A stretch of 64,000 nucleotides of DNA from a virus. How positions within the stretch are numbered: position 1 is the first letter of the stretch; each line of letters begins with the position of its first letter. The position numbers and the translations under genes are program-made. Below the pieces are notes generated by a model, which worked only from the letters and a program-made list of their open reading frames with translations, made no database searches and had not been told where the DNA came from. Where the stretch lies: IMG/VR virus record IMGVR_UViG_3300022554_000002, positions 32,001-96,000 of that record; one strand, written 5' to 3'. Of the stretch, positions 1 through 64,000 are shown one piece after another.

Positions 1-1650
1 TACTTGATCAAAAGATTCTGGTTTATCACTATAAACATAACCATTATCAGCTTTTTCAAAGTCTCCATAAGCGTTAGCATCAAGTATTTTTTTACTAAGT
101 ATAATGTGATACGTACCTCTTGATTCTGCCTCAAATGAAATTGAATCACCTAATGCATTAACAAATTGAAAAGTATTATTTCTAAAGTTTGAATAATCTA
201 AATTATAATTTAAACTTTTAATCTTCTCAACGATCTTTCCTAACAAAGTATTTGGGTCATTAAAGGAAAATATTGTTTCTAGATTATTAGAAATTTCATC
301 AAATTTTCTTATGGATTTTATAAAAAGCGGAGAACCATCTTTATCTTTTAAAGTAAAATGAACATATACCTCTGGACTTTCATCAGCAGTCAAAATGAAA
401 GTAAAACTATTTTCTATAGTAAACAAAATCTCGGTTGAAGTTAAATCTTGCTGTTTTAACCCATAACTACCATATTTTTGCATTATTTGGCTTGCTATTT
501 CATTCATTCTGCTTTTGGTCATAGTTAATATGGTTTCTTTAGCATTTTGACGAATTTTAGCACCAAAATCTGAAACAAAGCTGGAAATAGCCACATCATT
601 TGCATTTTTTGGTACTTCCATCTCATCAGAAAGTATTAAAGTACCAGAATCAGATAAAAATCTAAGAGAAATTTTACCGTCAGCACAAACCTCTCTTATA
701 AGATATTTTTGGGACGAACCGAGAATATTACTTGTTGCTATCAACGTAGATTCACCAACACCATTGTTTAAATCAAGTTTAGTTCCATTACTAACCTGAT
801 CTACCAAGAAATAACTATTTATTCCATAATATATACCATTATAAAGTTCACCACCATATATATTTTTGAACACCCTTTCTGAAATTCCTAATTTTGTGTA
901 ATCTGATATATCATTTGACAACAAATCCCGTGTAAAAGTAGTTTTGCCTACAAAGAAACTATCAATAAATTGTTTTGCTTTATCTGAAAGTTTATAAAAT
1001 AAAACTTTTTTCAATGTGTCATTAATTTGTGTAAATGTTTCTATTATTTTTTCCCAACTTGTATCACCATCAGCACGGATAATATTTTCTCCATATGCTG
1101 TTGACATATTAAAAACGCAAGAAAATGTATTACCACTATGACAAACAAGTTGAAGGGGTCTGTTTGTAATATCTTTTAAACTAACAAGAAGAAATATATC
1201 TACAAATGGAGATACAGAAACTTTATCATCATCAAAAATATGAATATTAAATCTGTTCTCTCGTATAGTTACTCCCTCAATTCTGACATATTGACCAATC
1301 AAAGTTCTTAAATCTTTTGTAAGTCTTTCTAAAAATACGTCTGGTTGTAATACTTCTTCAGAGGGATAGAAAGATTTACAAAAGTGTATATAATTATCAT
1401 TTAGCTCATATTTTTGTGCTCCCGCTGGTGCGTCAACCGAATATATTATTTTGTTCATTTCTGCTCTGAAATCATCCGGCAAATTCAAAGTATTAATATT
1501 CATTTGTTTGTCTAATAAATATTGATTAATAATTGATTTCTTCTGTGTATTATTCAAACCTTCATTTTTTATTATAGTCATTACAAACTGTTCAGGCATT
1601 GGTTCAGGGATGTTTGTTTGAGCTATGTAAATTTTACTAAATTTACCCAT
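1..1650 (-). CDS. Large hypothetical protein, partial (>550 aa, runs off window start); possible virion/internal protein
   Basis: Not in ORF track. Hand translation from ATG at 1650 (SD AAGGTG) gives MGKFSKIYIAQTNIPEPMPEQF... with no stop down to position 1. N-terminus matches the neighbouring ORF. Confidence 0.85.
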   Translation of the reverse strand, partial: MGKFSKIYIAQTNIPEPMPEQFVMTIIKNEGLNNTQKKSIINQYLLDKQMNINTLNLPDDFRAEMNKIIYSVDAPAGAQKYELNDNYIHFCKSFYPSEEVLQPDVFLERLTKDLRTLIGQYVRIEGVTIRENRFNIHIFDDDKVSVSPFVDIFLLVSLKDITNRPLQLVCHSGNTFSCVFNMSTAYGENIIRADGDTSWEKIIETFTQINDTLKKVLFYKLSDKAKQFIDSFFVGKTTFTRDLLSNDISDYTKLGISERVFKNIYGGELYNGIYYGINSYFLVDQVSNGTKLDLNNGVGESTLIATSNILGSSQKYLIREVCADGKISLRFLSDSGTLILSDEMEVPKNANDVAISSFVSDFGAKIRQNAKETILTMTKSRMNEIASQIMQKYGSYGLKQQDLTSTEILFTIENSFTFILTADESPEVYVHFTLKDKDGSPLFIKSIRKFDEISNNLETIFSFNDPNTLLGKIVEKIKSLNYNLDYSNFRNNTFQFVNALGDSISFEAESRGTYHIILSKKILDANAYGDFEKADNGYVYSDKPESFDQV

Positions 1651-1659
1651 TTTTCACCT

Positions 1660-3093
1660 TTAAAGACTAAAACTATTGCCAACATTACCCAATTCTTCCT
1701 GTTCTGCATATTCTTTCAAAAATTGACTATAAGGTTGGCCATTAATTCTGCTACCAGTAATAAAAATACCTGTTTCCATGTTAATCAAACCCTTATTGTA
1801 TAAAGTATCTAATGCCGAGGCAATAGTAGCATTATAAACATTATCACCAAACCCCTTATTCCATACAGCACACACATTACGATCTTTGGAAATACGTCCT
1901 TCCAACTCCACACTCATAAGACCATTATCTTTTCGTAACTTGACATGAGACTCAAATGATGGAGCAGTATATATTGTGCCACCGCTGACAGAAAAAGTAA
2001 TGGCTGATGGCTCCCTTATAAACGTCTCTGGATTGGTGTAAATAGCAAGTATCTTTTTACTATAGTGTTTAATTTCCTGACTCCAAGAACTAGTATCTAA
2101 ATTTGATAAATCTTCCATTTGATCTTTATTTAAGCCTAGATGCTCATACATTAACCCACTATTATGTGCAACATTTAGAGCTAAGGAAATAGTTGACATA
2201 ATTTGATTAATATCTGCTGTACCACGAACAGCATTCAATTTATCAATAATATTATTTACTTGTTTTCGTGTTTCCTCATATCCCGGCCACATCTGCAACC
2301 ACTGATCCCATGCAGCTTCTTTGAGTTGTGGATCATTTAAAACACGCATCAATAAATCATGTTGATATGGGAATTTATCTTCTTCATGATAAAACAAATT
2401 CCACCAATCATCACCATATAAATCATCTAAACTCACCATGTCTCGTGGATTAAAATTGTGGTTTTCAATAGACCATTCATAAAATTCATCCATTAAGCTT
2501 CTACCAGAACGACTAACAGCATTGTCTTTAATATAATCATATGCTTTTTCTTCATCATTTCTACCGACATAATTATCAACTAATTCATCAAACTTAGCTC
2601 GTTGTGCTTGTGCGTTACCTTTTGTTTCTGGAAAGTTCTTAATAATCCAACTAAACAAAAATTTATCTGCTGCCCAAGAATATTCTGTGTCTTCAAACTC
2701 TTGTCGCCAATCATTTTCCCTAACTATCTGTTCCTCAATAATTTCTTGTACTTTTGGTCTAATATCTATAGTTCCACGAATCCCACGATCAATAACACCA
2801 AACTCTTTCAATTCCTCTTCTGCCCAACGGCTCCACCAACCATCCTTACTGTGACCATCAGACCATTCAGTGTAAATATTAAGAATTTGATTTATTAATT
2901 TGTTGGCTAAAACATGAAAATCTGCAACAAGATTGTTTTTTCGATCATCTGCACGTCCAGAAAGACGTTTATCTAACTCATTAATTTGAAACCACAATTT
3001 GTGTAATAATTCTAATCCCTTGAATAACTCTTGCCTTGAATAGAAATTATCACTACTAGATTGAGCTATGTAAATTGTGCTAAAACGGCTCAT
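1660..3093 (-). CDS. Hypothetical protein (477 aa) with N-terminal MSRFSTIYIAQ motif; possible internal head protein
   Basis: Long ORF; shares the N-terminal peptide with 1..1650; no recognised domain. Confidence 0.8.
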   Translation of the reverse strand: MSRFSTIYIAQSSSDNFYSRQELFKGLELLHKLWFQINELDKRLSGRADDRKNNLVADFHVLANKLINQILNIYTEWSDGHSKDGWWSRWAEEELKEFGVIDRGIRGTIDIRPKVQEIIEEQIVRENDWRQEFEDTEYSWAADKFLFSWIIKNFPETKGNAQAQRAKFDELVDNYVGRNDEEKAYDYIKDNAVSRSGRSLMDEFYEWSIENHNFNPRDMVSLDDLYGDDWWNLFYHEEDKFPYQHDLLMRVLNDPQLKEAAWDQWLQMWPGYEETRKQVNNIIDKLNAVRGTADINQIMSTISLALNVAHNSGLMYEHLGLNKDQMEDLSNLDTSSWSQEIKHYSKKILAIYTNPETFIREPSAITFSVSGGTIYTAPSFESHVKLRKDNGLMSVELEGRISKDRNVCAVWNKGFGDNVYNATIASALDTLYNKGLINMETGIFITGSRINGQPYSQFLKEYAEQEELGNVGNSFSL

Positions 3094-3126
3094 TGAGTAG
3101 CCCCTAAATGAAACAATCCCTCATTG

Positions 3127-3137
3127 TAATATAATCA
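3127..3137 (-). promoter_or_regulatory. Candidate late-promoter motif TGATTATATTA
   Basis: Exact 11-mer also at 63363-63373 upstream of a structural gene, and a variant at 59016-59023. One copy lies inside a CDS (2529-2539). Confidence 0.35.
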
Positions 3138-4013
3138 TTGAAAAAGGTCAAAAGTAGGCAACCGTTTTTGAGCTACTTCAGGGGTTTCAAAGCGTAAATC
3201 CGTTAATCTTATGTCAGTTCTGGCTAATTGACTGAATAATTCATTAGTTTGCTTCATACATTCACCAGCCAAAGGACATTTTTGGCAGTATTGACTCTTT
3301 GGATGATACCCAAGCGTGGCATCAAGGCTATTTAAACATACCTCTGCTTGCTTCCTGCTGGCATAGAAACGCTTCTTTGACTCAATGTGGTCAAAGACAC
3401 CCAACCAACGACTTTCTTGTGTAGTTTGGCTTAGATTCGCTGTTTGCTCTTGTTCTTTTACTCGATTTCCGTGTTTCTGATATAATGACAAGGCTTCATT
3501 TGTTACACAACGGGGAAAAGGCCAAATCTGCTTCCAATCCTTGACTGAAAACAGGGTATGGAAATAGTTATATGAATCCTCAATCCTATTTGAATCAAAA
3601 AACTCTATAAGATTATTGAAATACTTGTTATCTGTCTTTTTGTAGGTTCTTGGAGTAGCATTATGCATTGAATTCTTGGCATAATACTGCATCAAAACCT
3701 TATTGTAATTTGTGAGAATTAAGTTGGTTCTTTCTGCATCTTTTAACTCTTGCACCTTGTGTGTATACCTAGAAATATTAACATCGTATTCCTGCTTAAT
3801 TTTAATAATATCAAAATGGACAAAACCCTCTTTTGGTTCAATACCAACCATATCAAGAGTCAAAATATCATGACTATCAAGAATATCACGATACTCATAA
3901 GCATCAATGTTGTAATTTTCATCAAGTTGTGAAAGAACTTCAAGAAAAGCCATTTTGTAGTTACAAGGCTTGTTCAATTGTATAAATTGTTCAGATATTA
4001 ATACTTTGGACAT
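3135..4013 (-). CDS. Hypothetical protein with C-terminal Cys cluster
   Basis: 292-aa ORF; C...YHPKSQYCQKCPLAGEC suggests a metal-binding tail. Confidence 0.7.
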   Translation of the reverse strand: MSKVLISEQFIQLNKPCNYKMAFLEVLSQLDENYNIDAYEYRDILDSHDILTLDMVGIEPKEGFVHFDIIKIKQEYDVNISRYTHKVQELKDAERTNLILTNYNKVLMQYYAKNSMHNATPRTYKKTDNKYFNNLIEFFDSNRIEDSYNYFHTLFSVKDWKQIWPFPRCVTNEALSLYQKHGNRVKEQEQTANLSQTTQESRWLGVFDHIESKKRFYASRKQAEVCLNSLDATLGYHPKSQYCQKCPLAGECMKQTNELFSQLARTDIRLTDLRFETPEVAQKRLPTFDLFQ

Positions 4014-4015
4014 AT

Positions 4016-4837
4016 CTACTTCTTTTCCTGCTTCTTTCTCTGTTCTTCTGCTGTTTCATCTCTAATAGCAATATTAAAAGGTACAAAGTTGCTATTATTG
4101 ACATAAGCTGTAGGAACACTACAATGAGCACTGAAATAGTCTGCTTGGTGTAACAATATTGATAACCAATTATCGGATTCCTTTGGACTACCAAACTCAT
4201 ATCGTCCATGATGTGCTAAAATGGCATTTTGAATCATTAGAACATACTCATTCTTCATAGCTTCACCACCAAGAATGTCTGTGGCGGTTTTGGTAAATTC
4301 ATAATAAGAACGTGATAGGTGTGATACCATTTTAGCATGAACATTCCTCTTTACTACCATTCCAGAACGATAATAATTTTCATACATCTTACGTTCATCT
4401 AAACACAAACCACTACAATAGTAATTCTCGGTTTCTCGTATTTTAATAGGATTTCCATTGTCATCTGTAGAATCTACTAGATAATTGCTACAATAAATAC
4501 GTTCATAATCATAAACCTTGCCAATATCATGCCAAACAGCCGCAATAAGGAACATGGCAGCATTTTCACTAACATGAACTAAAGGCCAAGGATATGAATC
4601 AACAGAAAGTACAGCAGAACCATATTTTATGATTTCATACGTGTGCTGCTGCAATCCACCAGCATAAAAATGATGTTTTGTAGAAACAGAAGCACCGGGA
4701 CATATCTGAAATGAGAAAAAATCAGTTAAGCGTTTAGTCTGTACTAATAATTCACCTAAAACAGACCCCTTAAGAATTTCAATTTTGCTATCAATAAATG
4801 GTGCGAGAAAGTTGAAATTCTTCTCACTTAGCTTCAT
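4016..4837 (-). CDS. HD-domain phosphohydrolase, YhaM-like
   Basis: KHH..GGL..HT, WHDIGKV, AHHG and LLHQAD motifs. Start moved to the ATG overlapping the upstream TGA (ATGA). Confidence 0.85.
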   Translation of the reverse strand: MKLSEKNFNFLAPFIDSKIEILKGSVLGELLVQTKRLTDFFSFQICPGASVSTKHHFYAGGLQQHTYEIIKYGSAVLSVDSYPWPLVHVSENAAMFLIAAVWHDIGKVYDYERIYCSNYLVDSTDDNGNPIKIRETENYYCSGLCLDERKMYENYYRSGMVVKRNVHAKMVSHLSRSYYEFTKTATDILGGEAMKNEYVLMIQNAILAHHGRYEFGSPKESDNWLSILLHQADYFSAHCSVPTAYVNNSNFVPFNIAIRDETAEEQRKKQEKK

Positions 4838-5829
4838 ACATAATTCCAATCGCATTTAAGCATTTCTTCAGCTACCCAATCTAAAGTATCTGTCCAATTT
4901 CCAACTTCTTTTTGTTTATCTTGCCATTTCTGCCAAAACTCACTCTTATCCAACTCTTCAATGTAATCATTCCAATTATCTGCTGTCAGTTCCATGATAG
5001 AACTATCAAACATATATTGAGGATTCATTAAATTATCTGCACCGTCACATAGGTAGTCTTTAGTACCAATAGAACTTGGATATGGCTTACAAATTGGGTT
5101 TCTATCCCATAAAATATTATTGGGGTGTCTCCAATCCCTAAACCAATCCTTCTGTGTTACAGAACCATCTGGATTTTGTATATTTTCCTTCTTGTAGCCA
5201 CCTAAATGACCATGCTGAATCCAATCATAATGCAACCATTTCAAACATGTTCTCCACTGCTGACGAACATAGCCATAATGCAAGTATTCAACACCAGACT
5301 GCACTACGTCACCATTTGGTAATGAATCTGGATGAACATGTTCATGTACACCACCATACCAACGTACATTCGGTGTAAATCGGAAGAAATTATCCTTGGA
5401 GCACTTGTCCTGAACCTGCCAAGGGTGAATCATAAAATGATAGAAGTATGTCCAAATCTGCCTAATATCTGTGCGGTCCCTAACTATATCATTCTTGAGA
5501 ATATCAAGGTCTTCTGGGTAATAAATTTCATCTGAATCAATCCAATGCCAATAAACAGCGTCGGGGTTAGTTCTTTGAAGACACTCATTTCGTAAAGACG
5601 TAAAATCTTTACTATTTGACTTGAATAACTTAACCTCACAACCATAATCTTTGAACTTGCCAATCCACTGACGATATAACTCGAAAATGGGCTTAAAACT
5701 ACCATTATCACACAATACTATTTCATCTGGATATTGTGCCATGTGTAAAGAATTAAAACATCCATCAAGGAACTTCAAACCTAGATTGGTATTCTCCTTG
5801 ACGATCATATGTACGGAAATAAATGCCAT
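4834..5829 (-). CDS. Glycosyltransferase family 2 (GT-A)
   Basis: VLCDNGS, WIDSDE (DxD), GGVHEHV and LHYGY motifs. Confidence 0.85.
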   Translation of the reverse strand: MAFISVHMIVKENTNLGLKFLDGCFNSLHMAQYPDEIVLCDNGSFKPIFELYRQWIGKFKDYGCEVKLFKSNSKDFTSLRNECLQRTNPDAVYWHWIDSDEIYYPEDLDILKNDIVRDRTDIRQIWTYFYHFMIHPWQVQDKCSKDNFFRFTPNVRWYGGVHEHVHPDSLPNGDVVQSGVEYLHYGYVRQQWRTCLKWLHYDWIQHGHLGGYKKENIQNPDGSVTQKDWFRDWRHPNNILWDRNPICKPYPSSIGTKDYLCDGADNLMNPQYMFDSSIMELTADNWNDYIEELDKSEFWQKWQDKQKEVGNWTDTLDWVAEEMLKCDWNYV

Positions 5830-5864
5830 GCGGGTCTTCTCCTAACAGACTATCGCTTACTCAT

Positions 5865-5892
5865 ATTATACAGGCTGGAAACCATTTGTCAA
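5865..5892 (-). promoter_or_regulatory. Sigma70-type promoter TTGACA-N16-TATAAT
   Basis: Perfect -35/-10 hexamers upstream of the GT2 gene. Confidence 0.8.
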
Positions 5893-5893
5893 T

Positions 5894-5928
5894 AAAAAAT
5901 CCCCATAAAATTTACAACTATGGGGATT
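5894..5928 (-). terminator. Rho-independent terminator
   Basis: 10-bp stem AATCCCCATA/TATGGGGATT followed by a T run, directly upstream of the promoter -35. Confidence 0.75.
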
Positions 5929-5951
5929 TGACAAGCGGGACTACTTAAAAA

Positions 5952-6452
5952 TTACAATCTGTATTCAGTAACAATTACTGAGTGCTCTGTAAAACCTAAA
6001 ATTTTCTTAAAGTTATTACTCTGTGCTGTTGACACCAAAAACTCAATTACAGGAGCAGACGGATCAGAGTAAATAAACATGAATACCTCTTCCAGCCGTT
6101 TCTTCTTATTTTCAGGTTTGTTCATTTCAGGAATCTGAGGAATACTACCATCGGCATATTGTAGAGCAACTTTATATCCACGAACTGTATTAACAGTCAT
6201 AAATAAATCACCACGCGCATTAACAACTTCTTTCAACTCTTCAACAGAGGATAACCCAATCTTGATTTGTTCCTTGTCGAATTCTTCAATAGAATCACTA
6301 ATATTACCAACCTCTTCCTCTGGCTTTGGTTTTGTTGGTTCTTCTTCCTCTGGAAGTTCAGGTAATTGCTGTTCTTTCATTGTTTTTGGAGATTCTTTTG
6401 CTACTTGGGCAATTACAGAATTGAGAATCTTATTATCAGATTTTAAAGGCAT
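5952..6452 (-). CDS. Hypothetical protein, acidic/Pro-rich N-terminus
   Basis: 166-aa ORF with SD. Confidence 0.7.
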   Translation of the reverse strand: MPLKSDNKILNSVIAQVAKESPKTMKEQQLPELPEEEEPTKPKPEEEVGNISDSIEEFDKEQIKIGLSSVEELKEVVNARGDLFMTVNTVRGYKVALQYADGSIPQIPEMNKPENKKKRLEEVFMFIYSDPSAPVIEFLVSTAQSNNFKKILGFTEHSVIVTEYRL

Positions 6453-6874
6453 GTTCTATGTCCTCTTTGGGCCTTAGCTCGTTTAACCTTTGCACCGGCC
6501 TGTTTTTTACGCACTTCATGTTCTGCTTTACTATGTGATTTTTCAACACCCGTTGTTAACAAACCTTCTGTCTTCTCTCGCTTCTTTTCTTCTTCTTTTG
6601 CCATATCCATAGACTCTTTTATTTCATTTTCACAAGTAAAGCCTTCTTCAAATATTTCCATCTGTTTATCTAATTCGTGTGCAGCTTTAATAGCCTTACT
6701 AGGTGGTGCTTCACCCTTCCAAATGATACCGGGAATCGTAAATACCACTTCCATAATAGTGTTACAACTGGAACATCGTGGTTTCCAATTATTCCCTTTA
6801 ACCTTAGAAGCTTCTATAAAAATGTCTAACCTCTTATTACCACATGAGTTACAAACAAAATCATATTTTGGCAC
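6443..6874 (-). CDS. FmdB-like zinc-ribbon protein with charged C-terminal extension
   Basis: PKYDFVCNSCG...CSSCNTIM..F..PGIIWKG; GTG start at 6874 after SD AAGGAG. Confidence 0.7.
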   Translation of the reverse strand: MPKYDFVCNSCGNKRLDIFIEASKVKGNNWKPRCSSCNTIMEVVFTIPGIIWKGEAPPSKAIKAAHELDKQMEIFEEGFTCENEIKESMDMAKEEEKKREKTEGLLTTGVEKSHSKAEHEVRKKQAGAKVKRAKAQRGHRTCL

Positions 6875-6881
6875 GATTATA

Positions 6882-7574
6882 CTACTCCTTATTAGGTATA
6901 ATCCCAAAATCAATAGATGCTTGTTGTAATAAATTAACAATCTCGTGTGCTTTAACGTTATTTTGTAATTCTAAAGGAATTCCGGGGGCAGTGTTATAGT
7001 CAACAGCTACAAACCCGACAGAAGATGTTGGAACAAAGTCTACAGCAAACATAGGAACATGAATGGCACTATGGTATCCTATCTCTTCCTCACATAAAAC
7101 TTTAGTATTACCATTTCCATAATTTGAACGCCAATCTTCATAAGATTTATAGAATAACCACCATTTTCTATTACCAATTTGTAGGTATCTGTAGCTTTCA
7201 CCAAAAGATTCTGAAAAATATTCGACTGCGAAGTTATCAGGATACTTTTCTTCTGCCTCTCTCAATGTTACAAGTAATTTACCATCACCACAATGTTGAC
7301 ATTCATCTATATAAACTATAATTGAGTCAATATCTTTAATTTTGTCACTTTTTCTAAATTGCCATGTTTCAAAAAAACTATTCCACTTAGCACCAAGAAT
7401 TTCTTGTACTAAATCCTTAGCTTTTCCATATCGTGGAATTGCACAACCTGTGGATTTAAGAAAATCCAAGTCTTCTTTTCTAGTTTTTGTAGTTTTAAAA
7501 TTTCGTTCGTATACTGGACCATCTTTAGTGAAAGCATAATCGTACCAATCATTGAAATCTGATTTTAGTTGCAT
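6882..7574 (-). CDS. Hypothetical protein with ATP-grasp-like C-terminus
   Basis: FAVDFV...FVAVDYNTAPGI resembles the DF...(E/D)xNxxPG end of ATP-grasp enzymes. Confidence 0.5.
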   Translation of the reverse strand: MQLKSDFNDWYDYAFTKDGPVYERNFKTTKTRKEDLDFLKSTGCAIPRYGKAKDLVQEILGAKWNSFFETWQFRKSDKIKDIDSIIVYIDECQHCGDGKLLVTLREAEEKYPDNFAVEYFSESFGESYRYLQIGNRKWWLFYKSYEDWRSNYGNGNTKVLCEEEIGYHSAIHVPMFAVDFVPTSSVGFVAVDYNTAPGIPLELQNNVKAHEIVNLLQQASIDFGIIPNKE

Positions 7575-8410
7575 GATTTCTTCCAAGGATCAGGAACCGT
7601 AGTAACTATCTTCTCAACTTCTTCTTTTAAATTGCTATATTTAGTATTTAACTCAGCATTCATTTCAGATAAATCCATTGTACATTCTGGTTGGTATGAA
7701 TCTGGTCCCCAAATACTATGAAATGTATTTCTATTTGCCCACTGGTCAGGATTAGTGTCTCGCATCTCACGAGTACCCATACCTTTATGGTACACACACA
7801 CTAAACTGCAAATAGCCATTATATAGCCCATTTGCTTAAATCTAAACCACTGGTCATGGTCTTCAAAACCACCAATATTGACATATTTATTATTAAAAAT
7901 GTAACCCCACTTGTCGTAGAATTCATAAAGGAATTTGGCATTCATTAAATGTGGGCAGGAATTACCTTCACGTAATATTTCGCCTTTTTGCATAGATACC
8001 ACTGAACCATCAATATTATGTGTGCCGGGACATAACTTTACAACCAAATCACTGCAATCCTTATGAATGTCAATTAATTTGTTAGCCCAATTATACTGAG
8101 GAAACCGCATGTCAGTATGAATCCAGATCATGTTTTCGCTTGCTGGTGCTATATTTGTATCAAAATTGCTACCATCAGGCTGAAAACCCATAGAAATGTA
8201 ATAACCAGCATTAAGTGCGTCTGACAAGTGTGGATAAGTACCAAAAACTGAACCAATTTGTCTGATTTTCTTCAACTCTTCTTCAGAACTACCACCATCA
8301 ACAATAACAAGTTTATGGCTACTGTTTACTGGTAAGCTGGCTAACAATGACTCATACATCTTAAGTGCATTATCACCGTCATTAAAAGTTGTTAGTATAA
8401 AACTAGTCAT
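7565..8410 (-). CDS. Glycosyltransferase family 2 (GT-A)
   Basis: VIVDGGS, WIHTD, GGFEDHD and VYHKG motifs. Confidence 0.8.
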   Translation of the reverse strand: MTSFILTTFNDGDNALKMYESLLASLPVNSSHKLVIVDGGSSEEELKKIRQIGSVFGTYPHLSDALNAGYYISMGFQPDGSNFDTNIAPASENMIWIHTDMRFPQYNWANKLIDIHKDCSDLVVKLCPGTHNIDGSVVSMQKGEILREGNSCPHLMNAKFLYEFYDKWGYIFNNKYVNIGGFEDHDQWFRFKQMGYIMAICSLVCVYHKGMGTREMRDTNPDQWANRNTFHSIWGPDSYQPECTMDLSEMNAELNTKYSNLKEEVEKIVTTVPDPWKKSCN

Positions 8411-8412
8411 TA

Positions 8413-8601
8413 TCAACTCCCAAAACAATCAAAAGCATCCCCTGAGCCTGTTTTTGCTGCCTTTATGAAAGCTGCATCTACTTCTAATTCCTTAGTTGAC
8501 TTATTTTTATAATAAGGATCAAGAATATTTATTGCTTCAATTCGGCGTTTAAGTTCAGAGATAACTTTGTCTTTTTCTTTACAATCTTTGCATTTTTTCA
8601 T
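8413..8601 (-). CDS. Small hypothetical protein (CxxC + coiled coil)
   Basis: TAATG coupling to upstream gene. Confidence 0.6.
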   Translation of the reverse strand: MKKCKDCKEKDKVISELKRRIEAINILDPYYKNKSTKELEVDAAFIKAAKTGSGDAFDCFGS

Positions 8602-9146
8602 TACACCACCATACAAAATTCTGAAACCGTAGCAGCAGCATCTTTATGAGTAATTCGATACACTTTATAAGTCTTCAAATTCAAATCCTTCATCGGATGC
8701 TTATAGTCCTGCAATCGTGCATTTTCAGCTTTAAGAATTGGTGTATAATCAATCGTATTCCAATCCTTCAAAACAAGTCCTAACTGACACTGTTTCATTT
8801 GAAAATTCTTAATCGCTTGAACAACGATTAAACTTGGTAAATTTCCCATATTAATCAAAATACGACTAGCAGAAAATACAGGAATGTCCAACTCTTTTTT
8901 ACGTACCTTTAAAGCCTCAACATTAACTGATAAAATCACCAAATCTCTGCCATTTTCCACTGAAAACCCTGTTGGATACTGAAAAGCAAACCGCTTATAA
9001 ATTGGATTATATGTCCAAAGCTGTAATCGTGCCAAACCACCATCACGTTGCTGCTTTATATAGATATTATAAGCTTCTTCGGCAGTCATTTCCTTTTCAG
9101 TTTTACCATCTAGTAAAACTCTTACCTTTGAATTACTGAGCATCAT
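8601..9146 (-). CDS. Hypothetical protein
   Basis: 181-aa ORF, tightly packed in operon. Confidence 0.7.
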   Translation of the reverse strand: MMLSNSKVRVLLDGKTEKEMTAEEAYNIYIKQQRDGGLARLQLWTYNPIYKRFAFQYPTGFSVENGRDLVILSVNVEALKVRKKELDIPVFSASRILINMGNLPSLIVVQAIKNFQMKQCQLGLVLKDWNTIDYTPILKAENARLQDYKHPMKDLNLKTYKVYRITHKDAAATVSEFCMVV

Positions 9147-9453
9147 CTAACTCCTTTGAAGGTATAACATCAAAATACTTACTAAAATAACCAACAGGTG
9201 CTTCAACAGCTTTTGCAGTTTTTGGTGGTGCTTTTGCTTTACCATACTCAGCAACCATAGTAACGACATCTAGAATCTTGTTATTTTTGTCCAAAAAGGC
9301 AATATCCAATGGAAACGGAACAGTAGCCATATGAAACATACTACCAGAATGAACATTTGGAAAGATATAAATAGTATCCTTTGGAAATTCCTTGTGTCCC
9401 ATTACACCTTTTAGTTGTTTTTCAAATGTGTCACAAATTACAATTTTAGGCAT
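9133..9453 (-). CDS. DUF192-family protein
   Basis: MFHMATVPFPLDIAFLDKNNKILDV signature. Confidence 0.8.
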   Translation of the reverse strand: MPKIVICDTFEKQLKGVMGHKEFPKDTIYIFPNVHSGSMFHMATVPFPLDIAFLDKNNKILDVVTMVAEYGKAKAPPKTAKAVEAPVGYFSKYFDVIPSKELDDAQ

Positions 9454-10045
9454 CTTCATCCTCATCTTCTGTCATTGGAAGAACCCAACCATTAGCACTG
9501 TCTATCGAAAAACCATTTAAATTACGACCAATCAGGTAGCATTCATATGCAGCCTGAATAACAGCCTCATGTAAATCTCTACCACGAACCACCAACTCAT
9601 TATTTAAAGCATCTGAATACAATTTAACACTAACTTCTGGTGCTTCTGGATTAATAACAATACCACCTTCGTAAGAAAAATTATAAGTACACATAAGAAT
9701 GATTGTTATAAGTTCTTGAAGACTTGGAATTTTAACATATTTATTGGACGATAAAAACTTCATATCGTCAAAAGTAAATTCTTCTTTTTCATTATTCTTT
9801 TTATACAAATTCACAACGTAACTTGGTGCTTCATCTGTTCCTATGTTAACATAATACCAATCACCGTGTGAAAGTGTTTGTGGCATACCTAATTTTTTAA
9901 AATAAGCAGAAAACATCAAAACGCCACTGGAAAAATTCTTTTTGCCTAAAAATAATGACCATGGCAGATCAGACGGAACTTTAGTCTGAAATGGAAATGA
10001 ATCTTCTGGTTTCTTCTCGGTAGGACGTTTTTCTTCGTTAGCCAT
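9446..10045 (-). CDS. Hypothetical protein
   Basis: 199-aa ORF behind a promoter and SD GGAG. Confidence 0.7.
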   Translation of the reverse strand: MANEEKRPTEKKPEDSFPFQTKVPSDLPWSLFLGKKNFSSGVLMFSAYFKKLGMPQTLSHGDWYYVNIGTDEAPSYVVNLYKKNNEKEEFTFDDMKFLSSNKYVKIPSLQELITIILMCTYNFSYEGGIVINPEAPEVSVKLYSDALNNELVVRGRDLHEAVIQAAYECYLIGRNLNGFSIDSANGWVLPMTEDEDEDA

Positions 10046-10062
10046 GCGAATCTCCTAAGAGT

Positions 10063-10090
10063 ATTTTACAGGCAAACATCATTTTGTCAA
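10063..10090 (-). promoter_or_regulatory. Sigma70-type promoter TTGACA-N16-TAAAAT
   Basis: CTTGACA and TGTAAAAT upstream of 10045. Confidence 0.7.
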
Positions 10091-10429
10091 GTCATTATTT
10101 TTATTTAAATCGTTTGTATGCAATGTGATAACACCAACAAATGGTTTTTTCTGAAAAATACCAATATAATCAACAAATTTATGAAACACATTAGCTAGTC
10201 GATGAATGGCAAACACATAAGCAAAGAAAATTGAAAGTGGCATAAAGAAAATGAAATAAAAAGCAATCCAGACACTAATACAATAGGGACAAAAATCATC
10301 AACGGGTGAGAACACTAATCTCACTGGTTTGAACAATTCTGATTTAGTCAATATCTCAGTTACAGCCTCTACAGCAATTATTAATACAATTAGATCACGA
10401 ATCGATAGTTCGGTAATCACATTCAGCAT
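10079..10429 (-). CDS. Membrane protein, DUF1360-like
   Basis: Hydrophobic helices with the FCPYCISVWIA motif. Confidence 0.6.
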   Translation of the reverse strand: MLNVITELSIRDLIVLIIAVEAVTEILTKSELFKPVRLVFSPVDDFCPYCISVWIAFYFIFFMPLSIFFAYVFAIHRLANVFHKFVDYIGIFQKKPFVGVITLHTNDLNKNNDLTK

Positions 10430-10586
10430 TTGAACACCAGAATATTACTAATTCTCCCTTTACTGTCTTTCCCAATGGTGCACTGCAATTCGGACACAAT
10501 CTATCTGTAAGTTGATTCCCTTCCTTTTCCACAACTACTGTAGGTGTTAATATTCTTGGTGGGTTTGGATTACAATTACAACCCAT
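10395..10586 (-). CDS. Small zinc-finger protein
   Basis: CPNC...CSNAEC; N-terminal GCNC. Confidence 0.6.
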   Translation of the reverse strand: MGCNCNPNPPRILTPTVVVEKEGNQLTDRLCPNCSAPLGKTVKGELVIFWCSNAECDYRTIDS

Positions 10587-11091
10587 AAGGTGAATAAACC
10601 TCTAAATCGTACAATTCACCCTTGAAATGTGCTTTCAAAGGTAAATCAACAAATTTAAAAGTTTCATACCCAATTTTAGTTTGTTTAACAATATTAGTAA
10701 TTTTTGAATGTTCTGCTGCCCACCGATCCTTGCAAAATTCATCCCAAATTGGATGAAATATGATTTTCTTTACTCTTGCATTAATTAAATTGCCCAAACA
10801 ATGAATACAAGGTCTACCCGTGACAAACGCTAGTGAGTTTGCTGTACTATGTCCCAATCTAGCGGCATTTAAAACAGCATTATGCTCTGCGTGAATAACA
10901 GAATCATATTTTTCGTCAGTATGTAACACGCTATCATCTGTACCTTCAGGCATTCCATTATAACCATAGGAAATGGGCCTAAAAGTATCATCTACCAAGA
11001 AACAACCATGTTTAGAAGATGGGTCTTTAGACCAAGATGAAACGTGAAATGCCATACCCATGCAACGTGCATACCATTGATTTAAATTCAT
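10576..11091 (-). CDS. dCMP deaminase (cytidine/deoxycytidylate deaminase family)
   Basis: SKDPSSKHGC, GYNG, HAEHNA and PCIHC motifs. Confidence 0.92.
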   Translation of the reverse strand: MNLNQWYARCMGMAFHVSSWSKDPSSKHGCFLVDDTFRPISYGYNGMPEGTDDSVLHTDEKYDSVIHAEHNAVLNAARLGHSTANSLAFVTGRPCIHCLGNLINARVKKIIFHPIWDEFCKDRWAAEHSKITNIVKQTKIGYETFKFVDLPLKAHFKGELYDLEVYSPYGL

Positions 11092-11092
11092 T

Positions 11093-11332
11093 CTATTTCC
11101 TTGTGTGGTAAACTTCAAAAACTTGACTATCTTGAATTGGTGGCATTACTCTAATATAGTAAATTTGTTGCTCTAACAATTTTTTGTATTGGTCTAAAAT
11201 TATTTGTTCTCTAACGTACTCACATAGACTAGGTGTTTTAAATGTGCTATAATCCTTCTCTAACACACCACAATGCTTACAAGCCATTGTAATACTTGTA
11301 AAACCGGTATTTACAAACTCATGTTTACACAT
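11093..11332 (-). CDS. Small hypothetical protein (CKH..CKHC)
   Basis: 79-aa ORF packed in operon. Confidence 0.55.
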   Translation of the reverse strand: MCKHEFVNTGFTSITMACKHCGVLEKDYSTFKTPSLCEYVREQIILDQYKKLLEQQIYYIRVMPPIQDSQVFEVYHTRK

Positions 11333-11335
11333 ATA

Positions 11336-11557
11336 CTAACTCCTGCAACATTTTTTAAACTTCTTGCCAGAACCACAAGGACAAGGAGCATTACCACGAA
11401 TCACCTTACCAGCAGACAAACGAGAAATGTAAGCCCTGCCGGGACCAGCAACAGACTTGGTAGACAACACAACTTTTGACTCTAAAGCACCTTCTTGAAA
11501 CAACGGCAGTTCCTTCTTAGGTTCTTCTTTTTTAACTTCGGTTTCCGGCTTATCCAT
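11336..11557 (-). CDS. SEC-C motif protein
   Basis: C-terminal RGNAPCPCGSGKKFKKCC. Confidence 0.85.
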   Translation of the reverse strand: MDKPETEVKKEEPKKELPLFQEGALESKVVLSTKSVAGPGRAYISRLSAGKVIRGNAPCPCGSGKKFKKCCRS

Positions 11558-12233
11558 TCTTAATCTCCTTGTGTTCCACATCAATAACAGGTTTACCACC
11601 AACTAGGTCTGGTGACAAAGTATCGGCCACTAGGTTTATTATAAGGCTCTTCACGTCATCTGTCAAGCGATTTTCTGCTTCAATTTTATCACAGAACCGT
11701 TCCATGTTTTGTGCAAGAATATTAATGCTGATTGCCGGTTGGACTTGGCCTTGAATCCTAGCCATAAGTTCAACAGTAGCACGTATTTCTTGCAATAAAT
11801 TGAGGAAAAATCCTGCCCTTGACTCTAGAACAGGTGTTTCAGGATTGCGAAGCTTGTCCAACTCTGATTCCAGAATGGTTACTGACTTTTCTAATTTACT
11901 CATAACCTTTTGATGTGCCTGAACTATAGATAGATTACCTGCTTCGGTATTGGAAGGTGATTTTTCTAGTTCCATCTTGGAAGAACGTAAGAATTGTTCA
12001 ACATTGGAAGCACTAATCATTACATACTGGTTCTGATCACCATTCTTAACACGTTCCATTAACTTAGCATTACATTCTTTAGCAATTTTATAACTACTAA
12101 ATTCTTGGAACTTTAAATCCCAACACAACTCACTCAAATTATATCTTTTTATACGACTTTCATGTAATGATCGTTCAGCTTCCAATATTCCTAATTCTTC
12201 TGCTTGTGCAGATGTCAACAATTCACCAGCCAT
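11550..12233 (-). CDS. Hypothetical helical protein (weakly terminase-small-subunit-like)
   Basis: 227-aa ORF. EIRATVELMARIQGQV...INI pattern is only suggestive. Confidence 0.5.
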   Translation of the reverse strand: MAGELLTSAQAEELGILEAERSLHESRIKRYNLSELCWDLKFQEFSSYKIAKECNAKLMERVKNGDQNQYVMISASNVEQFLRSSKMELEKSPSNTEAGNLSIVQAHQKVMSKLEKSVTILESELDKLRNPETPVLESRAGFFLNLLQEIRATVELMARIQGQVQPAISINILAQNMERFCDKIEAENRLTDDVKSLIINLVADTLSPDLVGGKPVIDVEHKEIKNG

Positions 12234-12235
12234 GA

Positions 12236-12901
12236 TTACCCCTTTAACTGATCTTTATTTTCTAACCAAAAAGCCTTGATTTCATTATTAACTTTACTGA
12301 TTTTTGCAGCAGGAAGATCCAACAATCTAGAAACCTCATTAAATTTCAAAGAATAGCCATAAATCAAAAACATTACATCAGCATGTAAATCACTTTGTAG
12401 CTTGGTACGTATGAAATTACACATATTTATGAAGTTCTGAGTCACACCTGTAGGAGTTTGAATGTCTTCCAACTCTACACTATCAGAATGTATCATAGGA
12501 TGCAAATCTACGTGGTGGAGATTCTTTTCCAAATCATTTGACTCAGGTTTTATAGGGTGTAAAAGCCTGTAAACCTCCCAATCCATAGTACGCTTTAAAT
12601 AATTAGAAAAATAAACAGTGGTAAACCCCTCTTTTTTCTTCTTATTTGTAAATTCTGAGTTATACCGAAGAATAATCTTGTAAAAAATACCACGAACTAA
12701 ATTAAACACATCTTTATATGTCAAATTTTGAGAACGGGACTGTTTTACAATATTATAGGTAGTAGACTTTAATAAAGAAGAATAAATACGCTCTAGTTCA
12801 TCAAAATAAAAATCTACTGATTCATTTGTATAGGCAGCATATTGTATATGATCAACTAAAAGTGCAATATATTCAAAATTAGTAATTGATTTTCGTTGCA
12901 T
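12236..12901 (-). CDS. Phage RNA polymerase sigma factor (sigma70/ECF-like)
   Basis: Region-2-like DVFNLVRGIFYKIILRYN...FSNYLKRTMDWEV and region-4-like VMFLIYGYSLKFNEVSRLLDLPAAKISKV. Start moved to ATG 12901 (SD GGAG). Confidence 0.7.
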   Translation of the reverse strand: MQRKSITNFEYIALLVDHIQYAAYTNESVDFYFDELERIYSSLLKSTTYNIVKQSRSQNLTYKDVFNLVRGIFYKIILRYNSEFTNKKKKEGFTTVYFSNYLKRTMDWEVYRLLHPIKPESNDLEKNLHHVDLHPMIHSDSVELEDIQTPTGVTQNFINMCNFIRTKLQSDLHADVMFLIYGYSLKFNEVSRLLDLPAAKISKVNNEIKAFWLENKDQLKG

Positions 12902-13205
12902 CAGACTCCGCAAACTTTTTAACAAATCCCAAGAGTATTCTGGCTGTACTCTTGTAATCCGTGGTAATTGATTGTGAAAATACAGTAAGCTTGTAGGTGT
13001 CATTGTTTGTCCATTTCAATACTACATCCCTTGGACACAAAACATCAAATTTACAATTTAAAAATTCTATTACAAAATTAGCAAAATCCTGCCTTATTAA
13101 AATTTCCTTTGACTGTAATAAGGCATGTATTGGTTCTAGCCTATTTAATCCTGATATAATACAACTGCTTTGGAAATCAATTTCCTCTGCTTTTCGTGTA
13201 CCCAT
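12879..13205 (-). CDS. Hypothetical protein
   Basis: 108-aa ORF between the GT fusion and the sigma factor. Confidence 0.6.
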   Translation of the reverse strand: MGTRKAEEIDFQSSCIISGLNRLEPIHALLQSKEILIRQDFANFVIEFLNCKFDVLCPRDVVLKWTNNDTYKLTVFSQSITTDYKSTARILLGFVKKFAESDATKINY

Positions 13206-15389
13206 TTATTCTCGTACCAATGTATTGTAAAACCCCTGTGTTTGTTTTGCAATACTCTTCCAACTGTACCGTTCTACGAATAAATCTCGCAAATTAAGGA
13301 AATTAGCACTGTACTCTGACTCTGCCGCTTTTCTAAGAAATACATTCGCATTAGGCATCCATTCTTGTAAATTGTCTGGGTTTTCCCCTACAAAGTGTAA
13401 TAATCCTTCATAATGAACAACATCCATGAAGAAACTATTCTTTAATGTCATAATAGGTGTTCCAGCCTTTAAACATGTACGTATTGCTGCTGAAACTCCA
13501 TATCCACCGTATTCTGAATATGGTAGGAATATTGCAGTTGTTTCAGACAATTTTTTAACAATTTCATTTTCAGGAAGATAATCCTCAACCCAATTGAAAT
13601 TACTAATATCAAGACGCTTGACTAACTCCTTACATCGTACAAAATAACCGGAATCATTATCAGGTTTAGTAGAAAAAACAAGGAAATCAACATCTGGTCG
13701 GTTCTTTGCATAATATGCTAATTTATCAACACCTTTATGGAAATAACAAAAACCAAAGAATCCAATTGTAGGTTTTTCAAGCTTTTTCTCAGGCTTAATA
13801 CACTCGTCTGGTTTAATACCCATTGGAATAACAGTAATCTTATTATTATCTTTAGAAAAACCACAACAATTAATTAAAACATCTCGCATAATTGGCGAAG
13901 ACACAATAATATTAACATTATTACGAATTAAGACTTCATGATAGTCCCATGCTCTAGGATTTACTGTATGCATTGTTACTACTAACTTCATATTAGCATC
14001 TTTACAATATTTGGCTAAAATTTCCAATCGTTTTGGTGACATAAATTGATATTCTAATTGTACATGTACTATATTAACATCATATTTATCCAAAACTGTG
14101 TTGTAATAAATAGACTCATTACCAGCAAGCAAACTATTAGCCAAATGTGTAGGATTCTCATTAAATCCAGTGTATAATGCAGTACTATAATCTGCAATAC
14201 CACATTTTGTTCCTGCTGATTTGCAAAACATGGCTAAATTAAATTTGCCGTCTAGTGCTGGAACAGAAACAGGTTTTGATCGTTTGTAATTATGATTTTG
14301 AATAGTATCAATTAACTGCTGAGATACCTTATTCAGGTCACACATGCCCTTAAGCTTGGTAGAAAGTGCCAAACCCTTATCATTAGAATTATCATTCAAT
14401 GCTGCACGTAATTGCTTCTTGGCAGAGAACTTAATAGGAGCAAACCAACGTAAACCATCATAATAACGAGCAACAGGACCATCACAAATGGCTGGAATGG
14501 TTTGAGAGTTGATTAAATATGCTGTTTCCGGTGTTGCATATGCTGTATATGCAGAATGATTAGGCACAATTAAAGTTTTGCCCAAAACACCACAAATTGA
14601 TTCTGACATGCCCCATCCTTCACCATATGACATGCTAATATAATGTGTACACCAGTGATACAACGAATACATTGCTGCTTCAGTAAGAAAATCAGTAAGT
14701 ATATAAATAGGTGCACATTTATTATCTTTTAAAAGGTGTTTTACCTTTTCGCGGAAAAAGTCTAACTTCAATCCAGAATTAGAGTTAAGCTTAAGAACAA
14801 GACAAGCATCATCAGTTGGTTTTGTCTCTTCGCACCACAAACGAATAAGATTTTCTAAGTTTTTTCTTGTTACAAATTCAGAGCAATTCAAGAACCGCTT
14901 AGAATAGTTATTAATTACATTTAATCCTTCAGCTAATTTTGTTACAACAGGTGGCTGTAAAATCTTATCAATATTCAATGGACATGGACAAACAGCAAGT
15001 TTATTTTCAGGCACTCCACTTGATGCAAATGATTTTTTATTGAATTCTGTTGGTACTATGACTAAATCCAGTGGTTCAGTACTCTTCGCCCAAAGAGTAC
15101 AAATAGAATCTGCTTCAAACATGGTATAACAGACATTCTTGATAGTTACTTCCAAGCGTGTCTGATCCAACAAGGAAAAATTAAGCAAAAAATCAGGCTG
15201 AACATTGTTCTGCTCGTATTGATTCAAAATATGATCAATTTCGGTCTGTGCTCTGAAATTTGACCACTCTTTAAATTCCATAAGACGAACATTGTTCATA
15301 TTATTCCACCAACCTAGAATAAAATTACGAACGACATTATCATAACCTGTAACACCACGATATGGGCCAAAAGCAGCAAAATTAGCCAT
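13206..15389 (-). CDS. Tandem GT4-GT4 (GT-B) glycosyltransferase fusion
   Basis: N-half: TGYDNVVRN, RKNLENL, SYGEGWGM. C-half: CGIADYS, VHVQLEY, VTMHTV, GFFGFCYFHKG, SAAIRTCL. Confidence 0.85.
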   Translation of the reverse strand: MANFAAFGPYRGVTGYDNVVRNFILGWWNNMNNVRLMEFKEWSNFRAQTEIDHILNQYEQNNVQPDFLLNFSLLDQTRLEVTIKNVCYTMFEADSICTLWAKSTEPLDLVIVPTEFNKKSFASSGVPENKLAVCPCPLNIDKILQPPVVTKLAEGLNVINNYSKRFLNCSEFVTRKNLENLIRLWCEETKPTDDACLVLKLNSNSGLKLDFFREKVKHLLKDNKCAPIYILTDFLTEAAMYSLYHWCTHYISMSYGEGWGMSESICGVLGKTLIVPNHSAYTAYATPETAYLINSQTIPAICDGPVARYYDGLRWFAPIKFSAKKQLRAALNDNSNDKGLALSTKLKGMCDLNKVSQQLIDTIQNHNYKRSKPVSVPALDGKFNLAMFCKSAGTKCGIADYSTALYTGFNENPTHLANSLLAGNESIYYNTVLDKYDVNIVHVQLEYQFMSPKRLEILAKYCKDANMKLVVTMHTVNPRAWDYHEVLIRNNVNIIVSSPIMRDVLINCCGFSKDNNKITVIPMGIKPDECIKPEKKLEKPTIGFFGFCYFHKGVDKLAYYAKNRPDVDFLVFSTKPDNDSGYFVRCKELVKRLDISNFNWVEDYLPENEIVKKLSETTAIFLPYSEYGGYGVSAAIRTCLKAGTPIMTLKNSFFMDVVHYEGLLHFVGENPDNLQEWMPNANVFLRKAAESEYSANFLNLRDLFVERYSWKSIAKQTQGFYNTLVRE

Positions 15390-15481
15390 TACTTTTTACT
15401 CCTGAACAATCCTGTGAAAAAGAAAACCACAGCAAAAACCTTATCCATAATCCAACCAACAAAACTTCCAAATGCGTCCAT
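15389..15481 (-). CDS. Small hydrophobic peptide (30 aa)
   Basis: Hand translation MDAFGSFVGWIMDKVFAVVFFFTGLFRSKK; fills the gap exactly, with TAATG coupling. Confidence 0.6.
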   Translation of the reverse strand: MDAFGSFVGWIMDKVFAVVFFFTGLFRSKK

Positions 15482-15483
15482 TT

Positions 15484-16563
15484 TTAACTCCGCAACATGC
15501 TATCAACCAACTGCTCAAATGTATATTCCTGACTCCATCCCAATTCTGTCTTAATCTTTGTTGGATCACAAAGTAAATAATCGACTTCTGCTGGACGATA
15601 ATACTGCAAATCAACTGCAACAACCGTTTGACCGCGAACAGTAACATGTTCACACGTGCCAGAACCAGCAAACTCAAATGTTTCATTACCCAATACTTTA
15701 GATAATACAATTGTTAAAAAATCTCTCACTGAATATGCATGTCCAGAACCAAACGCATAAGATTTCCACACCCCATCCCAATTTTTATTATATTCATCTT
15801 GATGCATGATACGATAAATGGCATCCACTGAGTCTAAAGCGTGTGACCAATCCCGTTTTGCATCCATATTGCCAAGATACAGACAGGGTAAATTGTTAAA
15901 ACTCCATTTTGATGCATCATCAGCAATAAAACTCTGTGTCCCATTTCCTAATGGAACTTCTAGAGCACTTTTTAGCTCATTAGCCCAATTTGTAATCTTT
16001 TTAGTCACAAAATTGTCACCACGTCTTGGAGACTCAGTATTAAACATAAAACCACATGCTGCTTTAAGTCCATATGCCTGACTATAAATACGAACCATAT
16101 GGTGTGCTGCCAATTTCGCACAACCGTATGGCGATTGTGGCATTAATGGTGTATCTTCATTTTGTGGTGGGGGAGATTTACCGAATAATTCTGATGTACT
16201 AGCTTGATACAGCCTTGTATGTTTGGAATAATGTCTAATTGCCTCTAAAATATTCAATACACCAACAGCGTCAATCTCAAATGTCGTTGTTGGCTGTTCA
16301 AAACTGGAACCAACATGTGATTGTGCAGCTAAATTCACAACACAATCATATTGACCGGCCTGAATTATATGATTCATACAGCTTGGGTCAGTAAGATCAC
16401 CTTCAATTAGCTGAATTTCATTCAAAATATGCTTAATATTCTTATTATTTTCTACAGACTTACGACGATTCAATCCATGAACTTCGTAACCCTTATCTAG
16501 CAAATATTCTGCCATGTAAGAACCAACTTGGCCAGTTATACCTGTAATTAGTGCTTTAGACAT
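15484..16563 (-). CDS. gmd: GDP-mannose 4,6-dehydratase
   Basis: ALITGITGQVGSY, NLAAQSHV, QASTSELFG, SPYGCAK, NTESPRRG, GNMDAKRDW and YRPAEVD. Confidence 0.95.
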   Translation of the reverse strand: MSKALITGITGQVGSYMAEYLLDKGYEVHGLNRRKSVENNKNIKHILNEIQLIEGDLTDPSCMNHIIQAGQYDCVVNLAAQSHVGSSFEQPTTTFEIDAVGVLNILEAIRHYSKHTRLYQASTSELFGKSPPPQNEDTPLMPQSPYGCAKLAAHHMVRIYSQAYGLKAACGFMFNTESPRRGDNFVTKKITNWANELKSALEVPLGNGTQSFIADDASKWSFNNLPCLYLGNMDAKRDWSHALDSVDAIYRIMHQDEYNKNWDGVWKSYAFGSGHAYSVRDFLTIVLSKVLGNETFEFAGSGTCEHVTVRGQTVVAVDLQYYRPAEVDYLLCDPTKIKTELGWSQEYTFEQLVDSMLRS

Positions 16564-16572
16564 TATTTTCTC

Positions 16573-17814
16573 CTACACCAATCGTGTGACACGAAGTGCA
16601 TTACTGTCATATTTCAACACTTCTTCGATAGCTTTATCCCACATATCTACACAGGTTTCCCATGTATACTTTTTCACATCTTCTACGCCCTGTAGAGACT
16701 TTTGTTTTAACTCTTCTCGGTTATCATAGGCTCTTTGAATACAGGCAGTATAATCTTCAAAAGAACCAACTGCACGATGTGTATGAAAACCACCCACATG
16801 CAACGTATATGGGCAGAAATATGAATTTTTCTCATTACAAAAATCAGTATGACCAGAGAAATTGAAAACAATTGGAACTGTGCCTGCGGCCATAGCAGAA
16901 CAAATGGTTAATCCAAATCCTTCACCATTTGCAGGATGAATTAACACGTCAGAAGCGGCAATACTCGCTGCAATCATATTATCAGGCTGATCTTGTGGAA
17001 TCAAGATTAAATTTTTTGTGTCCTGCATAAAGCAACCAAGATCATAGACACCAATCTGCTGACTGATTGCTGCGCTGTGTGTAAATAGTAAAAAAGTAAC
17101 GTCTGCTTTATTTTTCTCAAATCGTTTCCATGCTTCATATTGCAAACCAAGATTTTTACGATCTTGGTTTGCACCAACGAAAATAGCAACAAATTTATTG
17201 ACTAAATTCAACTTACCCCTTGTGACTTGTGCTATTTGTTTCCGTAATTCCTCTTTTCCATTTTTTGGATAATGATATTGATTAAAATCAATACCATATG
17301 GAATAACATCAACTTTTAAATCTGCCCAACGATCTTCAATTACTTTCTTACCATAAAATGCAGGAGAAACAATCTTATCATATGGCTTAAGCGTATCATA
17401 CCACTTCCAATAAGCCGGTTCTCCATCAATTGTAACATAGCCTATAAATTTAATATTTGGAAACTTAGCCTTTAAATGTGGAAGAGTTGAAAATAACCAA
17501 GGATCATGTGAAAAAATGACAACTTCTGGATGAGTACAATTAATAACCTTTTCCATATCATTACAATCAATTATCGACATTACGCCTTGTTTCTTTTCTT
17601 CCTCATTTACTCCCCCTCTACGAGCAGGAATAATTGATATATCAGGTAAAGTCTGTTTTGTTTCAGGCTTAACCTTAGTAATTTCGTCTTCACCAAAACC
17701 AAGCTGAATAATTTGATGTTTAGCTTTCAATCGTGCAATAATATTTCTAGAGACAACTGATTGACCAACATAGGGAATACGTAAGCTATCAGAAATCCAA
17801 AGAACCTTAGCCAT
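16573..17814 (-). CDS. Glycosyltransferase family 4 (GT-B)
   Basis: VIPYGID, FVGANQDRKN, SDVLIHPANGEGFGL and SAMAAGTVPI. Confidence 0.9.
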   Translation of the reverse strand: MAKVLWISDSLRIPYVGQSVVSRNIIARLKAKHQIIQLGFGEDEITKVKPETKQTLPDISIIPARRGGVNEEEKKQGVMSIIDCNDMEKVINCTHPEVVIFSHDPWLFSTLPHLKAKFPNIKFIGYVTIDGEPAYWKWYDTLKPYDKIVSPAFYGKKVIEDRWADLKVDVIPYGIDFNQYHYPKNGKEELRKQIAQVTRGKLNLVNKFVAIFVGANQDRKNLGLQYEAWKRFEKNKADVTFLLFTHSAAISQQIGVYDLGCFMQDTKNLILIPQDQPDNMIAASIAASDVLIHPANGEGFGLTICSAMAAGTVPIVFNFSGHTDFCNEKNSYFCPYTLHVGGFHTHRAVGSFEDYTACIQRAYDNREELKQKSLQGVEDVKKYTWETCVDMWDKAIEEVLKYDSNALRVTRLV

Positions 17815-18372
17815 TTACTTAACCTCACTTTTAGCTTCTTCTAACAACAGTCGTTCTCGCTCAATTCTAGCAGCAAGAATGCATTCCCACCATAACTTTA
17901 TATCTTTTCTATACATTACAACCCAAAAACCACGATGATGATGATAAACAAGACAAACACAAGTAACTTTCTTGTTTTTGTCAAGTAATGACTCTTCTTT
18001 AATTTTTACAGTATTTTTGAATAATGTCAACGCTCGTGGAGGTTTAGTAGGTAGATAATCTAATGTTTTTACCGTACAACCATCCACGAGTCGTTGAGCA
18101 TCTTCGTTATGAAAGACAATTATATCATCACCTAGATTGACAATAGGAACTACATTGATGTTACAGGTAGCTTTTGCTTTTAACCATTGTTTTATAACAA
18201 CATGATAAGAACGATCACGTTTACACTCATTAAAAATAGTAGGATGTGGGCTATCTGCCCTACTCACTCCACTATTTCCACCGCTAAGTGGCAACCTACC
18301 CGATTTTCCTATACCCTTCGCACCCAACCAAACGCCAATACGTGATTCAGCAGCCTTCCACGTCTTTGACAT
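17815..18372 (-). CDS. Holliday junction resolvase-like PD-(D/E)xK nuclease
   Basis: WKAAESRI...RLPLSGG...AD...NECKR pattern. Confidence 0.7.
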   Translation of the reverse strand: MSKTWKAAESRIGVWLGAKGIGKSGRLPLSGGNSGVSRADSPHPTIFNECKRDRSYHVVIKQWLKAKATCNINVVPIVNLGDDIIVFHNEDAQRLVDGCTVKTLDYLPTKPPRALTLFKNTVKIKEESLLDKNKKVTCVCLVYHHHRGFWVVMYRKDIKLWWECILAARIERERLLLEEAKSEVK

Positions 18373-18743
18373 TAAAATCCTTTTTTACCACAGACTGTAC
18401 ATCTACCCTTGTGAATTGCAGATACCCATTTACCATTATTGTGTCGATCAAACTTTACATGTAAACATAAATCTTTGTTTATAAATTCTGATTTAAAATC
18501 TGAAAATAAAGCTGTGTTATCAATAGAAATATATTCTATTTGTCTACCTTCCAATTCATCCCAAGCCTTCTTACATGCTTCATGTAGTCTTGGGTCACTT
18601 AGACCAACTTTAACTGGTGGCAAAGTATAATCTGAACGACGATCAACATAAGGCCAACAATGCAAAGATTTGCATGTACCAAAAAATCTAAATCTCTGTA
18701 CTTGTTTTGACATTCTTGCTAATAAAACTCTACGCTTCCACAT
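18372..18743 (-). CDS. Hypothetical protein
   Basis: 123-aa ORF with Cys/His pairs. Confidence 0.6.
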   Translation of the reverse strand: MWKRRVLLARMSKQVQRFRFFGTCKSLHCWPYVDRRSDYTLPPVKVGLSDPRLHEACKKAWDELEGRQIEYISIDNTALFSDFKSEFINKDLCLHVKFDRHNNGKWVSAIHKGRCTVCGKKGF

Positions 18744-18930
18744 TATCTTTCTCTACCCTTAAAGCTTCTTTTGGTACAATAATTTCATGTATGGCAAAAC
18801 CATTAACACTACTACCGCTAATAAATTTACAACGAACCATACCATCATTATTATGATTAAAAGAAACTACAGTCATAGAAGGACCACCACTTTTTAACAT
18901 AACAACATCACCAAGTTTAATATCATTCAT
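18730..18930 (-). CDS. YodC / DUF2158 family protein
   Basis: IKLGDVVMLKSGGPSMTV signature. Confidence 0.85.
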   Translation of the reverse strand: MNDIKLGDVVMLKSGGPSMTVVSFNHNNDGMVRCKFISGSSVNGFAIHEIIVPKEALRVEKDNVEA

Positions 18931-19198
18931 TTTTTGGCTCCTTTTGTGTTATTTCATTGTTGGGACCAACAACAAATTCACGCATAGTAACGTCAGCAAA
19001 ATCAAGAATAATCTGACCCTTAAATCCAGAATCCTTGAATGCCATAGCAAACATTTCAACCTGCTCATTAAGATCATCAACATTATCAACGTCAACAAGA
19101 ACCAACAATTTATCATCTGGTCCATATTTTGCTAGTTCAGAAATAGCAATAACTTTCTTAATCTTAGGTTGTCCCTTAATCTGGAATTCTTCTAACAT
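18923..19198 (-). CDS. Hypothetical protein
   Basis: 91-aa ORF after a promoter and SD AAGGAG. Confidence 0.65.
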   Translation of the reverse strand: MLEEFQIKGQPKIKKVIAISELAKYGPDDKLLVLVDVDNVDDLNEQVEMFAMAFKDSGFKGQIILDFADVTMREFVVGPNNEITQKEPKNE

Positions 19199-19217
19199 AC
19201 TATTCTCCTTTAATCAC

Positions 19218-19245
19218 ATTATACAGCAAAATAAAGATTTGTCAA
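19218..19245 (-). promoter_or_regulatory. Sigma70-type promoter TTGACA-N16-TATAAT
   Basis: Perfect hexamers, 16-nt spacer. Confidence 0.8.
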
Positions 19246-19247
19246 GC

Positions 19248-21356
19248 CTAAATCTTTGAAATTGTGGAAAAATCACCTTGTCTTGTAATCTCAATCCTAG
19301 ACATTCCACTTACGTCCATTGGAGTATGTGTTATTACAAATACCTGCTTAAATCCTAGCATATTTCGTAGAGCATTAAATATCAATGTTGACACGGAGTT
19401 ACGATTTGGACCATCCAAAGCACCAAAGATTTCGTCCAACACCAGCATCCGGCATTTGGAATTTACTGACAATACTTTGGACAAAGCCAAACGGAGAGAA
19501 AGAGAAACAAGAATATTACCGCCACCAGAATCTTGAGCAAATAATAATTCTCTGCTATTTTCATAAATTTTAAGGTTAATTTCATCTTTAACCTTCTTCT
19601 CTCGTCTGCCATAGCCACAAGAACACTCATTAGAATCAAATGGTGCACCGCAAACACTGCAATGTGTCTGTTTGGTGGTTATTTCCTTTGTGGTGGTAAA
19701 TTCAAGCTTATTATTGGAACTCACAACACCTAAAATCAAGTTAGCATACTCTTCGATCTTGGATAGGTTATTCTCAACAAGAATAGCAGGAATTCCATCC
19801 TTACCAAGAATAGATGTTACATAACTCCACCTGTAATACTGTTTCTTAGTATCCTCAATCTTCTTATCCAATTCAAGTTTGGAAAGTTCTAATTTATTCT
19901 TGGTATCAATTAATGATTTAACCTGTCCAAGACGTTGATTAGTAATATTCAGGCTACTCTGAACAGTTAAAAGCTCTGTTTTCTTGGTAGTTAGTGTTAA
20001 ATTATCATTTTCACAATTTTGACTGTTTATTAACTGACTTTGAATGTCACTAATTTTTAATAACACATCATTATATTGATCTGACAATGTTTTCTGCAAA
20101 TTGGAAACAGCATTCAATTGCCCTTCTTGTTCTGGAAGTTTATCAATAAATGCTTCTAAGTTTGTCTTTTTTACTTTAATATCGTCTAACATCTTAATCT
20201 TATCTTGTAGTTCATTTACTTTAAAATCAACACTAATACGCTTTGTTTGAAGTTCTCGTAAGTCTTTTTCTAACTTTGCCTTGAAATCTGTGATACGACC
20301 ACCCTTATCACAACTATTTCCATCTACTGGACACACAGCACAATCACCACTAATACAAATCTTATTCAATTGTTGTTGAGTGGATTTTATCTGTCCAACA
20401 ATTTCATTTAAATCATTAATAACACTGCTTAACTCATTACGTAATTCAGCTATCTTCTCATCTAAATTGCTATTATTAGCTAAAAGCTTAACTAAATCCT
20501 GCTTAGATTCGTTTATCAATTCAATATTCTTAGTAATACGATTAATATTAGTAGTCTGCGTCTCAATATTTTGTAAAAGTTGTATTTTTTGTGACTCAAG
20601 AGTAATTAATCGACTATTTAGTTGGGAAATATCAACTTTTGTGCTAGTTTTTGTCTGTAAAATGCTAATTTCATCTTGTAATTTCTGAATTCGTTCTTCA
20701 ATTGCTTTGATTCCAGCTTCTAACGCCGCAACATCTGGAATTACACCAATTTGTGACAACTGAGTTGTAATCTGTGCCAAATTTCCCTGCAAAACACTCA
20801 ACTCAGCCTGCAAAGTTGCCGCTTTAGTTTTAGCCTTAAGGGAAAAACCTTCCCACCGTGACAGGTTTAACCATGTCTGAAGCATCTTACGACGCTCAGA
20901 GGGTAAAGACGCCATGAAACCATGAATGTCATTCTGTTTAAAGAAGTAAGTGTTCTGAAAATCAGCAGCATTCAATCCAATATTTGATAAAAACTCTTTT
21001 TCCTTTTGAGTCTTCGTGCCTGTCAAACCAGAAATATCCAAAATTGGCTTATTGGCAGCAGTTCTACCCCGTTTAATGGTCACGTCCTTACCATCAAGGT
21101 CAAATACTGCCTGAACATACATCTGTTCAGCACCCGTAAAGATCAAATCAACCTCTTTTAGCTGTTTACGAGTTTCACCAAATAGAACATATAAAATACC
21201 TTCTACAAAACTGGACTTACCAGCACGGTTTGATCGTTCAGCATTTGCGGCATATTTACCCTGAACGGCAATAATGCAATCCTTATCATCAAACTCTACA
21301 CTCTGAGTACCTTTGAATGGTCCGTAGTTATGAAATGTTATAGATTTAAGATGCAT
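19248..21356 (-). CDS. sbcC: SbcC/Rad50 (T4 gp46-like) SMC ATPase
   Basis: Walker A NRAGKSS, long coiled coil with central CAVCP hook, signature DSGGG and Walker B LVLDEIFGALD. Confidence 0.93.
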   Translation of the reverse strand: MHLKSITFHNYGPFKGTQSVEFDDKDCIIAVQGKYAANAERSNRAGKSSFVEGILYVLFGETRKQLKEVDLIFTGAEQMYVQAVFDLDGKDVTIKRGRTAANKPILDISGLTGTKTQKEKEFLSNIGLNAADFQNTYFFKQNDIHGFMASLPSERRKMLQTWLNLSRWEGFSLKAKTKAATLQAELSVLQGNLAQITTQLSQIGVIPDVAALEAGIKAIEERIQKLQDEISILQTKTSTKVDISQLNSRLITLESQKIQLLQNIETQTTNINRITKNIELINESKQDLVKLLANNSNLDEKIAELRNELSSVINDLNEIVGQIKSTQQQLNKICISGDCAVCPVDGNSCDKGGRITDFKAKLEKDLRELQTKRISVDFKVNELQDKIKMLDDIKVKKTNLEAFIDKLPEQEGQLNAVSNLQKTLSDQYNDVLLKISDIQSQLINSQNCENDNLTLTTKKTELLTVQSSLNITNQRLGQVKSLIDTKNKLELSKLELDKKIEDTKKQYYRWSYVTSILGKDGIPAILVENNLSKIEEYANLILGVVSSNNKLEFTTTKEITTKQTHCSVCGAPFDSNECSCGYGRREKKVKDEINLKIYENSRELLFAQDSGGGNILVSLSLRLALSKVLSVNSKCRMLVLDEIFGALDGPNRNSVSTLIFNALRNMLGFKQVFVITHTPMDVSGMSRIEITRQGDFSTISKI

Positions 21357-21359
21357 TTT

Positions 21360-21581
21360 TTATTTCCATTGAATGGTTTTAGTCAACACAGCTTCTTGTA
21401 ATGGTTTAATTTCACAAAGTATGTATTTTCCACCATCTGAATCAATTTCTTCCAAATTATCATATTCATATTCCCTCTTAAATGCACTTAATATTTCCTC
21501 TTTAGAGTAAAACAACGTCACTCCATCAAGCATAACAATTTCATCACTTTCTAAATCATATACTACATAACCTTTTCTCAT
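21360..21581 (-). CDS. Small hypothetical protein
   Basis: 73-aa ORF with SD. Confidence 0.6.
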   Translation of the reverse strand: MRKGYVVYDLESDEIVMLDGVTLFYSKEEILSAFKREYEYDNLEEIDSDGGKYILCEIKPLQEAVLTKTIQWK

Positions 21582-21592
21582 TTTTAAACTCC

Positions 21593-22600
21593 TTATTGCA
21601 TTACCTCATTACAACAATTCAAAATTTCCACTGAATCAGAGATATTCTGTCTCTCAAGGAACAATTTGACAATCTCAATATCAGATTTGGATTCATCTAA
21701 TTCTTTAATTCGTAAATCCTTCTCTTTAACCACATCAAACACAAATCGTAGGTAGTAACAACGCTTTCGTAAATCCTCTTCAAACTTGATATGATCAAAC
21801 TTGTGTGCTTCCGTGTGTGGACAAACAATTGCTACAGAAACAATGTGGTCAGTAACCTGCATATTAGATAATGCTGTTAGCTGTGCTTCTCCATCTGGTG
21901 TTCCATAAAGAATCTTCATTGTGGTTATTGATCTAGAAGGCATAATGACAGGCTGAAATGAATTATCATCTTCTAATAATATAATTCTTGATAATTCATT
22001 GACCTCCTTGGTATTCACTCGTACTGAAGCACCAACAATGTCAATATTCCCATGTTTCTGCACATGGTGAACGTGTCCAGCAAATACATGTTTGACTTTC
22101 TTAGAAACCCACTTGGGAAGGAAGGTATCAACACCCTGTCCTATTTCTTTTTCAATGCCGGGAATTGCACCCTCAATGTCCAAGTGACAAAACGCTATCA
22201 TGTCCTTAGTCAATGCTATTTCCTCAATAGCTTCCATCGTATGAGGAAAGAAAGCATACCTGCCAATAGTCAATGGACTCCAAACAACACTACAAATACC
22301 AGAAGCCTCAACTTCCTGTAATGGTGAACCATGTTTCAGATTTCTCATACCGTCATGGTTGCCATGAAGTACAAATATCTCACCACAACGAGATTCTTTG
22401 TATTCATGCAACATATTGATAAATTGTGCAATGTGTTTATGGCTTACATGAATATTATCAAATATATCACCAAGGAATATTACATCCCTACCCTTGACAT
22501 ATGGAATAATGTTCTTGAGAAAATCAAATATGTCTGGTGTTCGATCACAACCGTCCCAGACTAAACCTATATGAAGATCAGGAATTACAACTGCTGACAT
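21593..22600 (-). CDS. sbcD: SbcD/Mre11 (gp47-like) metallophosphoesterase nuclease
   Basis: DLHIG, LGDIFD, GNHD, CHLD and GHVH motifs; adjacent to SbcC. Confidence 0.92.
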   Translation of the reverse strand: MSAVVIPDLHIGLVWDGCDRTPDIFDFLKNIIPYVKGRDVIFLGDIFDNIHVSHKHIAQFINMLHEYKESRCGEIFVLHGNHDGMRNLKHGSPLQEVEASGICSVVWSPLTIGRYAFFPHTMEAIEEIALTKDMIAFCHLDIEGAIPGIEKEIGQGVDTFLPKWVSKKVKHVFAGHVHHVQKHGNIDIVGASVRVNTKEVNELSRIILLEDDNSFQPVIMPSRSITTMKILYGTPDGEAQLTALSNMQVTDHIVSVAIVCPHTEAHKFDHIKFEEDLRKRCYYLRFVFDVVKEKDLRIKELDESKSDIEIVKLFLERQNISDSVEILNCCNEVMQ

Positions 22601-22623
22601 GGTTTCTCCTATGTCTTAATATT

Positions 22624-22977
22624 CTACCGTAATACCTGATGAAACCTAGCTTTTACTCCATCCAAATTCTTGTCACTAATCTTAGGACAACAACCACAAA
22701 TAGATTCCAAATGAGCAAGCTCCTGCTCAATGTAACGCAACTCAGTACAAATATCAGAATTAACCTTCATAGCCTTATCTAAAAAACAACTTTTCTCTTG
22801 CTCAACAGAACCGCCACACTCAGCCTTCTCTGGAAAAACCCCAACAACACTTTCACGAATAGCCCTTAATCTATCCATAAGATTCTTTAACCGATCCAAT
22901 TGATGAATCTGCTCATTCACCAAAATCTCAAAAATCACCAACTGCTTAGGCTGTTCACAAGATTCCATGACAATCAA
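22624..22977 (-). CDS. Hypothetical coiled-coil protein
   Basis: 117-aa ORF. Confidence 0.6.
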   Translation of the reverse strand: MIVMESCEQPKQLVIFEILVNEQIHQLDRLKNLMDRLRAIRESVVGVFPEKAECGGSVEQEKSCFLDKAMKVNSDICTELRYIEQELAHLESICGCCPKISDKNLDGVKARFHQVLR

Positions 22978-22987
22978 TCTCCTATAC

Positions 22988-23065
22988 TAGTTAGGCGGGA
23001 AGGATTTCTACCTTCATCTTAAGCCCCATCATGGCTTATGTTTTTTGCTATTAAACTACCACCTA
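22988..23065 (-). ncRNA. tRNA-like cloverleaf (Ile-GAT-like, non-canonical D/T loops, no CCA)
   Basis: Acceptor TAGGTGG/CCGCCTA, D stem GTTT/AAAC, anticodon stem (T)AAGCC/GGCTT(A) with loop ATGATGG, T stem GAAGG/CCTTC with loop TAGAAAT, 3' end A-CTA. Confidence 0.65.
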
Positions 23066-23070
23066 AACTC

Positions 23071-24111
23071 TTATTCTTCAATGATCCCATCACCAGAACC
23101 AACCATACCACAAGCAAGCATTACTTCATCCTGTGCTTCTGGTGTATTCATAATATATTCTTTAATTGCATCTTCACCAGTGAAAATATTATCTGGTTTA
23201 GTCTTAATGATCCATGAACGGGTCTTTTCCTTACCATTTTCATCTACAGGATGGCAAATAGCACCTGTGGAACGACCAAGTTCAAAAATCTCACTCTCAG
23301 TATTTATAATACCCTTGTTGTAATCAAGAACGAATTCAGCTTCACGATATGGTGCAGCAACCTTATTCTTCTTCAAGGATACTCGTACTTTATGACCAGT
23401 GATAATATCACCATTCATTACAAATGAATCTTTGTTCTGTAATCGTTCAACCTGAACCATATAATCTGAATAGTGACGAAGGTTTCGTCCATCTGGAACA
23501 ATGTAAGGATTTCGCATCTTCTTCCACTGATCCATTTCCTCATAAACATGTTGTGTAAGGACTACAGTAATATTATTAGGTTTAACCGTTGGAACGATTG
23601 TCTTAAATGCACGAGTAAGGTATCCTGCACCTGAACCGCCCATGATATTATCTGTAGTAGGCTTTTCATCCTTTGGAAATCGAATAGCCCTAACAGAGTC
23701 AATACAAATACATTTAACAGGCAAACCAGCAGCAATCTTCTCCTTGAGTGTAGTATCTACCCAATCAAAGATTTCTGTAGGATTATTTGTCTGTTTTATC
23801 ACTAATCGTTCAGGGTCACCACCAAGTTTAGCAAACCATTCCTTGGAAAGTGAGAATTCAGTATCGAAAAGAATACAAATCCCATCTGGGTATTTCTTCT
23901 GAATCTCAGCCATAAGTATCTGAGCAATCAGAGATTTACCACCAGATTCAGGACCAAATAAAAGAACCCACTTTCCCTCAACAACACCACCATTTCCAAC
24001 AGCCCAATTGCAACTAGGGCTAGGTAGAGGAATCGCAGAAGCTTTAAGTTCCGGCAATTCACTCGCAAGTTTAAATCCTTCTTTCGCAAAAAAGCTCATC
24101 CAATCTGACAT
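23071..24111 (-). CDS. recA: RecA/UvsX recombinase
   Basis: GPESGGKS, LFDTEFS, IDSVRAI, PDGRNLRHYSD and KNKVAAPYREAEF. Confidence 0.93.
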   Translation of the reverse strand: MSDWMSFFAKEGFKLASELPELKASAIPLPSPSCNWAVGNGGVVEGKWVLLFGPESGGKSLIAQILMAEIQKKYPDGICILFDTEFSLSKEWFAKLGGDPERLVIKQTNNPTEIFDWVDTTLKEKIAAGLPVKCICIDSVRAIRFPKDEKPTTDNIMGGSGAGYLTRAFKTIVPTVKPNNITVVLTQHVYEEMDQWKKMRNPYIVPDGRNLRHYSDYMVQVERLQNKDSFVMNGDIITGHKVRVSLKKNKVAAPYREAEFVLDYNKGIINTESEIFELGRSTGAICHPVDENGKEKTRSWIIKTKPDNIFTGEDAIKEYIMNTPEAQDEVMLACGMVGSGDGIIEE

Positions 24112-24114
24112 GAT

Positions 24115-24570
24115 CTATTCTACTCCAAAGTTATCACCGTAAATGATCTTCTTAACAGCCTCATGGTTCATTTTAAACTCTTGGGCCTTGGATTTGTAAA
24201 AATTCATTAATGCTTCTGCCTCTGCTCTCATTTCCAAAGCTGTAATCACATCTGGGTCTTTGGAAACATATTGACCACGAGCAGTTGCAGTATCTTTTTG
24301 ATCACCTAGACAAGAACCAGCTTTGTCTAAAAATGCAATTGAACGAGATAAGTCAAGTGTCGCGTCTATCTTGCCAAAAAGTTCCATAGTAAAGGAGTAA
24401 TAAAGACTCGCCACTCCAAAACCATTAGAACTCCATTCAAGATATTGCGGAGCACTGGCAGGTGTTACAGCCGTTAAATTTCCACACTGCATTAACGGCT
24501 GTAACAACGCTACCTTACTCTTCAACTCGTCCAAACGCAGTCTATAAGCATTCAATTTTTCATGTAACAT
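24115..24570 (-). CDS. UvsY-like recombination mediator (putative)
   Basis: Helical ~150 aa, YVSKDPDV motif, located between SSB and RecA. Confidence 0.5.
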   Translation of the reverse strand: MLHEKLNAYRLRLDELKSKVALLQPLMQCGNLTAVTPASAPQYLEWSSNGFGVASLYYSFTMELFGKIDATLDLSRSIAFLDKAGSCLGDQKDTATARGQYVSKDPDVITALEMRAEAEALMNFYKSKAQEFKMNHEAVKKIIYGDNFGVE

Positions 24571-24573
24571 TTT

Positions 24574-25581
24574 TTACTGTGGTTTCTGTAAAACCTTTGC
24601 CTCAAATGCTGCCAATTGGTCATTACTATTAACAACATTGGATGCAACAGTAGGAACAGCAGACGTAGCATTATCAGGTTTTGCAATCATTGCTGGTGGT
24701 GGAGGTACTGCCATAGGTGCTGTTGGAGCAGCAGCTACGGGAGCACCACCATAAACAGCCTGTGGAACAGCAGCAGGAGCACCGGCCTGTGAACCACCCT
24801 GACCAGCACGTGCCTCTGCAATCTTGGCTTCAACTAAAGCTTTCATTTCAGCAGGAGTCTTTTTCTGCTCTAGAAGATATTCACGAAGATTATACATATT
24901 GGTCTGAGCCAATGCAACTAAAGCTTCATCTAACATAGCCTTCTGCGGGAATGGCTGCAATAAAGTTTCATAATACACCTTGCCGCCCTTACCCGTCTGT
25001 TTTACTTTACTAACGAAAATAATATTACCACCAGCAGGGTCAGTCACATCACCATTGAAAGGCATTGCTGAAGCAAGCTGACGTTGAACCTTCTGACCAC
25101 CACGATAAATGAAAGGCTTCGTAGAAGTTACACCCTTTGGAACCTTTTCACCCATTGGTGCTTTGAAAACAGCCTTACAAGTCACAATCAAACCCGTAGG
25201 AAGTTGCACAGGCTGAGTCAACTGTGTCCAATTCAGCCAAGGAATGATGTTAAACAGAAAACTCTTGCGTTTGTAGATTTCAGCACTGATACCAGCGGCA
25301 ACAACATCACCAGCCTGACCAGCCTTGTACAACCGTTGATTCTCTGTGCAGATTGGGCATACTTCACCAAATGAAGCCAAACAAACAGCAGGAGTACTTA
25401 AATTGTAATGCATGAAATATTCCAACCAAGGAACATTTTCACCCTGAAGTGGGGGAAGGAACCAAACGCCATGCTGACCTTCCTCTGGAACTATCCAAAG
25501 ACGCGGATCAAGAGTCTTTTCACCATTTTCATCACGATCCACTGCCGCCTTGACTGCACCAACATCTGTCTTTCCAAACAT
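24574..25581 (-). CDS. gp32-like single-stranded DNA-binding protein
   Basis: WFLPP, YFMHY, C...CPIC zinc site, RKSFLFNII and a low-complexity C-tail. Confidence 0.8.
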   Translation of the reverse strand: MFGKTDVGAVKAAVDRDENGEKTLDPRLWIVPEEGQHGVWFLPPLQGENVPWLEYFMHYNLSTPAVCLASFGEVCPICTENQRLYKAGQAGDVVAAGISAEIYKRKSFLFNIIPWLNWTQLTQPVQLPTGLIVTCKAVFKAPMGEKVPKGVTSTKPFIYRGGQKVQRQLASAMPFNGDVTDPAGGNIIFVSKVKQTGKGGKVYYETLLQPFPQKAMLDEALVALAQTNMYNLREYLLEQKKTPAEMKALVEAKIAEARAGQGGSQAGAPAAVPQAVYGGAPVAAAPTAPMAVPPPPAMIAKPDNATSAVPTVASNVVNSNDQLAAFEAKVLQKPQ

Positions 25582-25629
25582 TTTACTTCTCCTTATTTAA
25601 ACTTGCGCAACACGCGCATCCTTACTTAT

Positions 25630-25657
25630 ATTATAAAGGTACCACGCTATCTGTCAA
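25630..25657 (-). promoter_or_regulatory. Sigma70-type promoter TTGACA-N16-TATAAT
   Basis: Perfect hexamers upstream of the SSB gene. Confidence 0.8.
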
Positions 25658-28329
25658 GTAGGTATTTTCCAACTTTCATTCTCTTTCGTAACCACCTTAC
25701 AAGAACCTAATTTATATCCAAGCTTAATCTCAAACTCCATAGGAATTGTTAGTCCAACAGGGTGTAACATGATACTTTCCATTGTATTAAACAACTGTAT
25801 GGCATGATCTTTTCTAACTTCACCAACAATTGAGTCATGTACGAATGATACATATTTTGCATCAATGTTTAATTCTTTACATTTATTACGAATTTTCAAA
25901 GCACTAAGCAGTGTATAGTCACTGGCCTGTGCTTGAATAATAAAATTCACACCTTGTCGTTCAGCTTCACCACGTTCATGTTTATTTTCAGCAATTAAAT
26001 TGGCTAAACGACGCTTACGACCAAAATATGTAATAAATGTATTATTATTAGCAAGAGCAATTTTAACCTGCTCCTGTTGCCAACGTTTTACTCCCTTATA
26101 TGTATTCCAATATACATCATAAATGTGTTTTGCATCAGCTTCTTGTATGTTATTTTCCTTAGCAAAATTGCCCCACCACTTACCATAACACAAAGAGAAG
26201 TTTGCAGTCTTACCATTCTGACGTTCTTCTTTTGTAACTGCCTTCTTAGCATTGAAATTAGGATCATTGTCCATCTGATCTACTAACTCAGGATGGTAAA
26301 TGCGTACCGCCAACATAGCATGTGGGTCTAACCCGTTCATAAATGCTTTGTACAGATTTTCATCACGGGAATATTCTGCAATTAGTCGTAATTCTGCCTG
26401 ACTATAATCAACTTCAAATAAATAATAATCATCCGGTCTGGAACATGAATATAAATCACGAACCACAACCCCAATATCCTTCAATAAAGGGGTACCACGT
26501 GTTAAATTCTGTAAATTAGGGTTAGATGAAGATAATCTACCTGTTTCTGTACCATTGGGGTGAAAACTTGAGTGCACTTTGCCATCACTATAAATATTCT
26601 TAGTAATTCCTTCAAAATATGTACTTAAAGCCTTGGCATACTTACGACGAGTTAATACTTTCTTTGGAACAGGATGTAATGCTGCTAATTTTTCCAATAC
26701 TTCTTCAGTTACAGCCGGATCATTCTTCTCTGTTCGATCTAATATTGGTAAATTGGCATATTCGTATAAATACTTACTCAACTGAATGTTAGAAGTGAAT
26801 TTAACTGGTGCAGGTACATCTCCATCCTTTGGAATCATGGTATACTGTTCTAAATCTTTATCAATATCAACAATTGCCTGCTTTAATCTTGTTATACATT
26901 CTTGTCGATATTTTTCATCAATATAAAAACCTGTTTCCTCAACATCTAACAACATCCAACTAACAGGCATAAGGAAATTGACCAATAAATTATGCATATT
27001 CTCTTTTATAACTTCTGGCATCAACTTCAAGTAAACCTGTAGAGTAGCATCGGCGTCTGTACCAGCATACTTCACCAAAACATCTGGCGGAATAATGGCA
27101 AATGAATCAGATTTCTTCTCAGTTTTCTTTAAACCACAACTTGGTAAGGAATCTTCATAATTACCATATTCAGTGTACCGTTTAGCCAAATCCTTCAAAC
27201 CATGAATACCAACTCGTTCATCTAAACAGTAACTAGCCATCATAGTATCAATTACTGAACCACGATCAAACTCAAATCCAGCTTTGTGTAATAATTTAAC
27301 ATCGAACTTGAAATTATGAAAAATCTTTATCTGGCTTGATGATTTGAACAATTTGGCTAATCGTTCTTTTACATCTGTACCAACCCACTTATAAGTTGGC
27401 ATATTCAAACGATTCTCACTAACGAATGCCTTTATATCATCAGCATATGCTTTTCGTTTTGTCTGTAAATAATTCCTACAAAATTCATAATAAGCATCAT
27501 CACCGACACACCAAGGCAAAACATATGAATAATTGGGCTTACAACTAAAGGCAATCATGATAATAAAATCGTCAATGAAATCCAACCCAGATGTTTCAAT
27601 ATCTATTGACAACCTTGTGCTTTGCTCAAACTCCTTCATCATAGCGTCAAACTTCTCATAAGTATCAACGTAAGTTACATTACTATAAGAGTTTGTAGCG
27701 TTACCACTAAGAACAGACTTGATAACTTTCAATGCATAAACTGTCTTTTCAGTATTACGAATATCTCTAAGAACATATGAAGGATGGAAACATGGTATAA
27801 TCTTTACGTTGGGATAATCAGGAGACTCCATAACAGTGCCGTTAAGTTTAGTAATACCACTTTTCTTACCAGTAATACGTTTTAATGCTGTGGCACCCAA
27901 CGGAACTATAATCTTTGGGTTAGCATCCTTAATGGCTCTTTCTACAATATGGAAACAGGCTTTTTCTTCATCACTTGTTGCTTCTCTATTGTTTGGAGGA
28001 CGACACTGAACCACATTAGCTATGGAACAAACATTTCGATCAATACCTGCCATTTGTAATAATTCATCGAACTTCTGACCTGTTCTACCAATTAAAGGCT
28101 CAGTTCCAAACTGATCCTCTGTTTCTTCAGGAGCATCTGAAATAAACAATATGTCACAATTTGGAATAATCTTTGGTGGAACCACATGACAACGATTAAC
28201 TGCAAGAGGACAACGAGTACAACCACGAAGATCAAAAGTCAACCAATCAATATCATCAACTGGTCGATCATCTTTCTTTTTCTTCTTCGTTTTAGGTGCT
28301 AAATCTGGTAAATCCATATTACTCGTCAT
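25654..28329 (-). CDS. polA: Family A DNA polymerase with N-terminal family-4 uracil-DNA glycosylase-like domain and 3'-5' exonuclease
   Basis: UDG: CTRC, CRPPNNR, FHPSYVLR. Exo: DIETSG, HNFKFD, YAGTDA. Pol: TGRLSS, DYSQAELR, KTANF..YG, VHDS. Start may be ATG 28317. Confidence 0.93.
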   Translation of the reverse strand: MTSNMDLPDLAPKTKKKKKDDRPVDDIDWLTFDLRGCTRCPLAVNRCHVVPPKIIPNCDILFISDAPEETEDQFGTEPLIGRTGQKFDELLQMAGIDRNVCSIANVVQCRPPNNREATSDEEKACFHIVERAIKDANPKIIVPLGATALKRITGKKSGITKLNGTVMESPDYPNVKIIPCFHPSYVLRDIRNTEKTVYALKVIKSVLSGNATNSYSNVTYVDTYEKFDAMMKEFEQSTRLSIDIETSGLDFIDDFIIMIAFSCKPNYSYVLPWCVGDDAYYEFCRNYLQTKRKAYADDIKAFVSENRLNMPTYKWVGTDVKERLAKLFKSSSQIKIFHNFKFDVKLLHKAGFEFDRGSVIDTMMASYCLDERVGIHGLKDLAKRYTEYGNYEDSLPSCGLKKTEKKSDSFAIIPPDVLVKYAGTDADATLQVYLKLMPEVIKENMHNLLVNFLMPVSWMLLDVEETGFYIDEKYRQECITRLKQAIVDIDKDLEQYTMIPKDGDVPAPVKFTSNIQLSKYLYEYANLPILDRTEKNDPAVTEEVLEKLAALHPVPKKVLTRRKYAKALSTYFEGITKNIYSDGKVHSSFHPNGTETGRLSSSNPNLQNLTRGTPLLKDIGVVVRDLYSCSRPDDYYLFEVDYSQAELRLIAEYSRDENLYKAFMNGLDPHAMLAVRIYHPELVDQMDNDPNFNAKKAVTKEERQNGKTANFSLCYGKWWGNFAKENNIQEADAKHIYDVYWNTYKGVKRWQQEQVKIALANNNTFITYFGRKRRLANLIAENKHERGEAERQGVNFIIQAQASDYTLLSALKIRNKCKELNIDAKYVSFVHDSIVGEVRKDHAIQLFNTMESIMLHPVGLTIPMEFEIKLGYKLGSCKVVTKENESWKIPT

Positions 28330-28528
28330 ATTTCTTTCGTATTGCTTCTAATGTATTAAGCATAGCCGTAGCACACTCAATTGCAATTTCACCTTCCTTA
28401 CAAATTGTTATTCCTTCCCTGTTCTTACCAAAAGATTCAAGTACAGCAGCGTAGTCCACAACAGTTTTAGTCTGTTGTAAAAATGAATGCACAGACAAAT
28501 CAAAAAGAATTTATTTCTTACTATTCAT
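28319..28528 (-). pseudogene. ~69-codon gene interrupted by in-frame TAA at codon 6
   Basis: SD AAGGAG + ATG AAT AGT AAG AAA TAA ATT CTT TTT..., then 63 open codons ending 1 nt before the polA ATG at 28317. Confidence 0.55.
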
Positions 28529-28538
28529 GTTTTTCTCC

Positions 28539-29099
28539 TTATTTCCTATTTATCCTAAGATATGTAATTCGTTCTTTCTTCAATTCAAGACCTGTGTATT
28601 TGTTCAACCTGTTAAAAATCTGATAAAACCAAACTGAGGCTTGTTGCGTAGTACATTTTGGACCAACAATCTGTCGAATCTCTTCCAGCAAAGTGTGCAT
28701 TGCCTTATTGTTACTCTTTAGCATTAATTCTGCAACCTTGTACGTCTTTGTCTCTCGTGATTGCATAGCACACTTAGCCAACTCAACATGAACGTCCAAA
28801 TCGCTAGTTTGATTATCCATTGCTGTAACCTTTAAAATACTCTCATTTAGTGCCTTATCCTTACCATATGTCAAACAATGTTTGGTAAGCTTCTGACAAT
28901 GACCCAACTTAGACAAATAACAAGCATTACACCCCTCATCCTCATTCAGATAGCTGCCAAAACATTCATTCTTAATGGAAGACATTCGTTTGATTAAAGC
29001 AAAAGAGTATAACTCATTTAAATCAGTATTTGCAATATAAGGAATACCCTGTTCCTTAATCAACTTCTCTTTTACTTCCCTGCTAATGTCTTCATGCAT
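28539..29099 (-). CDS. Hypothetical protein with Cys cluster
   Basis: CFG...CNACYL...C; start moved to remove overlap with the FmdB gene. Confidence 0.65.
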   Translation of the reverse strand: MHEDISREVKEKLIKEQGIPYIANTDLNELYSFALIKRMSSIKNECFGSYLNEDEGCNACYLSKLGHCQKLTKHCLTYGKDKALNESILKVTAMDNQTSDLDVHVELAKCAMQSRETKTYKVAELMLKSNNKAMHTLLEEIRQIVGPKCTTQQASVWFYQIFNRLNKYTGLELKKERITYLRINRK

Positions 29100-29295
29100 C
29101 TGGTTTCTTGCCTTTTTTATAATCGGTACAATAGAATCCAGTACCTCTAAAGACAACTCCCAGACCACCAGTAATACATCGTTCCACGGTCTGTTTAGTA
29201 CACTTAGGACAAGTCTTTTCAGGCTTAACCCTCATAGATTGAGTCCTGTCAAACTCATGCCCACAAGAAGAACATTTATAATGATAAGTAACCAT
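29092..29295 (-). CDS. FmdB-family zinc-ribbon protein
   Basis: TYHYKCSSCGHEF...CPKC...FRGTGFYCTDY is canonical. Confidence 0.88.
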   Translation of the reverse strand: MVTYHYKCSSCGHEFDRTQSMRVKPEKTCPKCTKQTVERCITGGLGVVFRGTGFYCTDYKKGKKPDA

Positions 29296-29627
29296 TACTT
29301 CTTAAAATCACCTGTGATAATCTTGCTCTGTCCCTGTTTCGCAGGAACCGAACCTTCAGGAACCAACAAACGTGGCTTGCTCAATTCCTCAATCTGCTTC
29401 TTACAAGCTTCTTTATGAGCCTCTTCGTATTTGTCCATTGCTTCCTCAACCGTTGCAGCTTCGATTAAGAAATTAATAGGAACCACTCTGCCATTAATGG
29501 CAAAAGGCCCAACACCAATATGGGCAGATTTGGTAACCTTACCCTCAAGGTCCAATAGCTCCTTAAGAACTACTGTCTTTCCGTCTTCCTCATTCACAAA
29601 CTGACGTTCTCGGACCTCTACAATCAT
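29295..29627 (-). CDS. Hypothetical protein
   Basis: ATG 29627 with SD AAGGAG. Confidence 0.7.
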   Translation of the reverse strand: MIVEVRERQFVNEEDGKTVVLKELLDLEGKVTKSAHIGVGPFAINGRVVPINFLIEAATVEEAMDKYEEAHKEACKKQIEELSKPRLLVPEGSVPAKQGQSKIITGDFKK

Positions 29628-29628
29628 T

Positions 29629-29838
29629 TTAATTCTCCTTGAAATCAAATGCACTATACTTACACTCATAATCAACATCATCAATTGTTACAAGCTCAAC
29701 TTCAGCATCACTATCTCGTAACATCCAAAACTCTAAGTTATCCTCACAATACTTTTCAGTTGGTTGTAAAATTGCATAACCTCTGCAATCCATACCAATA
29801 TAATTCAACTTTCTACCCCTAGTTGTAATAACGATCAT
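29629..29838 (-). CDS. Small hypothetical protein
   Basis: 69-aa ORF packed in operon. Confidence 0.55.
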   Translation of the reverse strand: MIVITTRGRKLNYIGMDCRGYAILQPTEKYCEDNLEFWMLRDSDAEVELVTIDDVDYECKYSAFDFKEN

Positions 29839-30831
29839 TTAAGCACCTAAACTTGGTAACTGTAAAACCTGTCCACCATACTTCACTGATGCATCCAAAT
29901 GTTTAAAAAGCTCTTCCTTCGGATATTCGTCAGGATCACCAAAAGGCAATTTGCAAATATAAGTGGGAAAAACAGAAGCAACGATATTAGCTTGCTTCTC
30001 CAGTTCCTCAATCGGCACGTCAGCATCATATAATAATATTACCTTTTCAAATCTACCCTGACTAGCCATCCATGTCACATGCTGCTTTTTAATAGTACTT
30101 CCATACGTAGCAATAGCATTCGGCCCAACATACAGAGCATCGAATACTCCTTCTGTTATTATAAGGGTTGGATAGCGTTTGGCAAGCGAAAAATTGAACG
30201 GAATTTTGGCAGAACCAACTCCATGCTCTTTTTCATCTGGATTTAGGACTTTTTTGTAAGCTTTACCAGTAATATCTCTGGCAATCCAATAAATAGGCTC
30301 CCCATTATCGTTTACGTCACAAATAATGAGTCTATTTCGGTATCTACCATGCCAACAAACCCCAATTCGATGCCTATGTACTAAATCTGGTGTCAAAGTC
30401 AGCAAAGATTTCCGATTTTTGATGTGTGGAACTGCTTTATACCCTAAAAACTCGTAACTCTCTGGTAATTCAATGGGATTTGTACTAAAATCAATCAATT
30501 TTTGGTCATTTTGCTTGAAATCTGCCAATGATTGACTAATATTATAAGGTTTTGCATCAATTTTACCTTGTAACATTAGGACAATATCGTTAAAAGGTAA
30601 TTTTGTTATGTATTTTATGGTGTCAAAGAACGTTTTTGCTTGGTGACAACGAAAACAGCTTACCATTTTTAGTGATAAGCTGACTCCGCAATGCTTTTCT
30701 TTACCACAAAAAGGGCAAACGTCAAGAATGTACTCAGTCTTACCACCAACCCACTCAGGAATGTAGCCCTGACCCTGTAAAAACTCAATCATGTCAAAGC
30801 TATCTATCAAATAATCAATGTTAATAGACAC
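29839..30831 (-). CDS. DNA primase (Zn finger + TOPRIM)
   Basis: CPFC...CFRC, WIARDI, ITEGVFDA and LLYDAD. Confidence 0.88.
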   Translation of the reverse strand: MSINIDYLIDSFDMIEFLQGQGYIPEWVGGKTEYILDVCPFCGKEKHCGVSLSLKMVSCFRCHQAKTFFDTIKYITKLPFNDIVLMLQGKIDAKPYNISQSLADFKQNDQKLIDFSTNPIELPESYEFLGYKAVPHIKNRKSLLTLTPDLVHRHRIGVCWHGRYRNRLIICDVNDNGEPIYWIARDITGKAYKKVLNPDEKEHGVGSAKIPFNFSLAKRYPTLIITEGVFDALYVGPNAIATYGSTIKKQHVTWMASQGRFEKVILLYDADVPIEELEKQANIVASVFPTYICKLPFGDPDEYPKEELFKHLDASVKYGGQVLQLPSLGA

Positions 30832-30850
30832 CTACCACACCCTATTCAAA

Positions 30851-31258
30851 TTAACTAGCTCTAGTTCCAGTATACAGCTTGGGCTTCTCTTTAATATTAA
30901 ACTTTTCCTTCAACTTCTCAATAGCTTCCTGCACTTCCTCAAAATCAATTTCCTGTTCATCAAGAGAATCACCATCGGAACTAACGTCTGCAACAATGTA
31001 CCCCACTAAATCATCACCACCATCAATAACCAAGTATTTAATATTCTTAATACCAAAATCATAATTATACAAAAATTCATGCCAAGTATCCTCTACACCA
31101 TATTTTTCTAAATTCTTAATAACATAATCACTACCATGCTCTTCAATAAACTTTCGTTGCTCATCCTCAGACTCAGGCAATACCTTACTTGCCTTGAATC
31201 CAAAGACCACAAACGAACTACTAGAACTGTTACTCACGAAACCATTACGAATCTTCAT
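30851..31258 (-). CDS. Hypothetical protein, MKIRNGFVSNSSSSSF family (copy 3)
   Basis: Conserved N-terminal motif; acidic body. Confidence 0.85.
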   Translation of the reverse strand: MKIRNGFVSNSSSSSFVVFGFKASKVLPESEDEQRKFIEEHGSDYVIKNLEKYGVEDTWHEFLYNYDFGIKNIKYLVIDGGDDLVGYIVADVSSDGDSLDEQEIDFEEVQEAIEKLKEKFNIKEKPKLYTGTRAS

Positions 31259-31270
31259 AGCTATTCTCCT

Positions 31271-31579
31271 TTATCCATCATACCAAGATTCTTCATATGT
31301 TTTACAGGCAGGAACAGGTTTGTCTTTAAATACTTCCTTTAACTTCTCTTCAACACTCTTCTTAAACATGGCACCTGTTTCATCATCTTTAACAGAAGAC
31401 CATGACCGACCAATATAGGTAGCATAATCCTGTTGATGGATTTCTAAACCTTCAATATAAGCATCGCCATACTTATCCTGTGGTAAAAATGATAAGTCTG
31501 CATCTTCATCCAAATGAATACCAAAAATACAAAAACTACTGGAACTACTGTTACTGACAAAACCATTACGAATCTTCAT
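31271..31579 (-). CDS. Hypothetical protein, MKIRNGFVSNSSSSSF family (copy 2)
   Basis: Conserved N-terminal motif. Confidence 0.85.
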   Translation of the reverse strand: MKIRNGFVSNSSSSSFCIFGIHLDEDADLSFLPQDKYGDAYIEGLEIHQQDYATYIGRSWSSVKDDETGAMFKKSVEEKLKEVFKDKPVPACKTYEESWYDG

Positions 31580-31592
31580 TTCTGTTCTCCTT

Positions 31593-32024
31593 TTAGGTAT
31601 ATGTACTATCTACGTAAACGCTATCACCACCAATTTCTTTTAAACTCTCAACAAAGTTTTTAAAAGCACACTCTAAACTAAATTTAGAAATAACTTCAGC
31701 GTCTCTCCACGCACGACAACCACACTCAGGACAATATTTAATATCTCCTTCTGGTAATTTATGGTCACAACCCCTTACTTTTGGTTGTTTTTCATTATAC
31801 TTCCACGCAACAGTATGAAAAGAGTTTTTATAACTATCTCCTGTGGTAATCATCATAAGAACTAGCTTCTCACCACAAAATGTAAATTCCTGCTCACAAG
31901 CAGAAACAGCTAGACGTTCTTCCTCAGTACAAGTAGCCTTTGCTGCTTCTAATGTTTTCTTTTTTACAATAACTACAAAGGAACTTGAGCTACTGTTACT
32001 GACAAAGCCTTGTCTAGTCTTCAT
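31593..32024 (-). CDS. Hypothetical protein, MKTRQGFVSNSSSSSF family (copy 1) with zinc ribbon
   Basis: N-terminal motif; CDH...YCPECG. Confidence 0.85.
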   Translation of the reverse strand: MKTRQGFVSNSSSSSFVVIVKKKTLEAAKATCTEEERLAVSACEQEFTFCGEKLVLMMITTGDSYKNSFHTVAWKYNEKQPKVRGCDHKLPEGDIKYCPECGCRAWRDAEVISKFSLECAFKNFVESLKEIGGDSVYVDSTYT

Positions 32025-32686
32025 GGGTTATTCTTCTTTTCAGCAGCAGTATATGCTGTAGTCATATCAACACCCTGCCCACCTGTTCGATGTGACTGAG
32101 TATGAGCAGACAAAGCCAAATAAACACAACGAACACCACCACCAGTATGTTTAAAATTACAACTGGATGCTCCTGCAATACCATAGGAAGCACCTTCAGC
32201 AAATGCATCCTGATTAGCACCAAGGAACACAAATTCCCACTTCTTACCCTGCTGTGTCTTAATCATTTCCTGAATCTGTGACTTAGTGAAATCACTACTG
32301 GCATTTTCCTGCCCATCCGTAATAATTGCAACAATAACTTTCTTTGGTTGTTTCTTCTTAGGAGTGCTGTCAATACGACGATTTACAGCGTCAATCGTTC
32401 GGCCAACAGCATCTAATAAAGCAGTGCTGCCAGAAGGAACATAACTGTTATCATCCAAATCCTTAACATCCTTAATGGGAACACCGTCATAAAGTAAGCT
32501 GTACTCAGCATTAAACAATGCCAATGATACCTTAATATCGCCACCTAACTTCTTTTGGTCCGCTAGTAAGGTATTAAAACCACCAATAGTATCTGTGCGA
32601 ACGCAACCCATTGAACCGGACTTATCAAGAACAACAATAAGCTCAGTGGGAACCTTCTTAGTCTTTACTGCCTTTTTCTTTGCCAT
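32021..32686 (-). CDS. Stand-alone von Willebrand factor A (vWA) domain protein
   Basis: MIDAS LDKSGSM, GSTALLDA, IITDGQEN and WEFVFLGAN. Confidence 0.9.
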   Translation of the reverse strand: MAKKKAVKTKKVPTELIVVLDKSGSMGCVRTDTIGGFNTLLADQKKLGGDIKVSLALFNAEYSLLYDGVPIKDVKDLDDNSYVPSGSTALLDAVGRTIDAVNRRIDSTPKKKQPKKVIVAIITDGQENASSDFTKSQIQEMIKTQQGKKWEFVFLGANQDAFAEGASYGIAGASSCNFKHTGGGVRCVYLALSAHTQSHRTGGQGVDMTTAYTAAEKKNNP

Positions 32687-32822
32687 TTTCCTTCTCCTTT
32701 ATAAATTTTTCTAACTTTTCAACCCTTGACTCTAAACCAAAAATTATAAAACAAAGGGGAAAAACAATTCCTATTACAATAGGTAAATGTTCTAAAAGAA
32801 AGTTTAACTGTTGCATAATCAT
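32658..32822 (-). CDS. Small membrane protein (54 aa)
   Basis: Hand translation MIMQQLNFLLEHLPIVIGIVFPLCFIIFGLESRVEKLEK...; fills the intergenic gap. Confidence 0.55.
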   Translation of the reverse strand: MIMQQLNFLLEHLPIVIGIVFPLCFIIFGLESRVEKLEKFIKEKENGKEKGSKD

Positions 32823-33028
32823 GAGTAATTAGCCGGTGGATTTAACAAATTATCCAAAATATTAAACAACTTCTGTTTAGCCAACTCAATATCCTGTTCT
32901 GAAACTGTATTTGGTGTATCATCATCAATATAACCATTTCTTCGATGCCATTGATGTTCAGTTTCTTCCTGAATAACTCTTGCAATAACTTCAACTGCTG
33001 CTTTTTCATATTTTGTCATAATTAACAT
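32819..33028 (-). CDS. Small hypothetical protein
   Basis: ORF track; packed operon. Confidence 0.55.
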   Translation of the reverse strand: MLIMTKYEKAAVEVIARVIQEETEHQWHRRNGYIDDDTPNTVSEQDIELAKQKLFNILDNLLNPPANYS

Positions 33029-33037
33029 TCCTAATCT

Positions 33038-33244
33038 TTAAACCTTTGGAGCTGCCCCTGTAAGTTTTGTATAAATTTCAATTGCTATAAGTTTTACCTC
33101 AAAATCATCATAAGTAACTTGTGGACCTTCACCCATTTGTTGCATTCCACTAATAAGATTTAATGCCTTATCCAATTTTAGATGAAGTTGATAACACTCT
33201 GCCATAGAGTGGTCACCATTACCCATAAAAATCTGGCTACTCAT
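33038..33244 (-). CDS. Small hypothetical protein
   Basis: ORF track; packed operon. Confidence 0.55.
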   Translation of the reverse strand: MSSQIFMGNGDHSMAECYQLHLKLDKALNLISGMQQMGEGPQVTYDDFEVKLIAIEIYTKLTGAAPKV

Positions 33245-33245
33245 A

Positions 33246-33581
33246 TTATTCTTTCCCAGTAATTGTCTTAATTACATCAATACTAACTTTAGTCATATTT
33301 TCTCTAACCCATTCTGGAGTTGTAATTGATGGAATAACACCCCACCGCTTATCATCTTCATAATAAGTATAGACCTTATTATTTTCAATTTTATAATAAA
33401 ACTTATTATAAAAATAATACTTTACTTTTTCCTTCTTCTTCTCAGGCTGAATAACAAGCTTTACAACTTTTAAGGCGTAGTCACCCTCACAATATTCTCT
33501 TGCTTCTTTACGAGAAGAGAAAGTTCGTTCAAATAAATAATCACCTACAGTATCATATGCTCCCCAACAATGCTTTGCCAT
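33246..33581 (-). CDS. Hypothetical protein
   Basis: ATG 33581 with SD AAGGAG downstream of the promoter. Confidence 0.65.
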   Translation of the reverse strand: MAKHCWGAYDTVGDYLFERTFSSRKEAREYCEGDYALKVVKLVIQPEKKKEKVKYYFYNKFYYKIENNKVYTYYEDDKRWGVIPSITTPEWVRENMTKVSIDVIKTITGKE

Positions 33582-33600
33582 TTTAATCTCCTTATGATTC

Positions 33601-33628
33601 ATTATACAGACAAACTTTGAAATGTCAA
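33601..33628 (-). promoter_or_regulatory. Sigma70-type promoter TTGACA-N16-TATAAT
   Basis: Perfect hexamers. Confidence 0.8.
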
Positions 33629-33641
33629 GAAGAAAATATTA

Positions 33642-34001
33642 CTAAACTGGCTCTATACTATCTTTTCCTCTTAATTCTTGCTTAAATTTTTCCCTCTCGC
33701 ACTTAAGCTTTTTTCTCTCCATAAATTTATCAAACATTAGTTGTCTTTTAGCATGAATTTTTTTAAACATAAATTTCGGGCTAACATCAATAAATGCATC
33801 ACAAAAACCTGTGAACATGTGGTATAAAAAACGAAAATAAAGATAAACTCTGCCAAGAAAATTATTATACAAATTAGGATATAATGCTTTTTGTAAATCA
33901 AACTTTAAATTTGATCTTATCCACATATGAAAATAAAACATTATCTTAAGATGAATTACGTATGCTCTTAATGTACTTAATTTAATTTGTTTCTGCACCA
34001 C
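33642..34001 (-). CDS. Basic, aromatic-rich hypothetical protein
   Basis: 119-aa ORF, GTG start. Confidence 0.55.
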   Translation of the reverse strand: MVQKQIKLSTLRAYVIHLKIMFYFHMWIRSNLKFDLQKALYPNLYNNFLGRVYLYFRFLYHMFTGFCDAFIDVSPKFMFKKIHAKRQLMFDKFMERKKLKCEREKFKQELRGKDSIEPV

Positions 34002-34015
34002 TATCTTTCCTTTAT

Positions 34016-34062
34016 GTAATAAATGCTTGATACATTATATTTACACCAAGCATTTATTACAA
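34016..34062 (-). promoter_or_regulatory. 14-bp perfect inverted repeat enclosing a -10 box (TTGTAA-N17-TATAAT)
   Basis: Arms GTAATAAATGCTTG (34016-34029) and CAAGCATTTATTAC (34047-34060). Confidence 0.6.
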
Positions 34063-34096
34063 CACATCATCATTTTAGTATCAGCCGCTTATTAAA

Positions 34097-34408
34097 TTAC
34101 TTATAAATAGCAAGATAAACTGTTTCTTTGGAACAACCCACAATATCGGCAACCTTTTCCGCATCAGAATATATACTATAAAGACTCCTAATTCGTTCAC
34201 GTGAAAACTTCTTTGGCCACGGCCTATTAATATAAACTGTTTCTTTAGTGCATTCTTTTGGTCGTGGCAAACCAGCTTTTGCCATTTGAATCAGAACAGA
34301 CTTCATCTTTCGAGTTTTCCACGCCTTGACTGCTGCATCATGCCTAGCCTGCTTCTTGCGACGAATCGTAACCCATGCCTTCTTTGCTGCTTTTTGCATC
34401 TTTGTCAT
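34097..34408 (-). CDS. Basic protein with AAxKAWxTR repeats, half repeat MAKAGLPRP and C-terminal HTH
   Basis: AAKKAWVTIRR / AAVKAWKTRK; AEKVADIVGCSKETVY is HTH-like. Confidence 0.7.
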   Translation of the reverse strand: MTKMQKAAKKAWVTIRRKKQARHDAAVKAWKTRKMKSVLIQMAKAGLPRPKECTKETVYINRPWPKKFSRERIRSLYSIYSDAEKVADIVGCSKETVYLAIYK

Positions 34409-34433
34409 TTTCTCTCTCCTTTATCCTCATCAA

Positions 34434-34461
34434 ATTATACAAGCAACTCTTGAAATGTCAA
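34434..34461 (-). promoter_or_regulatory. Sigma70-type promoter TTGACA-N16-TATAAT
   Basis: Perfect hexamers. Confidence 0.8.
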
Positions 34462-35177
34462 GCACAAAATTTTGCTACAGTTGTGATAAATTCAGTTCTC
34501 CTATTATCGTTTTTCGATATATAGGACTTACTGAACAATTCACATGGTAGCACATGTCCCGATTGTTTAATTGCTGCTGCTAGATATATCTCTGTTGGCA
34601 ATGATAGGTTAGTATGTAACCCGGAAATTTTTGCCTGTTGTAATAACTGCTTATTAATCTCACATGTATCATGGTGACTACGACCTCTTCCAAAAGTCAG
34701 AATCATGGTAGAGGTAAGATTTAGCATGTTTGCTTCAAGAATCTTAAGAATACCATGTTTGTAATGATTTTCATAGTCAGGTTGTGATAGAAAGTCAAGG
34801 TAGATCAAATCAAATGGTTGCCCATCAGACTGCCAATAGGCTTCATCCAGCGCACGTGAGAGGGGTTCTGGATGCTCTGTAGTCTTCATGCCTTTAAGGA
34901 TTTGACGGTCTGGATGCTGGCATAGTTTGATTTCCTTATGCACATCGTAGGAATCATTGTGCTGCTCTACAGAGTTATCTTCGATTGCAAAGAGGTTAGA
35001 GGCTGGAACACCATTCTCCACTAGATAAAATGCCTCATGCCCAAATAGATTAGGCATCAGTAGTGCTCTGAAATTCTTAGAGAGTGATAAAGATTCTAGA
35101 ATAGGGTGTAGAATCTTATCCTTCTCTTTACAGAAGGTATCACGAGACTTACGAGATTTACTAAATAATGTTTGCAT
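34458..35177 (-). CDS. Putative class I SAM-dependent methyltransferase-like protein
   Basis: Rossmann-like order: ALLMPNLFGHE, LFAIED, FDLIYLDF, MILTF. Confidence 0.5.
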   Translation of the reverse strand: MQTLFSKSRKSRDTFCKEKDKILHPILESLSLSKNFRALLMPNLFGHEAFYLVENGVPASNLFAIEDNSVEQHNDSYDVHKEIKLCQHPDRQILKGMKTTEHPEPLSRALDEAYWQSDGQPFDLIYLDFLSQPDYENHYKHGILKILEANMLNLTSTMILTFGRGRSHHDTCEINKQLLQQAKISGLHTNLSLPTEIYLAAAIKQSGHVLPCELFSKSYISKNDNRRTEFITTVAKFCA

Positions 35178-35185
35178 TATTTAAA

Positions 35186-35734
35186 TTATATTTTTTCTGG
35201 TAAAATATTAGGATAAGGAACACCTACATTACTTGGATGTATATTTCCAAAAGATGCAATACATTTTGGACAACCGCACATTAATTGTGCAATACAATCG
35301 TTACTTTCCAAACTTATAGGTTTTATTTTTGCTTGCCAATTACCTACTATTAAATCTACACCAACACATAAAGGTAAAATTTGTGCAACGTGGGCCACTT
35401 TTGGGTCAGAAGTTTCTGACAAAAAAGTTTGTACTTTTTTTGCTTCTTGAAGACCCCTAGTAATGGGACACTTTCCTTTAGGTATTCGTCTAGATATACA
35501 TAGAAAAAAATGTTTATATAAATCATATCCTAATTCTGAAACAATGGAATTCCTAATTTTTATCAGTTGCTCTGTGATTTCTTTTTGTTTTGTTTTATTT
35601 TCAAAACAATTTTCTAACAGTAATTTATGCTGCTCACAAAAAGTAAGCAGGGGGATAAAGTGCTCAAAAATATCTCCTTTTTCAATACTATGTATAAGTT
35701 TTGAATTTTCTTTAAGCCAAGGAAAGCGATTCAT
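35186..35734 (-). CDS. Hypothetical protein
   Basis: 182-aa ORF, Cys-rich. Confidence 0.65.
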   Translation of the reverse strand: MNRFPWLKENSKLIHSIEKGDIFEHFIPLLTFCEQHKLLLENCFENKTKQKEITEQLIKIRNSIVSELGYDLYKHFFLCISRRIPKGKCPITRGLQEAKKVQTFLSETSDPKVAHVAQILPLCVGVDLIVGNWQAKIKPISLESNDCIAQLMCGCPKCIASFGNIHPSNVGVPYPNILPEKI

Positions 35735-35749
35735 TATTTTTCCTCCTGT

Positions 35750-36715
35750 TTAACTAAAAAACTTGCCATCCCATTTCCAATTAGGTAATTCTTCTAATAG
35801 CTTAATTCTTTCTAGTGTCATTTTACCTCTCCCAAAACCTTTTTTACTTTTTCGTTGTGTACTAATCCATAAACCCAAACTTTTCTCTATTATATCTTTA
35901 GATTCTTTGCTTGGATATTTTTTATTAGTTTTAATAAATTTTTTTAATTCATTATATTTATTAAACCATTTTTCATTTAAATCCAATTCCCACCGCCAAT
36001 TAAATAACTGTTCAAGTAATTTAATTCTTTGTCTTATTAATTTATTCTTTTTCTTCATACTGCGTTGAGTATTAATCCACGTATAAAGTTTGTTTTCTTT
36101 TTTATTTTGTGTAGGAAATCTGCTATTAACTTTAATGAACTGTTTTAATTCATTATATTTAATATTCCAAATTTTATCTAAATCTAATTCCCATTGCCAA
36201 TTAGGTAATGATTCCAACAATTTAATTCTCTCCCTTGTTAAGTTATTACGCATTTGTCCTTTTTTAGCAGCCCGTTGATTTGAAATCCAATACAAAATTT
36301 TTATTTCTTTTTTATCTTTAGAAGCATAAGTAGGATACCTATTATTAATATTAATAAATTCTTTTAATTCATTGTATTTTTCATTCCAAATATCATCTTT
36401 TGTAAAAAACCAATCAGGTCTTATTTGTTTAATAATATTAACAAAGTTTTTGTCTCTAAGCATATATTGATATAGAGCGCAACCTAAAGCAGTAGTCATT
36501 TTTGGTTTTTCTTTTCCATTTTTAGCCAATTCAAGTATTTTTTCTCTTTGGATATTAGCTTTATCAAATTGTGTAATAAACCAATCAGGTCTTATTTGTT
36601 TAATAATATTAACAAAGTTTTTATCATAGCACGGACTATTCATACTAATATAAGCACTAAACCTACTGCCTAATATATCATTTTTATTTGGGCGTTTCGT
36701 TCCTTTTTTAGCCAT
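35750..36715 (-). CDS. Two unnamed ~57-aa repeats plus three helicase-associated (HA, PF03457-like) repeats
   Basis: 3x W..KYNELK.F......P......L..W...QR.....RIKLLE.L.NW.W; N-terminal RPDWF repeats. Confidence 0.85.
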   Translation of the reverse strand: MAKKGTKRPNKNDILGSRFSAYISMNSPCYDKNFVNIIKQIRPDWFITQFDKANIQREKILELAKNGKEKPKMTTALGCALYQYMLRDKNFVNIIKQIRPDWFFTKDDIWNEKYNELKEFININNRYPTYASKDKKEIKILYWISNQRAAKKGQMRNNLTRERIKLLESLPNWQWELDLDKIWNIKYNELKQFIKVNSRFPTQNKKENKLYTWINTQRSMKKKNKLIRQRIKLLEQLFNWRWELDLNEKWFNKYNELKKFIKTNKKYPSKESKDIIEKSLGLWISTQRKSKKGFGRGKMTLERIKLLEELPNWKWDGKFFS

Positions 36716-36727
36716 TTCAATAAGTTT

Positions 36728-37111
36728 TTACTTGTTGATTTCAACGCTGTCTTCAAACCAAGCTGGTTGTTTATTTTTAATTTTTTTTGTAAATTCTAAA
36801 TCAAATTGTGCTTTTTTAGGGTTTGTATAACAGCATAAAGCAGACCCAAGTACACTGGTTACATCTGGTTTTTGAGACTCTTTAGGCATATTTAATAGTT
36901 CATTTTTCTTTTCATTAACTTTATCATATTGTGTTATAAACCAATCTGCCCTAAGTTGTTTAAGATTATTAGTAAAATGTTCATCATACATTGCTGAGTT
37001 CTTATTAGTATAAGAAAAAAGATTATGTAAAAACTTTCCTGTAGTATACTTCTCCCATATCTTATCCTTTATGGCTTGCTCAATCTGCTTTTCATCTTCC
37101 CAAAGTTCCAT
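36728..37111 (-). CDS. Repeat protein (2 copies of the YD..F...P.WF repeat)
   Basis: N-terminus MELWEDEKQIEQAIKDKIWEKYT is nearly identical to the next gene. Confidence 0.8.
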   Translation of the reverse strand: MELWEDEKQIEQAIKDKIWEKYTTGKFLHNLFSYTNKNSAMYDEHFTNNLKQLRADWFITQYDKVNEKKNELLNMPKESQKPDVTSVLGSALCCYTNPKKAQFDLEFTKKIKNKQPAWFEDSVEINK

Positions 37112-37113
37112 AA

Positions 37114-37872
37114 TTACTTACTCCTAAACCATTGTGGTGCCAACTTACGAATCTCAATATCAAATTGCTCGTCATAAGATTTACTAGTCTTACACGTATA
37201 ATTAGCCAAAAAAGAATGTAGTTTTTTCTCAGTTACATAATTAGGTCGAGATTCTTTATTTATTGCACGTCGTAGCAATTCCTGCTGTGCTTGATTACCT
37301 TCAAATGATTTGCCTTTAAGAAACCAATCAGGACGTACTGCCCGAAGTTCAGTTTCAAAAGTGGGAAAAAATCCCTTCCTAGATAGATGAAAATATGAAT
37401 AAATAAGATGCTTCTGCTTTTTATCTGGCTTTGGTTCTCCGTTTTTTGCCATTTGTAAAAACTGCTCTCTATTTTGTGCTCCTGTATCTTTTTGTCTAAT
37501 AAGCCATGAGGGATTAATTTTACGAATAGTATTTACAAAGTTAACATCATATTCTCCCTCTCGTTTGCGAGTATAACGATAAAAAGCTTCAGTGAGTTTA
37601 TTCCTTTTACCATTACTATCTTCAGATTTTGGTTTTGAATTACCATTTTTTGCCAAGGCTATAAGTTTCTTTTTATTTACTCGTGCACTATAACCAGCAA
37701 ACCATTCTGGACTTAACCTTTTTAACACCTTTTTAAAATTAACATCATAACAAAAATGTGAAGAAGATAAATAATGGTCCAAAACTCTACTTAATTGTTT
37801 TTCTGTATATTTTTCCCAAATTTTATCCTTTACAGCTTGTTCAATTTGTTTAGGGTCTTCCCAAAGTTCCAT
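37114..37872 (-). CDS. Repeat protein (4 copies of the LAK.G..KP...YD..F...P.WF repeat)
   Basis: Internal repeats ending SPEWF, NPSWL, RPDWF and APQWF. Confidence 0.8.
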   Translation of the reverse strand: MELWEDPKQIEQAVKDKIWEKYTEKQLSRVLDHYLSSSHFCYDVNFKKVLKRLSPEWFAGYSARVNKKKLIALAKNGNSKPKSEDSNGKRNKLTEAFYRYTRKREGEYDVNFVNTIRKINPSWLIRQKDTGAQNREQFLQMAKNGEPKPDKKQKHLIYSYFHLSRKGFFPTFETELRAVRPDWFLKGKSFEGNQAQQELLRRAINKESRPNYVTEKKLHSFLANYTCKTSKSYDEQFDIEIRKLAPQWFRSK

Positions 37873-37874
37873 AA

Positions 37875-39425
37875 TTACTTACCCTTACATTTATAAGAAG
37901 GTCTTGGAAGTCCTGCCTTAGCCATTGCAATCAAGGCAAGTTTCTTCATTTCTGCATCCCTATCCTCTACACCACTTTCCTTCCTAATCCAAGCCTCATA
38001 ATTTTCCATACCAAGAGAAGTAATGTCAAATCCATCCCTATTAGCAAAAATATTACCATCTTTACCAATCTTAGGACGATTAGAACCACCACGTTGTGCA
38101 ATAGTTCTAATTCCGCAACAAAGCCTCATAACCCTAGTACGCATCACCTGATAATCAATAAACACTGCTTCACGTTTAACCAGACAACAATCAGCATCAG
38201 TTTCAGATGGCAACCTCATAACACGTCCAAGAGCCTGTAGCAACTTATTCTCAGACTTAATTCGTGCAATACAATGACAATACTTCAATCGTGGAATGTT
38301 AATCGACTCCACACCCAACATCACTGTAACAAAGCCAATACACTCACCAGAATTTAATTTCTGTTGAATTGCTTCGCGTTCTTTTGGAGGAATTCCATCA
38401 ATACCTAATTTCTTATCACCTGAAACGTAAGCAATAAATCCTTCGTATCCAAGACGCTTATTTAGAATATTACAAAGGTCCGTTGCTTCGCTTTGACGTG
38501 ACACAAATACAGCATGTCCAGCAGGTTTCTTAGCTCCCCGCTCCTTAGCACTCTCTTCTTCCAACTTAACTGTCTTCAAAATTCCATCAGCACACAAATC
38601 AAGATATTTAAGTAGCTTCTTTCGTGCCATTCGTAACAAAACCATTTCACTACGATTAACAATCTCTTCATCATTAACTTTAATATCAATTGGAACACTC
38701 ATACCATACAGTGAAGACAAAGAGCCTTCCAGAATCAACTGTTGAGCAGTAACCTTAATATCTGGTGTGTGTTGCCCAAAGGGTGCCTTACCATCTGCAC
38801 GTCCATAAGTGCCTGTAACCGCCAAAACGTGTGCACCTTGTGTCATTGCCTTCTTACGAATAATCTTTTCAACTTTTCCAATAATTGCAGTTTCGTTTTC
38901 AGGGTCATGTGGAATACGGTGAACTTCATCAATGATAACAAGTCCAGCCTGTCCCAATGCTCCACTAATTACTACATCTGAAGCACCCTTAACAACGTCA
39001 TAAGGTGTAACAATGTAAACCATTGCATTCGGTGGGAATAGTTCCATACTCGTATTATATCGTGCATAAATGTACGATTCTGGAAGAATTCCCATGTGTT
39101 GGGTCAGAACACGCTTAAACTCCTTAACGAAGTGCACCATAGCATCACGTTTAGGAGAAATGAATACAACTCGTTTACCATCCTTAAGATAAGGAAGTGC
39201 AGCAGTAGCAGTAAGAATAGTCTTACCACCAGCACAGTAAATCTCTGCACCTACAAGTTGTTGCTTATTAAGGAGTTCTGGCAATTGGTTAACAACCGTT
39301 TGCTGGAATCCACGAAGAACAATAGGCTTATTCTCAGGAGTCCAAGGGTTTATAAGGTGATTATGCTCTAATACCTTATAAAGACAGTCAAAACTCTTAT
39401 CCGTCTGTGTTTGAATAGTTTCCAT
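37875..39425 (-). CDS. Superfamily II helicase (type III restriction Res/DEAD-like)
   Basis: LRGFQ, YCAGGKT, IIDEVH, VTGTYGRADG, GVESINIPRL and QALGRVMR; ends in a half repeat MAKAGLPRP. Confidence 0.88.
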   Translation of the reverse strand: METIQTQTDKSFDCLYKVLEHNHLINPWTPENKPIVLRGFQQTVVNQLPELLNKQQLVGAEIYCAGGKTILTATAALPYLKDGKRVVFISPKRDAMVHFVKEFKRVLTQHMGILPESYIYARYNTSMELFPPNAMVYIVTPYDVVKGASDVVISGALGQAGLVIIDEVHRIPHDPENETAIIGKVEKIIRKKAMTQGAHVLAVTGTYGRADGKAPFGQHTPDIKVTAQQLILEGSLSSLYGMSVPIDIKVNDEEIVNRSEMVLLRMARKKLLKYLDLCADGILKTVKLEEESAKERGAKKPAGHAVFVSRQSEATDLCNILNKRLGYEGFIAYVSGDKKLGIDGIPPKEREAIQQKLNSGECIGFVTVMLGVESINIPRLKYCHCIARIKSENKLLQALGRVMRLPSETDADCCLVKREAVFIDYQVMRTRVMRLCCGIRTIAQRGGSNRPKIGKDGNIFANRDGFDITSLGMENYEAWIRKESGVEDRDAEMKKLALIAMAKAGLPRPSYKCKGK

Positions 39426-39446
39426 AAATAACCCTTTCTACTTAGT

Positions 39447-39475
39447 ATTATAATAAGAAGCTAAGGAATTGTCAA
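39447..39475 (-). promoter_or_regulatory. Sigma70-type promoter TTGACA-N17-TATAAT
   Basis: Perfect hexamers upstream of the SF2 helicase. Confidence 0.8.
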
Positions 39476-40836
39476 GAAGAAAATGCAAGCTTTCTAGCAT
39501 AGCTATCATAATCAGCTTGACTTGGATTATAGAATAGCATTCGATTATAATCTGTATGAATGGTATAGGTATAACCGCAAGCCTGATCACGATATGCATC
39601 CAAATAAATTCGCATTTTATTGGCTTTCTTTTCAGCGTCAGTTACATTTAATGTAGCCAAAAGATCAGCAACACGTACTTTACTATAACAGTCAGCCAAA
39701 TTTTGCCTTGTGTAGACGAAATTTTCATCAATTCTAGGATTCGACCCCATTGGTGCACGTGTAACCTGTGAAGCAGTCCACATCACCACATTATATGTAT
39801 TGGCAATGGTTTTCAAATCCCGATAAACCGACTGCTGATCCAAATATGTATTACCTTCTCCACCCTTTCTTGGAGTTAGCAAATCACCATAGTCTACAAT
39901 CACCAAATCAGGTTTAAAGTTATATTTTGCAAGATTATCCAACTCTTCTACAATGTGCAATGGAGTCCTATCAAAATCCAACATATTACAAACTACCAAT
40001 GAATTACCATACTTCTCATAATTCCTATATGCTTCCTGTGGAATGGCATTATGAACTACATCAGTATAAGATTGTAACAGGAATCGTGAATCGTAACGAT
40101 CATCCGTCTGTCCATCACGTCCCTCAAGATTAATATGCAATACTTTATAATTTCCATGATATCGCATACAAACATAAGCACCAACATTCATAAGGAAAAT
40201 AGACTTACCAACTTTGGCATCTGCAACAACGACACCCATTTCGCCTTTGGCTAGTCCACCACCTGTCTGACTGTCTAATGGGAATACACCCATTTCAATA
40301 CGTTCTACACCCTGTTCAAAACAACTTCTACGAGTAATACGTTTTTGAATGTCATTAAAAAAGAATGTTCGTTTTGGTGGTTCCAAGCTTACTTTGTTAC
40401 ACACGTCAATAACCTCCTGATTAGTTGTTAGTGCACCATCAATGTCATTCTTTTCATACTGGGACTTAATCTTGTCGTATCCCCGAACGAAAATATGACG
40501 TTTTATGAATCGTGTCAAATTGTCCAACAAGTATTCTTTGTCTGTACTGCTGTCAATGTCCCTAACTTCCTTCAGAACCGTAATATACTGTGGCCATTGA
40601 TCCTGTGGAAGTGTTTCCTGAATGAAATTAATATAAACATCAATTGTGATACCCTTATCATATTTTTTGTAATATTCTACCATCTTCTTATAAATCCACT
40701 GAAGCTGTTCAGTGTCAAAGAATTGTGGTTTAGCATGTTCAATAATTCGACCTAACATTAATGGATCATTTAACAACAAATTGAGTAACTTCTTTTGAAA
40801 CTCAATACCAAATGGAAAACGTTCTTCTTCTGCCAT
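39472..40836 (-). CDS. dnaB: Replicative DnaB-like helicase
   Basis: GGLAKGE, ADAKVGKS, INLE, VIVDYGDLL, WTASQVTR and KVRVAD. Confidence 0.9.
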   Translation of the reverse strand: MAEEERFPFGIEFQKKLLNLLLNDPLMLGRIIEHAKPQFFDTEQLQWIYKKMVEYYKKYDKGITIDVYINFIQETLPQDQWPQYITVLKEVRDIDSSTDKEYLLDNLTRFIKRHIFVRGYDKIKSQYEKNDIDGALTTNQEVIDVCNKVSLEPPKRTFFFNDIQKRITRRSCFEQGVERIEMGVFPLDSQTGGGLAKGEMGVVVADAKVGKSIFLMNVGAYVCMRYHGNYKVLHINLEGRDGQTDDRYDSRFLLQSYTDVVHNAIPQEAYRNYEKYGNSLVVCNMLDFDRTPLHIVEELDNLAKYNFKPDLVIVDYGDLLTPRKGGEGNTYLDQQSVYRDLKTIANTYNVVMWTASQVTRAPMGSNPRIDENFVYTRQNLADCYSKVRVADLLATLNVTDAEKKANKMRIYLDAYRDQACGYTYTIHTDYNRMLFYNPSQADYDSYARKLAFSS

Positions 40837-40840
40837 TCAA

Positions 40841-41230
40841 TTAACCCTTCTTGTAAAATCTGGTTGTGGCTACATGATAGCCTTCGTTTAAAGCCTCTAA
40901 ATCTTTATTTAAATCATGTGAATCTTCTGGATGCCTGATAATCTCAAAAGCAACAGCAACATCTAAAATCTTTTCTGGAATTTGTGCTAATACTTCAAAA
41001 ATAGTTGGTTTAAAAAATCCATAATAAGACCATGAATGATACGTTTTAAAATCACCACAAGGAATAATACCTTTTGCCTCTGTTGTAAATTCAGCACTCC
41101 ATGTATAAGCCACACTGTACAAATTAACAGGTTTAATATACATTAAAACATCATTGTGCATAATTACAGGTTTTATAATCTCTGCTCGTCTGTTAATTTC
41201 TTCTTTTGATACTATTGGAATATATTTCAT
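40841..41230 (-). CDS. Conserved-looking phage hypothetical protein
   Basis: TYHSWSYYGFFKPTIFEVLAQIP motif. Confidence 0.7.
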   Translation of the reverse strand: MKYIPIVSKEEINRRAEIIKPVIMHNDVLMYIKPVNLYSVAYTWSAEFTTEAKGIIPCGDFKTYHSWSYYGFFKPTIFEVLAQIPEKILDVAVAFEIIRHPEDSHDLNKDLEALNEGYHVATTRFYKKG

Positions 41231-41532
41231 TAATTAGACTCTCCTGCAAGCCACTCTGGTACGTCCACCATATCTACTACTGTACCTTTTTTATCATGCC
41301 AGCAATCACCACAATAATGAATCTTACCCTTAGTCATAATTAAATGACACCTGCTTGATGCATGATTCTGATTACACAACAAAGATGGTGTAAATGTTGG
41401 TAATTCCATATTTCCATCAAAAATCCAAGGTGGAGTAGTGTAAGCATGAGCCTCATTACAACCGGGACACCAGAACCAAAATTGATACCCCTCTTTGTCT
41501 CCGTCCTTAAAATGATGTTTTACTATTTTCAC
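41230..41532 (-). CDS. Cys/His metal-binding protein, DUF6527-like
   Basis: WCPGCNEAH...W.FDGN..PTFTPSLL...CHLIMTKGKI.YCGDCWH. Confidence 0.65.
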   Translation of the reverse strand: MKIVKHHFKDGDKEGYQFWFWCPGCNEAHAYTTPPWIFDGNMELPTFTPSLLCNQNHASSRCHLIMTKGKIHYCGDCWHDKKGTVVDMVDVPEWLAGESN

Positions 41533-43295
41533 TTCTTACTACCTTTCAACACACTAAGAAAATCTTCTGTCTCAATCAACTCTTCATCAGGATTCACAAC
41601 CTGATTCACAAAGCTTTCTTTTCTCTCTAACAGTTTACGAACCCATTCATCTACCGTGTCCTCACAGTTAAGTACAATCAGGGTTGACGTACCTTTTGCA
41701 TCACGTCTTTGAATTCTTCCTCTCGATTGTGTTAGAGTTAGAAGAGACAACGGTTCATCTAAGTAGATAGCCGTTCTAGCTATACCCAAATTTGAACTGG
41801 CAGAGATTTCATCGTCTAAAATACTTGCGAGAATCCTACAACCTGACTTGGGATTTATAAAATCTTCAATATTCTTACTTCTCTGCTGCATTGTAAGACC
41901 ATTCGCAATACCGGCATTCAAAGCAGCACCATAACCCTCTGAATACTTGTTAACTACCATATCCAATGCTGGTCTAAATGAAGACCACACTATCACCTTC
42001 TGCTTTTTATCATCTAGAATCTCAGATAACAAAGCATCTAACGCTTCAAACTTTGCTGACTTCTGTGTTTCACCTAATAAGAATGGATGAACTAAATACT
42101 GTCTCAACCGTAAAGTCTTGGTAATAATAGAGTTAAGGTGTAATGCCTTCTCTGGATTTGCAGCTATTTCCTTGTATGTTTCTTCCTTAATTCTATCATA
42201 TACTGCACGTTGTTCCTCACCAAGTTCTGTCTTATGAATAGTCAACATCGTTTCAGGGAAACCTTCAACGTCATCGTGTGTTTTTCTAAAAGTCCACATA
42301 TCTACCAAATACTTTAATTGTTCAAGATTCTTGTAACCTTTAATAATCGGTACTTTCTGTCTTCGGCCTTTTGGCTTGATTAAAATCTTCTTACAAAAGT
42401 AATTTTCAAACCGTGTCTTCGCTGGAACCACCAAAGGATTCAAAATCTTAAGAATACTATAGACTTCAATTGGTCGTTCAGCTACCGGAGTACCTGTCAA
42501 TGCATAACGGTACTTTGGTTTCCACGAATCTACAATTGCATGTATAGCCTCTGACCGTTTAGCATTCATATTCCTAAAGATATGTGCTTCATCTAAAACT
42601 ACAAAGTTGATCGGCAGTGCACACAAAGAACCTACAACCAACTCAGACAACAAACAATCGTAGTGTACAACCAGAAGGTCTTGAGTAAAGTTGTCAATGT
42701 CTTCCATCACCTTCTCAGTACCATTACGAATAATCTTATAGGTGTAATTAGTGTGCTTTATAATCTCGTTCTTCCAAGTCAGCTTACCATTATTGGTTAC
42801 AAAGATAATACCTGCTGCCACCTTTTTCTGATTATGTAAGATATTGTACGCTGACAATGCTGATAATGTCTTACCAATGCCGACTGAACAGGCATTAATA
42901 CCCTGTTCACGAAACAATAGGAAAGAAGTAGCTGACTTCTGATCAAAGAATGGTACTGATCTTAAATTAGGATTAATCTGGTCATTATACTTACCATTTT
43001 TGTAATTATCTATCTCTGATCGTAAAACAATATACTTCTTACAAATATCCAATGCCATATCTGAATAATTAAAATTAATCGGAACATTGGAAGTATTTAA
43101 CAAACTACGAAGAATGAAAAAATCACAAATAGAAGATGTATACTTTCCATCCCTACCGATTTTGAAAGTCAACAATCCCTGCAACATGGCAAGGATTGTT
43201 GGACTATCATGCTGCTCCTGTTGATATGTAATGGTACAATGTTCAGGAGAAACTATGAATTGTTGTATTTCCTGCTTAATATCAATAATCATCAA
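41529..43295 (-). CDS. SNF2-family helicase
   Basis: VGIGKT, VVLDEAH, ALTGTPV, KVIVWS, NLGIA and QSRGRIQR. Confidence 0.9.
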   Translation of the reverse strand: MMIIDIKQEIQQFIVSPEHCTITYQQEQHDSPTILAMLQGLLTFKIGRDGKYTSSICDFFILRSLLNTSNVPINFNYSDMALDICKKYIVLRSEIDNYKNGKYNDQINPNLRSVPFFDQKSATSFLLFREQGINACSVGIGKTLSALSAYNILHNQKKVAAGIIFVTNNGKLTWKNEIIKHTNYTYKIIRNGTEKVMEDIDNFTQDLLVVHYDCLLSELVVGSLCALPINFVVLDEAHIFRNMNAKRSEAIHAIVDSWKPKYRYALTGTPVAERPIEVYSILKILNPLVVPAKTRFENYFCKKILIKPKGRRQKVPIIKGYKNLEQLKYLVDMWTFRKTHDDVEGFPETMLTIHKTELGEEQRAVYDRIKEETYKEIAANPEKALHLNSIITKTLRLRQYLVHPFLLGETQKSAKFEALDALLSEILDDKKQKVIVWSSFRPALDMVVNKYSEGYGAALNAGIANGLTMQQRSKNIEDFINPKSGCRILASILDDEISASSNLGIARTAIYLDEPLSLLTLTQSRGRIQRRDAKGTSTLIVLNCEDTVDEWVRKLLERKESFVNQVVNPDEELIETEDFLSVLKGSKK

Positions 43296-43649
43296 TTATT
43301 CTTTAACAAATCGACCCTTTGAATCTCTTTTCTGCTTTTTTTCATCAACAAGGTCTATTTGATCAACCTTTGAAAACTGACTCTTTCTATTTGTAAGCTT
43401 TGTTCGTGGTTTTACTACTTTTACATTAGTTACAGCTAATTCATAAACTGATTTAATAGTTGGTCCATATGAATTTTTAGCCTTACTAAATTCACTTTTA
43501 CCCCGCTTCTTTATTTTAATTTTTACTTCTGACTGAGCACCACCAGTCATTTTGAGAAAACCAATTAATGTTTTCTCAAATGCTTCCATTGCCTTTTTTC
43601 GTTGATTCTCAAGATCATCAACATTGTGTTTCTTACTACTTGTCATCAT
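43296..43649 (-). CDS. Basic hypothetical protein (C-terminal RDSKGRF)
   Basis: Lys-rich ORF. Confidence 0.65.
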   Translation of the reverse strand: MMTSSKKHNVDDLENQRKKAMEAFEKTLIGFLKMTGGAQSEVKIKIKKRGKSEFSKAKNSYGPTIKSVYELAVTNVKVVKPRTKLTNRKSQFSKVDQIDLVDEKKQKRDSKGRFVKE

Positions 43650-43873
43650 TCTTCTCCTTGTAAACAAAGGTATTTATGTTTCGCACCCCAAAATTGCCAT
43701 ACATCATCATTTTCATCTACGAACATGTAGGAGACACTTACTCCAAAATCAGTCGTTACAGAAAGCTTTTTAATTTGTTTAATCTTGTAACCAATTAAAT
43801 AACCTCTTGAATCACCCTTAAAGATGGTATCACCAGCTTTAATATCATCAATATCCTTCATTACAAAGTTCAT
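43646..43873 (-). CDS. Small hypothetical protein
   Basis: ORF track; ATGA overlaps. Confidence 0.6.
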   Translation of the reverse strand: MNFVMKDIDDIKAGDTIFKGDSRGYLIGYKIKQIKKLSVTTDFGVSVSYMFVDENDDVWQFWGAKHKYLCLQGEE

Positions 43874-44325
43874 AGCCCACCACGTACCAATTTAGTCAAA
43901 TACTCATCAGAATCCTTCTCATTTGAGAAAATAATATCTGCTGCCTCAAGAACAAAAGCGTGTCGATGAATATTATCTTCTTCCATAGCAAGAATGGAAT
44001 GCTTGCCAAAATGGGATGCCCATGCCAACTCCATCACAGAACCAATAGATACAGCCTTACAACCAACAAAACTCGCGTACACAATGTCTGCTGAAGCTAC
44101 CATCCACTTATCACGCTCATAAATAGCATGATTTGTAGATGCTGGATGCTTATCATAACCATGTGCACGAAGTGCTAATTCATTACGAAGATAGTTCTTA
44201 CCTGTCATTGGACAAAGAACATCCAAACCCAAATAATTCTTACAAAAATCAACCTTGGTATTGTAATAAGCCACAACCTCTTCATACGATAATCCACTAA
44301 TGGGATGGATCAAATAAATCTTCAT
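43870..44325 (-). CDS. Nucleoside 2-deoxyribosyltransferase-like (NDT/Rcl) protein
   Basis: KIYLIHPI...RDKWMVASADIV...SIGSVMELAWA...K. Confidence 0.8.
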   Translation of the reverse strand: MKIYLIHPISGLSYEEVVAYYNTKVDFCKNYLGLDVLCPMTGKNYLRNELALRAHGYDKHPASTNHAIYERDKWMVASADIVYASFVGCKAVSIGSVMELAWASHFGKHSILAMEEDNIHRHAFVLEAADIIFSNEKDSDEYLTKLVRGGL

Positions 44326-44738
44326 TTCTTTTTCTCCTTGTCCACTTTAACCTCTTCCACACACTGTTCCAAATAACCCTGTAATGCTTCCATATTCTGT
44401 TCAGTAAAATTTGCACGAACACTAGATGGAGGTAAAGTATTGGTATCCACAAACTTAATAAAGAAAAAACATGCTTTTACAATTGCGGAAGGAATCTTAT
44501 CTTCTAAATCACTTCGGTTATCCGCGAACCAATCTAAAGCAACAGTTTCCAAACTTCTAGTTTCCAACTTCTCAGTTAAATCGTCATTCCACTTCTTCCA
44601 ATCCTTCTCTGTGGAAAATTCTGCCACGTAAGCCTTTGCGGCTTTATAAATACCATCCTTATACTTACTCCACACATCTACCTTATCACTGCCGAAAACG
44701 CTGATAGACAAAAGAAGTAAAGGTAAAAGCTTTAGCAT
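44322..44738 (-). CDS. Predicted exported protein
   Basis: MLKLLPLLLLSISVFG signal-peptide-like N-terminus. Confidence 0.7.
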   Translation of the reverse strand: MLKLLPLLLLSISVFGSDKVDVWSKYKDGIYKAAKAYVAEFSTEKDWKKWNDDLTEKLETRSLETVALDWFADNRSDLEDKIPSAIVKACFFFIKFVDTNTLPPSSVRANFTEQNMEALQGYLEQCVEEVKVDKEKKK

Positions 44739-44787
44739 TCATTCTCCAATCATATATAGAATATCCCACATGGATACTCTTATGAAG

Positions 44788-44815
44788 ATTATACTGACTC
44801 AGTTGGATTTGTCAA
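44788..44815 (-). promoter_or_regulatory. Sigma70-type promoter TTGACA-N16-TATAAT
   Basis: Perfect hexamers at the boundary between the structural and replication modules. Confidence 0.8.
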
Positions 44816-44822
44816 GCGAAAA

Positions 44823-46412
44823 TTAATTACTTTGAGAAGTGTAATATGTAACAATTTCACCAAGCAAGACTGTTGTTCCAGATGCATAGGATATTGGTGC
44901 AGTCATTGTTAATTCTAAATCAAATGGATAATTAGGTGCTAAATTGGTTTGATCAATACCACTTATGGTCATGTATAATGAGCCTTCACTTCCTGACACA
45001 ATGTGCAAATTTGCACCTTGGTATGGAGTCCACGCATTGCCAGCAGCATCTATAATTCTGGCAGTTAATTTTGGGTGTTTATAATAGTAATAAAGACCAT
45101 TATGCATTACTTTATGGTGAACTTCAATCTTATCCAATTTATCATAACCTTGTGGCATATATTGTCTTATAAATATTTTCATATTAGGAGATTGTACATA
45201 AGTAGCACCACGATATCCAGTATTGAATTCACGTCTCAACGTTGGTCCATTTTCCAAGTCAGTATTATAAATAACCCTATCTAATGAATCACCATATGGT
45301 GTTGGTTGGAATGCCTGTCCATCATATTTAGGGAACAATGATGATGTGCCTTCGGCTAAATCCAATAAAGCATGCGTGTGATAAGCAGAACCGCCGGACA
45401 GAGAAGTTTTGCTTATTAATTTTGCTAATATATATGGATAGACACCATCCATCGTAATTCCGCTACCCAAACTAATATCATCATGGAATGAAGAGCCAGA
45501 AACAGACAAACCAGAATAGGTAACAGAACAATTACCAATAACGGCTAAATTAGAAATAGTATATTCATTTTGATGCATTAAACCATTTGGAAAACTTCCA
45601 GATAAAATATTACCTGATATACCAGAAGCAATAATTTCGCAACCGACCCCAAGCGTTGCTGTTGTTTCATACGTAATACTATTTTTGTACAATATATTCG
45701 GCTGTCCTGATGCAACACTGGAATCCCAATTAAACTGATTAATAATTTCCAATCCTGACGTATTCAAATACTGTTGATTTAAAATAAGACCATGCGGGTC
45801 TTGCCCATTAAATACGTGGTCTGAAACAATGGTAAAAGGTGTCTTATTAACTGGATTTAAGTTAATTCCAATACCTGACGTAAATGTGGCATATAATACA
45901 CTTCTATTATCTGGTGGATTTGGATTGTCTACCGTAAACTGTGCTGTGACATCTCTGAAAGCAATTGAACTCTTGTACCCAAAATTACTTTCTCCTTCTT
46001 CGACCAATGACAACCACAACCAATTAGAACCTGTCTGAGACAATCCAGACCATGATATCTCAGTTCCAATTTGATCGAATCCAACAACAATATTATTAAT
46101 AATTGCTAAAGGATATGTGGCTTTAACAATCAACATATTTGCTGCGTGATTATGTGCTTCTTCAGCAATGCCGTCTGTAGCCATAAAACTGAGTCTGCCA
46201 TGAGTTCTTAACAGACCAACCAACGTATTCTCAATAATTGTAGCTTTTGTCTTTTCATCTTTAGATGAGCGTTTATATGTTCCGTCTGGTAAAATATTAC
46301 CTGCTTCTAGATATGGAAGATTATAAACGGGTGTCTTACCCATGTAATAAAATGGGGTTAAATCAGGTCTTGTACCTAAACCACTTAGTAATGAACCAAC
46401 ACCAGAAATCAT
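44823..46412 (-). CDS. Ser-Gly-rich virion protein (tail fibre/baseplate-like), paralogue of 47273..49057
   Basis: Shared blocks IIEN.L, DPHG.ILNQ, G.T.DG..P, HTH and D.LD...V.H. Confidence 0.7.
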   Translation of the reverse strand: MISGVGSLLSGLGTRPDLTPFYYMGKTPVYNLPYLEAGNILPDGTYKRSSKDEKTKATIIENTLVGLLRTHGRLSFMATDGIAEEAHNHAANMLIVKATYPLAIINNIVVGFDQIGTEISWSGLSQTGSNWLWLSLVEEGESNFGYKSSIAFRDVTAQFTVDNPNPPDNRSVLYATFTSGIGINLNPVNKTPFTIVSDHVFNGQDPHGLILNQQYLNTSGLEIINQFNWDSSVASGQPNILYKNSITYETTATLGVGCEIIASGISGNILSGSFPNGLMHQNEYTISNLAVIGNCSVTYSGLSVSGSSFHDDISLGSGITMDGVYPYILAKLISKTSLSGGSAYHTHALLDLAEGTSSLFPKYDGQAFQPTPYGDSLDRVIYNTDLENGPTLRREFNTGYRGATYVQSPNMKIFIRQYMPQGYDKLDKIEVHHKVMHNGLYYYYKHPKLTARIIDAAGNAWTPYQGANLHIVSGSEGSLYMTISGIDQTNLAPNYPFDLELTMTAPISYASGTTVLLGEIVTYYTSQSN

Positions 46413-46413
46413 T

Positions 46414-47271
46414 TTAAACCCCCATTAAAGCTGTTTGAATAGTCAGATGTGCATTAGTAATATCTGTTGATTCAACAGTATAAAACAAGTGCTCACCAGC
46501 AGTTAGCAAATCATTATACACTGGCAAAAAGAAACTATAAAAACCTAATGGTACTGTTAAAGCAGATTCAAATAGTTTAGTTATTAAACCACTACTCCCT
46601 ACTTTATATAATGCAACTGATACCTCTCCTTCTGCATCATTATTTTCAAATACAGCCATAGCATTACCTACCTTGGAAATACCACTTAATATAGGAATAG
46701 GTACATCAACCATTCCTACTGCACATGTTGCAATTTTCCTTACATAATCAATTGTTCTTGTAAATCCAGAACCAGTACCATAATACTTACCTACGCCACG
46801 CACAACAGGATTTAACGGTTGTGCTGGAATCGAAACATCTGGTCCATAATAATATGTCATAGACCATGAATTTAATACTCCTGTAAAATCAGACCAATTA
46901 TAAATAGATAAAACCCAATTAATCGTGGAAGAATTTTTTATCAATGAAACCCAATTAGATAACGGATATGCATAAACCTCTCTATTGGTTGGGTATGTAA
47001 TATCAACTAAATAAAGATTACCATGATAACTATTATGCAAACATGTTATATTGTCCAATTCAGTAATAGTATCTGGCCCAACAAAAATATTAAGATTTTT
47101 AGAGCCATCAGATGGTGGGGTTACAGATAACGTAAGGTAAACATTTGAAAGAGTATCAATACTGATATCTGTTGGTACATCAATAGACAGAGTACTCTGT
47201 GTCAAAGTAGGAATTGACCCTACACCTATTGATTTTGGTACATCTATGGAACTAAATGATCTTTCTGGCAT
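46414..47271 (-). CDS. Virion protein with proprotein-convertase P-domain-like N-terminus
   Basis: SIDVP..I..LSNVYLTLSV...LNIFV...NWVLSIYNWSDFTGVLNSWSMTY. Confidence 0.6.
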   Translation of the reverse strand: MPERSFSSIDVPKSIGVGSIPTLTQSTLSIDVPTDISIDTLSNVYLTLSVTPPSDGSKNLNIFVGPDTITELDNITCLHNSYHGNLYLVDITYPTNREVYAYPLSNWVSLIKNSSTINWVLSIYNWSDFTGVLNSWSMTYYYGPDVSIPAQPLNPVVRGVGKYYGTGSGFTRTIDYVRKIATCAVGMVDVPIPILSGISKVGNAMAVFENNDAEGEVSVALYKVGSSGLITKLFESALTVPLGFYSFFLPVYNDLLTAGEHLFYTVESTDITNAHLTIQTALMGV

Positions 47272-47272
47272 T

Positions 47273-49057
47273 TTATATCCTGTAGGCTATTAATTGCACT
47301 GAAGCATCCTGTGAACCAGATGCAATACTATCAATTGATACTGAAATAATATCATTTGCATTAATGGTTTTGTTATAAATAGTTTTAGTATCAGTCTGGA
47401 AACTTGCACCACTGTCACTAAAATTAATAAATGGCTTTTCAGTACCAGCCAAAATATTTGTTGGTGTAGCTCCAATTGCTCCTGTATTCAATGAGAAAAT
47501 AGAAACACCAGACAATCCAACACCCTGTGTAGCAATAACCTTATCAATTCTTAATGCATATGGTGTAGAACGTAAGGCATCCCAATTAGCTTCTGGTGCT
47601 GTTACTGCACCCGCTTGACTCCACTCAAACTGAATACGTTCACCAATAGTAGGAACATACCAAATATTAATATCACCCAAATACGCATGAACACCTGAAA
47701 CAGTCCATAATCTGTTTGTTATTGTGATTGGTTGACCAGCAACCAAATTACCACCAGAGAAGTAAAGAGTTGTGTCAATAATACCACTGCTGGATAACTG
47801 TGCTGGCGTAGATGTAATAATTAGTGGTGTATTGTCCTTGTCAGCAATTGTAAGATTAATATTATTACCAGATAAAACATCACCCATACCATGTCGCACA
47901 ATAACACGATCTAGTCTGTCAAAATCCATTGGTAATCGAATCTTGGTTTGAGTAAATGCAGCAGTACCAGAAGTAGCCCTTGGGAACCAATCATACATAT
48001 TATCTTCATAAACACGAACAGGTGCAAATACACCATAAATACCGGAAGTGGCACCACCAGAAAGAACTGTATTTCTATATTCTGGACTTAGATTAATCGT
48101 CTTAAGATTGACGCCTAATGAACCCAATACGTGTGTGTGTAATGCATCTGCATTGCTACCATCAATCAATCCAATACCTACACTTGGATCAAAACCATCA
48201 ACAGTAACACCAGAGGCAAGTTCCATATTCTTTCTAAATAAAGATTTAGAATATACGTCTAGCCCTGAGTAAATTTCAGCAGTACTTGCAGTTAAACTAT
48301 CACATTTCAAATTTTGAATAATCATTTCATTAAATGTAATATTACCAAACAAAACAACGTCACCAGATAATGTAAAGTTTCCAAGAACTGTCAAGTTACC
48401 AGAAATTAAACCATTACCGGAAATTAGAAGATTATCAACCTCTAAAGCCCGATAATATAAATATCCTAGGACATTAATACCGGAACAAACCACAAATGAC
48501 TGATTTAATATTGATCCATGTGGGTCTTTATTATCCGCAATGTGATCACCCAAAATTGGAATATTAATACGACCCAAAGGATTCTTATCAACAATAGATG
48601 ATCCCGGCTCATCCAAATACATTGTAGCAACTAATACTGCATCTTCTGGTATCAACCCTGTTGTATTGGCACCAGTTAAAACTTTCTTATGAAGACGTGT
48701 TGAAACAGTTGAATTCTCTACTAATTGAACATATAAGTAATAAGTATTACCATTAACCAAACCATCCCATGACAATGCCTCATCACTATAAAAATAAATC
48801 TGATTAATAAAACCTTCTACTGCGGGTTTTCCTTCAGCCTTGACTTCTGTTAGAATTGCCTTGTAATTTAAACCAGAAGCTACCAATGACCAATTACCAG
48901 AACGAACAATTCCATGTCCACCTGAATGAGCACGAACACCACCATATAATTCATTCTCTATAATACGAGCAGTACGAAAATCCTCATTTGGAGAAATGTA
49001 ATCTCCAAGTGCAGGAGTTCTCAGCTTATAAACACTAGTTTCATTTCCGTAATCCAT
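47273..49057 (-). CDS. Ser-Gly-rich virion protein (tail fibre/baseplate-like)
   Basis: Beta-repeat-like segment (LLISGNGLISGNLTVLGNFTLSGDV); located downstream of the hub. Confidence 0.7.
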   Translation of the reverse strand: MDYGNETSVYKLRTPALGDYISPNEDFRTARIIENELYGGVRAHSGGHGIVRSGNWSLVASGLNYKAILTEVKAEGKPAVEGFINQIYFYSDEALSWDGLVNGNTYYLYVQLVENSTVSTRLHKKVLTGANTTGLIPEDAVLVATMYLDEPGSSIVDKNPLGRINIPILGDHIADNKDPHGSILNQSFVVCSGINVLGYLYYRALEVDNLLISGNGLISGNLTVLGNFTLSGDVVLFGNITFNEMIIQNLKCDSLTASTAEIYSGLDVYSKSLFRKNMELASGVTVDGFDPSVGIGLIDGSNADALHTHVLGSLGVNLKTINLSPEYRNTVLSGGATSGIYGVFAPVRVYEDNMYDWFPRATSGTAAFTQTKIRLPMDFDRLDRVIVRHGMGDVLSGNNINLTIADKDNTPLIITSTPAQLSSSGIIDTTLYFSGGNLVAGQPITITNRLWTVSGVHAYLGDINIWYVPTIGERIQFEWSQAGAVTAPEANWDALRSTPYALRIDKVIATQGVGLSGVSIFSLNTGAIGATPTNILAGTEKPFINFSDSGASFQTDTKTIYNKTINANDIISVSIDSIASGSQDASVQLIAYRI

Positions 49058-49059
49058 GA

Positions 49060-52029
49060 CTAATCTCTCTTATTCGGTGGTAAGTTAGGATCATAATCAA
49101 TTGCTGTTTGATCCAAAGTCTCGCAACTAAATTGTGAAGTCAATAATAAATCACTGACATTAATAGACAAATTATGTGCAGCCACAATTACATCCATTCC
49201 ATTCACACCTGTTTCATCTCTACCAGATTCATCTATAGTAATTACATGATATGGAAATACTTCTGGATGTCCCCAAGACTCAAAGTTTTCCACACCCCTG
49301 TATCTAATAGACCTACGAAGCATTTCACTTGCTGCTAATTGTAATAATCGCACATCTTCCCATTTAGGATTTCTCATAAATGCTGCGCGTCTCCACGGAC
49401 AGTGTGCAAAATCAGTCTGGTCATTAGGCCAACCAGCCTTAGCCCCAACAGAAATATGTGGTGACCATTGCCCCTTTTCACCACCGGGAGTACCAATTTT
49501 AGGACCAAGCCACGTAAGCCCTTGTAAAAACACATAGTTACGAGTATCAGCAGTATTGTATTCTACATTCATATTTCGAGTTATTTCATTAAAATCACCA
49601 CAATCTGATACTTCTTTAAAAGTTTTACTAATATTATCAACAATAAGCTTTGGTGGACCATAAACAAGATTACCCCAATTATTAAAATACATATACCAAT
49701 TAGAGAAGGATCGTATTTCTTCCATACAACTCCAAATTGGAGTACCCATTTGGAATGCATAATTTGGTGAATCACCCGCCATAATCAATGCCATAGGCAA
49801 TCGCATATGTAAATAATCTGAAGATATGCCCTGCTGATTAGGAGTAAAGGATTGGTTAACATGTCCCTCAAAACAACCACCTTGCATGATTTGAGAATTA
49901 CCAGTTAACAAACTAGCAATAGTAGTACCATTACCAGTTACAGGATCTTGGTAAAGATAAAATTCATCATCTGCCAAGCCAGCATAACGTGCAAGATAAT
50001 ACATAGCTGCAAGGTGGCACCAACCATCGAAAAAGGGCAAGTTTACAGCATATTGCTCTTTCAACTTCTTGCTTCTATCTTCACAGGTTAATTCAACAGT
50101 TGATTGAGATACACCAGAACGTGTATATTTGTAATTAGTCACATAACCAGTAAAAACACGATACAATAAATTATTGTATCCTAATTCTATCTTAATAGGT
50201 TTGATACCAGTAAATGTATCCCGTCCTTCACGGTGAGTATATTTACCACCAGATGCATATTGGCAATTTGCTGAATCACGCCTGTTATTCAAAGTAATAC
50301 TTGCTGAAGAACCTTCCACTGCCTGACTGACATTAATATTCAAAAGATCACAGTTATCAATATCTGGATTAGGACTATAATTTATAGTTTCTAAATTCTG
50401 TAAGAAAAATATTTGAGACATGTATACAGCAGGAGAGTAGATGCTGTTTATTGCTGCTTTCATAAACTCATCTCCTGTTGCTCCAATAGTAGGAACTATA
50501 TTAGGAGATAATTTAATTTTATACAAATAAGAACCAGTACCAGCACTTAACAACTCGTAATCAATTTTACAACCTTTCAAATAATCATACAATTTATCTT
50601 TGTCATTTGGATCAGGAAACTCTATTGTTCCTGTTCCACGTGAGCCAACTCCGTACTTTCCTACGTAATGAACGTTTACCACAGTATTATCTGGCTCTTC
50701 AGATAAACCCATAGGTGGACTAACCAACTCACCAGAATATGGATGCACAACAGGAGAGAATGCAAACGCTCCTGAACCACATCGGAAGGTCACCATTATG
50801 GGTGATTCAGGAATCATCACCGGATTAACAAGATCAAATGAGGCGACTCTATTTGTCAAGATTTTATCAGAAGTCAACTCACCTTTTAAAACATAAATAC
50901 ATGTGCCAACAGGATATATAATTAGTTTAATTTCTGAAAAATTCTCTTCAGACGTATCAACCTCTAAACTCTGTAATGGTCCTAATTGTTTGCCTTCTTG
51001 AGATAATCTAAGTTGACCTGTCTTATAAACCGTAAGAGTATAACCGCCCCAATTAATATCAATTGCAGGAACTAAAATATTAGAAGAAGATCGTTGTATA
51101 ATATCAACCTGATCTGGCTTTTTCTGGTCTGATTTCTCAAATTGATCAACTTTTGAATTAACTTCTGATTCAAGCGTACTTTCATTTTGCGTTTTATCCA
51201 ATCCAAAAAAATCATATAACGCAGTTTTCTCATCTGAAGACAATTCACCAAAACCATTAGCATTATACTTGGAAACTATGTCAGAAATAGGCCCATATTT
51301 GCCTACAAGTGTGTGTGCAACATCTGGATCGTCAAAATTAATACCCTCAGAAGCAAATTGGTCCAAATATCCTATTTGAGCCTCTGAAAATGCTCCAATT
51401 TTCAAATTTACAGCAAATGGTTGGTTCTTTTTCAACAAATTACTACTAACTAACTGTGAATTCGTCCCAACAAAAGTTCCTGCCAAAGAACACTTGGTAA
51501 TAAATGGAAAATCATAGGTATGAAACACAGAATTGTACAAACTTGACGTTGGACTCCATGTATTTACAGTCCAACCATAAGGATTATCTGAATCAGGATA
51601 TAATGCCTTTGGCATAACGCTCATACCAGCAGAAGCAGAAGCAGTGGTAAAGGCTTCAGAACCACTTGCACCATTTTTTAGGTCGGTTGTAGTCATAAAA
51701 CGTGTTGGATAAATTTTAAAGTATGGAGCAATGGGAGTACAAATCATAACACGATCAATCAATGACAAGGAATATGTATTGGTTAGAGGATTTCCAACCA
51801 TTGTATGCTTGGGAAACTGACTTTCTGGTGATGCAGATGCACTTTGTGCTGTATTTCTAATAGCATCTACTGAAATTGATGCACGAAGTGACACAGAAAT
51901 TTCAGGTTTTGCTAAAATTTGACTATAAATTTCCTTAAAAGTGGTATCTTCCACTCGTTTAACATGTTCTCTAGACACCAGTTCAACATTCACATCTGCT
52001 ACTGGTCGTTGATTAGACAAAAGTGCCAT
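49060..52029 (-). CDS. Tail hub / central baseplate protein (gp27/Tal-like C-terminal half)
   Basis: SASITLNN, IKIELGY...VFTGYV, ELTCEDRSKKL, MYFNNWGNLVY and WGHPEVFPYHVITI. Confidence 0.7.
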   Translation of the reverse strand: MALLSNQRPVADVNVELVSREHVKRVEDTTFKEIYSQILAKPEISVSLRASISVDAIRNTAQSASASPESQFPKHTMVGNPLTNTYSLSLIDRVMICTPIAPYFKIYPTRFMTTTDLKNGASGSEAFTTASASAGMSVMPKALYPDSDNPYGWTVNTWSPTSSLYNSVFHTYDFPFITKCSLAGTFVGTNSQLVSSNLLKKNQPFAVNLKIGAFSEAQIGYLDQFASEGINFDDPDVAHTLVGKYGPISDIVSKYNANGFGELSSDEKTALYDFFGLDKTQNESTLESEVNSKVDQFEKSDQKKPDQVDIIQRSSSNILVPAIDINWGGYTLTVYKTGQLRLSQEGKQLGPLQSLEVDTSEENFSEIKLIIYPVGTCIYVLKGELTSDKILTNRVASFDLVNPVMIPESPIMVTFRCGSGAFAFSPVVHPYSGELVSPPMGLSEEPDNTVVNVHYVGKYGVGSRGTGTIEFPDPNDKDKLYDYLKGCKIDYELLSAGTGSYLYKIKLSPNIVPTIGATGDEFMKAAINSIYSPAVYMSQIFFLQNLETINYSPNPDIDNCDLLNINVSQAVEGSSASITLNNRRDSANCQYASGGKYTHREGRDTFTGIKPIKIELGYNNLLYRVFTGYVTNYKYTRSGVSQSTVELTCEDRSKKLKEQYAVNLPFFDGWCHLAAMYYLARYAGLADDEFYLYQDPVTGNGTTIASLLTGNSQIMQGGCFEGHVNQSFTPNQQGISSDYLHMRLPMALIMAGDSPNYAFQMGTPIWSCMEEIRSFSNWYMYFNNWGNLVYGPPKLIVDNISKTFKEVSDCGDFNEITRNMNVEYNTADTRNYVFLQGLTWLGPKIGTPGGEKGQWSPHISVGAKAGWPNDQTDFAHCPWRRAAFMRNPKWEDVRLLQLAASEMLRRSIRYRGVENFESWGHPEVFPYHVITIDESGRDETGVNGMDVIVAAHNLSINVSDLLLTSQFSCETLDQTAIDYDPNLPPNKRD

Positions 52030-53334
52030 TTATGAAGTAAACTCCACGAACTTAAATCCCCACGGTATAGAATCTACTACAGGTTCATATTGATTATTAT
52101 CAAATTCTCCACCTAAACCGGGGTTATGAACAATATATGGAGTATTAAAAATAAACATCTTGCGTCTAAACTGACTATTGACATCTTCATCATTATCATT
52201 TTTGGTTGTTATAGTAATTAAAGCTGTGTCATACCATCCTGTAACAGCCATTAATACACGCCCAACGTTTCTTAAATCTCGTTCTCGTGTAAACGGATAA
52301 GCAGAATAGAACTCAACATTACCTGTTGTATCAGATAACCACCCAGAACGCACATTAGTCCAAAAAACCATATCAACCACCTTCGTATCAGGATCATAAT
52401 ATATATTATGATATTTGATATTATACAAAGGTGATAGCTTCTTAGCCTTCACATCAGAGACAAAAAACACAGGAAACGTAAATGTAGAATCTGTTGAAGC
52501 CGGTGTCAATTCTGTATTGTATTCCTCTGGCTCTTGAGCAAACTTTTCAGTAAATGAAGTGGCACACCACAAGCAAGAATCCACCATGTATTCTTCTTTT
52601 GCTCTACCTTCATTCGGTGGAAGATAGACGGTAAAATCAAATTCGTAATCTGATTTGGATTCACTTGAAGCTCTAAATGTTCCAGAACGATTAATGGTAA
52701 TTTTAATCTTACTTGTGTCAAATCTAATACTATCCTGTAATACATCTCTGTCCTTATTAGTAGAATTATCAACACCTTCATCAGACTCTATATCACGAAT
52801 TGTGTTATATATGGATTTATAAGATTCCAAGAAGAAAATATGTTTACACTTATCAGGAGTACGTAAAACCTGTGCACGTTTGTCTAAAATATAAGATGAA
52901 TTAGTGTCTGAATAAAAACCATCAACATCATCCTCTGTAGCTACAGCAGGAGTTTCCGGTTCTGGTTCTGATGTTGTTTGGTTATTCTCTGGACTAGCAG
53001 TAGTAGGAGTTTCACCGTCTGCACCAACACCAGTACGATCAACATCCTGTGAATATGCAGACAAGGACTCACGTTGTGCAACACTCTGATAACCGGCAAG
53101 TTCGCGTTGACGTTGATCAACGACCAATCCTGCTGCAATTTTCTGTGCAATTATGTTCGGATCGGATGAATCTGGAATAGAATTATAAACGGCAACAGCA
53201 TTAGAATATGCAGTTGATGCAGAATTATATTTTGCAATTGCTGCTTGTTTTGCAGCTTCGGCTTCAGGATCAACCTTATTACTAACATTTGTAACGGCTT
53301 TAAAATTATTTACTAATGTCGGTTTTGTTGCCAT
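52030..53334 (-). CDS. Putative tail protein
   Basis: 434-aa ORF between the tape measure region and the hub. Confidence 0.6.
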   Translation of the reverse strand: MATKPTLVNNFKAVTNVSNKVDPEAEAAKQAAIAKYNSASTAYSNAVAVYNSIPDSSDPNIIAQKIAAGLVVDQRQRELAGYQSVAQRESLSAYSQDVDRTGVGADGETPTTASPENNQTTSEPEPETPAVATEDDVDGFYSDTNSSYILDKRAQVLRTPDKCKHIFFLESYKSIYNTIRDIESDEGVDNSTNKDRDVLQDSIRFDTSKIKITINRSGTFRASSESKSDYEFDFTVYLPPNEGRAKEEYMVDSCLWCATSFTEKFAQEPEEYNTELTPASTDSTFTFPVFFVSDVKAKKLSPLYNIKYHNIYYDPDTKVVDMVFWTNVRSGWLSDTTGNVEFYSAYPFTRERDLRNVGRVLMAVTGWYDTALITITTKNDNDEDVNSQFRRKMFIFNTPYIVHNPGLGGEFDNNQYEPVVDSIPWGFKFVEFTS

Positions 53335-53346
53335 TAACCACCTAAC

Positions 53347-53379
53347 AAAAAAAGCACTCCAATTGGTGGAATGCTTTTT
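53347..53379 (-). terminator. Rho-independent terminator immediately upstream of the 53334 SD
   Basis: GCATTCCA-CCAAT-TGGAGTGC followed by T7. Confidence 0.7.
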
Positions 53380-53447
53380 AAATTACAAAATTAAGCTAAT
53401 GTATTAATAGTGCAGCCGGTTCCACCTAACCGCAAGAAAAACAATGA

Positions 53448-53702
53448 TTACTTCTCTGGTAATACTTGTGCAGACGTTTTAACTAGCTTTCTGTAAAGCT
53501 GTGGTGAAAGCACAAAATAACCAGTAACCAACTTATCAACCTCTGTAATTTTTTGCGTTGTCGTATCAACAATACGAACCCTAATAGGTCGTTCATCAAC
53601 AACCTGCATTGGTGCGTTGTCCTCTTGAACAATATAAACTCTAGCCTGCCCAAAACAACCAGAAAGAGCCAACATCAAAGAAAATACTAAAAGATATTTC
53701 AT
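53448..53702 (-). CDS. Lipoprotein, o-spanin-like
   Basis: Lipobox LALSGC after a hydrophobic leader. Confidence 0.65.
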   Translation of the reverse strand: MKYLLVFSLMLALSGCFGQARVYIVQEDNAPMQVVDERPIRVRIVDTTTQKITEVDKLVTGYFVLSPQLYRKLVKTSAQVLPEK

Positions 53703-53980
53703 TATTTATTATCCTCCAATAACAAATTCATTGCAGTCAATTCATTCTTACTTAATAAGGAATCTCCCTGTGTATCCAATATTAGCTGATTAGCTTTGCC
53801 CAAAGAAATTAAATCACCTTCTGCAACAGCTTCATCCAGCTTTCGATCAATAAATTTCTTTGGCGCTTCAGGTTTAAATATAGATTGTAATATTTCACCT
53901 AATACACCAGACTTGACCAACTCTTGAAATACAGCAAGCAAAATTGGCAATAAAGCTGTAAGAATTGCTCCAACACTCAT
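53702..53980 (-). CDS. N-terminal TM protein, i-spanin-like
   Basis: MSVGAILTALLPILLAVF; lies between the holin and the lipoprotein. Confidence 0.45.
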   Translation of the reverse strand: MSVGAILTALLPILLAVFQELVKSGVLGEILQSIFKPEAPKKFIDRKLDEAVAEGDLISLGKANQLILDTQGDSLLSKNELTAMNLLLEDNK

Positions 53981-54055
53981 TTTTAAAACCTCAAGCCTAG
54001 TGAGAGAATAATCCCTCACTAGGCACCATTTCCAACCTATTTAAATGTACAACAA

Positions 54056-54478
54056 CTACTTAACTTCAGGAGCAGGAGTAGTTGCAACTGGTGGAGCAAC
54101 AACAGCAGCTTCCGCTGCCTTCTTGTCTGCTTTAATCTTATCCAACTCTAACAATACCTGTTCCTTAAGATTAACAAATAAAGCCTTCGCAGCATCCGTT
54201 GGCGGTTCACCCTGATATTTTGTATATGTCTCACAGAACACTTTCATTGCAGCATCAGCCTTCTTTAGCCACGCATTCTCAACCGTGTCAGGCACGATTT
54301 TCTCTGCTGCCTTTACAGCCATAATGACATAACCAAGAATCTCACGCCGCTTTAAATCCTCTGGTGATGCAGACTTAGACCATTTAGCGTAAAGCCAAAG
54401 ACCAACCAAAACTGCTACTGCGACAATAATTGAAGGCAAACAATTAAGCAATGCCTGTCCTACTGATGCCCAATCCAT
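54056..54478 (-). CDS. Holin, LL-H-like
   Basis: One N-terminal TM, then VIMAVKAAEK...KADAAMK pattern. Confidence 0.65.
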   Translation of the reverse strand: MDWASVGQALLNCLPSIIVAVAVLVGLWLYAKWSKSASPEDLKRREILGYVIMAVKAAEKIVPDTVENAWLKKADAAMKVFCETYTKYQGEPPTDAAKALFVNLKEQVLLELDKIKADKKAAEAAVVAPPVATTPAPEVK

Positions 54479-54543
54479 TTTCTATCTCCTATCCTATCCT
54501 TATTGATTATACATAGGCCACACGCCCATGTCTTCCTCTATAC

Positions 54544-54571
54544 ATTATAATCTCTCACTATGATTTGTCAA
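54544..54571 (-). promoter_or_regulatory. Sigma70-type promoter TTGACA-N16-TATAAT
   Basis: Perfect hexamers upstream of the holin. Confidence 0.75.
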
Positions 54572-54581
54572 GCATAAAAAT

Positions 54582-54704
54582 TTAATCAATCACATTTTGT
54601 AATGAGCTTAAACCCTTACCAATAATAAAAAGAATACCAAATAATATAGCTTCTAAAAATAAAACTGTACCTGCACCAATCAGAAACCAATGCCACCAAA
54701 GCAT
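54582..54704 (-). CDS. Small membrane protein (40 aa)
   Basis: SD GGAGG + MLWWHWFLIGAGTVLFLEAILFGILFIIGKGLSSLQNVID. Confidence 0.65.
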   Translation of the reverse strand: MLWWHWFLIGAGTVLFLEAILFGILFIIGKGLSSLQNVID

Positions 54705-54716
54705 TTATAACCTCCC

Positions 54717-57700
54717 TTAAGGCTTATCTGCCTCCTTAACCAGAGTTGCTACACCATTATCAATACCTGTAATTCTAAGTGTAGTCCCATCTTGTATCTT
54801 AACACCATCATTAATTAATGATCCATACAAAGCTGTTATTGATGTTCTCTCGTCAGTTCCAGCACCAAACATCTGTGAAATCTGAGTTTGATATGTTCCA
54901 CCCTTCTTACCATATCCAGATTGACCAGTAGTATAACCAGAACCCATTGTAGCAAATTTGCTAACATCATTAGGAAATAAATAAGAACCACCGCCCAATT
55001 TACCAAAAGTAGTTTCAGTAAACATTTCAGCATATGACCGGCGTTCAAAATCTAATCTACCAGCAATTTTATTTTTTGCGCGTTCAACTTCATTTCTTGC
55101 TTCTAGTTGAGCAGCTTCGTTATTTCCCTGCATTGCAATTTCGAGTTTACGTTCTGCAACTTTTAATGCCTCTCGTTCTTGATTTAATCCTTGTCTATTT
55201 AAATCAGCAATAACACCAATAGGTGCTCGTAAAGTTTTCATACGCTCTAAACGAATATCTGTTAATTCAATATCTTTTTGAATATACATATTACGTTTTT
55301 CAACTTCATCTGTAATTTTTTTCTCAATAGTTAATTGAGTTACCAATCCCTGTGCTAACTTAATACCAGCCTCATCTTTTGGTTGATTTTGTCGTAATGC
55401 ATCTAATTTACTTTGAGCTTCAACTAATTGCAAACCTAATTGTAAACTTTTTGTATCAGCACCAAGTGCACCGTATGCTCCACGTTCCATTTGTAATATT
55501 TGTCCAGCCTGTTGTGCTTCAATTTGTTTCTTACCATAATTCTCATAATATTTAACAGCTTCGGACTGTGCTCTCACTTGTTCAGTCATCTGCTTTCTTT
55601 TTTGCGGATCAAGCTCAATATCTTTTAGTTTTTCTGCTGCTTTTAATTGATCCTGCATTAATTGCAAAATTAATTCTGGAGATTTGACATCATAAGTTTT
55701 ATAAATATTTTCTCTTGCAGATAATTCTGCTTGTGTTCCTGCAACTATTTTAGCTTGTTCATCAGCAAGAACTTGTTTTTTCTTAAGTTCCATTTCAGAT
55801 ATTTCTGCGGTTAATTTTTCAACTTCTTTTAATCCTTGTGGTGTATCTAAAGAAACTTTGCTGCGTTGTTCTTTTTTAATAGCAATATCAGCTTCAACCT
55901 GTTTCAATCTCACGGCACGTTCCATTGCTGCTGTTTCGGCAAATCCACCACCACCAGCACCAAATAATGCTGCTTGAGCCAAACCACCACGTGCGGTTAA
56001 CGCTGTTCCGGCCATTCCAACTTGAGATTTTGACTCAAGTGCAGAAATTGCCATTATTTGCGCTTGTAGTTTTTGTGCTTCTAATATTGATCTTTCTTCT
56101 TTTCTCAGTGTAGGTCCACGAGTAGCAAGTTGTCCCTCAATAGCCTTAACTTGTGTAGCTGCCTCAGAAATTATAGATTCTGCTAAACCAGCACCACCAG
56201 CACCACCATATTGAGTAGCAACTTGAATTGCTTGTTGTAATTGTCCAACACGTGCCACAGAAACCTGTTGTGCTCGTTCATAATCTTGATTAGCTTTTGT
56301 ATTTAATTCTGCACCACGTGCTAATGCTTCTGCCTGTTGTTCCTTAGCAACCCTCAAATTTTCAGTCGCCTGCTCTTCATACCGAGTTCCACGGTTATCT
56401 TTTAATGCTCTTTCAGCAGCAGCAACGGCTTCAGCTTTTGCTTCAGCTTGTTTTTGAGCCATTCGTGCTGCTGCGGCACGAACATCACCAGAAGCTACAT
56501 ATGACTCTCTTCCTGTTAAAGTGTCAACAGACTGTATAGCTTCGTCAAAACCTTTAGCTTTATAGCTTGCTGTAAAACGCTCTGCTAAAAACTGTTGCCG
56601 TATTCGTTTCTTCTCTTCTTCTGCTGCTGCCGTTTCCTGCCAAGCCATAATTCCTTCTTTAGCAGTTGTACCAACAGCACCAATGCCAGCACCAATTATT
56701 GCACCGGGAGCACCAAAAGTAGAACCAGCAGCAGCACCAGCAAGCATATTAGTTCCAAACTGACCCCAAGCACCACCCTCATTATACATATTATTTAATG
56801 CATGACCACCAGCAAATAATGCTGCACCCCCGCCAAGACCAAGTGCTGCTCTACCCCATCCAGCAAATTTTGGCATTGCATTTGATACAGTATTAAATCC
56901 TTTTCCAGTTGAATATATTGCTGCTGAACCAAGTGCTAATGGAAGATTAGAAGACATACTACTTCCAACAGTACTAGTAGCAGCACCAGCAGCACCACCA
57001 AACACAGGACCACCACGAATCATTCTTGCCTGTGCATACATTGCACCAAGAGAAAGACCTAACCCACCAGCAGTTTGTGCAACACCAACAGCTATGGGAT
57101 GATTTTGAGCAAAACCCCCCATTAACTCACCCAACTTTGCGAGAGGGGCAAATATCTCAGCTAATGTTTTTCCCAACTCAACTTTAGCGTTCGCCCAAAC
57201 AGACTGAAGTTTTTTTACCTGTATTTCAGTTTTATTTATTGAATTTTCTGTTTCATCGGGAATTTGATTAATTGCTGCTAAATAAGCAGAAACACCTTCC
57301 TTACCTGCAACCCTCATAATTTGTGATAATGTTCCAATATCTTTTGCACCTTGTTGCATAGCAACAGAAACATCTGGCATTTGCTCAGTTAATTTAACTA
57401 AAGACTGCATATAAATATCAGCATCTTTTTTATACTTTGTTGCAAATCGTTCAGAAAGCATATCAAAGTCTTTACGAAATGCCATAACAGCACCCGTAGA
57501 CTTATATAACATTGCTGTCATATTAGCTAATTCTTGACGACTATACGTTTGTGTTCGTTTTGAAAGTCGATCTACTGTTGCACTAAGCCTTTCAGCTTCA
57601 GCTTGTGTTAAAGCAATATTACGAACAAGTTTTGTATAAGTAGAATTTAAATCAATATAAGCACTAACTTTTAAATTTTGTGCTAGTCGATCAAATTTAC

Positions 57701-57794
57701 CTGCAAGATTATCAACACCAGTTACTAAATCATCTACGCTTTTTTTAGTTGTATTAATAGCTTTATTTAAATTAAGAATGTTATCTTCTGCCAA
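54717..57794 (-). CDS. Tape measure protein
   Basis: 1025 aa, Ala/Gln/Glu-rich helical with a Gly-Ala-rich hydrophobic middle; follows the chaperone pair; TTG start with SD GAGG. Confidence 0.85.
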   Translation of the reverse strand: MAEDNILNLNKAINTTKKSVDDLVTGVDNLAGKFDRLAQNLKVSAYIDLNSTYTKLVRNIALTQAEAERLSATVDRLSKRTQTYSRQELANMTAMLYKSTGAVMAFRKDFDMLSERFATKYKKDADIYMQSLVKLTEQMPDVSVAMQQGAKDIGTLSQIMRVAGKEGVSAYLAAINQIPDETENSINKTEIQVKKLQSVWANAKVELGKTLAEIFAPLAKLGELMGGFAQNHPIAVGVAQTAGGLGLSLGAMYAQARMIRGGPVFGGAAGAATSTVGSSMSSNLPLALGSAAIYSTGKGFNTVSNAMPKFAGWGRAALGLGGGAALFAGGHALNNMYNEGGAWGQFGTNMLAGAAAGSTFGAPGAIIGAGIGAVGTTAKEGIMAWQETAAAEEEKKRIRQQFLAERFTASYKAKGFDEAIQSVDTLTGRESYVASGDVRAAAARMAQKQAEAKAEAVAAAERALKDNRGTRYEEQATENLRVAKEQQAEALARGAELNTKANQDYERAQQVSVARVGQLQQAIQVATQYGGAGGAGLAESIISEAATQVKAIEGQLATRGPTLRKEERSILEAQKLQAQIMAISALESKSQVGMAGTALTARGGLAQAALFGAGGGGFAETAAMERAVRLKQVEADIAIKKEQRSKVSLDTPQGLKEVEKLTAEISEMELKKKQVLADEQAKIVAGTQAELSARENIYKTYDVKSPELILQLMQDQLKAAEKLKDIELDPQKRKQMTEQVRAQSEAVKYYENYGKKQIEAQQAGQILQMERGAYGALGADTKSLQLGLQLVEAQSKLDALRQNQPKDEAGIKLAQGLVTQLTIEKKITDEVEKRNMYIQKDIELTDIRLERMKTLRAPIGVIADLNRQGLNQEREALKVAERKLEIAMQGNNEAAQLEARNEVERAKNKIAGRLDFERRSYAEMFTETTFGKLGGGSYLFPNDVSKFATMGSGYTTGQSGYGKKGGTYQTQISQMFGAGTDERTSITALYGSLINDGVKIQDGTTLRITGIDNGVATLVKEADKP

Positions 57795-57809
57795 ACTACT
57801 TAAACCTCA

Positions 57810-57911
57810 TTACTTATTCCTTCGTGTATACTGAACAACATCATAAATAAATAAGCAAATACCAAGAAAACCAATTAATCCAAATCCAGCCATAGGTACT
57901 ATAATAAACAT
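57810..57911 (-). CDS. Small membrane protein (33 aa)
   Basis: MFIIVPMAGFGLIGFLGICLFIYDVVQYTRRNK behind its own promoter. Confidence 0.6.
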   Translation of the reverse strand: MFIIVPMAGFGLIGFLGICLFIYDVVQYTRRNK

Positions 57912-57934
57912 TGTCCACCACCCTTTCTATTCTA

Positions 57935-57963
57935 ATTATACAGTCTCAATACCCAAATGTCAA
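57935..57963 (-). promoter_or_regulatory. Sigma70-type promoter TTGACA-N17-TATAAT
   Basis: Perfect hexamers between the chaperone and tape measure genes. Confidence 0.75.
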
Positions 57964-57970
57964 GTTAAAA

Positions 57971-58345
57971 CTACAATAATTTTGTCACTTGTCTTTGCTT
58001 TCCACCCATATTTGCACTTTGTGCACTACCACTTGATGCCTTCTTCATTTCATTCGACTTATAGTTTTCAACTCCCAAATGCACCTGATAAATTTCATCA
58101 CACCATTTAGGATCACATTTTTCTAAGTCAAACTTGTTCAACCCAAGCTTATCCCAGAAGAACGTTAACCTGTTGAATTCTATAAGCCTTATAGGAACGC
58201 CCGTTGTGAATCTTTTGTCACCCTTGAGACTTAGGTACTTAAGTACCGTGTTCTCAACAGTCTCATGTTCATATTTTCCTTCTAACTTCTTTTCTTCAAT
58301 CTGCTGTTTTCTAAATAATGCTTCTACTAGGTATTTGGGGAGCAC
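57971..58345 (-). CDS. Tail assembly chaperone, T-like -1 frame extension
   Basis: In the -1 frame relative to 58345..58965; the frame is open from the slippery site. Confidence 0.75.
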   Translation of the reverse strand: MLPKYLVEALFRKQQIEEKKLEGKYEHETVENTVLKYLSLKGDKRFTTGVPIRLIEFNRLTFFWDKLGLNKFDLEKCDPKWCDEIYQVHLGVENYKSNEMKKASSGSAQSANMGGKQRQVTKLL

Positions 58346-58381
58346 TAAGCTTTGGCTTGCTCCCCCACCAAATTTTTTCCC
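58337..58381 (-). promoter_or_regulatory. Programmed -1 ribosomal frameshift signal
   Basis: In-frame G GGA AAA heptamer (58381-58375), followed by the stem GGGGAGCA/TGCTCCCC. Confidence 0.8.
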
Positions 58382-58965
58382 TCTTCCTCTGCTTTCTCTT
58401 TCTCAGCCTTCAACATTTCCTTCTGAATTTCCAAGGCACGAACATATGCATCATCAGGGAAAATCTTAATAAGCATTTTATTATATAAATTTGTTACAAG
58501 TTCTGGGGGATAAACATTTAATACTCGTGACATACTATCTGCACTAAGTACCACATATTGTGAATTTTCCATAGCTTTTTCAAATGATAATTTATATTTT
58601 GTGGCCTTCTTCTCGTCTGCCACCAACTCACTCAAATTCCAACCTTTGAGCAATACACGAATTCTGGCAATAATAAGAGCATTGTAATCAAACACACGCT
58701 CAATACGCATAGTCTGAGGATTAACTTTATCTATATACTGATTCATTTCAATAAGTTGTGACAGGCCAAAAGTAGGTTTTCGCCACGTGCTTCTAACACG
58801 CACAATGTGCTCTGGCAACTTGTCCTCATCTTCAACAGCATCATACTTATCATTATCATCAATAGAACTTACTACTTTTAAATTTGCTTCATCTGTAGCA
58901 TCAATGTAAGCAAATACTACAACATCTTCTTCAGTGTCCAACGACTTCAGTTTTCTCTTCGGCAT
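58345..58965 (-). CDS. Tail assembly chaperone (lambda gpG-like)
   Basis: Position between the tube and tape measure genes; slippery site near the 3' end. Confidence 0.75.
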   Translation of the reverse strand: MPKRKLKSLDTEEDVVVFAYIDATDEANLKVVSSIDDNDKYDAVEDEDKLPEHIVRVRSTWRKPTFGLSQLIEMNQYIDKVNPQTMRIERVFDYNALIIARIRVLLKGWNLSELVADEKKATKYKLSFEKAMENSQYVVLSADSMSRVLNVYPPELVTNLYNKMLIKIFPDDAYVRALEIQKEMLKAEKEKAEEEGKNLVGEQAKA

Positions 58966-59023
58966 CTTAGGTTCTTCCTTTCGTGCCTTGGGTTAATTTA
59001 TTACATCCCATCTATATATAATC

Positions 59024-59164
59024 CTACTTCTTCTCTTCCTTGTTAGTTTCATCCTTTTTTGGTGCTTCACTTCTAATTAACAAAATGTAATAAATGAAAT
59101 TAACAAACCAATTAATGACTTTTTGAAAGAACTGTCCACCTTCGCTATCTTCAATGTCTGGCAT
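59024..59164 (-). CDS. Small amphipathic/hydrophobic protein (46 aa)
   Basis: MPDIEDSEGGQFFQKVINWFVNFIYYILLIRSEAPKKDETNKEEKK; SD GGAG. Confidence 0.55.
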   Translation of the reverse strand: MPDIEDSEGGQFFQKVINWFVNFIYYILLIRSEAPKKDETNKEEKK

Positions 59165-59166
59165 TT

Positions 59167-59367
59167 TTACTCTCCTGCTTGAGCATATCCAACAATACCA
59201 TTTAGAATTATAGAATTATAAACTACAGGCTTATGTGTGCCTGTAGATTCATTAAAGGCCATAGAGTCTCTTCCTGTAGTAATACGTTGATTACCAGCAA
59301 ATTGCTTACTTGCTGCTTTTAATACTATGTTTCTCATCAAATTACGAGTATCAGAATTATTATTCAT
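59167..59367 (-). CDS. Small hypothetical protein
   Basis: 66-aa ORF in the tail operon. Confidence 0.6.
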   Translation of the reverse strand: MNNNSDTRNLMRNIVLKAASKQFAGNQRITTGRDSMAFNESTGTHKPVVYNSIILNGIVGYAQAGE

Positions 59368-59369
59368 TT

Positions 59370-60290
59370 CTATTGTCCTACTACAATTGGTGCACTATCA
59401 CAACCTGCCAATGCCTGAAATTGAATAGTTTTAAGAACTGGTGAATTAGCACCAGAATTAGGAGTATTATCATTAATAAATACTAAATTATTAAGAATTA
59501 TATCAAAAGAACCAAAATCTAATGTGAGTGTGGCACCATCAGTTGGATCATTAAAATCACCTGTTGGTGACCAGTATTTAATCTCACCTGTTATAGTCAT
59601 CATACCATAACGCATAGCTTTAGCAGTTCTAGCCTGAATCTTATCCTGTGTGGAACTATTTATGTTCGTGGAAGTACTTCCTGTATTACATAATGTGAAC
59701 AAAGGAAATATCTCATTTTGGATGGTAAAAGACCAACTCTCAGTATAGTTATTAACTAAATTAGAATCTGCAAAATTAGAAAGAGTTACATTTACATCAT
59801 ACCAAGGAATGAAATTATTATCGTCTGTAAGTCCAGCAGTTTCATAAACCAAGCTTCCACTTCCTGCTGAAACCTCATCCCAATTAGTTGAATTTATAGC
59901 AACACTACCCTCTACTGCACCGCCAGCAGAAGACCGCAAGGATAAATTACTAATTGCAGCAGAACCACCACTACCGGGAATTCTGTAAGTAGTATTTCCA
60001 GCAGGAGAGAATTCAAAACCACCATCTTCACTACTAAAAGAACAATAACTAGTAGCATTGTTTAATAGTTTTCTAACTGCTGAAAGATAACTTTTAAACA
60101 ACACAAAAGACACGTTACCTTGGAAGGTTCGTTTGCCTTTCATGAAATTTTTGAAGTAACGAGTAGTACGAGTTCCAATGTTAGGAACGGTGATTAACTC
60201 TACAGACTGTGAAACATCTCCACTGATAAATGGGAGAGTTGATCCACCAATTTTAGCATATCCTGTCCAACCAGCGGCGTAGCATGACAA
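59370..60290 (-). CDS. Tail tube-like protein, paralogue 2
   Basis: Beta-rich; GYAKIGG..LPF, GKRTFQGNVS, WSFTIQN and TITGEIKY; TTG start. Confidence 0.7.
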   Translation of the reverse strand: MSCYAAGWTGYAKIGGSTLPFISGDVSQSVELITVPNIGTRTTRYFKNFMKGKRTFQGNVSFVLFKSYLSAVRKLLNNATSYCSFSSEDGGFEFSPAGNTTYRIPGSGGSAAISNLSLRSSAGGAVEGSVAINSTNWDEVSAGSGSLVYETAGLTDDNNFIPWYDVNVTLSNFADSNLVNNYTESWSFTIQNEIFPLFTLCNTGSTSTNINSSTQDKIQARTAKAMRYGMMTITGEIKYWSPTGDFNDPTDGATLTLDFGSFDIILNNLVFINDNTPNSGANSPVLKTIQFQALAGCDSAPIVVGQ

Positions 60291-60323
60291 CGGGTTTCAC
60301 CTCGTTACATGTTTTTCTATTTA

Positions 60324-61301
60324 TTAGGTTTCAGTCCAGTAAATAGCAGGTTCCGTTGCACTCTTGGCGAAACCTTGGAATTCTTGGTTACGACTAACTT
60401 CTCTATTTGGTCCTTGGTTTGGAACTGGACCACGGCTAAATGCACAGAACGGAATTGTAAGAGTAATATCACCAAACGTCACGGTAATGGAAGCACCATG
60501 AGTTAGGAATTCTGCAAATTGCCCATTTGGTGACCAATAAGTAAAGCTACCTGACACTCTTCGTTTGCCAAGGAAAATATCACCGGGATAATTAACTCCG
60601 TTGAAGAAGTAAAGTGGTACAGCTTGATTACTTACAGTTATTGAATAATCAAGAACATAATCAGAAATATCAAATGTTTCACCAGAATTAGCAAGCGTGA
60701 AATTGCTGGCATACCATGGAATAGGATTACTATCATCTGTAAGTCCAGCAGTTTCAAAACTTAAGTCGCCGGTTGTTGGAGAACTAACTGAAGGTGGAGT
60801 ATTCCATGCAGCACCAGCAGAAAGAATACGGAAAGAACAACCAACGTTTCCACCATTATTACCATTAATGGTCATTTCAGAAATCAAAGCTTTCTTACCA
60901 GTAGCAGGTAAGGAAATTTCTGATCCACCACCGGGACTAAAAAGCAATTTGCAGCTATCAGAGAAACCATTACAAACATAGGTCATATCATTAGAATTGG
61001 CAGAACTATCACCAATTGTTCTACGAAGCATTTCTTTGAATGCTGAATTGTAGCTACCAGTTCCACCGAAAATCTCAGTAGAAATAGTACCTTCTACCGT
61101 CTCTTTACCAATTGCAAAATTGATATAGTCTCGCCAAACTGGATTAACAGGAGCGGCAGAAACAGAACCATATCCACCACCAATGACTGATTCAGATGGA
61201 TTAATTTCAACAACTTTCACAAGGTCAGCAGTCAAGAATGGCAAAAGATAATTGCAAACTTTTAAGTATCCAGTGTAGCCAACGCCGCCCGTGCAGCTCA
61301 A
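60324..61301 (-). CDS. Tail tube-like protein, paralogue 1
   Basis: GYLKV...LPF, GKETVEGTIS, YSITVSN and RVSGSFTY; TTG start. Confidence 0.7.
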   Translation of the reverse strand: MSCTGGVGYTGYLKVCNYLLPFLTADLVKVVEINPSESVIGGGYGSVSAAPVNPVWRDYINFAIGKETVEGTISTEIFGGTGSYNSAFKEMLRRTIGDSSANSNDMTYVCNGFSDSCKLLFSPGGGSEISLPATGKKALISEMTINGNNGGNVGCSFRILSAGAAWNTPPSVSSPTTGDLSFETAGLTDDSNPIPWYASNFTLANSGETFDISDYVLDYSITVSNQAVPLYFFNGVNYPGDIFLGKRRVSGSFTYWSPNGQFAEFLTHGASITVTFGDITLTIPFCAFSRGPVPNQGPNREVSRNQEFQGFAKSATEPAIYWTET

Positions 61302-61320
61302 TTTAGTATCCTCCTGTTAT

Positions 61321-62148
61321 TTACAACAACCAATCAAATTTATTAGTAAATAGTTCGTAACATTCAAACTTTCGATCTAAGTAAACTGAAGCATTTTCAT
61401 ATAAAATCTTAGATAATTTAAATGCTTTCTCACCATGACAATAACCATTAAAAAATTCAAAAGACCAATTTCTATTATCTTTATAAGGATTTATAACTAC
61501 TCCACATTTATTTGCATAATTAACAAAATCAAAAACTAAATCTTTATTTCCAACCAGCCCAATAGTTAAATTATTCAATTTACTCTGTGAAATTGTACCA
61601 TCCCCGTCAATACAGCCTCGCCAAAAATGTTTTTCCAAATGCTCTGGAATTAAATTTGATTTATAGCATTTTCCAGTTTTATTTCGTACTACACCATATT
61701 TTGCCAAATCATCACACATTTTTTTACTTGATATAGTTAAATAAACTGATCCACCATTGCTATTGTTTATCTTCACTGGTCCATCAAAATTAATATTATT
61801 TTTAAATTTTTCTAAATGTTTTATGTCAGAACCTTTTAAGTGTATTATTAAACAGTTAATTTCTTTTTTGTCTTTTGTATTATTATTTGCTACACAACCG
61901 TCTGTAACAATAAATCCTAACCAATAAGCCTTATCTTCGGTATCTATTGTTTCAAAATAATTATCATTAACATTATAGGTACGCTCATAACCAGTTCTAG
62001 TTTCAACTCCTGCCCTATTCATGGCACTTCTAATAGCATCTTTGCCACAATTAAATTTAGTGGCAAGTTCTTTTAAAGTCATACCATTTTTATATAAATT
62101 AACAACCTGTTCTAATTTTTCATTTTGAAACTTTATCTTACCTGACAT
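61321..62148 (-). mobile_element. Free-standing LAGLIDADG homing endonuclease with N-terminal HTH
   Basis: KAYWLGFIVTDGCV and HFWRGCIDGDGTI motifs; YLDRK end. Confidence 0.88.
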
Positions 62149-62156
62149 ATCTCCTA

Positions 62157-62522
62157 TTACTCTACAACCTTAAATCCCGGTAATGTTGCAAGATAGTTTA
62201 CCACGTCAGCAGATAAATCATAATTTACAACATCACGTTCAAAACTACCGTAATTGTTTTTACGAACAGGACTGTTACCCTTCCAAACAATACCCTTTGA
62301 ACCTCGTGCCTTTGCCTCAATTAATTTTTGATTTGGTTTTTCAACAAACTTTGCTTCCTTGATTACCAAATCTTTTAACTTCTTTATTTCTTTTAGAGGC
62401 AAAGGAAATTCTTCTTCGTACAGAAAATAGGGGATATTGGGCTTGAGGGAATGACCACCAAGCGAATACCGCCATTTTTCTGTACCACTGTATGTGTATT
62501 TAATTTCGTATAATTTACCCAT
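62157..62522 (-). CDS. Hypothetical protein
   Basis: 121-aa ORF. Confidence 0.65.
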   Translation of the reverse strand: MGKLYEIKYTYSGTEKWRYSLGGHSLKPNIPYFLYEEEFPLPLKEIKKLKDLVIKEAKFVEKPNQKLIEAKARGSKGIVWKGNSPVRKNNYGSFERDVVNYDLSADVVNYLATLPGFKVVE

Positions 62523-63307
62523 TAGAGTGCAATGTCCCTCTCTCTGAGAGCCAACACGGTAAACACATCATTACCATCACCACCAGCAGCAATTATGTTT
62601 GTAACGTCTAAATAAGGATTACCACTATCAACTGGGAACTGAGTACCAGATGTTGCACCAGCACTAATAGCAATATTTGCACTTCCAGTAGACGTACCGG
62701 CTGAAGCATTTTCTTTGAGCAATTGCAAGTTAAGAACAATGTCAGCACCCACATCCTGATTTGGAACAACAACCATCTTAGCAGCAGCATAGTTTACAGT
62801 GCCGGGAACATACCGACTATCAGGAGAAGTACCAACGGCTGTACCCTCTGCAAATGTACCTGTACCTGAACCAGTTGATGTAAATGTAGCAACAGAAATA
62901 TTCGCATCTGCAAAGAACACATTACGAGCAAGTAAGTGAGTAGATTTAACTTTTTGCCAAACCTCATCAAAATTCGGGTGAACATTAATACCGGAAATGT
63001 TCAAGAAGCTATCAAATGATACAGCATTCTTAGCAAGCACATATGTATCAAGAGCATTAATAACATCTTGGAACGTAGTTCGGAAAAAAGTACCAGAGAA
63101 AGTATTCTGGTCCAAAGTATTACAAGGAGTAATTAATGCATTTTCTACATCGTAATCACCAGCAGGAGCACCAACCCCGTTGTGAACACGAATGTAGTAT
63201 CTCGTTCCACTTGCAACAGCAGCATTAAACCCAACCTTAAATTGAGTTACTTGTTCTGCCACACGGTCTGCAATACCAGAAAGAACATTATTTGAAATTA
63301 ATGCCAT
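62522..63307 (-). CDS. Putative virion structural protein
   Basis: Ala/Gly/Thr/Ser-rich 261 aa within the tail operon. Confidence 0.6.
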   Translation of the reverse strand: MALISNNVLSGIADRVAEQVTQFKVGFNAAVASGTRYYIRVHNGVGAPAGDYDVENALITPCNTLDQNTFSGTFFRTTFQDVINALDTYVLAKNAVSFDSFLNISGINVHPNFDEVWQKVKSTHLLARNVFFADANISVATFTSTGSGTGTFAEGTAVGTSPDSRYVPGTVNYAAAKMVVVPNQDVGADIVLNLQLLKENASAGTSTGSANIAISAGATSGTQFPVDSGNPYLDVTNIIAAGGDGNDVFTVLALRERDIAL

Positions 63308-63362
63308 TGCTTAATCACTCCAAATTATTACAACTAAGGAAGAATCACACACTCCTTCTCTA

Positions 63363-63373
63363 TAATATAATCA
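63363..63373 (-). promoter_or_regulatory. Candidate late-promoter motif TGATTATATTA
   Basis: Identical to 3127-3137; intergenic, upstream of a structural gene. Confidence 0.35.
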
Positions 63374-63387
63374 CAAGAATTAGCTTA

Positions 63388-63891
63388 TTAATAACGTTCT
63401 GGCTTGAAAACTTTACACATCCAAGGTATTTTTGCTGATCTTACACCCTGACCACGCCTAAAGCCATAATCTGTATCGCCAGCTTGACTAAAGTATGCAC
63501 ATTGATTACTAATATTAGGAATTTCAAATTGTCTGCGCTGAAAATCATTTAAAAACTGCTCAATAGCATCTGCCGTAATTGACAAGTATTTAGCCGCTAA
63601 AAGTGGATTATTTGCATTAACTGTAACAATTATGTCATAATTAAAAGTATCTTCTTGAGTACCAACCATACGAATTTCATTGTGCTTAGACCGAGCTATA
63701 ATCTCTACTGCTGGCGTATATGGTAACACATCCTGCAAATCTCTATAAACCTTATAGACAGTACCAAATGGAGCATTAGGTTTATCAGCTAGATAATCTT
63801 TCCACGCTACTGCTATGTTCTCAGCCTCAGTATTTAATAGATTTTCTAAATATGTAGTAATATTATCTTGAAGTACATTTCTTATTGCCAT
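63388..63891 (-). CDS. Tail completion/terminator-like protein
   Basis: ~165 aa; PAVEII...DTFNYDIIVTV...ITADAIEQFL pattern; upstream of the tube genes. Confidence 0.55.
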   Translation of the reverse strand: MAIRNVLQDNITTYLENLLNTEAENIAVAWKDYLADKPNAPFGTVYKVYRDLQDVLPYTPAVEIIARSKHNEIRMVGTQEDTFNYDIIVTVNANNPLLAAKYLSITADAIEQFLNDFQRRQFEIPNISNQCAYFSQAGDTDYGFRRGQGVRSAKIPWMCKVFKPERY

Positions 63892-63894
63892 TAA

Positions 63895-63999
63895 TTATCC
63901 CAAAAGCTTCTTGCAAGAAAAACCAATTCGATCTATTTGCAATTTCATTTTCTCTCTAACCTCAATAGGTAATTTAGATAAATCCTTATCCATCTTCTT
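63895..63999 (-). CDS. 3' end of an upstream gene (partial)
   Basis: Open frame KKMDKDLSKLPIEVREKMKLQIDRIGFSCKKLLG*. Confidence 0.6.
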   Translation of the reverse strand, partial: KKMDKDLSKLPIEVREKMKLQIDRIGFSCKKLLG

Positions 64000-64000
64000 T

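Follow-up and report, generated by a model that had tools for sequence, protein, structure and literature searches.

Here we describe a 16-residue sequence at the start of small phage proteins, hereafter the tag, which is the only part common to hundreds of body families and whose consistent partner is a radical-SAM enzyme, not the vWA gene beside which it is found in the phage studied here. Our evidence, which is genomic and predictive throughout, makes it fairly likely that the tag is both the recognition site and the modification site of this enzyme. The window analysed, a 64,000-nucleotide stretch of viral DNA, is part of a complete 194-kb phage genome that holds exactly one radical-SAM enzyme gene and six tag genes.

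Three adjacent phage genes share a 16-residue start

In the ORF list of the window, four minus-strand ORFs follow one another: the vWA gene and then ORFs of 143, 102 and 135 aa (Table 1). The N-termini of the last three read MKTRQGFVSNSSSSSF, MKIRNGFVSNSSSSSF and MKIRNGFVSNSSSSSF, respectively, and their common start, MK[IT]R[NQ]GFVSNSSSSSF, is almost invariant over its 16 residues. The preliminary description had reported such a start, written with varied Ser codons, and both the ORFs and the codon comparison confirm it. The tag-coding stretches of 48 nt are identical at 33-38 of 48 positions within the trio and at 27-42 of 48 across all six copies in the genome, with Ser encoded by AGT, AGC, TCA, TCC, TCT and TCG. 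These differing codons, together with the low nucleotide identity, indicate that the constraint acts on the peptide.

The TGA of the vWA gene overlaps the ATG of the first tag gene (CCATGAAG; ATGA), a junction that had also been described and that holds at the nucleotide level. The genes that follow tag protein 1 are set apart by 13, 12 and 19 nt, and every gap holds a Shine-Dalgarno sequence; the last one lies between tag protein 3 and a primase gene. The trio sits in a replication operon, with the vWA gene on one side and the primase gene on the other. A zinc-ribbon-like element, as announced for one of the bodies, is likewise present, as C-x-H...C-P-E-C in the 143-aa protein.

Table 1. Features of the vWA-tag locus (window coordinates)
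Feature	Position	Strand	Evidence
vWA/MIDAS protein, 221 aa	32021..32686	(-)	ORF; phrog_7371 match 1.4e-58
Tag protein 1, 143 aa, zinc-ribbon-like C-x-H...CPEC element	31593..32024	(-)	ORF; phrog_7397 match
Tag protein 2, 102 aa	31271..31579	(-)	ORF; body family; AlphaFold model
Tag protein 3, 135 aa	30851..31258	(-)	ORF; family relatives; AlphaFold model
48 nt coding the 16-residue tag of protein 1	31977..32024	(-)	
48 nt coding the 16-residue tag of protein 2	31532..31579	(-)	
48 nt coding the 16-residue tag of protein 3	31211..31258	(-)	

The six tag genes of this phage lie at four sites, the three copies outside the window being at genome positions 12547, 21759 and 187455. Exactly six matches to the tag profile occur in the 194 kb, and their E-values, from 1e-18 to 2e-20, exclude chance. 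Only the trio adjoins the vWA gene; the other three tag genes are far from it.

The tag is widespread among phages

A motif search had been proposed earlier. With the tag profile, matches at E<=1e-3 were obtained in 20,658 protein clusters defined at 50% identity, and among the best 150 clusters the match begins at residue 1 or 2 in 144. The tag is essentially confined to phages, as only 9 loci were found in 185,579 species genomes, mostly on MAG contigs. Its carriers are small and mostly acidic proteins of 45-290 aa (median 129 aa). In 82 loci we counted 364 tag genes, always on one strand within a locus and with 1-15 of them per 20 kb. Long proteins with the tag were also sought, and none of the nine candidates was convincing, nor was any fusion to a known domain found.

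The tag consensus is M-K-[IVT]-R-x-G-F-V-[ST]-N-S-S-S-S-S-F. Among 486 distinct tags, 485-486 carry the invariant residues N10, S11 and S12, and G6 is 95% conserved, with S, T or D as replacements. Cys, Glu and acidic side chains in general are absent from the tag, and it lacks a hydrophobic core of the signal-peptide type.

Inteins and pyruvoyl enzymes react at Asn-Ser and Ser-Ser bonds, and the invariance of N10, S11 and S12 would be consistent with self-processing at Asn-Ser-Ser, by Asn cyclisation or serinolysis, to yield an N-terminal Ser, as had been suggested in the preliminary description, or a pyruvoyl group. However, the bodies offer no conserved catalytic context, and this explanation leaves unaccounted for both the radical-SAM partner and the co-variation at position 9 that are presented below; we consider it highly improbable. 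A reading of R-x-G-F as the mark of a glycyl-radical protein with its activase was set aside. Glycyl-radical proteins carry an invariant Gly in an RVxG[FWY] motif near the C-terminus and are served by a PflA-type activase, whereas G6 is N-terminal and not invariant, and the enzyme described here resembles SPASM/twitch maturases.

The bodies behind the tag are highly diverse

Clustering of 542 tag proteins gave 198 body clusters, and no second conserved site was found in the bodies beyond the tag. When the profiles of the 17 largest body families were compared with one another, a probability of 50% was reached by just 2 of the 136 pairs. The trio illustrates this diversity. The body of tag protein 1 is a singleton among the 542, and the protein aligns with the family profile of tag protein 2 over residues 1-19 only. 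Tag protein 2 belongs to the largest body family of the sample (53 members, C-terminus ...EEAW[YR]DG), and tag protein 3 has full-length relatives with ADVSSDG and GTRxS motifs. All six tag proteins of the phage match phrog_7397 at positions 1 to about 25, tag protein 1 over positions 1-25 only.

None of the six has a family in Pfam or NCBIfam; weak matches to DUF5569, Spectrin_6, Zn_ribbon_15 and zf-RING_4 all fell far below the cut-offs and were rejected. Searching the cultured phages with the locus (blastn) and with the 102-aa protein (tblastn) gave no match, which likely reflects divergence and the low-complexity filter. The ESM Atlas look-alikes of the 143-aa protein, which are leads only, comprise unnamed viral clusters and ferredoxin-like folds of low TM.

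AlphaFold models were obtained for tag protein 2 (pLDDT 83.5) and tag protein 3 (pLDDT 86.4). The first is ordered as strand 15-24, then strand, strand, helix and strand; the second as strand 13-22, three helices, two strands, helix and strand. In both, the first 10-12 residues are unpacked and of low confidence, with pLDDT below 50 at residues 9-12 of the first model and at residues 1-10 of the second, and residues 13-16 begin strand 1. The tag may therefore be an exposed tail in both models, with the caveat that low pLDDT there signifies uncertainty and not exposure as such. For the 135-aa model, Foldseek returned no match in the PDB at E<=1e-3, and the best Z in a wide VIA-align search was 4.4 and concerned the three-helix insert only; no fold was assigned.

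These models bear on the idea that all bodies descend from a single ferredoxin-like ancestor, with the tag as a functional loop plus first strand that forms a ligand, metal or oligomerisation site, and with the enzyme linked through a shared pathway and not acting on the tag. In each of the two modelled bodies, strand 1 is followed by an insert, strands 2 and 3, a helix and strand 4; ACT, P-II and designed ferredoxin folds, their weak structural neighbours, are all ferredoxin-like, and a profile comparison of the families of proteins 2 and 3 aligns 106 columns. Yet that comparison falls to 16% probability once the tag is removed, only the two pairs of body families counted above reach 50%, and the alignment of protein 1 with the family of protein 2 is limited to 19 residues. 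Moreover, the invariant residues 2-12 are unpacked in both models, and no fold match is significant. We regard a single divergent superfamily as quite unlikely. The preliminary description had itself named a related case as contrary to its proposal, namely that the motif is just the first beta-strand of one shared full-length fold, with no cleavage, no vWA interaction and no genomic linkage. About half of this applies: the first beta-strand does start with S13-F16, and strands and helices come in the same order in two of the three bodies.

The consistent partner of the tag is a radical-SAM enzyme

The single radical-SAM gene of the phage lies outside the window, at genome positions 9619-10686, 52 kb from the trio. 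Its product matches Pfam Radical_SAM (PF04055) at 2.9e-10, with 41 bits against a cut-off of 29.5. The CX3CX2C cluster motif reads CPNRCKFC, with its Cys residues invariant in an alignment of 26 sequences, and four further invariant Cys (C258, C287, C305 and C349) lie in the C-terminus. The homologue from the cultured Klebsiella phage KP15, KP15_135, passes Pfam SPASM (26.1 bits against a cut-off of 21.5), the one from locus L004 falls below that cut-off, and the enzyme of the window phage has no Pfam SPASM match at E<0.1. Compared with the PDB, the family profile finds SkfB (1e-6), SuiB (5e-5) and BtrN (8e-4); pentatricopeptide rows in the same table contained no passing stretch and were set aside. 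The family profile alone gave these matches, as phmmer with the single enzyme sequence found none among PDB sequences. In NCBIfam there are weak matches to MftC, WgkB and StsB. Neither Pfam nor NCBIfam reveals an RRE/PqqD-like leader-binding domain, and the region ahead of the cluster motif spans only about 60 residues. Taken together, these features suggest that this radical-SAM partner ends in a SPASM/twitch-type domain; it resembles the named maturases weakly.

The association between tag and enzyme is seen from both sides. Starting from the tag, an enzyme homologue lies within 10 kb on the same strand in 59 of 82 loci. In several others it is found elsewhere in the record, including both tested records that are at least 90% complete. 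No enzyme gene was seen in several fragments that carry tag genes, nor in two of the tested records, which are 79% and 88% complete. Starting from the enzyme, 74 of 80 loci have a tag gene within 10 kb, and in 50 of these the first tag gene begins no more than 1.5 kb downstream; tag genes are present elsewhere in five of the six exceptional loci, KP15 included. A locus search with the single enzyme protein yielded 2 loci. No other gene family is co-conserved at the loci, and in particular no protease, transporter or exporter family.

The two partners also vary together. In a divergent clade of the enzyme, every tag gene has Thr (or Ala) at tag position 9 (25 of 25 loci), and in the main clade this position is mostly Ser (108 of 108 loci). 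The switch may represent a single evolutionary event, the divergent clade comprising three sublineages.

The same co-occurrence and co-variation would also be expected of an adapter, in which the tag docks the small proteins on the enzyme and the variable bodies bind host molecules and present them as substrates. Such a role would account for the 198 clusters of bodies among 542 proteins and for the absence of a second conserved site. Nevertheless, in the nearest relatives of the enzyme the bound peptide is itself the one modified, simple docking does not usually call for invariance as near-total as that of N10, S11 and S12, and we know of no characterised SPASM/twitch enzyme that uses exchangeable targeting subunits. 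An adapter thus seems unlikely to us.

The identity of the linked gene also bears on a cleavable targeting leader, which would direct the small proteins to the prohead or to the cell exterior before being removed. The internal-protein loci of T4 consist of tandem, hypervariable small genes with only a short N-terminal sequence in common; the same logic could operate here, and some carriers, such as KP15, are T4-like Straboviridae. Against this, the tag lacks the Glu of a gp21-type cut and the hydrophobic core of a signal peptide, it runs into strand 1 at its end, the gene conserved beside it encodes a radical-SAM enzyme rather than a head protein or a protease, and the trio resides in a replication operon. 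Removal of the tag after targeting is therefore, in our opinion, very unlikely.

The vWA gene is most likely an ordinary operon neighbour

The preliminary description had proposed a shared N-terminal module on variable cargo, with the vWA protein as a possible partner. The first part is supported by the diversity of the bodies, the predicted tails and the dedicated enzyme; the second is not. The sequence of the vWA protein does contain the MIDAS residues (D21-x-S23-x-S25, T88 and D124), its Pfam matches to VWA (19.6 bits) and VWA_2 (19.8 bits), at E about 1e-3, being below the cut-offs. When co-occurrence was checked, vWA-like genes were present in just 6 of about 163 tag or enzyme loci, and five complete phage genomes with close vWA relatives had neither the tag nor the radical-SAM gene. 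The vWA family itself is present in 217 cultured phage records, to which these five genomes belong.

Binding of the tag to the MIDAS of the adjacent vWA protein could be argued from the ATGA overlap, from four other loci in which a vWA-like gene stands at or near the edge of the tag array (L042, L059 and L094 among them), and from KP15, in which a 738-aa vWA protein is encoded between its two tag genes, KP15_97 and KP15_102. But the KP15 protein has no detectable similarity to that of the window, half of the tag genes of our phage are remote from the vWA gene, and the association is as rare as the counts above indicate. In addition, the usual ligand of a MIDAS site supplies an acidic side chain, a group that is absent from the tag. 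We consider this binding extremely unlikely; the vWA protein is probably not a general partner of the tag, and the gene beside the trio is most likely an ordinary operon neighbour.

Discussion

We propose that the 16-residue start is a portable N-terminal tag that would mark a small phage protein as a client of the enzyme, and that one phage-encoded radical-SAM enzyme of the SPASM/twitch peptide-maturase type would serve all tagged clients. The enzyme would bind the exposed tail ahead of the first beta-strand and modify a residue within or adjoining the invariant F-V-S/T-N-S-S segment. A reaction at the invariant core N10-S11-S12 is plausible, and the residue pairs used by characterised SPASM maturases are not obvious in the tag. 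The bodies are small and acidic domains of great diversity, the strands in at least some of them following a ferredoxin-like order, and would carry individual functions, plausibly in host takeover or counter-defence.

It is tempting to extend this proposal further. The possibility, which we regard as evenly balanced, is that large phages of many habitats share an undescribed tagging system, in which one radical-SAM enzyme installs a new modification on the Ser-rich tag of more than 20,000 small acidic protein families, up to 15 or more per genome. The result would be an enzyme-matured pool of effectors, possibly with a reactive or protease-resistant N-terminus, used against host defences, and here one set of clients would have moved next to a vWA gene. 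A full-text search of the literature gave no paper with the string FVSNSSS, nothing relevant was found on phage radical-SAM/SPASM/RiPP systems, and the papers on KP15/KP27 do not mention the tag or enzyme genes.

If the tag is indeed matured by the enzyme, radical-SAM protein modification would gain a new class whose natural substrates number in the thousands, and a very large set of unannotated phage proteins would acquire a common handle. The tag allows these proteins to be found easily, the enzyme is one gene to delete or co-express, and the carriers include phages that are cultured and tractable, for instance Klebsiella phage KP15 and its relatives. At the locus itself, the reading is corrected, the vWA gene being most likely a neighbour and not a partner.

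Several known systems resemble the one described here. PHROG 7397, whose start is matched by all six proteins of this phage, is one unannotated family, and misses both the sharing of this start by hundreds of unrelated bodies and the link to the enzyme. The capsid-targeting sequence of T4 is similar in that tandem, fast-evolving small genes have only about 10-16 N-terminal residues in common; in contrast, the tag contains no protease site, has no link to head genes and is linked to a radical-SAM gene.

Another parallel is offered by the SPASM/twitch maturases (SkfB-SkfA and SuiB-SuiA, and also CteB, MftC and PqqE), in which an enzyme with a C-terminal auxiliary Fe-S domain is encoded beside genes with a short common recognition sequence. 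Unlike their short peptides, the clients here are predicted to be folded proteins of 45-290 aa, the conserved segment is at residue 1 and runs into the fold, and there are up to 15 or more clients per genome, confined to phages. The system further differs from RiPP precursor-maturase pairs, as no RRE domain or separate RRE protein, leader protease or exporter is co-conserved, and while RiPP precursors are short, with a cleavable leader and a core, the median client here measures 129 aa, and the folds are predicted with confidence.

As a precedent for the modification of proteins and not of peptides, the nearest case is the anaerobic sulfatase-maturating enzyme, anSME/AtsB, a SPASM radical-SAM enzyme that serves many clients through a short motif in their N-terminal part and can oxidise a Ser side chain. 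The sulfatase motif, (C/S)-x-(P/A)-x-R, is absent from the 486 distinct tags, the clients are not sulfatases, and the enzyme has no match to anSME in NCBIfam or the PDB at the thresholds used. The two systems would be alike in having one maturase for many clients, here one enzyme gene for six tag genes, and up to 15 tag genes per locus elsewhere. The tag and its enzyme probably represent a system not described before, with a single enzyme for the maturation of many proteins.

Results

Tag genes of this phage

The vWA gene and the trio of tag genes beside it lie tightly spaced on one strand, and the 16-residue tags read MKTRQ, MKIRN and MKIRN before a common GFVSNSSSSSF. The preliminary description had seen in three consecutive ORFs a near-invariant leader with differing Ser codons, and this is correct: the 48-nt stretches that encode the tag are identical at only 33-38 of 48 positions within the trio and use six different Ser codons, so the target of selection is the peptide and not the DNA. 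It was also right that the first tag gene overlaps the vWA stop codon (CCATGAAG), and that the MIDAS residues of the vWA protein are present in its sequence (D21-x-S23-x-S25, T88 and D124), although the Pfam VWA match stays below the cut-off. A perfect sigma-70 consensus (TTGACA, 16 nt, TATAAT; window 33601-33628, minus strand) stands upstream of a gene run that continues into the vWA gene, the trio, primase and polymerase, an arrangement in which the trio is probably transcribed together with the replication genes.

The phage genome, from a sediment metagenome, is complete (194,473 bp, direct terminal repeats). Six-frame scanning and profile searching agree on exactly six tag genes, and in all six products the match to phrog_7397 is limited to its first 18-25 positions. 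On the circular map the three tag genes outside the window, none of which has a vWA gene beside it, are all within about 17 kb of a radical-SAM gene, while the trio is a detached set 52 kb from it.

Positions of the vWA gene, the tag genes and the radical-SAM gene
Feature	Length (aa)	Position	Strand	Basis or remark
vWA-like protein	221	window 32021-32686	minus	ORF
Tag protein 1	143	window 31593-32024	minus	ORF
Tag protein 2	102	window 31271-31579	minus	ORF
Tag protein 3	135	window 30851-31258	minus	ORF; primase gene 19 nt downstream
Radical-SAM enzyme	355	genome 9619-10686		homologue of L004 353-aa protein
ORF	313	genome 11122-12063 (L001:2123-3064)		between enzyme gene and nearest tag gene
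Tag gene	181	genome 12547	plus	six-frame scan, profile search
Tag gene	94	genome 21759	plus	six-frame scan, profile search
Tag gene	153	genome 187455	plus	six-frame scan, profile search

One tag on many different bodies

A 32-position tag profile, built from six N-termini, matched 20,658 clusters (E<=1e-3) among 1.84 billion representative proteins. The match begins at residue 1 or 2 in 144 of the 150 best clusters, whose proteins have about 45-290 aa, and a search for long proteins carrying the tag gave no convincing case. In IMG/VR the tag genes form tandem same-strand arrays (364 genes in 82 loci, 1-15 per 20 kb); 185,579 cellular species genomes gave nine tag loci, mostly on MAG contigs, where phage sequence may have been binned wrongly. 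The profile-based logo of 486 distinct N-termini has K2, R4, F7, N10, S11 and S12 essentially invariant, G6 at 95% and S9 at 96%, with positions 3 and 5 free. That the tag is a cleavable targeting leader, or that it undergoes self-processing at Asn-Ser, we regard in both cases as highly improbable.

The 542 distinct tag proteins gathered (median 129 aa) are strongly acidic (median pI of the bodies 4.5; 91% below 5.5) and fall into 198 BLASTP clusters, 145 of them singletons. With the tag removed, just 2 of the 136 pairs among the 17 largest body families reach 50% probability in profile-profile comparison. Within the trio, the 102-aa protein falls into the most populous family (53 members), the 135-aa protein has full-length relatives in a family of its own, and the 143-aa protein is a singleton that matches the 102-aa family across 19 residues only. 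It is unlikely that the small tag proteins are adapters.

AlphaFold models of two window tag proteins (pLDDT 86.4 and 83.5) both leave residues 1 to about 12 unpacked at low confidence, while residues 13-16 start the first strand of a ferredoxin-like order (strand 1, insert, strand 2, strand 3, helix, strand 4). The two families align across 106 columns with the tag, but without it the probability falls to 16%. No solved structure matches the modelled proteins significantly. Some body families may thus have a minimal core in common, though one that does not include the invariant residues of the tag. A single divergent superfamily with the tag as an intrinsic functional loop is quite improbable.

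Motifs were also seen in the bodies. A zinc-ribbon-like insert, G-C-x-H...C-P-E-C-G, recurs in different families (window 31593-32024, minus strand; L027:10001-10420; L042:10001-10435), and the 181-aa paralogue (L001:3548-4093) has a different pair, C-x-x-C...C-x-x-C. A widespread family (39 members, about 171 aa) conserves a C-terminal E-H-G-G-x-F...I-S-H-H, which looks like a metal site (L180:5871-6386, which is KP15_102 of the Klebsiella phage KP15; L004:4903-5544; L007:3090-3635).

A radical-SAM enzyme accompanies the tag

In one IMG/VR locus (L004) a 353-aa radical-SAM protein, a homologue of the enzyme of this phage, is encoded immediately ahead of the array. A tblastn search with the enzyme of this phage found a homologue within 10 kb in 59 of 82 tag-selected loci, in each case on the same strand as the array. 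At least seven of the other 23 carry the gene elsewhere in the record, among them the two tested records that are at least 90% complete, and the remaining enzyme-less loci are mostly fragments. Conversely, 74 of 80 enzyme-selected loci have a tag gene within 10 kb, the first one starting no more than 1.5 kb downstream in 50 of the 74 (median 458 bp), and five of the six exceptions have tag genes elsewhere in the record. When the full set of 5,372 genes from these loci was clustered, no third co-conserved family emerged.

Tag position 9 splits perfectly by enzyme clade. In the 25 divergent-clade loci all tag genes have Thr (or Ala) there, and in each of the 108 main-clade loci Ser predominates. 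Since the three sublineages of the divergent clade share no more than 60% identity, this difference may be one ancient switch kept by all paralogues.

By its sequence, the enzyme probably forms an uncharacterised branch within the SPASM/twitch group of radical-SAM enzymes; the members known so far modify ribosomally made peptides or proteins. This placement rests on a CX3CX2C motif, a Pfam Radical_SAM domain, four invariant C-terminal cysteines, the solved structures found by the family profile (SkfB, SuiB and BtrN), weak and partial NCBIfam matches (tungsten-cofactor maturase, MftC, WgkB, NirJ2 and StsB), and a KP15 homologue that passes the Pfam SPASM cut-off. Neither Pfam nor NCBIfam showed an RRE domain.

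Several enzyme-gene loci have peculiarities of their own. A homologue on a 547,943-bp IMG/VR contig (L034:7630-8703) has an in-frame TAG exactly where the R-W-G motif of the other homologues has its conserved Trp, a sign that this huge phage may recode the stop codon. The enzyme gene also seems to attract selfish elements (genome 11122-12063; L179:9076-9804): in this phage the ORF separating it from the nearest tag gene has no Pfam match, an annotated homing endonuclease adjoins it in Vibrio phage D479, it matches as two pieces in Cronobacter phage leB, and a copy split in association with a GIY-YIG gene has been reported (PMC9960720).

The vWA gene is probably not a regular partner

The preliminary description had suggested the vWA protein as a possible partner of the tag and a test of their co-occurrence; the counts speak against the pairing. 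Iterated profile searching from two seeds, the window vWA protein and KP15_100, found vWA-like genes in only 6 of about 163 loci. The window protein matches phrog_7371 (1.4e-58), and 217 cultured phage records contain members of its family (Streptomyces, Microbacterium, Pseudomonas, Gordonia and others). Five complete genomes with this vWA type have neither tag nor enzyme gene, by queries that do find their targets in other records; thus, the family works without the tag. Docking of the tag to vWA is scarcely credible.

A vWA-like gene does lie at the array edge in two loci (L042 and L094). The cultured T4-like phage KP15, which carries the system, gives a second instance of tag genes adjoining a vWA gene (NC_014036.1 66515-70885; loci L180 and L181): its two tag genes, KP15_102 and KP15_97, stand on either side of KP15_100, a 738-aa protein with a Pfam VWA_2 domain, and lie 20 kb from the enzyme homologue KP15_135 (90116-91318). 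KP15_100 has no detectable sequence similarity to the window vWA protein, and we treat these adjacencies as a residual hint, not as support.

Discussion

We favour, with some reserve, a role of the tag as the site at which the radical-SAM enzyme recognises and modifies its clients, one maturase serving many of them. The modified residue would lie within the tag, and the co-variation of S9/T9 together with the invariant N10-S11-S12 implicates the region around position 9 and this segment as the place of action. Candidate reactions of SPASM enzymes include oxidation of the Ser beta-carbon, epimerisation, and a C-C or C-O crosslink from the flanking Phe residues to the Ser/Asn stretch. The acidic, diverse and array-forming bodies resemble, by analogy, phage accessory or counter-defence proteins.

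No mention of the tag turned up in our literature search. Systems of this kind are known, in which a radical-SAM maturase has ribosomally made clients that bear a tag; the form seen here is new, in that the clients are folded proteins, the tag sits at residue 1, there are many clients per genome and the system is restricted to phages. The anaerobic sulfatase-maturating enzyme likewise serves many sulfatases, whereas here the setting is phages and the clients carry an N-terminal tag.

What the first reader, a model, noticed from the sequence alone, without database searches (positions are those of the whole stretch)
34458..39475. Candidate new system: SF2 helicase + stand-alone arrays of an unnamed ~57-aa repeat + HA repeats + methyltransferase-like gene
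Seen: one promoter (39447-39475) drives the helicase (atypical Walker A YCAGGKT), then three repeat proteins, a Cys-rich ORF and an MTase-like ORF. By hand alignment, the repeat K..L..MAK.G..(K/R)P.....L..AL..Y......YD..F...I(R/K)...P.WF occurs 8 times (2+2+4, the first copy in each gene lacking the N-terminal half). A half copy ends the helicase. Known: HA repeats (PF03457) normally form the C-terminal tail of such helicases and are thought to bind nucleic acid. Here they and the new repeat are split off as separate genes. Inference: a helicase with interchangeable in-trans recognition subunits plus a modifier. This resembles a restriction/modification, anti-defence or phage-competition module. 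No nuclease motif was found.
Basis: partly seen in the sequence, partly recalled or inferred. Interest (0 to 1): 0.75.

Follow-up and report, generated by a model that had tools for sequence, protein, structure and literature searches.

The report
Phage helicase with detached repeat-array tails
In a 194-kb uncultivated phage, one operon encodes a DNA/RNA motor, separate genes made of a previously unnamed ~60-residue three-helix repeat (plus known HA repeats), and a methyltransferase-fold enzyme; in related phages the motor and the repeats form one protein, so they very probably work together.

Summary
A perfect sigma-70 promoter (39475-39447) precedes six minus-strand ORFs:
- a DExH SF2 helicase
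- three repeat ORFs
- an orphan Cys-rich ORF
- a class-I methyltransferase-fold gene

The next perfect promoter follows at 34461-34434.

The ~60-aa repeat is real, with 4+2+2 copies, plus a half copy at the helicase C-terminus and another in the next small gene. It has no Pfam or NCBIfam model. It defines a family of about 1,200 protein clusters, almost all from large uncultivated phages.

About one in five of the best 150 hits are longer than 700 aa. Eight of the nine longest I scanned carry an N-terminal SF2 helicase. The rest are stand-alone arrays, which sat beside an SF2 helicase in most of the loci I examined.

Orthologous helicases (35-64% identity) occur both fused and split. The split ones stop exactly after the first helix of repeat 1. 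That tail is under strong purifying selection: 35 identical residues against 16 synonymous changes.

One caveat: two of the "three" repeat genes are one reading frame cut by a single TAA.

The defence/R-M reading has no support; the operon sits in the replication module. In-trans docking is plausible but untested, because the complex predictor was unavailable. The scan earlier found an analogous HA-repeat module in another huge phage.

The parts
39447..39475 (-). Perfect sigma-70 consensus promoter of the operon
   Evidence: 12/12 match. Ten such sites in the window, all on the minus strand, against 0.13 expected.
37875..39425 (-). DExH SF2 helicase, 516 aa
   Evidence: Pfam DEAD, ResIII and Helicase_C match; phrog_16 matches. 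Motifs I, II, III and VI are conserved in alignment A6. Orthologues at 35-64% identity.
37884..37958 (-). Helicase C-terminal tail: first helix plus the (K/R)P loop of repeat 1 (profile positions 6-30)
   Evidence: HMM hit. The tail aligns to the start of repeat 1 in fused orthologue P0134. 35 residues are identical to L011 despite 16 synonymous changes.
37114..37872 (-). rep252: conserved 23-aa leader, one half repeat and three full repeats of the new ~60-aa module
   Evidence: HMM hits. AF2 model has pLDDT 86 with three helices per repeat. pI 9.8. dN/dS 0.49 against L011.
36728..37111 (-). rep127: same leader, one half repeat and one full repeat; ends at an in-frame TAA (36728-36730)
   Evidence: The stop/start junction is identical to the helicase|rep252 junction.
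36407..36715 (-). HA321 N-terminal part: two copies of the new repeat; the first lacks most of its first helix because of the TAA just upstream
35771..36406 (-). HA321 C-terminal part: three HA repeats (PF03457)
   Evidence: Pfam E 4.7e-29 with 3 stretches; repeat boundaries.
35186..35734 (-). cys182: orphan ORF with 9 Cys; not a conserved member of the module
   Evidence: No family hit in Pfam, PHROGs, NCBIfam or PADLOC. No BLAST relative in the syntenic loci. The Atlas gave nothing usable.
34458..35177 (-). mt239: class I SAM-methyltransferase-fold protein, last gene of the operon
   Evidence: AF2 pLDDT 86.5, pTM 0.87. Foldseek returned at least 500 PDB hits at E<=1e-3; nearly all of the listed top 50 are methyltransferases. 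VIA Z 14.7 to RlmO, 14.3 to PH1915, about 14 to COMT and about 13 to RsmD-like chains. Eleven homologues at 45-77% identity. dN/dS 0.08.
34434..34461 (-). Next perfect sigma-70 promoter; marks the end of the operon
34097..34408 (-). hth103: small basic protein in the next transcription unit. It carries the same half repeat as the helicase tail (residues 31-55) and a weak HTH_7 match
   Evidence: HMM hit. Pfam HTH_7 E 3e-4, below the curated cut-off. The L011 orthologue carries two such half repeats.

Best explanation
This is an accessory nucleic-acid-handling module of a large phage. It lies inside the replication/recombination gene block.

The motor is a DExH SF2 helicase or translocase. Its substrate-binding tail is an array of basic ~60-residue three-helix repeats (a new family) together with HA repeats. 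In relatives this tail is part of the helicase polypeptide. Here it is encoded as separate, co-transcribed and translationally coupled genes.

I infer that the arrays bind nucleic acid, most likely DNA. I also infer that the variable outer face of their second helix contributes specificity, and that they act together with the motor.

The motor keeps a strongly conserved C-terminal peptide, which is the first helix and the (K/R)P loop of repeat 1. That peptide is the most likely handle for re-association with array proteins.

The co-transcribed class-I methyltransferase-fold enzyme probably modifies the nucleic acid that the motor engages.

Shown: the parts, their homology, the fused and split forms, selection, and co-transcription signals. 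Inferred: nucleic-acid binding, physical association, and methylation of the shared substrate.
For: Extent of the repeat family:
- 1,203 representative proteins at E<=1e-3, of which 502 at E<=1e-30.
- 28 of the best 150 are 712-1241 aa; 26 of these carry the repeats at the C-terminus.
- Eight of the nine long proteins scanned have ResIII, DEAD or Helicase_C domains at the N-terminus.

Stand-alone arrays lie directly after an SF2 helicase in several unrelated helicase lineages:
- L004, a 618-kb contig
- L006/L009
- L011
- L012/L013
- L017/L018
- L029
(HMM maps).

Orthologous helicases:
- Six split forms of 504-535 aa carry the half-repeat tail.
- Fused forms are P0174 (781 aa), P0177 (814 aa) and P0134 (765 aa).
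- The split helicases end exactly where repeat 1 of P0134 continues.

Selection:
- The tail has 0 non-synonymous and 16 synonymous differences over 35 codons against L011.
- dN/dS is 0.26 for the helicase, 0.19-0.49 for the arrays and 0.08 for the MTase-fold gene.
- One unsaturated array pair gives 0.23 at dS 0.16.

Array properties:
- pI 9.5-10.
- Three helices per repeat in the AF2 model.
- Across 889 repeats the core positions are invariant.
- Positions 26, 27, 33, 36, 37 and 40 are the most variable; positions 33, 36, 37 and 40 form one face of helix 2.

The HA domain, which co-occurs with the repeat in the same polypeptide here, in L011, in L029 and (weakly, below Pfam's cut-off) in P0002, has a solved structure (2kta). 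That structure is reported to bind DNA (cited in PMC12191111).

Operon: perfect promoters bracket the six ORFs, and the stop/start junctions have 2-nt gaps.

MTase fold. The same gene family ends the operon in L011, L012/13 and L029. An unrelated N6_Mtase sits in that position in L004.

Context: SNF2, DnaB_C, UDG-exo-PolA and RecA genes flank the operon. L011 keeps the DnaB-helicase order.
Against: No biochemical property was tested. Nucleic-acid binding is inferred from charge, context and analogy with HA.

The new repeat shows no profile-level homology to HA (hhalign probability below 1%). The structural match to 2kta (Z 4.0, 63 residues aligned) is tied with generic three-helix bundles.

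In this window the arrays next to the helicase carry a leader that the model folds as a degenerate first helix. They may therefore not need the helicase tail. The only truly headless repeat here (HA321) is headless because of a nonsense codon.

The methyltransferase-fold protein has a degenerate glycine-rich motif and matches no Pfam model, so its catalytic competence is unproven.

Some array loci (L006/L009) have no methyltransferase gene.
Confidence: 0.55

Rival explanations
1. Decay: the locus is a fused helicase-array gene that has broken into pieces. The pieces are remnants on their way to loss.
For: Fused orthologues exist. rep127 and HA321 are one frame cut by a single TAA, with no Shine-Dalgarno sequence before the downstream ATG. 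In L011 and L029 the equivalent leader-to-HA gene is uninterrupted.
Against: The helicase|array split is shared by at least six orthologues at 45-63% identity and by a non-orthologous helicase lineage (L017/18), at the same loop. The tail has 0 non-synonymous and 16 synonymous changes. Array dN/dS is 0.19-0.49. The array leaders are conserved at the protein level despite 18 differences in 75 nt between the paralogues.
Confidence: 0.12
2. A restriction-modification-like, anti-defence or inter-phage competition module. A ResIII-type translocase is targeted by variable recognition arrays and paired with a protective or offensive methyltransferase.
For: The helicase matches ResIII. Its best sequence hit among solved structures is a 953-aa putative helicase, 7clg. 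The arrays diverge far faster than the motor: L006 against L009 shows 96% identity for the helicase and 55-59% for two arrays. A methyltransferase-type gene recurs, including a true N6_Mtase in L004.
Against: No nuclease domain was found in any of the six proteins. PADLOC gave only a weak partial PbeA match to the helicase C-domain. The operon lies within the replication block, and DnaB-helicase synteny is conserved. The family is phage-borne rather than carried on host defence islands: the motif scan found 3 MAG contigs against 7 large viral contigs.
Confidence: 0.15
3. An RNA-directed module: a DExH RNA helicase with RNA-binding repeat arrays and an RNA methyltransferase, acting on host or phage RNA.
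For: The closest structural neighbours of mt239 are rRNA m5C methyltransferases of the RlmO/RlmI type (Z 14.2-14.7) and RsmD-like enzymes (Z about 13). DExH helicases include many RNA helicases (one search lists SLH1 and Brr2).
Against: COMT-type small-molecule methyltransferases score the same, at Z about 14. The only solved relative of the co-occurring HA repeats is reported as DNA-binding. The neighbours are DNA replication genes.
Confidence: 0.13

Closest known systems
SF2 helicases with C-terminal HA repeats (Pfam PF03457; solved HA domain 2kta of Bacteroides vulgatus BVU_0683)
   Same: Tandem three-helix modules of about 60-70 residues follow an SF2 helicase core. HA repeats are present in the same polypeptide as the new repeat (HA321, L011_4549, and weakly P0002), or in the adjacent gene (L029). 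The model of one new repeat superposes on 2kta over 63 residues (Z 4.0).
   Different: The new repeat matches no Pfam model, and hhalign finds no relation to HA. Its signature is different: invariant K, (K/R)P, Y, YD, F and a terminal P-x-W-F. Here the arrays are separate genes.
Phage T4 UvsW helicase and its small trihelical partner UvsW.1 (described in PMC7824862; Kerr et al. 2007 is cited there and in PMC5180179)
   Same: A phage SF2 helicase in the recombination/replication block has a small helical putative DNA-binding protein encoded immediately downstream.
   Different: No sequence relation was detected: UvsW is not among the PDB hits of the helicase profile, and tblastn against 50,697 phage records found nothing. 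Here the partner is a multi-repeat array, present in several paralogous genes, with a methyltransferase-fold gene attached.
Helicase + methyltransferase-fold + stand-alone HA-repeat gene module noted earlier by this scan in a 528-kb salt-lake phage (e1-5401905, e1-5401914; AI notes)
   Same: The same three kinds of component are present, relatives are fused in the same way, and the same idea applies that array proteins plug into an unfinished domain at the helicase end.
   Different: That module uses canonical HA repeats. This one uses mainly a different, unnamed repeat family. I did not compare the two loci directly.
Type I/III restriction-modification and SauUSI-like translocases
   Same: A ResIII/DExH motor is combined with a methyltransferase-type gene.
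   Different: There is no nuclease, no recognisable Mod/TRD or HsdS, and no PADLOC system match. The module is carried by a phage, inside its replication genes.

Membership tests
HA domain (PF03457) | Match to the Pfam HA model above its gathering score | tested here: met
   This holds only for residues 104-315 of HA321: 100.9 bits against a cut-off of 28.4, in 3 stretches.
HA domain (PF03457), asked of the new ~60-aa repeat | Sequence-profile relation to HA | tested here: not met
   rep252, rep127 and seven canonical array proteins gave no Pfam HA hit. The exception is the N-terminal HA remnant of P0002. hhalign of 23 or 889 new repeats against 3 or 9 HA repeats gave probability below 1%.
HA domain (PF03457), asked of the new ~60-aa repeat | Three-helix fold like 2kta | tested here: inconclusive
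   2kta scored Z 4.0, rmsd 3.5 A, with 63 of 74 residues aligned to repeat 4. It ranked 16th of 48,161 chains and is tied with generic helical bundles.
HA-type architecture | Tandem array C-terminal to an SF2 helicase core | tested here: met
   26 of the 28 proteins of 712-1241 aa among the best 150 hits carry 4-10 repeats that run to the C-terminus. Eight of the nine scanned have ResIII, DEAD or Helicase_C at the N-terminus.
SF2 (DExH) helicase | Two RecA-like domains with motifs I, II (DExH), III and VI | tested here: met
   DEAD scored 34.7 bits, ResIII 34.6 and Helicase_C 29.1, all above their cut-offs. AGGKT, DEVH, TGT and QALGRVMR are invariant or near-invariant in A6.
Class I SAM-dependent methyltransferase | Rossmann-like seven-strand MTase fold | tested here: met
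   pTM 0.87. At least 500 Foldseek hits at E<=1e-3, nearly all of the listed ones methyltransferases. Z 14.7 with 176 residues aligned to RlmO.
Class I SAM-dependent methyltransferase | Intact SAM-binding motifs and catalytic activity | tested here: inconclusive
   The acidic residue after strand 2 (E66) and D128 in the strand-4 motif are invariant. The glycine-rich motif I keeps only one Gly. No Pfam model matches. No cofactor docking was run.
Restriction-modification or known defence system | Nuclease plus cognate methyltransferase or specificity subunit; match to defence-system models | tested here: not met
   No nuclease family was found in any ORF. PADLOC gave only a partial PbeA match to the helicase (E 4.9e-6) and a marginal GajB match to hth103.
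T4 UvsW / UvsW.1 pair | Sequence homology to UvsW (A18/UvsW family) | tested here: inconclusive
   UvsW is not listed among the 44 PDB hits of the helicase profile at E<=1. tblastn found no match in GenBank phages. No fold comparison of the helicase was run.

The most novel reading that the evidence does not exclude
The new repeat could be a modular nucleic-acid recognition unit, with specificity set by the hypervariable outer face of helix 2 (profile positions 33, 36, 37 and 40, plus 26 and 27). Large phages would then keep several alternative arrays that snap onto one motor by completing a repeat that is split between the helicase tail (helix 1) and the array N-terminus (helices 2-3). That would amount to an exchangeable, programmable targeting system for a translocase and its methyltransferase.
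Probability: 0.15. Interest if true: 0.85.

Novelty: new variant of a known kind. Interest (0 to 1): 0.55.

Why it matters
If the reading holds, it has four consequences.

- It adds a second large family to the poorly understood helicase-associated repeats. The family has about 1,200 clusters at 50% identity, sits on or beside SF2 motors, and is essentially confined to big uncultivated phages.
- It shows that motor and tail are repeatedly separated at one precise loop, with the orphan helix kept under selection. This is a natural case of a protein split inside a repeat, and it makes a docking mechanism directly testable.
- Arrays that evolve much faster than their motor, with variability concentrated on one helix face, are candidates for sequence- or structure-specific nucleic-acid readers.
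- The recurrent methyltransferase-fold partner hints at a motor-coupled modification activity in large phages.

None of these points is yet shown biochemically.

Tried and rejected
- Complex prediction (helicase tail with array N-terminus): the first job was lost on the remote machine. The docking idea is therefore untested.
- The search for related loci with single proteins found nothing in IMG/VR. With alignments A4 and A2 it could not build patterns.
- blastn of the locus, and tblastn of the helicase and of a canonical array, against 50,697 GenBank phage records: no match.
- Foldseek of the whole rep252 model against PDB: nothing at E<=1e-3. The all-against-all VIA search gave only Z<=4.7.
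- hhalign of the new repeat against HA: no signal.
- phmmer of mt239 and of the helicase against PDB sequences: nothing.
- hhalign of the mt239 family against the 238-aa gene that ends the L017 locus, and against the L004 N6_Mtase: no relation. Pfam also finds nothing in the L017 gene. The MTase position in L004 is therefore analogous, not homologous, and the L017 gene is unassigned.
- BLASTP of the window helicase against the L004 and L009 helicases: no significant similarity.
- cys182: no family, no relatives and no usable Atlas hit. I dropped it as a conserved component.
- Stop-codon recoding as an explanation of the in-frame TAA: rejected. TAA is the commonest stop of long ORFs (30 of 46) and ends the neighbouring genes.
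- Programmed frameshift joining helicase and array: rejected as a general mechanism. The spacing and the relative frame of the two ORFs are not conserved across L011, L012, L018 and L029.


Full report
**Source and context**

The window is bases 32001-96000 of a 194,473-bp IMG/VR virus record with direct terminal repeats. All long ORFs are on the minus strand. GC content is about 35%.

The operon lies inside the DNA replication/recombination block:
- SNF2-type ATPase, 41529-43295
- DUF6527 protein
- DnaB_C helicase, 39472-40836
- the operon itself
- UDG-exonuclease-PolA, 25654-28329
- RecA, 23071-24111

**Transcription unit**

A 12/12 sigma-70 consensus site lies at 39475-39447, and the next at 34461-34434. 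Ten perfect sites occur in the window, all on the minus strand, against 0.13 expected. These are real phage promoters, and they bracket six ORFs.

The helicase|rep252 and rep252|rep127 junctions share the same sequence: stop codon, two bases, then ATG. This points to translational coupling and to duplication of the whole cassette.

**The parts**

- The 516-aa protein is a DExH SF2 helicase. Pfam DEAD, ResIII and Helicase_C all score above their cut-offs, and phrog_16 matches at E 7e-34.
- rep252, rep127 and the first 103 residues of HA321 have no Pfam, NCBIfam or convincing PHROG match.
- HA321 residues 104-315 are three HA repeats (PF03457, E 4.7e-29).
- cys182 is an orphan.
- mt239 has no Pfam match. 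Modelled with 11 homologues, it gives pLDDT 86.5 and pTM 0.87.
  - Foldseek returns at least 500 PDB hits at E<=1e-3, and nearly all of the listed ones are methyltransferases.
  - VIA-align gives Z 14.7 to RlmO, Z 14.2-14.4 to RlmI-type enzymes, Z about 14 to COMT and Z about 13 to RsmD-like enzymes.
  - The fold is settled. The substrate class is not.

**The repeat is real**

An alignment of the eight copies and a 62-position profile from 23 copies give these HMM hits:
- rep252, four times
- rep127, twice
- HA321, twice
- the last 25 residues of the helicase, as a half copy at profile positions 6-30
- the small protein of the next transcription unit, 34097-34408, also as a half copy

The repeat occurs nowhere else in the 194-kb genome.

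The AF2 model of rep252 has pLDDT 86 and shows three helices per repeat. The arrays are very basic, with pI 9.5-10.

**A correction to the gene count**

rep127 and HA321 are in the same frame and are separated by a single TAA (36728-36730). The four codons between that stop and the HA321 ATG complete the first helix of a repeat. An earlier first-stage note, e1-5804541, pointed me to this.

In relatives L011 and L029, the gene that runs from the leader through to the HA repeats is uninterrupted. TAA is the normal stop codon here. This junction is therefore most simply a nonsense allele, an assembly error, or a termination-reinitiation site. I could not check the reads.

**Size and spread of the family**

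A profile search of 1.84 billion representative proteins found 1,203 proteins at E<=1e-3 and 502 at E<=1e-30.

Of the best 150 hits, 28 are 712-1241 aa, and 26 of these carry 4-10 repeats that run to the C-terminus. Eight of the nine I scanned have ResIII, DEAD or Helicase_C at the N-terminus. The remaining hits are stand-alone arrays of 250-560 aa. About a quarter of those begin with a half repeat.

An exact scan for the coding pattern of one conserved nine-residue motif found 7 IMG/VR contigs of 28-234 kb. It found only 3 MAG contigs among 185,579 species genomes. No GenBank phage record matches.

The family therefore belongs to large uncultivated phages.

**Conserved neighbourhood**

| Locus | Gene order |
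|---|---|
| L004 (618-kb contig) | SF2 helicase, two six-repeat arrays, an N6_Mtase |
| L006/L009 | 727-aa helicase-like protein, three arrays with a shared leader |
| L011 | DnaB, orthologous helicase (64%), five small genes (three with repeats, one also with an HA repeat), mt239 homologue (77%), later a vWA gene |
| L012/L013 | orthologous helicase (44.5%), three arrays, mt239 homologue (47%) |
| L029 | helicase (62%), one array, an HA gene, mt239 homologue (74%) |
| L017/L018 | non-orthologous SF2 helicase, two arrays, an unassigned 238-aa gene |

**Fused or split**

Among orthologues of this helicase:
- Six proteins are 504-535 aa.
- Three are fused to arrays: P0174 (781 aa), P0177 (814 aa) and P0134 (765 aa).
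- One, P0172, is fused to a different repeat.

In alignment A6 the split helicases stop a few residues after the R-P-S of repeat 1, exactly where P0134 continues into helices 2 and 3.

In L011, L012, L018 and L029, the gene after the helicase starts directly with helices 2-3. The unrelated L017/18 helicase has the same kind of tail. Helicases whose arrays start with full repeats (L004, L009) have no such tail.

The frames and spacers at these junctions differ between lineages, so I rejected a programmed frameshift as the link.

**Selection**

Between the window and L011, the 35 tail residues are identical although 16 of the 105 nucleotides differ.

| Gene | dN/dS (NG86) |
|---|---|
| helicase | 0.26 |
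| rep252 | 0.49 |
| HA321 | 0.19 |
| mt239 | 0.08 |

dS is saturated in these comparisons. An unsaturated array pair (L006/L009, dS 0.16) gives 0.23.

In that same pair of phages the helicase is 96% identical, while two of the three arrays are only 55-59% identical. Arrays therefore evolve, or are exchanged, much faster than the motor.

**Pattern within the repeat**

Across 889 full repeats from 172 proteins:
- Near-invariant positions are K11, L14, A18, G21, (R/K)24, P25, L31, G32, L35, Y38, Y46, D47, F50, I54, P59, W61 and F62.
- The highest entropy is at positions 26, 27, 33, 36, 37, 40 and 44.

Positions 33, 36, 37 and 40 have helical periodicity opposite to the L31/L35/Y38 core face of helix 2 in the model. 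This fits a recognition surface, but it is an inference.

**Relation to HA**

The new repeat occupies the architectural position of HA and co-occurs with it in single polypeptides. hhalign finds no relation between them.

The solved HA domain 2kta aligns over 63 residues at Z 4.0. That score is no better than generic three-helix bundles. 2kta is cited as DNA-binding in PMC12191111; I could not read the primary paper.

I therefore treat the repeat as a distinct family that works like HA. I do not treat it as a member of PF03457.

**Mechanism**

The best-supported reading is a motor whose nucleic-acid-binding tail has been detached into separate genes. The tail, the motor and a methyltransferase-fold enzyme are co-expressed within the replication block.

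The conserved orphan helix on the helicase suggests re-association by completing a split repeat. A conserved leader or a half repeat on the arrays points the same way.

In this window that idea is weaker than in L011, L012 and L018. rep252 and rep127 carry a leader that the model folds as a substitute first helix. HA321 is headless only because of the TAA. I could not run the complex prediction.

T4 UvsW with its trihelical partner UvsW.1 (PMC7824862) is a functional precedent, although no homology was detected.

The scan's earlier notes on a 528-kb phage (e1-5401905, e1-5401914) describe the same kind of module built from canonical HA repeats. They are leads, not evidence.

**Verdict**

There is no support for a defence or R-M role. 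I rate it a new variant of a known kind.

Noticed in passing
window 5865-57963 (ten sites): There are ten perfect TTGACA-N16-18-TATAAT promoters, all on the minus strand, against 0.13 expected. Several share TTGACA(A/T)(A/T)T and a TG(T) just before the -10 hexamer. This looks like a phage promoter class that uses the host sigma-70.
   Followed up: partly
window 30851-32024: Three consecutive small ORFs (135, 102 and 143 aa) downstream of a vWA-like gene start with nearly the same 16-residue serine-rich leader, but their bodies are otherwise dissimilar. An earlier first-stage note, e1-5804535, also recorded this.
   Followed up: no
P0172 (orthologue of the helicase, 855 aa): This 48%-identical orthologue carries a different C-terminal repeat with a G-W-x-S-W-x-D-F-L-G signature in place of the new repeat. 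The helicase clade therefore swaps kinds of tail repeat.
   Followed up: no
L006 vs L009: Two closely related phages have 96%-identical 727-aa helicase-like proteins, yet their first and third array genes are only 55% and 59% identical. The second array gene is 92% identical. This suggests cassette exchange or rapid divergence of the arrays.
   Followed up: partly
window 34097-34408 and L012:7498-7674, L011:7817-8125: The small basic proteins after the operon share repeated K-A-W-x-T-R-(R/K) motifs at the N-terminus. The window and L011 copies also carry the helicase-tail half repeat.
   Followed up: no
window 25654-28329: The polymerase is a UDG-domain, 3'-5' exonuclease and family A polymerase fusion. 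That could matter for what the methyltransferase-fold protein acts on.
   Followed up: no
L029:1961-2155: The 190-nt 'gap' after the L029 helicase is an open frame that encodes helices 2-3 of a repeat. It is continuous with the called 266-aa array gene, so that gene probably starts earlier, possibly at a TTG, than it was called.
   Followed up: partly
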